DNA of 25,433 nt from a virus (Duplodnaviria; Caudoviricetes): IMG/VR virus record IMGVR_UViG_3300037786_000035, positions 1 through 25,433 of that record; one strand, given 5' to 3'. Below, one piece after another: positions 1-25,433 of the stretch (positions are counted from its first letter, which is position 1; each line of letters starts with the position of its first letter). A program made the position numbers and the translations under genes. The notes beneath the pieces were generated by a model. The model did not search any database, had not been told where the DNA came from, and saw only the letters and a program-made list of their open reading frames with translations.

Positions 1-588
1 ATGACACCCGCCAACGAACCAGCCGCCCCGGGCATCACCACGCTCGGGAAGTTTGAAGACACCGACCAGTCCGACAGTTGCTCGATCGCGATGAAGGTCT
101 CCAGGGAGACCGGGGAAGCGATACGCAAAGTGCAGATGGACGGCGGAACTCTGGAGCTCAGCTTCGGCAGAGCCGACACGCCCGAGCTCGGCGACAACGA
201 CTCCTGGGAAACGGCCGGCGCCATTGCCGACGAGAGCCAGGACGTTCTGATGAGGCTCGTCACCGAGGGGATCAATCTGGAGCCCAGCCCCGGCACACTC
301 GTCCGCTCGGCGATCGACGAGTCAGAGCTGGAAGTCCGCCAACGCGAGAACACGCGGCTGCTCGGCGCGATCATGCGGGGCCGGCACGCATGGCACCTCG
401 TGCGCAACCTCAGAGTCTCTTTCGCCGACGCTGATCCCCAGCGGTCGGCCGGTGACATCGCCCGCGAGGTCCGCGTGTACCTCGCTCACCGCGAGCGGAA
501 GCTCGTCGGCTGCGACTCGCTCACCCAGGCCGAGATCCGACTCGGCATCCGTGACCGCAGCGGCACCCTCAATATGGAGTGGCTGTGA
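1..588 (+). CDS. Hypothetical protein (195 aa)
   Basis: ORF with protein-like composition; its TGA overlaps the next ATG. Confidence 0.7.
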   Translation: MTPANEPAAPGITTLGKFEDTDQSDSCSIAMKVSRETGEAIRKVQMDGGTLELSFGRADTPELGDNDSWETAGAIADESQDVLMRLVTEGINLEPSPGTLVRSAIDESELEVRQRENTRLLGAIMRGRHAWHLVRNLRVSFADADPQRSAGDIAREVRVYLAHRERKLVGCDSLTQAEIRLGIRDRSGTLNMEWL

Positions 589-848
589 TGGGATACGCCG
601 CAGCACGATCAAAGACACGCGACGGCAGCTGGACACGCAACATCCGGTGCGAGCAGACCGTCGCATGCGTGCGCCGCATCAAACGCGCCGCGCCGCACGC
701 GACGCAGGCCGACCGCATCCAGATCGACGCGCTCACCAAGATGGCGCACGAGCTGATCAACAAGGCCGACGCGATCGCCGCCAGATACGAGGCGGCCGTG
801 CTCGACCACACCGAGACAACGCGCGAGCGGGGGGAGGACGCATGCTAG
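588..848 (+). CDS. Hypothetical protein (86 aa)
   Basis: ATG at 588 coupled to the upstream stop (TGATG), GGAG upstream, helical C-terminal half. Confidence 0.65.
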   Translation: MGYAAARSKTRDGSWTRNIRCEQTVACVRRIKRAAPHATQADRIQIDALTKMAHELINKADAIAARYEAAVLDHTETTRERGEDAC

Positions 849-1051
849 AGCACCTTGCCCAGCTGCTTACGACGCTCTACTTCATCGGCGCCGGCATCAC
901 GCTGATCGTGCAGGTCCTGCTCGACCAGCGGACCGTGCGGTGCGACTGCGGCTGGATGGTCTGCCGCGCGCTGTGCTGGCCCGTCTGGCTGCTGGCGATG
1001 CTCGCCCTCGCCGTCTTCGGAGCGATCGCACAATGGAGCCACGGCGGATGA
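842..1051 (+). CDS. Small membrane protein (69 aa, two hydrophobic segments)
   Basis: GGAGG before ATG 842. Sequence MLEHLAQLLTTLYFIGAGITLIVQVLL...WPVWLLAMLALAVFGAIA. ATGA overlap with the next gene. Confidence 0.7.
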   Translation: MLEHLAQLLTTLYFIGAGITLIVQVLLDQRTVRCDCGWMVCRALCWPVWLLAMLALAVFGAIAQWSHGG

Positions 1052-1881
1052 TCACCACCCCCACCACCAAAGAAACGGTCCTCGCGCAGCTCGCCCGGCT
1101 GCAGTCCGCCGTCGTCGCGTCGAACCTCGACAACGCGGTGCAGTATTTCAACCTGGGCAGAGCGATCGTCGAGGGCGCCGAGCGGCTCGGGATGCTGCAG
1201 ACGCACCTGATGAACGACGCGTCGATCAACCACCACCGCGGCAAGAAGGCCGTGCGCTGGTACCGCTCGCTCGTGGGCGCCGACGGCGGCTTCGATCGCG
1301 AGCGCTACGAGGAGGCCGCGCACCTGGTCCGCGAGCAGGTCGAGGCCGGCGAGTCCAGGGCACGCATCGATCCCAAGGGCCACCCGTCGAGGTCCGCGAT
1401 CGAGGAGCAGCTCGGCGGTCGGTCCAAGCCGAGGGGTACGGCCGTACCCCTGTTTTCTGAGCGTGAGGGCGGAAAAGCATTAGGGGAAAACCCGATTTTG
1501 GGGTACGGCCGTACCCCTCTCTCCCGCGAACAAGGGGGAAATAGTACAGCTGTACCATCGAGCAACACGGACGGCATGGCGCGGATGCTCCGCGAGATGG
1601 GCGACGGCGACGCGGCCGACCGACTGCTGACCCGGCCAGCGACCGCGCACGACGCGCCGGGGCAGGGCAAGGACGCCCGGCCGCCGCTGGTCGTCGGCGA
1701 GCAGCCGCTGCTGCCCTTCAACCTCATCGAGACCGAGCGCACGCTCGCCGGCCGCGTCGACGAGCTGCACGACCTGCTCGCCGACGAGCGGGTCGACGAG
1801 GCCGACGCCCGCCGCGTGCACGAGCTCATCGAGTCGGCGATCGCCGCCGCGGAGCAGACCATCAGCAAGGCCAACGGCTAA
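1048..1881 (+). CDS. Hypothetical protein (277 aa), possibly DNA-binding, with internal palindromes
   Basis: ATG 1048 overlaps the previous stop. Helical N- and C-terminal parts flank a linker encoded by lower-GC palindromic DNA. Confidence 0.75.
   Translation: MITTPTTKETVLAQLARLQSAVVASNLDNAVQYFNLGRAIVEGAERLGMLQTHLMNDASINHHRGKKAVRWYRSLVGADGGFDRERYEEAAHLVREQVEAGESRARIDPKGHPSRSAIEEQLGGRSKPRGTAVPLFSEREGGKALGENPILGYGRTPLSREQGGNSTAVPSSNTDGMARMLREMGDGDAADRLLTRPATAHDAPGQGKDARPPLVVGEQPLLPFNLIETERTLAGRVDELHDLLADERVDEADARRVHELIESAIAAAEQTISKANG
1432..1555. repeat. Three related perfect palindromes, consensus GTACRGCYGTAC
   Basis: AGGGGTACGGCCGTACCCCT 1432-1451, GGGGTACGGCCGTACCCC 1500-1517, GTACAGCTGTAC 1544-1555. 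Confidence 0.9.
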
Positions 1882-1943
1882 GGGGGACGCGATGCACATC
1901 CAGTCCGCCGACGGCGCCCGCCGCCCGAGCTCTCTCTCTCCCG

Positions 1944-1985
1944 CCCACCATCGCGCTGCCTGCGCGGTGGTGGGTTTTTTGTTTT
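1944..1985 (+). terminator. Rho-independent terminator
   Basis: 13-bp stem CCCACCATCGCGC/GCGCGGTGGTGGG (one G-U), loop TGCCT, then TTTTTTGTTTT. Confidence 0.9.
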
Positions 1986-2072
1986 CCCCTGTGTCCTGGC
2001 CCGGCGTCGCGTTGACGCCGCGGACACCCCGCTCGCCAAGGACGGCGACCCGGCTGCGAGCACCGAAACCAA

Positions 2073-2106
2073 GTGTATATGGCTATATGACATACCCATA
2101 TAACAC
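2073..2106 (+). promoter_or_regulatory. AT-rich inverted repeat, probable promoter/operator of the xis-int operon
   Basis: TATATGG-N13-CCATATA with nested TATG-A-CATA, between a terminator and the ATG at 2126. Confidence 0.5.
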
Positions 2107-2125
2107 GAAACCAAAGGGACTGATC

Positions 2126-2335
2126 ATGAGACGACGATCACTTTTCAAGAGCGTGCCGGCGGCTGTCTGGGCGAGCTCGGTCTCGGGCACGGCGCTCGCC
2201 TGGGTGCTGCCCTGGATGCCGGCGAATACGACGCGGGACGTGTGCCTGCTCGCGTGCGTCGTGCTCATCGCGATTGCGGTGCGCGGGCTCTACATGGTTC
2301 CCAACAAGGCGGAGCGTTATGTTCGCGATCGATGA
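2126..2335 (+). CDS. Small membrane protein (69 aa)
   Basis: AAGGGA before ATG 2126; basic N-terminus MRRRSLFK followed by two hydrophobic stretches. Confidence 0.55.
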   Translation: MRRRSLFKSVPAAVWASSVSGTALAWVLPWMPANTTRDVCLLACVVLIAIAVRGLYMVPNKAERYVRDR

Positions 2336-2507
2336 GCAAGTCGTCACGTCGGTCATCGACGACGACCTGACCGAGCGCCGCATCGCGTGCGTCGTCGTCG
2401 CGCCCGTCGGCAGCGAGCACTACGAGCTGCGCGAGACCGCCGACGGACAGCACCACGTCGTGCACCGCGAGCTGATCGAGCGCGCGCCGAAGGCGGTGAC
2501 GCCATGA
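2319..2507 (+). CDS. Hypothetical protein (62 aa)
   Basis: GGAG before ATG 2319, phage-like codon usage, ATGA overlap with xis. Confidence 0.65.
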   Translation: MFAIDEQVVTSVIDDDLTERRIACVVVAPVGSEHYELRETADGQHHVVHRELIERAPKAVTP

Positions 2508-2716
2508 GCACGATGCAGGTCAAGACGATCGACGGCAAGCTGCTGCTCACCGCCGAGGAGTGCGCCGAGCTGCTCGGCATCCACGTCCGCACGTTCACGC
2601 GCAAGGTCAACAGCGGCGACCTGCCCAAGCGCGTGCGGCTCGCCAAGGGCACCACGCTCGCACGCTGGAGGGCGGCCGACATCATCGAGGCGGTCAACGC
2701 GATGGCGTCGGTATAA
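2504..2716 (+). CDS. xis: AlpA/Xis-type HTH protein, probable excisionase (recombination directionality factor)
   Basis: LLLTAEECAELLGIHVRTFTRKVNSGDLPKRVRL...ARWRAADI matches the AlpA/MerR-like wHTH pattern; directly upstream of the integrase. Confidence 0.85.
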   Translation: MSTMQVKTIDGKLLLTAEECAELLGIHVRTFTRKVNSGDLPKRVRLAKGTTLARWRAADIIEAVNAMASV

Positions 2717-2717
2717 T
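2712..2717 (+). promoter_or_regulatory. Perfect -10 hexamer (TATAAT), candidate integrase promoter
   Basis: TATAAT overlaps the xis stop codon, 5 nt before GGAGG (2723-2727). No clear -35. Confidence 0.45.
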
Positions 2718-2736
2718 TCCGCGGAGGTGCGCACGC

Positions 2737-3912
2737 ATGGGACTCTACAAACAACCCAAGTCCAAGAACTGGTACATGGAGCTGACCGACGAGCACGGCA
2801 GCCGCGTCCGCAAGTCGACGCGGACCGCGGACCACTCCGCGGCGAGCATCGTCTACGCACGCGAGCTCGAGTCGATCGAGAAACGCAAGCTCGGCCTCGC
2901 CGCGCCGTCGCCGATCGCGTCGCGCCAGCCGATCGAGCTCGTGATCGAGGGCTACCTCGACTCCATGCGTGAGGACGGGCTCAGCGGCGACTGGGTCAAG
3001 ACGCACCGCTGGTTCCTGCTCCGCATGAAGCGCACGCTCGGCTGGGAGACCATCCGCGACATCGACCGCGACCAGCTGCGGCGGTTCGTCAGCGAGGACC
3101 TCGCCGAGCTCAAGCGCAAGTCCAAGACCGAGTACGTCAACGCCGCACGCTTGTTGTGCGACTGGGCCGTCGCTCAATCGCCGCCGCTGCTGGCGAGCAA
3201 CCCCGTTGTCGGCGTGCTGCCGCGGCTGCGAGGGAAGAAGGCACGGATGGCCCGCGAGCACGAGCTGCTGCGGAGGCCGCTGACGAGAATCGAGCTCGGC
3301 CGGTTCCTCGGCGCCGCCCCGACGGACGCGCGTTCGGCCTGGCGATGGTACCGCGAGCGTCTCCCGATCTACACGCTCGCGGCGTGCACCGGCTACCGGC
3401 GATCCACGCTCCGCGGCCTGCGCACCCGCGACGTCCGCCTCGACGGCGTCAACCCGCACATCGCTGTGCCGCCGTCGATGACCAAGAGCGGCCGGGCGAT
3501 CCGCACACCGATCAACGACCCCAAGCTCGCGCAGATCATCCGCGACCGCTGCGCCCTCGCCCTGGCCCGCAAGGAGTCGGACCGCTTCTACGACCGGCCG
3601 TTCGCGCCGGTGCCGCAGATCACCACGTTTCATAAGGACATCGAGCGAGCGGGCATTGACCGCTACGACGAGCACGGGCTGCAGGTCGTGTTCCACTCGC
3701 TCCGCGCGACCTACAACGTGCAGCTCGCGCTCGCGGGCGTGCCGATCGTCATCGCGGCACAGCTCATGGACCACACCAGCATCGAGACCACCCGGAAGTA
3801 CTACAGCTACGTCGGCGTGTCGGACACGGCGGCGATCATGCAGCACCTGCCCGGGATCGACGAGATGATGGGCAGGATCACGCTCTCGGGTATGGCGAAA
3901 AGTATGGCGTAG
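2737..3912 (+). CDS. int: Tyrosine recombinase / phage integrase (391 aa)
   Basis: GGAGG RBS; N-terminal arm-binding-like segment; catalytic set R (TGYRRSTL), K (TKSG), HxxR (FHSLR), H (LMDH), Y (KYYS). Confidence 0.95.
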   Translation: MGLYKQPKSKNWYMELTDEHGSRVRKSTRTADHSAASIVYARELESIEKRKLGLAAPSPIASRQPIELVIEGYLDSMREDGLSGDWVKTHRWFLLRMKRTLGWETIRDIDRDQLRRFVSEDLAELKRKSKTEYVNAARLLCDWAVAQSPPLLASNPVVGVLPRLRGKKARMAREHELLRRPLTRIELGRFLGAAPTDARSAWRWYRERLPIYTLAACTGYRRSTLRGLRTRDVRLDGVNPHIAVPPSMTKSGRAIRTPINDPKLAQIIRDRCALALARKESDRFYDRPFAPVPQITTFHKDIERAGIDRYDEHGLQVVFHSLRATYNVQLALAGVPIVIAAQLMDHTSIETTRKYYSYVGVSDTAAIMQHLPGIDEMMGRITLSGMAKSMA

Positions 3913-3924
3913 GGTCGCCATACC
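3888..3924. repeat. Integrase arm-type sites, left arm of attP
   Basis: GGGTATGGCG 3888-3897, AAGTATGGCG 3900-3909 and inverted CGCCATACC 3916-3924; the same motif recurs on the other side of the core. Confidence 0.7.
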
Positions 3925-3952
3925 ATGCCCAATCATGCCCGATCATGCCCAA
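3924..3952. repeat. Three tandem CATGCCC repeats with 10-bp period, candidate Xis sites
   Basis: CATGCCCAAT CATGCCCGAT CATGCCCAA between the arm sites and the att core. Confidence 0.6.
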
Positions 3953-4009
3953 AACCAGACAGGGACCGAATGAATGCTTGAGCCGACCCCAGCCGCCCCG
4001 ATCGGGCGT

Positions 4010-4043
4010 AAACAAAGAAAAAGCGGGACCTTTCGGTCCCGCT
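4010..4043 (-). terminator. Rho-independent terminator for the reconstituted tRNA
   Basis: Minus strand: AGCGGGACC-GAAA-GGTCCCGCT then TTTTCTTTGTTT, 4 nt downstream of the tRNA 3' end. Confidence 0.9.
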
Positions 4044-4047
4044 CGAA

Positions 4048-4101
4048 TGCGGATGAGAGGACTCGAACCTCCACGGGATTTTACTCCCACTTGGACCTGA
4101 A
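4048..4101 (-). tRNA. 3' half of tRNA-Leu(CAG), attP identity block (not a complete tRNA gene)
   Basis: Minus strand TTCAGGT CCAAG TGGGAGTAAAATCCCGT GGAGG TTCGAGT CCTCT CATCCGC A gives anticodon loop, long variable arm, T arm, acceptor 3' strand and discriminator A. Upstream bases do not pair with the anticodon stem. Confidence 0.92.
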
Positions 4102-4160
4102 GGGACAGAGCAGAGACCGCAAACGCTCGCACGCCCGTGACTTGCACGCACGCAAAACGG

Positions 4161-4182
4161 GGGTATGGCGGTGAGTATGCAC
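4161..4182. repeat. Integrase arm-type sites, right arm of attP
   Basis: GGGTATGGCG 4161-4170 and GAGTATGCAC 4173-4182, with the same 12-bp period as the left pair. Confidence 0.65.
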
Positions 4183-7100
4183 AACCCCGACGGGATCAAG
4201 CCCTCCGAGTTCCTCGACGACGTCGTCCTGCCCGCCCTCTTCGCATGCCTGGACACCGCGTTTCCCGAGTTCGACTGGCGCAAACGCGGCAACAAATGGG
4301 AGGCCGGGGCCGGCTGCTCAGACGACATCACCACCCTCTACGGGCGGCACGACCGGATCGTCTGCAGGTCCGACAAGCCGTTCGGCTTCGCCGTCGCCGG
4401 CGGGGAGTCGTGCCGCTGGATCGAGCATATCTGCGGCGGTGCGAGCCCGACCGGCAAGGGCTTCGTCGATGCCGTCGTCCGGCTCGCCGAGATCGCGGGC
4501 GTCGATCCGTCGCCGATCAGCGACCGCACCGCGTCGCCCGAGCAGCGCAGACAATGGGCCGAGGAGCACGCCAAGCGCGTCGAGGCCGCACGCGTCAAAC
4601 GCGCCCAGGACGAGGCCGAGCAGGCGCGGCTCGACGAGGAGGCGATCGCCGCCTCACGCCGGCTGATCAAGCGCGCGATCGAGTACACGAACCAGGGCGG
4701 ACCGCAGGCGATGAAACGCACGCACCTGTACTTCAAACGCCGCGGCATCGCGATCGAGAAGCTCCCCGCCGGTCGGCTCCCCACCATGAGCATCCTCGCT
4801 GTCGACGACTTCGGGTTCACGAAGCCCAACGCACGCGGCGCCCAGGGGTTCCTTGCGCCCGTCACCGACGCCGACCGCATCCCGATCGGCTGCCAGCGCT
4901 ACTTCGTCGGCCCGCGCGGCGCCGCTGTCACTGTCCAGGTCGTCGGCGACAAGGGCGTCCGCAAGGCCGCGCTCGGCAAGCCGCGCGGCGGCGCCGTCCG
5001 CATGGGCGACGGCTTCCCCTCCGGCGTGCTCGTGCTCACCGAGGGTGTCGAGACCGGGCTCGCCGTGATGCAGGCCACAGGCTTCACCGTCTGGGCATGC
5101 CTGAGTGCCGAGCCGATGACGCAGGTCGGCTTCTCGCCGGCGGATCTCGAGTCGATCAAGGCCGTCGTCATCGCCGGCGACACCGACCGCAGCGACGCCG
5201 GGCGCAAGTACGCCGAGCTCGCGGCCGACCGCGTGCGCAGTGAGCTCAACATCCCCGCCGCCGTCGTGCTGCCGAGCGCCAAGGTCTGCCCGTCGCTCTT
5301 CGACTCCGAGCACCAGCCGCGCGACGCCAGGGGGAAAGAGGCCAAGAGCGTCGACTGGCTCGACACGCTCAACAGCGCCGGCGCCGACGCCGTCAGCGAC
5401 GCGATCGCGGCCGCACTCGAGCGGGCGACGCTGACGATCAGCAACCCCGCACCCGATGACAATGCGTCGCCGAAGAGCGCTCCGAAGAGCACCCGCGCGT
5501 CGGTCGGATCGGGCGGGTCGTCGAACAGTTCGGGCGGCACGGACGATGCGCACGAGCAGGGCAGCGGCGGCGAGGAGAAGCCGCCGAACGTCTACGACGC
5601 CGGGCTCGGCGGCTGGCCCGAGCCCAAGGGCCCCGTGATGCCCAAGAACCACCACGACCAGGCGCTGCTGTTTCTGAGCGACCGCTTTGGCGCCCCCGAG
5701 GGGCACCCGGAGGGCGAGCCGACGGCGCTCCGCCTGGTCACGCTCAGCGGGCGGCTCTACCGCTACGAGCGGGGCGTGTACTACGAGCTCGGCGAGCCGT
5801 CGGTGCTCAGAGCGGAGGTCCGCCGGTGGACGCGGCCGTTCTGGCAGAAGAAGTACACCCGGGAGTCGTCGAAGCGTCCGTACTACCTGCCGCACCAGGT
5901 CAGTCCCAACGAGGTCCGGTCTATCCTCGAGGCGGCCGCCGACGAGGCGATGGTGCACACGCCGCCCGACGACTACCGCACGCAGTTCTGGATGACCAAC
6001 AACGTCACCCCCGACGGGCACATCGACACCGACACGCCGTGCTGGGGCCGCCGCGTTGAGCACCCCGAGCGCGAGGACCTGCCCGACCCGGATCTCGTGC
6101 TCAGCGTGCGCAACGGGCTGGTCGATCTCGAGCACTGGAAGCGCCGCATCGAGCTGCGTGTGCTCGAGCACAGCCCGCGGTTCTTCTCGACGTCGCAGAT
6201 CGACCTGGACCTGCCCGTCGACGACGCGCTGGCCGCGCTCGAGGACCGGGATCTTGAATCGCTCCGCAAATACGCCGCGACGCTGTGCCCGCGGTGGATC
6301 GAGTTTCTCACCGAGACCTTCGCCGACGAGGACGACGACAACGCGGCGCCCGTCACGATCCGCGAGCTGCACAAGGTGATCGGCAACCTGCTGACGACCG
6401 ACATCTCGCACCAGCAGGGCAACATCACCTGGTTCCACGGCCCGCCCGGCATGGGCAAGAGCGTGATCAAGGAGGTCGTCGTCGCGCTGCTCGGCATGGG
6501 CAACGTCGTGAGCTCCAACATGCACAAGCTCGCGCAGGGCTTCCACTTCAACAGCTGGCTCGGCAAGCGGCTCGCCGTGTTCGCCGACCTCGACCAGGGC
6601 GGCAAGAGCGACAAGAAGGTCAACGTCGAGCTCTTCAAGATGATCGCCGGCGGCGACGCGATGTCGATCGACCGCAAGCACCGCGACGAGATCGCCAACT
6701 ACACGCTGCGCACGCGGATCCTCTGCCTCGTCAACCAGATGCCGCAGATGCCCGACGCGACCAACGCGCTGCGCCGCCGCTCGATCTGCTTCGACTTCAA
6801 GAACACGCCGGCGAGGAAGGACCCGCGGCTGCTCGAGGCGCTCACCGAGCCTCGCTCGCTCGCGGGGATCCTGCTGCTCGCGGTCTGCGGGCTGCGCGAC
6901 CTGGTCGAGGACGGCGGGTTCGTGCAGCCCGAGTGGAGCGCCGAGCCGCTCGAGCTGCTCGTCGCCCAGTCGAGCTCCTACGGCGAGTTCCTCGACGAGT
7001 GCATCGAGGTGACCAACGCCGCCGGGCTGAGCGACGACGGCACGGGCATGACCGGCGACCACACGCCCACCGAGGACCTGCACGCGGCGTACCTCGGCTA

Positions 7101-7365
7101 TTGCGACACGCTCGGGCAGCGATACCGCCCGACGCGCTCGCAGTTCATGGCCGAGTTCATCCCGGTGCTCACGGCGACGGAGTGGAAGTCGCGCCGGCCG
7201 TCGCAGCACAACAACCGCAAGGGGTACTGGGGCATCAGGCTGACAACGGCGGCGCAGTCGATGGTCGACGCGGTCGAGGCGCAGAAGAACCGCGAGGCGG
7301 GGATGGCGCACGAGTATGAGACGCCGGGCGGTGAGCTGCCGGGCATGGAGACAACGAAAGGATGA
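4165..7365 (+). CDS. Primase-helicase: Toprim primase + D5_N + SF3 helicase (P4 alpha-like); alternative start at 4177
   Basis: Toprim motifs LTEGVETG and IAGDTD, D5_N-like VRNGLVDL...HSPRFFST, Walker A GPPGMGKS, FKMIAGGD, LRRRSICFDF. Confidence 0.92.
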   Translation: MAVSMHNPDGIKPSEFLDDVVLPALFACLDTAFPEFDWRKRGNKWEAGAGCSDDITTLYGRHDRIVCRSDKPFGFAVAGGESCRWIEHICGGASPTGKGFVDAVVRLAEIAGVDPSPISDRTASPEQRRQWAEEHAKRVEAARVKRAQDEAEQARLDEEAIAASRRLIKRAIEYTNQGGPQAMKRTHLYFKRRGIAIEKLPAGRLPTMSILAVDDFGFTKPNARGAQGFLAPVTDADRIPIGCQRYFVGPRGAAVTVQVVGDKGVRKAALGKPRGGAVRMGDGFPSGVLVLTEGVETGLAVMQATGFTVWACLSAEPMTQVGFSPADLESIKAVVIAGDTDRSDAGRKYAELAADRVRSELNIPAAVVLPSAKVCPSLFDSEHQPRDARGKEAKSVDWLDTLNSAGADAVSDAIAAALERATLTISNPAPDDNASPKSAPKSTRASVGSGGSSNSSGGTDDAHEQGSGGEEKPPNVYDAGLGGWPEPKGPVMPKNHHDQALLFLSDRFGAPEGHPEGEPTALRLVTLSGRLYRYERGVYYELGEPSVLRAEVRRWTRPFWQKKYTRESSKRPYYLPHQVSPNEVRSILEAAADEAMVHTPPDDYRTQFWMTNNVTPDGHIDTDTPCWGRRVEHPEREDLPDPDLVLSVRNGLVDLEHWKRRIELRVLEHSPRFFSTSQIDLDLPVDDALAALEDRDLESLRKYAATLCPRWIEFLTETFADEDDDNAAPVTIRELHKVIGNLLTTDISHQQGNITWFHGPPGMGKSVIKEVVVALLGMGNVVSSNMHKLAQGFHFNSWLGKRLAVFADLDQGGKSDKKVNVELFKMIAGGDAMSIDRKHRDEIANYTLRTRILCLVNQMPQMPDATNALRRRSICFDFKNTPARKDPRLLEALTEPRSLAGILLLAVCGLRDLVEDGGFVQPEWSAEPLELLVAQSSSYGEFLDECIEVTNAAGLSDDGTGMTGDHTPTEDLHAAYLGYCDTLGQRYRPTRSQFMAEFIPVLTATEWKSRRPSQHNNRKGYWGIRLTTAAQSMVDAVEAQKNREAGMAHEYETPGGELPGMETTKG

Positions 7366-7883
7366 CGATGACAGACAGCAAGATCTCAGAACCGGCAATG
7401 ACGCGTGACGACGTCATGCGCGAGACAACGAAGCACGTGCGGCGTGTCGGCACACTCATGCTTCAGGCGATCATCGAACTGCAGGAGCGTGCGGTGTACC
7501 ACGATGCCAGCAAGTTCAGCTCCGAGGAGTTCGAAGCGTTCGCACAAGCCACACCCAAACTACGGAGCTTGACCTACGGCACACCCGAATACGCGCAGGC
7601 GTTGGTGTCGATCAAGCCCGCGCTCGAGCATCACTATCAGATGAATCGGCACCATCCTGAGCACTTCGGCGAGCGGGGGATCCAGGGCATGAACCTGCTG
7701 GATCTGATCGAGATGCTCGCGGACTGGAAGGCGGCGGGCGAGCGGCACGCCGACGGTGACCTTCGTAAATCGATCGAGATGAACGCGGATCGATTCGGCT
7801 ATGGCGACGAGATGGAGCGTCTGCTCACGAGCACAGCGGTGCACCTGGGCTGGCTTCACGATGACGAGCAGGTGGGTGCGTGA
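7362..7883 (+). CDS. HD-superfamily protein, DUF5662-like
   Basis: Motifs HDASK, HHYQMNRHHPEHF and DLIEMLADWKAA. Confidence 0.8.
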   Translation: MTMTDSKISEPAMTRDDVMRETTKHVRRVGTLMLQAIIELQERAVYHDASKFSSEEFEAFAQATPKLRSLTYGTPEYAQALVSIKPALEHHYQMNRHHPEHFGERGIQGMNLLDLIEMLADWKAAGERHADGDLRKSIEMNADRFGYGDEMERLLTSTAVHLGWLHDDEQVGA

Positions 7884-8077
7884 TGGGACTGCATGAACAG
7901 CTGGCGAAATCGCATCCGTCGATCGAGCGTGGACGCGTCTGGTGTACACACTGCGGCAACAGCTGCAGAGTGAACCCTGCCCACGCACTGGCGCATGGAT
8001 GGCCGGAGTGTTGTGGGGAGACGATGACGATCGACTCACCTGCTGAGCGTGAGCGGCTTGCGAAGGCGGGTGAGTGA
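7880..8077 (+). CDS. Small Zn-ribbon protein
   Basis: CTHCG...WPECCGETM; overlapping start/stop at both ends. Confidence 0.7.
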   Translation: MMGLHEQLAKSHPSIERGRVWCTHCGNSCRVNPAHALAHGWPECCGETMTIDSPAERERLAKAGE

Positions 8078-8544
8078 TGAGCGGATACTGCACGCAATGC
8101 GGCGACGACGTGTGCTCCTGCGCGTCGAGTCGTCGGTCAGCAGACCGACCGCACTGCACCCTCTGCGCCGGCAGCGGCAAGGTCGAGCTGATCAACCGCT
8201 TCGGGTTGGCGGAGGAGAGCGAGTGCCCGGAGTGCCTTCGCGAGCTCCTCACGGAACGCAACGAGCGCGACTACGACATCAAGATGGGGCTGCACAAGCG
8301 GTGCGCCGAGCTGCGTGCGAAGCTCGAGTTCGTGCGCGGAACGCGCCCGAATGGGTCCGCACCTCCGCCGACCAAGAAGCCGCGGTACATCGTTATCGAT
8401 CGGTGCACGCCGGCACTCGAGCGGGCCAAGGTTGAAAACGCGATCAAGGTCAGCGGCAAACCAATCCGCAATCCAACGCAGCAAGGTATCCGCCTGAATC
8501 CAACTGATCCGCCGAGTTCACCGCCACCGGATATGAGACAATGA
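8074..8544 (+). CDS. Cys-rich hypothetical protein
   Basis: CTQC, CSC, CTLCAGSG and CPEC motifs; translational coupling at both ends. Confidence 0.65.
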   Translation: MMSGYCTQCGDDVCSCASSRRSADRPHCTLCAGSGKVELINRFGLAEESECPECLRELLTERNERDYDIKMGLHKRCAELRAKLEFVRGTRPNGSAPPPTKKPRYIVIDRCTPALERAKVENAIKVSGKPIRNPTQQGIRLNPTDPPSSPPPDMRQ

Positions 8545-8936
8545 GCCCCGCAGTGCAACGCGGCGTGTATGCCGACAACTGGGACGAGCTCGCACGCGAG
8601 ACCAAGGACGCGGCGGGGTGGCGCTGCGTGCGTTGCGATCATGCGCACGACCCCTCGGCGGGCTACTGCCTCACCGTCCACCACTTCGACGGCGATAAGT
8701 GCAACAACCGGCCCTGGAACCTCATGGCCCTCTGCCAGCGCTGCCACCTGTCCGTCCAGGCACGCGTCGACCCCGACGTCCCGCTGCTCACCGAGCCGGC
8801 CGACTGGGCGCGGCCGTACATCGCCGGCTTCTACGAATCAGGCAACGGGATGCCCGGGCCGACGTATGATCTCGCGGCGTGGATCGAGAAGTACCAGGCG
8901 AGCGGGCGGGAGTGGCCGGATTGGGGGGTGCGATGA
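8541..8936 (+). CDS. HNH endonuclease
   Basis: CVRC...LTVHHFDGDKCNNRPWNLMALCQRCH. Confidence 0.88.
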   Translation: MSPAVQRGVYADNWDELARETKDAAGWRCVRCDHAHDPSAGYCLTVHHFDGDKCNNRPWNLMALCQRCHLSVQARVDPDVPLLTEPADWARPYIAGFYESGNGMPGPTYDLAAWIEKYQASGREWPDWGVR

Positions 8937-9373
8937 GCGAGCAACTAGCTGTAGACAACCGGCATCAGGCCAAGCGTGCGCTCCGTGCTGAGCTCGAGCA
9001 GAAGGCGGCGTTGATTCGTGAAGAGCTCAAGGTCCTCAACCAGAGAAGAGACGAGCTCAGCAACCAGCTCGAATCCATCCAGATTGTTCTCAAGGATGTG
9101 TTTCGACCCGTGACGACAAGGACGGCGTATGGAACCACTGTCAGCGAGCTGGATTATGCACTCGATCAACTTCCCGATGGCCGGTTCAGAGTAGCTTTGC
9201 TCTGCGAATTCGCGGAAAACATACAAGTAGATCGGAGGCGACTCTCAAAGGCGCTCTCAAAGAAATTACGAGAGGGTGACGGGAAGTACGTCACCAAGTA
9301 TTACGAGATCCGAGTGGAAGAACCGAGTGTTGGCCGCCGGGGCAGAATCTATTCGAAGCACAGCTACGGCTGA
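8933..9373 (+). CDS. Hypothetical protein (146 aa), N-terminal coiled coil and possible winged helix
   Basis: ATGA overlap at 8933, heptad-like N-terminus, visibly lower GC, followed by a terminator. Confidence 0.7.
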   Translation: MSEQLAVDNRHQAKRALRAELEQKAALIREELKVLNQRRDELSNQLESIQIVLKDVFRPVTTRTAYGTTVSELDYALDQLPDGRFRVALLCEFAENIQVDRRRLSKALSKKLREGDGKYVTKYYEIRVEEPSVGRRGRIYSKHSYG

Positions 9374-9397
9374 ATCAAGCATCCAATATCGATCACC

Positions 9398-9440
9398 AAA
9401 ACCGGGCGCCGGCAGCACACGCTGCTCGCGTCCGGTTTTT
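9398..9440 (+). terminator. Rho-independent terminator ending the replication/accessory operon
   Basis: Long stem around loop ACAC (two G-U pairs on the + strand, one mismatch) ending in TTTTT. Confidence 0.75.
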
Positions 9441-9464
9441 CGTGCGCTCAACTCATCGCCTCAT

Positions 9465-9499
9465 AAAAAAACCGCCCCTCCCGACGAGGAAGGGGCAGC
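9465..9499 (-). terminator. Rho-independent terminator (minus strand)
   Basis: GCTGCCCCTTCC-TCGTC-GGGAGGGGCGG then TTTTTTT; the wobble pairs work only on the minus strand. Confidence 0.85.
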
Positions 9500-9531
9500 A
9501 TTTCAAATCTATCCATCCCAAGGGAACAGAC
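9465..9531 (-). ncRNA. Predicted ~67-nt small RNA of unknown family
   Basis: Bounded by a sigma70-type promoter and an intrinsic terminator; no complete ORF; folds as two hairpins. Confidence 0.55.
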
Positions 9532-9537
9532 GGTCCC

Positions 9538-9565
9538 AAAATACCCTCCGCCGAGACGCTGTCAA
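9538..9565 (-). promoter_or_regulatory. Sigma70-type promoter
   Basis: Minus strand TTGACA (9565-9560), 16-nt spacer, TATTTT (9543-9538). Confidence 0.6.
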
Positions 9566-9620
9566 GCGGAATCTGCGGTCCTGGTGGGGGCGGTCGGCTT
9601 GCCCTGGCTGTGCGCTCGGC

Positions 9621-9851
9621 TCAGCGCCTCGGCCAGATCCTTGTCCAGCCGTGGTCGTCGTCGTGCGGCTTGGGGTCGTTCATCCCGGGGAAGTACAGCC
9701 CGCCACGCCGGGGCTTGCGGCCGAGTGTCCAGGGGCGACGCAGGAAGCGGCGGGCATGATCGGGCCAGAGCATCGCCCAGAGACCCAGCACGCCGAAGAG
9801 TGCGGGGAGAGCGATGCTTGCGAGCACGGTCCAGGGGATGTCGGTGAGCAT
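9621..9851 (-). CDS. Small single-pass membrane protein (76 aa), moron-like
   Basis: MLTDIPWTVLASIALPALFGVLGLWAMLWPDHARRFLRRPW...: one TM helix then a basic tail; extended -10 just upstream. Confidence 0.6.
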   Translation of the reverse strand: MLTDIPWTVLASIALPALFGVLGLWAMLWPDHARRFLRRPWTLGRKPRRGGLYFPGMNDPKPHDDDHGWTRIWPRR

Positions 9852-9857
9852 GGACCG

Positions 9858-9866
9858 AGCGTAGCA
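9858..9866 (-). promoter_or_regulatory. Extended -10 promoter giving a leaderless mRNA
   Basis: Minus strand TGC-TACGCT-CGGTCC-ATG (TGnTAnnnT 6 nt before the ATG). Confidence 0.45.
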
Positions 9867-9999
9867 CACGCGGCTGCAGCATGCAGATCCCCGCACCCCG
9901 TCGCTCGGAGCATTGCGGGGCAACGCAGATCCCGCTCGAGCGATCGCCCGCCCCCGCTCCCCCCTCCAGATGGCAAAATGGCGGTTGGGCTGGGGCGGC

Positions 10000-10120
10000 A
10001 GGCCCCCCCCCCCGGGCCTTGGGTCCTCCGGCTGGGGGCCGGTTTTCCGCAGGTTGTTCGCGTCGCATTTTGCGAGAATTTTTTGCACTATCCCTTTGAT
10101 TTGCAGCAACTTATGCAAAT
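10000..10120 (+). other. Candidate cos packaging region
   Basis: GGGTCCT at 10021-10027 equals lambda cosQ, preceded by a C11 run and followed by an AT-rich tract; non-coding; the terminase is GpA-type. Confidence 0.4.
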
Positions 10121-10512
10121 CCACCGCACTTTGGCACCCCGCCGGCTTTGATTGGGTGCCTGACCCCCTCCGCCGTCGGCTTTGAACCGGGGGCGGGGGT
10201 GCGAAGTTCTGGTTCATCGCGGCGCACCGCCCCTGGTGTTCTCGGAATACCTGAGAAGTTCTCAGCTGCTGCGCCGAGAAGCGCACCAAGTTTCCCTCCC
10301 AGCCCCGTCGGCGGATGGGCCCAGCGGCCGGGCGGGTGCGGGCGAGCGGAAAAAACCGGCCGGACCCCGCGCGCGATCGGCCCGGAGCGTGTACACTCAC
10401 GCCGCCAGGACACACGAACCGCGCCGCCTCGCGCCCGGGGTCGCCCCTCGCCAGAGGCCCGAGCGATTGACGACGACGCCGAATCCGCACGCGACGCGTG
10501 CAGGATGTTTGT

Positions 10513-11154
10513 GTGTCCCGATCGGCCCCCACCATCGACCCCGAACGCCGCGAAGCGATCGCCCGCGTGCTGCGCCTGACGCGCTGCCAGCCGGGCACCG
10601 CGATCGACTGGCACGAGCACCTGGGCCTCGCCGGTTCGTGCACGAAGCTGCTCGTCCGCGGCCGCCCTGACCTCCAGCCGCTGCGCTCGGACCTGTACCA
10701 CGAGCACATGCCGACGCTCAAGCGGTGCGCCGAGCTCTTCAACCCCCGCCGCGGCTACCGGTTCTCGAGCTACGCGATGTCCGCGATGATCAAGAACCGC
10801 CCGCAGTACATCAACGCGGTCAACCACCTGGGCCCGCGCGTGCGCAACCCCCGCCCACGGCCCATGCGGATCCAGAGCTGGATGGGCTCGGCGATCGCCG
10901 ACCCGTCGTCGACGGACCCGGCGGAGCAGGCGGAGCTCGCCGACGAGATCGCCTCGCTCCGCGCCGCGCTGGACAGGTGCACGCCCGACGACCGCGGCCT
11001 CGTGCTGCTCCGTATGTCCCGCGGGCTCACCCAGCGCGCAGCCGCCGCCCGCATCGGCATCGACCGGCTGACCGCGGGCAGCCGCGAGCGCAAGCTCCGC
11101 AAGCGCCTCGCGGTCGAGCTCGGAGATACACCAGGAGGATCCAGCTCGGGCTGA
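10513..11154 (+). CDS. Sigma-70 family RNA polymerase sigma factor (regions 2 and 4)
   Basis: AELFNPRRGYRFSSYA resembles region 2.3; C-terminal HTH GLTQRAAAARIGIDRLTAGSRERKLRKRL; GTG start after AGGA (10498 is an alternative). Confidence 0.8.
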   Translation: MSRSAPTIDPERREAIARVLRLTRCQPGTAIDWHEHLGLAGSCTKLLVRGRPDLQPLRSDLYHEHMPTLKRCAELFNPRRGYRFSSYAMSAMIKNRPQYINAVNHLGPRVRNPRPRPMRIQSWMGSAIADPSSTDPAEQAELADEIASLRAALDRCTPDDRGLVLLRMSRGLTQRAAAARIGIDRLTAGSRERKLRKRLAVELGDTPGGSSSG

Positions 11155-11279
11155 GATTCACACAGATCAACAAGGAGCGGAGCCGGGCGCGCCAACGCCC
11201 GGCCCCCGAGCCCCGGCAACGCATTTGCATCGCAAACGCCGGGACACAGTGGAGATAGTACGCAAGGAAGCGACAACGA

Positions 11280-11966
11280 ATGACCAAGTCCTCAACCCCG
11301 ATCCACCGCGTGATCCGCGGCGACTCAATGTCCAAAATCCGCAAGGTGCAAACGGAGAGCGTCCGCCTCGTCTGCACCGACCCGCCCTACGGCGTTGGTT
11401 ACGTGTCGACCAAGGGTGTGCGGGTGCTCAATGACGAGCATCCATACATCTGGTGGTTGCACGAAGCGAACCGCGTCACGATGGACGGCGGTGCGTTGAT
11501 CTGTTTCACCCGCTGGGACGTCCAAGAGGTGTTCCGCATGGCGATCGAGTGCGCTGGCTTCAAAGTGCAGTCCCAGCTTGTCTGGGACAAACGCGCCTAC
11601 GGCATGGGCGACTGCAAGGCGCAGTTCGCCCCGAATCACGAAGTGATCTGGTTCGCAACGAAGGGGGCCTTCGCGTTCCCCGGTCCCCGTCCAGCGAGCG
11701 TCATCACCGAAGCGCGTCCGCACCATAAACACCGATTCCACCCCACCGAGAAGCCCGTCTCGCTCCTCGCCTCGCTCATCCGATCCACGACGCAGGAGCG
11801 TGATCTTGTCCTCGACCCGTTCGCGGGTTCGTGCAGCTGCGGCGTCGCGTGCGTGCGCACGAATCGTCGGTTCGTCGGCATCGAGCTCGACGGGAGATAC
11901 GCGAGCCGGGGTCGCCAGCGGATCGCAGAGGCACGCGGGAAGGGGACGCTGTTTGAAAACACCTAA
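11280..11966 (+). CDS. DNA methyltransferase, N6-adenine/N4-cytosine, beta class
   Basis: TDPPY before HPTEKP and VLDPFAGS...GIELD. Confidence 0.93.
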   Translation: MTKSSTPIHRVIRGDSMSKIRKVQTESVRLVCTDPPYGVGYVSTKGVRVLNDEHPYIWWLHEANRVTMDGGALICFTRWDVQEVFRMAIECAGFKVQSQLVWDKRAYGMGDCKAQFAPNHEVIWFATKGAFAFPGPRPASVITEARPHHKHRFHPTEKPVSLLASLIRSTTQERDLVLDPFAGSCSCGVACVRTNRRFVGIELDGRYASRGRQRIAEARGKGTLFENT

Positions 11967-11993
11967 GCCAGACCCCACGATCAGGAGGCAAGG

Positions 11994-12668
11994 ATGCCGA
12001 GCAAGTCCAAACGCCGCGCGAAGAACAAGGCCCGCGCGAAATCCAAGAACCCCGGCAAACGCAGGGGCAACAAGCCCGCCGCCGTGCACAAGGGCGGCGA
12101 CGGCGGCACCTACGTCAAGCGCAAGCGCAAGCGGTTCTGGAAAGCGAACGGACAGGTGTACGTCACCGGCCTGGACATCCGCGACGGAGAGGCGCTCGGC
12201 GCGTTCCTCGCGTCGCTCGTCGAGACCAAGGACAAGTGCGACCGCGCGCACAACAAGAAGCGGCTGATCGTCCCCGGCCTGCCCGAGCAGAGCGACGACT
12301 CGTGGACGCTGGTGCCCTTGTGCGAGCTCACCGGCCGCCCCGGCCCGCTGCCCGGGCGGCTGCGGCGTTACCACCCGAGCCAGATGACGAGCCGCGGCGT
12401 CGCGTTCGACTCGATGTACGACCACGTCGCACTGGTGACGATGTACTACCGCGCCCAGGGCATCGAGCTGGGCATGCGGACGATGCACGGGCGGCACGCG
12501 CGCAGCGAGCACGACCGCGCGATCGCGCTGAGCGGGCTGAGCGTGCACGAGGCCCGCGCGATGACGCAGCAACGCACCGACCAGGAGCTGACCGCCGAGG
12601 AGCGATCGCTCGAGGACCAGGCCACCGAACTCATCGAGCGGGCCGACAAACAGAAAGGAACCATATGA
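11994..12668 (+). CDS. Hypothetical protein (224 aa) with very basic N-terminus
   Basis: AGGAGG RBS, phage-like codon usage, ATGA overlap downstream. Confidence 0.75.
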   Translation: MPSKSKRRAKNKARAKSKNPGKRRGNKPAAVHKGGDGGTYVKRKRKRFWKANGQVYVTGLDIRDGEALGAFLASLVETKDKCDRAHNKKRLIVPGLPEQSDDSWTLVPLCELTGRPGPLPGRLRRYHPSQMTSRGVAFDSMYDHVALVTMYYRAQGIELGMRTMHGRHARSEHDRAIALSGLSVHEARAMTQQRTDQELTAEERSLEDQATELIERADKQKGTI

Positions 12669-12910
12669 ACACCGACAACACCGCCGCACACCTCGCCCCA
12701 CTCTTGGCGATCTGCCATCGCAACTTGTACAAGATGCACAAGGTCTCGTGGTCCCCCCGCGTTCGAGCAGGATCGGTCAGATCATCCTGGCGGATGCCGC
12801 GCGATACACACGATGAAACCGAGCCCGCACCGACCCGCCAGATGCGCCGCCGGCGAGAACGTGACGCCATCAAGTCCGCACGCCGCAAGCGCAACGGGGT
12901 CCACGCGTAG
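12665..12910 (+). CDS. Small basic hypothetical protein (81 aa)
   Basis: AAAGGA RBS, ATG 12665 overlaps the upstream stop; Arg-rich C-terminus. Confidence 0.55.
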   Translation: MNTDNTAAHLAPLLAICHRNLYKMHKVSWSPRVRAGSVRSSWRMPRDTHDETEPAPTRQMRRRRERDAIKSARRKRNGVHA

Positions 12911-13009
12911 CCGCGACGGAGAATCGAAAATTTACAACCGCCCCCACGCCCCGCAAACGCGGATTTCCCGCGTCCCGCAGCCCGAACCGCCCCCAAAACA
13001 CGCCCCGCG

Positions 13010-13028
13010 TGTCCGGGATTCCCGGACA
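13010..13028. promoter_or_regulatory. 9-1-9 palindrome, candidate operator before the packaging operon
   Basis: TGTCCGGGA-T-TCCCGGACA followed by an AT-rich stretch and GAGG before GTG 13056. Confidence 0.5.
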
Positions 13029-13055
13029 AAGTTGATAGGTCTATAGAGGGACACC

Positions 13056-13289
13056 GTGCTCAAGCCCATCAACGAAATCACAACCGCCGAGCACGCGCTC
13101 GTCACCGGCTTCGTTGCCGGCAGCTCGCCGCGTCGGCTCGCGGTGCTGCTGCGGTTCTTCGAGGGCCAGAGCGTCCGCTACACCGCGGACCAGACCGGCC
13201 TGCCGCCGTCGACCGTCCACGACCTCGCGCGAGGCTTCGAGCCCGTCTACGAGCTCTGGCGGGCCGAGCAGAAGCGGGCCGCCGCATGA
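13056..13289 (+). CDS. Small HTH protein (sigma region 4-like)
   Basis: VLLRFFEGQSVRYTADQTGLPPSTVHDL. Confidence 0.7.
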   Translation: MLKPINEITTAEHALVTGFVAGSSPRRLAVLLRFFEGQSVRYTADQTGLPPSTVHDLARGFEPVYELWRAEQKRAAA

Positions 13290-13334
13290 GCATGACGCAC
13301 CCAACCCCAGACCACCCACCCGGAGCCCCATGAT

Positions 13335-14186
13335 GTGACCGCCTTTGCTCTTGAGCAGCCCACCGACGACTACCCGCTCACCACCGGCGCGCTCGCCAAG
13401 CTCATCGCCGAACGCCTCGGCGGCGACGGCCCGACAACCCAGACCATCCGCAACCACGCCCAGGCGGGCACGATCAAGAGCTGGAAGCGGTTCGGCAAGC
13501 TGCTGCGGTTCAAACCCGCCGCGGCCCAGGAATACCTCGCCAACGCCCCGTCGCCCTCGCGCGGCGGCAAACGCAAAAACGCCGGACGCAAGAAAAACAA
13601 ACCCGCCGAGCGGACCGACGCCCCGCTCACGAGCAGACACGCCGACGCCGCCGAGCTCCGCGCCACGATCGCCGCCCGCGCAGCCGACAACGAGTACCCC
13701 GAGGACGCGATGCGTCTGGAGGACGTGCTCAACCTGAGTACCGCCGAGCTCCGCGTGCTCGCGTGGATCGGCTTCGAGGAGATCCGGCTGAACACCGCCG
13801 CGATCTCGCGGATGAAAGAGATCCAGTCCGAGCAGCTCACCGCCATGAAGCTCGCGAAGGAACGCGGCGAGCTCGTCAAGGCCGACGCCGTGACGAGCGC
13901 ATGGACCGAGTCCTGCCAGCGCGTGATCGAGGCGATGAACGCGTTGCCCAAGCGGGCGGCCGACACGCTCGCCAGCGTCGCCTGGGTGACAGACGAAACG
14001 ATCGACCAGCTCTGCTCGATGCTGCACCACCAGGGCACCGAGCCCGATGTCATCGACGAGGCCCGCGCGATCCTCGCGCGGCCCGCCGACCACCGCACAC
14101 GGATCCGCGCCGTGCTCGACGCGCAGACCGCCCGCGTGCGTGAATCGATCGCCGAGCAGCCGCCCGCGGGGCTCGCCGCGCCATGA
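13335..14186 (+). CDS. Terminase small subunit (Nu1-like)
   Basis: N-terminal wHTH, MKLAKERGELVKADAV motif typical of GpA-associated TerS, ATGA overlap with TerL. Confidence 0.8.
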   Translation: MTAFALEQPTDDYPLTTGALAKLIAERLGGDGPTTQTIRNHAQAGTIKSWKRFGKLLRFKPAAAQEYLANAPSPSRGGKRKNAGRKKNKPAERTDAPLTSRHADAAELRATIAARAADNEYPEDAMRLEDVLNLSTAELRVLAWIGFEEIRLNTAAISRMKEIQSEQLTAMKLAKERGELVKADAVTSAWTESCQRVIEAMNALPKRAADTLASVAWVTDETIDQLCSMLHHQGTEPDVIDEARAILARPADHRTRIRAVLDAQTARVRESIAEQPPAGLAAP

Positions 14187-16435
14187 CCGCCTACGCCTGC
14201 CCGCGCGAGCTGATGGCGTCGGTCACCGCCGAGGTTTTTACACCCCGGCCGGCGACCACCGTCGACCGCTGGTGCGACGAGCACCGCCGCCTGCCCCGCG
14301 CCGGCGCCGGCGCCGCGACGCCCGGCCGCTGGAACACCGACGAGGTCCCGTACCTGCGCGGGCCGATGCGTGCGTACACCGACCCCACGGTCGAGGAGAT
14401 CGCGCTGCAGAAATCGACGCAGGTCGGCGCCAGCGAGTTCCTCGTCAGCTGCGCGCTCTACACGATCGACGCCGAACCGCAGACGCAGATGTTCGTCTAC
14501 CCGACGGCGACCAAGGGCAAGAAGTTCAACACCGACCGACTGGTCCCGTCGATCAGAGCGTGCCCGCCGATCGGCCGGCTGCTCCGCTCCCCTCGCGACC
14601 TGACGGCCGAGCAGCTCCGACTCGACGGCTCGCTGATCAACTTCGCCTACACCGGCTCGTCCGACGCACTGCGCTCGGACCCCGTGCCGAAGATCTACCT
14701 CGACGAGACCGACGCCTACGACCACTCCGGCGAGGACCCCGTCGAGAACGCCCGCTCGCGGCAGGAGACCTTCGAGCACCGCAAGCTGCTCAAGGTCTCG
14801 ACGCCGATGAGCGACTCGGCGGGGATCACCAAGGAGTACGACGACGCCGACGTCCGCTGCCAGTACCAGTGCCCGTGCCCGCACTGCGGCCAGTTCTTCG
14901 AGCTCTTCGACTTCGGACTGCTCGGATGGATCGGCGGCGTGCACACCGAGCCCAAGGCCGCGGCGAGCAACTGCTGGATCCAGTGCCCGCACGCCGAGTG
15001 CGGCCGGCGGATCCGCGAGGAAAACAAGCGCTGGATGGTCCAGCACGGGCTCTGGGTCACCCAGGGCGAGTGGATCGAATCCGACGGATCGATCCTGAGC
15101 ACGCTCGACGGGCTCACCCGCCGCCTAAGCGACGACACGCTGATGGCCTCGCGCCTCGGGGCGGGGTTCTTCCGCGACGAAATCAACGAGCCGGACCCCG
15201 CGAGCCGCAACGCCGGGTTGAGCGAGTCCGACGCCGCGCAGCGGCGTGCAAGGCTCGGCGTTGCGGTCCGCGGGAGCAAATCCACCGGCCCCCGCGTCGG
15301 CTTCCGCATCAACCGCTTCGCCTCGCTGATCAGCGAGAAGGGCTGGGCGGGCGTGGTCGAGGACTTCGTGCGTGCCAACGGCCGCCCCGACGCGACCTGG
15401 TGGCGCGACCGACTCGGCCGCTCACCGTCGACCAAGGGCGAGCGGATCGAGTCGGCCGACCTCAAGCAGCTGTGCACCGGCAGCGAGCTCGGTGGGCACG
15501 ACCTCGGCGACTGCCCCGGGTGGACCGCGATGCTCTTCGGCGGGGTCGACGTACAGAAGAAGTGCGTCAAGGTGCTCGTCAAGGCGTACGGCATCGGCGG
15601 CCAGGAGGCCGTCGTGTACACCAAGCGGATCCCCCGTGATGTGGACCTCAAGCTGGCCGACGTGCTCCGCCCGCTCGGCGAGCTCGGCGGGTTCCCCGTC
15701 AAGGGCACCACCCGCCGGCTCAACCCGTTCCTGATGATCGACTCGGGGCACTGGGCGCTGCAGGTCTACAAGCTCGTCGACGACCTGCGGACCAAGTACG
15801 GCAAGCGGTTCGTCGCCGGCAAGGGCAACGACGGGCGGTTCAACGACCCGATGCCCTACCGCCGCGTGACGCTCACCGAGCACCGCGACTCTAACGGCAA
15901 CAAGTACGCGCTGCCCAAGCCCGTCGAGCTCGTGCACGTCAACACCGACCACTTCAAGGACGAGGCCGCCGCACGGATGCGGCCGCTGGACGACACGAAG
16001 ATCGAGGCGCTGACCAAGATGGCCGGCGACGGCCTCGAGGGCGAGGCCCGGCAGGCCGAGATCGACCGCACGCTCGCGCGGATCCAGCCGGTGCAGCTGC
16101 CCGGCGAGCAGTCATGGAGAGACTGCGACGCGGTGATCCGCGAGCTGACCAACGCAGAGAAGGTGAAGATCGGCGCCGGCAGCGGCCGCGGCGGCAACGA
16201 CGGCCGCGGCAAGAAGCGCGACGCCTGGCGCAAGAAGCACGAGCACCAGCCCGACGACTACCTCGACGGCTGGGTCTACGCCGACTGCTACGCCGCGCTC
16301 GTGCAGGTCACCGAGTGGACCCCCGAGATGCTCGAGCGCGTGACCGCCCCCGAGCCAACGCCGAAGCGTTCCACAGGGAACACCAGCCACGCGAGCGACA
16401 TCGCCGCCCGAGCCGCAGAGCGGATGGGGCGCTAA
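14183..16435 (+). CDS. Terminase large subunit, lambda GpA family
   Basis: PGRW..VPYLRGPM, KSTQVG, Walker B YLDETD, VSTP, CPHCG, nuclease motifs GVDVQ, IDSG and DDYLD. Confidence 0.95.
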   Translation: MTAYACPRELMASVTAEVFTPRPATTVDRWCDEHRRLPRAGAGAATPGRWNTDEVPYLRGPMRAYTDPTVEEIALQKSTQVGASEFLVSCALYTIDAEPQTQMFVYPTATKGKKFNTDRLVPSIRACPPIGRLLRSPRDLTAEQLRLDGSLINFAYTGSSDALRSDPVPKIYLDETDAYDHSGEDPVENARSRQETFEHRKLLKVSTPMSDSAGITKEYDDADVRCQYQCPCPHCGQFFELFDFGLLGWIGGVHTEPKAAASNCWIQCPHAECGRRIREENKRWMVQHGLWVTQGEWIESDGSILSTLDGLTRRLSDDTLMASRLGAGFFRDEINEPDPASRNAGLSESDAAQRRARLGVAVRGSKSTGPRVGFRINRFASLISEKGWAGVVEDFVRANGRPDATWWRDRLGRSPSTKGERIESADLKQLCTGSELGGHDLGDCPGWTAMLFGGVDVQKKCVKVLVKAYGIGGQEAVVYTKRIPRDVDLKLADVLRPLGELGGFPVKGTTRRLNPFLMIDSGHWALQVYKLVDDLRTKYGKRFVAGKGNDGRFNDPMPYRRVTLTEHRDSNGNKYALPKPVELVHVNTDHFKDEAAARMRPLDDTKIEALTKMAGDGLEGEARQAEIDRTLARIQPVQLPGEQSWRDCDAVIRELTNAEKVKIGAGSGRGGNDGRGKKRDAWRKKHEHQPDDYLDGWVYADCYAALVQVTEWTPEMLERVTAPEPTPKRSTGNTSHASDIAARAAERMGR

Positions 16436-16456
16436 CCGAAAGCACACACCCGAACG

Positions 16457-16699
16457 ATGGCCACCTGGCAGTACGACGACTGGATCACGCTCCCCACGCC
16501 CGCCGCGCGTGAGGCGCAGCTGCGCCTGCACATCCAGGAGGTCAGCAAGCTGATGACGCCGGACGTCTCCAAGGGCAACGCCTCGATGTCCACCGGCAGC
16601 CTCGCCGGCTACCTCTCCGAGCTCAAGGCCGACCTGAAGGAGCTGATGGCCGTGACCCGCCCGCGCCACAGCTACGCCAAGATCGGCGGCACGCGATGA
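16457..16699 (+). CDS. Head completion protein, gpW-like (by position)
   Basis: 80-aa helix-hairpin-helix-like ORF between TerL and portal. Confidence 0.65.
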   Translation: MATWQYDDWITLPTPAAREAQLRLHIQEVSKLMTPDVSKGNASMSTGSLAGYLSELKADLKELMAVTRPRHSYAKIGGTR

Positions 16700-18195
16700 G
16701 CGGGCTCGTCGACGAATGGGGCATGCCGTACCCGGCATCCATGCTGCGCCCGTCGGCGGCGTCGCGAAGCTTCAACAACTCCAGCCGCGGCCGCCTCCGC
16801 CGCCCGGGCCACGGCCCGATCGGCAGCGCCAACAGCCACCGCGACGAGCGGACGCTCGAGAAGCTGATCCGCGACTGCCAGCACGAGGCCCGCAACAACC
16901 CGATCGCGCGCACGCTGATGCACGCCCGCAGCGACTTCGTCGTCGGCTCGAGCCCGATCCACGAGACCCGCAGCGAGGACAAGGACTGGAACAAGGAGGT
17001 CGAGGCCCGCTTCGCCGACTGGTCCGCCGGCCGCTGCGACAGCGCCGGGCAGATGACCCTCGCGCAGATCGCCGCGGCGATCGTCAACGCGATGGACGAC
17101 TCGGGCGGCATCCTCGCCCACAAGGTCGGCGGCAAGGGCGGCTGGGCCCCGCGCATCGAGCTCATCGAGGCCATCCGCCTCAAGAACCCCCCGGGCAGAT
17201 CCGACAGCCGGTTCCTCACCGCCGGCGTCGAGCTCAGCGAATCGACCAACCGCCCGGTCGCCTACCACGTCGCCGACTGGAACGAGCAGGGCACGAGCCT
17301 GACCACCCAGACGCGCAAGCTCGACTCGACCGCGGCGCTGCTGATCAACAACCCGCGGCTGCTGGGGCCCAACCAGCACCGGGCAGAGCCCGGCCTGGCC
17401 GCCGTGCTCGACAAGATCGAGGCGCTCACCCGCACCTGCGAGGCATCGCTCGTCGCCCACGAGCTCGCCGCGATGACCGCCCTGGTCATCCAGCGCGAGA
17501 ACGCCCAGGGCGTCACGCACGAGGACGCGATGGCCGAGTCGATGGTCGCCGCGGGGCTCGCGACGAGCACCCAGGACGCCAAGGACCGCGGCCTCTGGCT
17601 GCCCGGCGGCGTCATGGAGCTCAACGCCGGCGAGAGCGTGTTCCAGGTCGACCCCAAGCACCCGTCCAGCGGCTTCGAGGTCATGTTCTGGACCGAGCTA
17701 CACGCGATCTGCGCCGCCCTCGACCTGCCGCTCGAGCTGGTGTACATGCGGTTCACGAACAACTTCGCCGCCAGCCGCTCGGCCATCAGCGTCGGCTGGC
17801 GGAAGATGCAGGTCCTGCAGGCGTACATTACCAGCCGGTTCCTCACCCCGATCTACCTCTGGTGGCTCGCCGGGGAGATCCGCGAGGGCGGGCTCCGCAT
17901 GCCCAAGGGCGCCGGCTGGAACCGCCACGGCTTCATCCTCCCGGCGATGCCGTCGCTGGACCCCAAGGCCGAGGCCGAGGCCCAGCTGCTCGCGCTCGCC
18001 GGCGGCATCACGACGCACCGCCGCGTGCTGCTCGACCGCGGCGAGGGCGACCGCGCCCAGTTTATGGAGGCGTGGAAGGCCGAGCACCAGGAGAACACCG
18101 ACGCGGGCCTGACCTACGGCCAGCCGCTGCAGATCACCCGCTCCGAGCAGCAGAACCCCTACGAACTCCAGCACGAGGAAGCCGATGCCCGCTGA
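16696..18195 (+). CDS. Portal protein, lambda family
   Basis: RNNPIAR, IELIEAIRL, AGVEL...PVAYHV, NFAASR, SLDPKAEAEA. Confidence 0.93.
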   Translation: MSGLVDEWGMPYPASMLRPSAASRSFNNSSRGRLRRPGHGPIGSANSHRDERTLEKLIRDCQHEARNNPIARTLMHARSDFVVGSSPIHETRSEDKDWNKEVEARFADWSAGRCDSAGQMTLAQIAAAIVNAMDDSGGILAHKVGGKGGWAPRIELIEAIRLKNPPGRSDSRFLTAGVELSESTNRPVAYHVADWNEQGTSLTTQTRKLDSTAALLINNPRLLGPNQHRAEPGLAAVLDKIEALTRTCEASLVAHELAAMTALVIQRENAQGVTHEDAMAESMVAAGLATSTQDAKDRGLWLPGGVMELNAGESVFQVDPKHPSSGFEVMFWTELHAICAALDLPLELVYMRFTNNFAASRSAISVGWRKMQVLQAYITSRFLTPIYLWWLAGEIREGGLRMPKGAGWNRHGFILPAMPSLDPKAEAEAQLLALAGGITTHRRVLLDRGEGDRAQFMEAWKAEHQENTDAGLTYGQPLQITRSEQQNPYELQHEEADAR

Positions 18196-19666
18196 GCACC
18201 CGAGACCACCGCTCGCCGGCACCATGCTGGCCAACGCCTACGAGGTCAACAAGTCGATGCACGCGGCGATCGCCGCGGGCCGACCCGTCGAGCAGGCACG
18301 CCGCACCGCCGGCGAGCTCCCGATCGCGCGGGCCGCAACGTCGGGCGAAGGCCCGGCCGGCCGCGCCGACCCCTTCATTCGCGCCGGCACCCACGCGGTG
18401 ATCCCGATCGACGGGTACATCAGCTACGGCGACTGCCCCTGGTGGATGCAAGGCGGCACGCCCAACCCCCTGGTCGTCCGCGCCCTGGCCGACGCCGCCG
18501 ACGACGAGACGATCGAGGATATCACGCTCGACCTCAACACCCCCGGCGGCGACGTCGCGGGCATCAGCGACCTGGTCGCGGCCCTCGCCGCCGCCAGGGC
18601 GGCCAAGCCCGTCTACGCGCTCGTGCACGATATGGCCGCCAGCGCCGGCTACTGGCTCGCGGCGTGCTGCAGCGAGATCATCGCCACGCCGAGCTCCTCG
18701 AGCGGGTCGATCGGCGTGATCGCCGCGGTGCACGACACCAGCCGCGACGCCGAGATGCACGGCGTGAAGGTCCACGTGATCACGACCGGAGCGATGAAGT
18801 CGATCGGGCACTACGGCACCGAGATCGACGAGTCGATGCTCGCCCACGAGCGCGGCCTCGTCGAGCAGATGGCGGCGGATTTCTACGCCGCGGTGACCGC
18901 CAGCCGCCCGCTGAGTGATGAGCAGCTCGGCGCCATGCAGGGCGCGCTCTACTACGGGCAGGGCCAGATCGCCGCGGGCCTCGTCGACCGGATCATGCCC
19001 GCCGCAGACTTCTACGCCGCGCTCATCGAGGGCGGACTGCAGACAACCCACACGGCCGCAGGAGCCGCCAACGAGAACCCGAAACCAGCGGCGTCCGCCG
19101 CCAAGGAGACCCCCACCATGCCCAAGACCGCCGCCGAAGAGCTCAACGAGCAGTACAACGCGATGAGCGACGAAGACAAGAAGGAGTTCGACGCCCTCCG
19201 CTCCGCCGAGGCCCCCGAGGAGGAGGAGACGCAGGGCGAGGAGACCACCGCCACCACCGAGGAGACGAGCGAGGAGGAGCCGCAGGCCGCCGCGCCGATG
19301 ACGACCAAGGCCGCCCGCGCCGTGCTCGAGGGGCTCGGCCTGCCGCAGGCGACCGTCAACGAGATCGTGATCGCGGCCGTCGAGGAGAACCTCACCGAGG
19401 CGGCGGTGCTCAAGAAGGCGATCGTCGCCAACAAGAGCGGCGACCTGTCCGAGGCCGCCGGCACCCCGCGCGGCGGCGAGAGCGAGCTCGGCGGCGGGTC
19501 CGCATCGGCGGGCTCGACCGGCTCGGCGAAAGCCAAGATCGAGCAGCTCGTCACCGACCGCATGAAGAGCGCCAACCTCGACCGCTCCGCGGCCTCGAGA
19601 GCCGTGCTCAAAGAGAACCCGTCGCTGCGCGACGAGATGGTCAAAGAAGCCAACGCCGCCGGCTGA
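18185..19666 (+). CDS. S49 family prohead protease (lambda gpC-like) with C-terminal scaffold
   Basis: LDLNTPGGDV, MAASAGYWLA, GSIGVI; acidic low-complexity C-terminus. Confidence 0.92.
   Translation: MPAEHPRPPLAGTMLANAYEVNKSMHAAIAAGRPVEQARRTAGELPIARAATSGEGPAGRADPFIRAGTHAVIPIDGYISYGDCPWWMQGGTPNPLVVRALADAADDETIEDITLDLNTPGGDVAGISDLVAALAAARAAKPVYALVHDMAASAGYWLAACCSEIIATPSSSSGSIGVIAAVHDTSRDAEMHGVKVHVITTGAMKSIGHYGTEIDESMLAHERGLVEQMAADFYAAVTASRPLSDEQLGAMQGALYYGQGQIAAGLVDRIMPAADFYAALIEGGLQTTHTAAGAANENPKPAASAAKETPTMPKTAAEELNEQYNAMSDEDKKEFDALRSAEAPEEEETQGEETTATTEETSEEEPQAAAPMTTKAARAVLEGLGLPQATVNEIVIAAVEENLTEAAVLKKAIVANKSGDLSEAAGTPRGGESELGGGSASAGSTGSAKAKIEQLVTDRMKSANLDRSAASRAVLKENPSLRDEMVKEANAAG
19118..19666 (+). 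CDS. Nested in-frame scaffolding protein (Nu3-like, 182 aa)
   Basis: Internal AAGGAG-ACCCCCACC-ATG in frame with the protease, just after the protease domain. Confidence 0.7.
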   Translation: MPKTAAEELNEQYNAMSDEDKKEFDALRSAEAPEEEETQGEETTATTEETSEEEPQAAAPMTTKAARAVLEGLGLPQATVNEIVIAAVEENLTEAAVLKKAIVANKSGDLSEAAGTPRGGESELGGGSASAGSTGSAKAKIEQLVTDRMKSANLDRSAASRAVLKENPSLRDEMVKEANAAG

Positions 19667-19711
19667 CCCGAGCGGCCCGCACACAGCAACCCACACCAAC
19701 CACCACCAGAC

Positions 19712-19747
19712 CCACGCGGCCCCGCCGCAGGAGGCCACACCATGCCC
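19712..19747 (+). repeat. 36-bp leader repeat, copy 1
   Basis: CCACGCGGCCCCGCCGCAGGAGGCCACACCATGCCC, identical to 20161-20196. Confidence 0.95.
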
Positions 19748-20101
19748 ACAAGAAACGACTCAGGCACCCGTACATTCACCACCGCCACGGCGATCGCCGC
19801 GGGACTGCTCGTCAAGCTCGACAGCGACGAGGACGTCTCGATCGCCGCGGTCAGCGAGCAGGCCATCGGCGTGATGCGCGACGAGTCATTCGCCGCGGGC
19901 GACGCGCACGCGGTCGACCTGCTCACCAAGCCCGGCACCGTGATCTGTATCGCCGCGGGCGCGTTCAGCGCCGGGGCGATCGTCTACGGACGCAACGGCG
20001 GCAAGGTCGACGACACGTCGGCCGACTCGGCGATCGCGTTCGGCAAAGCCGTGACAGCGGCGACCGCCGACGGCGACGAGGTCGAGGTCATGCCGTTCTA
20101 A
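19742..20101 (+). CDS. Capsid cement / decoration protein, DUF2190-like
   Basis: 119 aa, Ala/Gly-rich, AIGV and GKAVTAATADGDEVEV motifs, between protease and capsid. Confidence 0.8.
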   Translation: MPTRNDSGTRTFTTATAIAAGLLVKLDSDEDVSIAAVSEQAIGVMRDESFAAGDAHAVDLLTKPGTVICIAAGAFSAGAIVYGRNGGKVDDTSADSAIAFGKAVTAATADGDEVEVMPF

Positions 20102-20160
20102 GCCGCCCGCACTGAAACCACCCCACCCAGCACCCGCAACCAACCACCCCACCACCCGAT

Positions 20161-20196
20161 CCACGCGGCCCCGCCGCAGGAGGCCACACCATGCCC
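20161..20196 (+). repeat. 36-bp leader repeat, copy 2
   Basis: Identical to 19712-19747; contains AGGAGG and the capsid ATG. Confidence 0.95.
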
Positions 20197-21162
20197 GTCC
20201 CCGGAACATCCACCGTCACCGCCCGGCCCGACCTGGCCGCGACCATCCAGCAATACCCCATCGCCCTCGGCATGCGCGGCGCGATCGGGCACCTGCTCTT
20301 CCCGATCATCGAGGTCGACTACCAGAGCGGCAACTACGGCCTGATCCCGCCCAAGGAGATCCTGACCCCGCGCACCGCGAAACGCGCGAGCGACGGCTCG
20401 TACCAGCGCAGCACCTTCAAGTTCCAGGACAAGCAGTGGGCAACGCAGGAGTACGGCGCCGAGCAGGTCGTCGACGAACGCCGCGCCAACCGCTACGCCG
20501 ACTACTTCGACGCCGAGCAGATCGCCGCGCAGCTCGCGCAGTTCGAGGCGATCCAGGCGGCCGAGATCCGCTGCGCGGACCTCGCCACCGACGTCTCGGC
20601 GTTCAGCGGGCAGACCACCGCCGCCGGCACCGACTGGACCGACTGGTCGGGCTCGGATCCGATCGACAACATGGAATCAGCGGCGACCGCGGTCTACGAC
20701 CGCACCGGCCTCTGGCCGAAGATCGGCTACTGCTCCAAGAAAACGTTCCGCAACCTGCGCAACAACGACAAGGTCATCGAACGCATCGAGGCGACCGGCG
20801 CCGGCCAGCCCGCCAAGTCCTCGGACATCAGCGCGGACCTGCTCGCCAAAGTCTTCGACCTCGAGAAGATCCTCGTGGGCGAGATGTCGGTCAACGACGC
20901 GAACCCCGGGCAGGACGAGTCGATCAGCGGCGTCTGGTCCGACAGCATCTTCGGACTCGCCGTCGTCGACGAGGGCGGGAACATGGAGATGCCCACGGCG
21001 TTCCGCTCGTTCCACTGGGCGAAGGACGGCTCGAGCGCCGGCGTCGCGATCGAGCACTACGACTCGGACGCGAACCGCTCGCGGATCATCCGCGCCCGCC
21101 AGGACATCCAGGAGAAGGTCGAGATCTCCGAGATGGTCCAGCTCATCACCGGCGTGGCCTAA
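20191..21162 (+). CDS. Major capsid protein (lambda gpE-like)
   Basis: 323 aa, strong RBS, position, motifs LLFPIIEV, EIRCA, W...SDPIDNM, LLAKVFDLEKILVG. Confidence 0.85.
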   Translation: MPVPGTSTVTARPDLAATIQQYPIALGMRGAIGHLLFPIIEVDYQSGNYGLIPPKEILTPRTAKRASDGSYQRSTFKFQDKQWATQEYGAEQVVDERRANRYADYFDAEQIAAQLAQFEAIQAAEIRCADLATDVSAFSGQTTAAGTDWTDWSGSDPIDNMESAATAVYDRTGLWPKIGYCSKKTFRNLRNNDKVIERIEATGAGQPAKSSDISADLLAKVFDLEKILVGEMSVNDANPGQDESISGVWSDSIFGLAVVDEGGNMEMPTAFRSFHWAKDGSSAGVAIEHYDSDANRSRIIRARQDIQEKVEISEMVQLITGVA

Positions 21163-21189
21163 GCCGCCCATACAAAGCCAACCACCCCA

Positions 21190-21222
21190 CCCGGGGCGGC
21201 GATCACCCGCCGCCCCGGGCTT
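21190..21222 (+). terminator. Strong hairpin after the capsid gene (weak terminator or mRNA stabiliser)
   Basis: 12-bp perfect stem CCCGGGGCGGCG/CGCCGCCCCGGG with only CTT after it. Confidence 0.5.
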
Positions 21223-21246
21223 CCACCGCACACCCAAGGAGCACCG

Positions 21247-21819
21247 ATGGGCACCAAGAAACCAACAGACGCCGAGACCGCCGCGGACCTCAAGAACAAG
21301 CTCGCCCGGCAGGTCAAACTCACCAAGTCCGCTAAGGAACGCGGCGACGAGCTCAGCAAGGACCTCGGCAAGGCCAAGGCCCGCATCAAGTCGCTGCAGT
21401 CCGAGGCCAAGCTCATGGAGAAGCAGCACGCCGAGGAGATCGCCTCGCACGACGCCGTGCCCGCCGAGCGGTACATGGTCGTCGCACGCCAGGAGATGCC
21501 CGTCGCCGGCAAGCAACGCCCCGCGGGCACCGTCATCGGCTTCATCACCGCCGTCGAGGGCGCGGAGCCCGAGCTCGTCGCCCACGCGCTCTACCGCTCC
21601 AAGGCGAGCATCAAGCCGACCGCCGAGACATACACGGCCCAGGTGCACGTCAACGTGGACGAGGACGAGCTCAAGAAGCTGGTCGACGACGCGTGCGAGA
21701 AACTCAAGGACACCTACGAGGGCCGCATCGCCGAGCTCGAGCAGCAGCTCGCCGAGGCCACGGCCGAGAGCGGCGACGAGCAATCCGCCGGCTCGACAGA
21801 GCAAGCGGGCGACGAGTAG
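21247..21819 (+). CDS. Hypothetical coiled-coil protein (190 aa)
   Basis: AAGGAG RBS; central small domain shared with the next gene. Confidence 0.8.
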   Translation: MGTKKPTDAETAADLKNKLARQVKLTKSAKERGDELSKDLGKAKARIKSLQSEAKLMEKQHAEEIASHDAVPAERYMVVARQEMPVAGKQRPAGTVIGFITAVEGAEPELVAHALYRSKASIKPTAETYTAQVHVNVDEDELKKLVDDACEKLKDTYEGRIAELEQQLAEATAESGDEQSAGSTEQAGDE

Positions 21820-21877
21820 CCGCCGCCAGCACTGTCACCACGCACCCAAGCGCACCCAGGAGCACACAGGAGAACCC

Positions 21878-22108
21878 ATGCCAAGCGAACCCAAAGCAAC
21901 CAGCACCGACAAGCCCGCCGCCAAATCACAGGACACCGGCCCGGCGACCTTCGAGCTCAAGACCAACAAGGCGTCCATCCGCAGGGGCGTGCACGTCAAA
22001 GAGGGCACGCTGATCGCGACCATCACCACCGAGCCCGGCGTCGGCATGCACCAGGTCCGCGACAGCCTCCGCCGCGGCAGCGTCACCCCCGTCCGCAAGC
22101 TGGCCTAG
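21878..22108 (+). CDS. Hypothetical protein (76 aa)
   Basis: AGGAG RBS; paralogous to the centre of the previous gene. Confidence 0.75.
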   Translation: MPSEPKATSTDKPAAKSQDTGPATFELKTNKASIRRGVHVKEGTLIATITTEPGVGMHQVRDSLRRGSVTPVRKLA

Positions 22109-22144
22109 GCCGCACGCCGGCCCACGCACAAACAGGAGCACGCC

Positions 22145-22366
22145 ATGAAAGCACGCGCCACCCAACTCCTCACCCGCTACATCGGCATGGGCCTGATGAA
22201 GGTCGCCGTCGCGTTCGGCGTCGTGGTCAATCAGAGCGACGCCGAGGGCTACGCCGCGCCGATCGCCATCGGCGTCGTCGGCGCGGTGTCCTGGCTCGCC
22301 AGCGAGATGATCCACAAGCTCACGCACGGCAGCTTCCTCGGCGACCCGAAGCAGGGCCGTGGCTGA
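22145..22366 (+). CDS. Small two-TM membrane protein, holin-like
   Basis: AGGAG RBS, 73 aa, two hydrophobic helices and a polar C-terminus. Confidence 0.55.
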   Translation: MKARATQLLTRYIGMGLMKVAVAFGVVVNQSDAEGYAAPIAIGVVGAVSWLASEMIHKLTHGSFLGDPKQGRG

Positions 22367-22414
22367 AGCCGGCGCCCGCACACCCAGCAACGCACCCAGA
22401 GACCGGAGACCGGT

Positions 22415-23011
22415 ATGACCCTGCAATCCTCGGCCATCACGCCGCTGTTCACCGCCGCGTTCGTCAACGCCACGCAGCAGATCACCGCCGGCTACTACGC
22501 CCCGGGCAGCCTGCCCGACTTCCTCGCGTCGTCGTCGACCTCACCCAACAGCTACCTCAGAAAGATCGTCGCGATGGGCTCGGCCAACGGCGGACGCAGC
22601 CGCGGGGCCAACATCCACCTCTACGGCGGCCCCACGACGATCGAGGACGACACCATCGCCGCGACCGTCTCGCTGCTGCGTGTGTGCGCCCCCACCCGCG
22701 TGTCGTCCAAGCCCACCGGGTTCCTGGTCGAGCAGCTCGGCACGCTCGCGCTCACCGCCGCCAGCGGCACCGTCGCCGCAGACACGGGGCTGGGCGGCGA
22801 GGAGCTCCGCGAGATCGACACCATCGGATGGACGCCCAGCGCGCTGTGCACGCACTACGCGTCCGCATACGGATCGTCGCCGGCGGCCTACAGCCCGGGC
22901 AGCGACGCGCCGGGCGTGTTCACGATCCCCGACGCGTTCGGCGCCTTCGGCATCATCATCGAGCCGACCGGCACCAAGACGCTCAACTGCGGCTACGAGC
23001 TGATCACATGA
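22415..23011 (+). CDS. Hypothetical virion-region protein (198 aa)
   Basis: GGAG RBS; Ser/Thr/Gly/Ala-rich, beta-like composition. Confidence 0.7.
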   Translation: MTLQSSAITPLFTAAFVNATQQITAGYYAPGSLPDFLASSSTSPNSYLRKIVAMGSANGGRSRGANIHLYGGPTTIEDDTIAATVSLLRVCAPTRVSSKPTGFLVEQLGTLALTAASGTVAADTGLGGEELREIDTIGWTPSALCTHYASAYGSSPAAYSPGSDAPGVFTIPDAFGAFGIIIEPTGTKTLNCGYELIT

Positions 23012-23502
23012 CCGCGCCCGCCCTGGTCGACCAGACGATCGTCCACCGGATGATCATGGGCCTGCTCACCCCGCTCCAGACGGGCGACGCCAGCAGCATC
23101 GACGTCAAAGCCCCGCACGAGGACCCGCCGTCGAGCGACGACGAGGGCAGCGCCGCGTTCTGGTGCCGGCTCAACCCCGTCCGGCTCGACGCCAGGCCGC
23201 GCAACCGGGGCAGCGCCGGCGCGGACCTCAAGATCGCGACGATCACCGTCACCGTCGGCGTCAGTGACGACGCCCTGCGCAGCAACCCCAGGCGGCTGAC
23301 GCACACGATGCAGACCGTTGCCGCCGTGCTCGACTCCGCGTCGGCAACGCACGCGGCGACGACGCACACGATGCAGATCGACGAGGTCAGCAACGACCCG
23401 CAGAACACCGGCGAGCACAACGGGCAGCTGATCGGCGTGCTCACCGCGTCGGCCGTCGTCCAACGCATCAGCGGCCGCACGGCAACGCTCTCGCCGACCT
23501 GA
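23008..23502 (+). CDS. Probable tail terminator / completion protein (164 aa)
   Basis: ATGA overlap at 23008; size, alpha/beta pattern and position before the tail tube. Confidence 0.55.
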   Translation: MTAPALVDQTIVHRMIMGLLTPLQTGDASSIDVKAPHEDPPSSDDEGSAAFWCRLNPVRLDARPRNRGSAGADLKIATITVTVGVSDDALRSNPRRLTHTMQTVAAVLDSASATHAATTHTMQIDEVSNDPQNTGEHNGQLIGVLTASAVVQRISGRTATLSPT

Positions 23503-23558
23503 CCGGACCGCCGCAACGACCCAGCCCACCAACACACCCCCACCACGGAGCCGAACCG

Positions 23559-24047
23559 ATGGCAGTCGTCAACACCAACACCGAAAAGATCCTCCGCTTC
23601 GACGACGGGGGCAAGATCATCATCACCCCCGAGGGGAGCAGCGACGACTACGCCGTGCTGCTCGTCGAGGCCGGCAGCGTCAACCTCGGCTTCGGCGTCC
23701 GCGCCACCATGCCGCACGACATCGACCGCGGGCAGCTGCTCGACGATACCCGCGAGGGCGACGAGCAGCCCTCGACGCTGACCTTCAACGTCAAGCACAC
23801 CGGCGGGATCGGCGCGACCGACCTGCTCACGATGCTCAACGCCGAGGGCGACGACGGCTACCTGCCGAAGTTCTCGATCGACGTCGAGTGGTACGACTCG
23901 AGCGCCCGAACCACCGGCACACGCTACCCGATGACCAACGCCGTCCGCGCCGCCGCGGCCCAGATCATCCCGGGCGCCGAGTACGACCAGCTGCAGGTCA
24001 GCTTCACCAGCCCCAACCGCATCACCCCCGAGGCGATCAGCGCCTGA
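23559..24047 (+). CDS. Probable tail tube (major tail) protein
   Basis: 162 aa, acidic, beta-rich, directly upstream of the frameshifted chaperone pair. Confidence 0.65.
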   Translation: MAVVNTNTEKILRFDDGGKIIITPEGSSDDYAVLLVEAGSVNLGFGVRATMPHDIDRGQLLDDTREGDEQPSTLTFNVKHTGGIGATDLLTMLNAEGDDGYLPKFSIDVEWYDSSARTTGTRYPMTNAVRAAAAQIIPGAEYDQLQVSFTSPNRITPEAISA

Positions 24048-24082
24048 TCACCAGCCCCCAACCCAGAGGATACGGACATCCG

Positions 24083-24565
24083 ATGAGCGACCAACCAGAA
24101 GCCCAGACACCCAAAGACACCGCACCCACCAGACCCACCGCCGCCGAGATCGTCAAGCTCGACCCGTCGGCCGTCGACCTCGAGCCGATCTGCTTCAACG
24201 ACGACCAGGCCCTCGAGCTCGCCCACCCCAAGCCCTCGCCGCCGCTGATCAAGGACCCGACCAAGGGGTCCAACGCTCAGAAGGTGCCGAACTACAGCGA
24301 CGCGGCGTACCTCCGATCGTTCTCGGCGTGGAACGACCGCCTCGAGCTGCTCCGCTTCCTGGTCGCCGCCGGCGTCACGCTCGGCGGGCTCGACTGGGCG
24401 ACCGCCAACCGCGACGGCTCGGGCGAGCAGTGGTGCACGGGCATGATCAACACCGTCGGCTCGTCGGCCAGCAGCCGCTGGGTGAACGCCGCGATCAAGC
24501 GGCTCGAGGAGGTCAGCCTGCCCGAGCTCGTCGCGGACGCCGCAAAAAACTCTTCCGCCCCGTAG
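24083..24565 (+). CDS. Tail assembly chaperone (gpG-like, 160 aa)
   Basis: GAGGA RBS; ends ...DAAKNSSAP with a slippery heptamer near the stop. Confidence 0.75.
   Translation: MSDQPEAQTPKDTAPTRPTAAEIVKLDPSAVDLEPICFNDDQALELAHPKPSPPLIKDPTKGSNAQKVPNYSDAAYLRSFSAWNDRLELLRFLVAAGVTLGGLDWATANRDGSGEQWCTGMINTVGSSASSRWVNAAIKRLEEVSLPELVADAAKNSSAP
24544..24550 (+). other. Programmed -1 frameshift site A AAA AAC
   Basis: X XXY YYZ heptamer in the correct phase (GCA AAA AAC); the -1 frame stays open to 24831. Confidence 0.8.
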
Positions 24566-24831
24566 AGGCCGGGGCACTCACCAAGCAGGCCCGCAGCCGG
24601 GCAGCCCGCTCGGAGCTGCCCGAGCACTACGCGCTGACCAGCCGCCACCACGACCTGCGGATCCTCCGCGCGTTCCCCCACGTCGCCGCGGCCTACCCCG
24701 GCGGCAACCTCGACGCGATGCCGATGCGGCAGCGGGCCGAGCTCATTGTGTTCCTCGACACCGAGGACGAGATCCGCCGGCGCGAGCTGGCCGCCGTGAT
24801 CACCGCCGCGAGCATCCCCCCGATCCCATGA
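24550..24831 (+). CDS. gpT-like frameshift extension of the chaperone (fusion about 249 aa)
   Basis: -1 frame LFRPVEAG...IPPIP has no start of its own near the shift site and ends in an ATGA overlap with the next gene. Confidence 0.7.
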   Translation, partial: LFRPVEAGALTKQARSRAARSELPEHYALTSRHHDLRILRAFPHVAAAYPGGNLDAMPMRQRAELIVFLDTEDEIRRRELAAVITAASIPPIP

Positions 24832-25433
24832 CCACCCGCACCGTCATCAAGACCGACACGATGTGGCGGAACATCCGCGCCACGCAGGCGGCCTCGCGCG
24901 CCGCACGCGACGCGTCGGGCGTCGAGATGGTCCGGGTGTTCACCGACGCGGTCGACGAGCTCACGCCCAAGGACACCAACCGCGCCGCCAACGGATGGCG
25001 CGACGCCGCCCGCAAGGCCGGACTCCGCGACGTGCAGCTGCTCCCGCTCCGGCCGTCCAAGAGCCGGGCGAAGTACCTCGAGCAGCTCGAGAAGCAGCTC
25101 AACTACTTCGTCGCCCAGGTCGACCGGGCGGACAGCTGGATCGACAAGTACGACCGCGAGGACGCGACGCGCCACAGCCGCCGCAAGAAGAACGGCAAGC
25201 TGCCCAAGCGCCGGCGCTCGCAGCCGTTCTACAAGAAGCAGAAATCCATCCGACGCAAGGCGGCGAAGAACGCCGTCCGCGTCGCCGAGGAGCTCGCCAA
25301 AGCCGAGGGCAGCGAGCACGCGATCTTCTTCGACGCCGAGTCCTACGCCCAGCGCAGGCGCAACCGGGCGTTCACCACCGTCCGCGACAAGGTCTACGGC
25401 GGCGACGCCGAGGTCCACCTCGACCGGGCCCGC
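24828..25433 (+). CDS. HK97 gp10-like tail/neck protein, truncated by the window end
   Basis: MTTRTVIK...LTPKDTNRAANGW resembles the TPVDTG..R.SW motif. Missing from the ORF track because no stop lies in the window. Confidence 0.6.
   Translation, partial: MTTRTVIKTDTMWRNIRATQAASRAARDASGVEMVRVFTDAVDELTPKDTNRAANGWRDAARKAGLRDVQLLPLRPSKSRAKYLEQLEKQLNYFVAQVDRADSWIDKYDREDATRHSRRKKNGKLPKRRRSQPFYKKQKSIRRKAAKNAVRVAEELAKAEGSEHAIFFDAESYAQRRRNRAFTTVRDKVYGGDAEVHLDRAR

Follow-up and report, generated by a model that had tools for sequence, protein, structure and literature searches.

The window analysed here, a stretch of 25,433 nucleotides, is a provirus record (25.4 kb, 34% complete, GC content of about 68%) with genes for integrase, primase, HNH nuclease, a sigma-like protein and DNA methylase, along with a terminase, portal, protease and capsid of lambda type. 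The small-RNA element under study sits in a non-coding gap between two open reading frames (ORFs): a singleton 146-aa ORF on the plus strand (8933–9373), which lies in a lower-GC stretch and is convergent with the predicted RNA, and a 76-aa ORF with a hydrophobic, helical N-terminus on the minus strand (9851–9621), upstream of the element. The site of the 146-aa ORF, between the HNH gene and the RNA, is a cargo hotspot, and the related phage X5 carries 209 other bases in place of this ORF. When PADLOC was run on ten neighbour proteins it returned generic kinase and HTH matches and a weak coiled-coil match for the 146-aa ORF, while the 76-aa ORF had no match in Pfam, PHROG or PADLOC; a TG-n-TACGCT motif 6 nt before the ATG of the latter suggests a leaderless message. 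Some 500 bases further along is what we take to be a cos-like stretch. Positions 10040–10216 are non-coding, are retained with 23 differences in the contigs X4 and X6, fall within a longer variant piece in X5 and are possibly the packaging site. Directly after the integrase gene, at about 4045–4100 on the minus strand, lies a tRNA-like 3′ half, presumably tRNA-Leu-like, which is the likely attachment core.

On the minus strand of the gap, the sequence-only reading had seen a promoter of the form TTGACA-N16-TATTTT, and both boxes are present, the −35 box at 9565–9560 and the −10 box at 9543–9538, with a spacer of 16 nt and 10 of 12 positions agreeing with consensus. A discriminator, GGGAC(C/G), follows at 9537–9532, and the trinucleotide GTC at the predicted start, 9531, begins 7 nt past the −10 box. 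From there a segment of 32 nt (9531–9500) runs up to an intrinsic terminator (9499–9465), also as that reading had quoted them. The 32-nt segment consists of a 5′ hairpin (9531–9511; nine pairs, four of them G-U, and a loop of 3 nt), for which an alternative register is less stable by about 2 kcal/mol, and an A/U-rich linker of 11 nt, AGAUUUGAAAU (9510–9500), which is the CRISPR-handle-like part and whose GAAA can pair with the U tail. The terminator has a stem of 12 pairs (9499–9471), a 5-nt loop and a U7 tract (9471–9465), giving a predicted transcript of 67 nt (9531 to 9465). A terminator-like hairpin on the plus strand (9398–9440), 3′ of the 146-aa ORF and outside the common cassette, faces the RNA; it had likewise been pointed out beforehand and was found (z −5.3 for 9374–9450), and is unlisted by the terminator scan.

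The promoter-like site was the only one between positions 7000 and 12000 of the window, but as shuffled sequences average 0.7 such sites, the promoter by itself does not exceed chance. The whole predicted RNA folds at −32.6 kcal/mol (z −5.0), mainly owing to the terminator, and the 32-mer alone, at −7.9 kcal/mol (z −1.2), is not above chance either, as 27 of 200 shuffles fold equally well. What raises the putative unit above chance is its conservation, not the statistics of promoter or hairpin.

A cassette of 111 bp recurs in a second provirus, G001 (41.6 kb, 93% complete; cassette locus L026), at 86% identity (E 1.5e-29; blastn of G001 against the window). The other DNA that blastn finds in common between the two records is a 235-bp stretch of the HNH region (76%) and two short weak matches; their terminase and portal families are phrog_15/21 in the window versus phrog_979, 10250/1216 in G001, and the virion proteins differ too. 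The cassette is single-copy in each phage, and a covariance model built from both copies found no paralog in either. Between the two copies, six substitutions and one gap fall within 23 columns of the −35 and spacer region, and four substitutions at the terminator top. Over the interval from the −10 box, itself identical, to the lower part of the terminator stem, the copies differ by a single substitution immediately ahead of the start and by a C that is added in G001. The 32-mer is free of substitutions, as are nucleotides 1–41 of the RNA, in which the inserted C enlarges the hairpin loop to 4 nt. In G001 the −35 box reads TTGCAA, and this weaker −35 goes together with an extended −10 (TG two bases before the box) that X5 and X10 also have and that the window copy is without. 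Both stems are fully paired in G001, where the terminator has one two-sided and one one-sided change; a compensatory pair change from C-G to A-U is seen in this copy and one from C-G to U-A in X5 and X10. Because only two deep lineages are known, this covariation carries no statistical weight (239/500 for the two sequences).

Comparison with pond/aquatic metagenome contigs, which covered 8 of 12 listed runs (X11 gave nothing and X3 had a gap over the cassette), added close variants of both copies. A G001-type cassette is found in X4, X6 and X9 and an unchanged window-type cassette in X8. X5 and X10 hold a variant in which both promoter boxes are kept and the final linker base (9500) is deleted; among the substitutions listed for them (10 of 11 and 10 of 12 differences), none falls in 9501–9531. 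Their similarity to the window stops upstream, near the 76-aa ORF, at 9630 in X5 and 9599 in X10, and the genes that precede the cassette in G001 encode an HTH/sigma-like protein and a Ser/Thr kinase. As the flanking genes vary, the cassette would not be a cis element of one gene, and a conserved unit amid swapped neighbours and different backbones argues for a mobile unit that is independent of those neighbours. With the 32-mer unsubstituted, the terminator changed in a compensatory manner and the flanking genes swapped, we consider it very likely that the cassette is a real, mobile, stand-alone RNA gene, with transcription and the start at 9531 as its predicted features. The earlier proposal of a self-contained small RNA gene is thereby borne out to the extent that promoter boxes, RNA body and terminator are all kept in the second phage and in the strain variants. 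It might be objected that there is no independent RNA, and that the terminator of upstream cargo genes, lying beside a promoter-like site, has been spread by recombination. A same-strand gene does lie just upstream in both phages, and no RNA run is found among the listed holders of the cassette; yet the −10 box, the discriminator and the 32-mer are kept although the promoter spacer drifts, an extended −10 accompanies the weaker −35 in the G001 copy, and a bare terminator would not need the 32-mer. We therefore judge this objection to be quite improbable.

Searches for more distant relatives were largely blank. The sequence-only reading had proposed Rfam and covariance searches in related phages. 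In Rfam, the whole window gave no match at the gathering cut-off, the sub-threshold matches being five in 9300–9700 of the window and one elsewhere in the G001 locus; the best, to RF02278, scored 16.3 bits (E 0.83) where the cut-off is 50, and was mostly driven by the terminator. The G001 copy was recovered by pattern, and in 65 other loci the best matches of the covariance model were terminators already selected by pattern. The element received no tRNA call. An exact 27-mer had no match in IMG/VR, and four looser patterns retrieved G001 as the only homolog (1 of 12, 1 of 1, 1 of 8 and 1 of 9 loci). Annotated phages and plasmids had no cassette, with short chance matches or none, and among terminase/portal relatives the fragments L001 and L119 are without it, neither of them reaching the syntenic site. 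A metagenome scan with the 3′ 18-mer found neither arrays nor homologs in 38 loci, a weak blank because the scan also missed JGI contigs expected to hold the cassette. Three viral contigs (L094, L095 and L097) carry a conserved non-coding stretch that ends in TTGAAA before a G-C hairpin and is unrelated to the cassette. In the literature, mostly open access, no description of this RNA or of planctomycete phage RNAs or repeats was found.

The identity of the host bears on several of the functional readings. We infer that G001 infects a Phycisphaerales planctomycete: its kinase is also recorded on a 2.69-Mb contig, the only named relative, among 120 listed, to cover the N-terminal extension of this kinase belongs to a Phycisphaerales bacterium (30% identity over 94% cover), and a planctomycete plasmid has the gene order sigma–kinase as in G001. 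Since the cassette and the samples are in common, the window phage probably has a Phycisphaerales host as well. Two further markers were consulted for the window phage: the tRNA-Leu-like stretch had no match in IMG/VR and generic tRNA matches in plasmids, and the integrase had matches of 26–29% only. The HTH/sigma-like and Ser/Thr kinase genes of G001 occupy 1627–3965 of L026, and the matches of this kinase to PADLOC kinase models, PD-T4-6 among them, are probably generic.

According to the sequence-only reading, the 32-mer resembles a solitary CRISPR repeat, loosely of type I-C. The part of this claim that stands concerns its ends and geometry. GTC is found at the predicted start, exactly 32 nt run up to the terminator, and the hairpin ends at nt 21 with 11 nt remaining as a 3′ overhang, which is the geometry of I-C repeats as defined in the available text of PMC8524198. 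The tail ends in TTGAAAT, which is I-C-like, GAAA precedes the stem in none of 16 other terminator-like hairpins of the fetched loci, and only 1 of 2000 full shuffles scores as well when four of the fetched I-C repeats are the reference. In an alternative fold the remaining tail is 7–8 nt long, as for Cas6, and genuine archaeal arrays with a TTTGAAAG end exist. Moreover, the unit is solitary and intergenic, with a strong predicted promoter upstream and no cas genes, as solitary repeat units are according to the accessible parts of PMC10651486, and it is common to phages of probably one host. These features would suit an RNA anti-CRISPR, that is, a Racr-like decoy whose 32-mer would be a repeat in degenerate form, or else one belonging to a host family not yet sampled, and which, if abundant, would soak up Cas5d/Cas6 or handle-binding subunits.

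The part of the claim that did not hold up concerns the middle of the 32-mer and the bases that an I-C enzyme would recognize. With the ends kept, 278 of 2000 shuffles reach the score, placing the middle at chance level, and the ungapped identity to five fetched I-C repeats is 14–17 of 32. Solitary repeat units are defined, in the portions of PMC10651486 at hand, by an identity of at least 90% to a known repeat, in published searches with 17,823 repeats; in our small library of 15 fetched repeats the best match covered 26 of 37 columns, in antisense, and the best I-C match 17 of 32. The stem, at −7.9 kcal/mol and with four G-U pairs, is weaker than those of the five I-C repeats (−12.9 to −15.1 kcal/mol), and its nine pairs, loop of 3–4 nt and absent overhang differ from the seven pairs, 5-nt loop and 2-nt 5′ overhang of I-C stems. 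Cas5d recognizes the base of the stem together with U22-G23-G24 and cleaves 3′ of G21, one such enzyme tolerating G21U, as far as the accessible sections of PMC3973291 and PMC8524198 describe it. Around the cleavage site between nt 21 and 22, the RNA has U21 followed by A22-G23-A24 where I-C repeats have G21 followed by U22-G23-G/A24 (all five that were fetched have G21-U22-G23), so that G21 and U22 are changed, as is A25. The predicted RNA retains the I-C positions that Cas5d does not read and alters those that it does.

Nor has a matching repeat been found. In term searches of the supplement to PMC10651486, the published table of solitary repeat units contains GGATTGAAA 347 times and ATTTGAAAT not once, and GGATAGATT and GTCTGTTCC never occur in the searchable supplements. 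A scan of 185,579 species genomes for two copies of the 3′ 12-mer returned 22 loci, of which nine were array-like on manual reading; these come from three archaeal genomes, the cyanobacterium Rhizonema and one clostridium, and none is planctomycete. Taken with the absence of arrays from the 38 metagenome loci, the scans yielded no array with the same 3′ 12-mer in a plausible host, weak blanks in that near records may be missing from what the scans return. Scattered matches to the 3′ 21-mer, with no more than three mismatches and never in array form, turned up in 43 of the 351 genomes from the phylum to which G005, a deltaproteobacterial record, belongs. Cas5 had no match in either phage record, the window being 34% complete. 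The Racr RNAs RacrIF1 and RacrIC1 (Camara-Wilpert et al. 2023, PMC10651486), as portrayed in the consulted part of that work, resemble the cassette in being intergenic, solitary and promoter-driven, and I-C-like length, start, tail length and TTGAAA end are in common. The cassette is unlike them in its identity far under 90%, its G-U-rich stem and its changed Cas5d-read bases, and also in that nothing in the predicted transcript precedes the hairpin to serve a Cas7 filament, upstream RNA being the inhibitory part of RacrIF1; no acr neighbour was identified and no matching host repeat found. By the published criterion the RNA is not a Racr member, yet it may work like one; overall we regard the decoy as a close rival of the explanation favoured below, though less likely than not.

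Three other relations to a host CRISPR system deserve mention. The two best alignments among the 15 fetched repeats are in pairing orientation, which could mean that the 3′ half of the RNA pairs as an anti-repeat with the 5′ end of host pre-crRNA repeats and blocks or misdirects their processing. One is to the Rhizonema array (26 matches in 37 columns, with cas3 nearby), whose direction was inferred from a degenerate end copy and the flank, and the other, with a perfect run of 16 nt, to the Clostridiales array, whose direction we take from type I-B conventions; the predicted duplexes have −27.5 and −25.4 kcal/mol, respectively. However, both arrays had been chosen by the scan for a common 12-mer, and as good a match over the rest arises in 125 and 159 of 5000 shuffles (about 3% each), which is not significant because several arrays were looked at. 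Moreover, neither Rhizonema nor a clostridium is a plausible host for a phage of 68% GC, and the clostridial repeat is found as an array in 1 of 61 genomes of its order. Pairing of this kind is in our estimation very unlikely. The Rhizonema array itself (L023, about 5977–6830) comprises 12 repeats between a WCX-domain gene and cas3.

A second relation is that of a Cracr-type guide, in which the repeat-like part would be cut and the bases that follow would steer the host Cascade to a promoter. In what is available of Liu et al. (bioRxiv 10.1101/2024.10.29.618823), Cracr RNAs such as CracrVA1 are phage-encoded and, as here, combine a single repeat-like unit with an intrinsic terminator. The terminator stem of the cassette also resembles the stem in two of the fetched I-C repeats, although G-C stems of this kind are generic. 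In contrast to the guides of 21–24 nt given in that source, the terminator stem here begins immediately after the 32-mer, and hence there is no spacer; the bases that do follow are locked in the 12-pair stem and vary in a compensatory way, and no target was found. A guide function is, on this evidence, very improbable indeed. The third relation is a crRNA mimic or anti-repeat RNA that has dispensed with a spacer: the handle-like 11-mer would be fused directly to a terminator serving at the same time as a repeat-like stem, and the RNA would jam planctomycete crRNA processing or assembly. We consider this an improbable arrangement; if true, it would need neither upstream RNA nor a guide, a layout unlike those of both Racr and Cracr.

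Outside CRISPR, the sequence-only reading had offered two alternatives, a decoy for CsrA and an RNA directed against ribosome-binding sites, and neither drew support from the two phages. CsrA sponges display many GGA motifs in loops and space them more widely. The two GGA motifs contained in GGGAUGGAU are, however, both paired in the main fold, their starts lie only 4 nt apart, and a csrA gene is present in 0 of 2 phages, which makes titration of CsrA the least credible of the functions that we weighed. Pairing with the phages' own start regions, hand-picked for 29 window genes and 27 G001 genes, was matched by 173 of 200 and 15 of 200 shuffles, respectively, and is thus not above chance. A type I toxin-antitoxin arrangement with the 76-aa or the 146-aa ORF was considered and rejected: neither mRNA has above-background complementarity to the RNA, the transcripts do not overlap, and the ORFs are not kept with the cassette.

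We favour, tentatively and with somewhat less than even confidence, the explanation that the 67-nt RNA acts in trans on a common host by base-pairing with host RNAs. This preference stems from its size, layout and invariance and from the failure of those CRISPR tests that were feasible rather than from a found target. The cassette has what is expected of a trans-acting prophage small RNA, namely a predicted promoter and terminator of its own and a conserved non-coding body. In the mechanism that we envisage, a strong promoter of housekeeping type would fire at the predicted start, 9531, and the RNA would be made in the lysogen. The G-U-rich 5′ hairpin may be weak enough to open, in which case its U/C-rich 5′ arm or the A/U-rich 11-nt linker could act as a seed, while the terminator would protect the 3′ end. 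A host RNA is the likely target, given that the sequence is kept by two dissimilar phages in whose own DNA no common target was found; no long complementary stretch is common to both phage records.

Known small RNAs offer some precedent for base-pairing as the function. RF02278 is a Betaproteobacteria family of toxic, trans-acting small RNAs of 57–92 nt (available text of PMC4603805), with which the cassette RNA has size class, a U/C-rich 5′ end and a strong terminator in common, although at 16.3 bits, far below the cut-off, it is not a member. The closest working model, by analogy, is provided by the prophage anti-sRNAs AgvB and AsxR of EHEC, which are encoded at lambdoid cargo sites (Tree et al. 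2014, PMC4104026). As presented in the accessible portion of that study, they measure 51–60 nt, compared with the predicted 67 nt, and the cassette is like them in its own terminator, its convergent layout and its location, a variable cargo site in a temperate phage of lambda-like type; AgvB and AsxR and the cassette RNA are all presumed to act on a host RNA. The likeness drawn here is one of size and layout, and the host phylum probably differs. The 5′ ends of AgvB and AsxR vary and their 3′ parts are conserved, whereas the 5′ 41 nt of the cassette RNA are fixed; a further difference is that Hfq binding and a target have been shown for AgvB and AsxR.

The persistence of a tiny RNA gene, nearly unchanged, in two temperate phages that are dissimilar suggests a host function that would repay manipulation, probably a planctomycete one; the phages of planctomycetes have barely been studied. 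At 110 bases, the cassette is small, self-contained and easily cloned. Should the RNA pair with a host RNA, it would represent a new small-RNA family of a known kind. Should it instead block CRISPR, it would imply that RNA anti-CRISPRs can fall far under the identity cut-offs of current searches, and that many of them may therefore have been missed.
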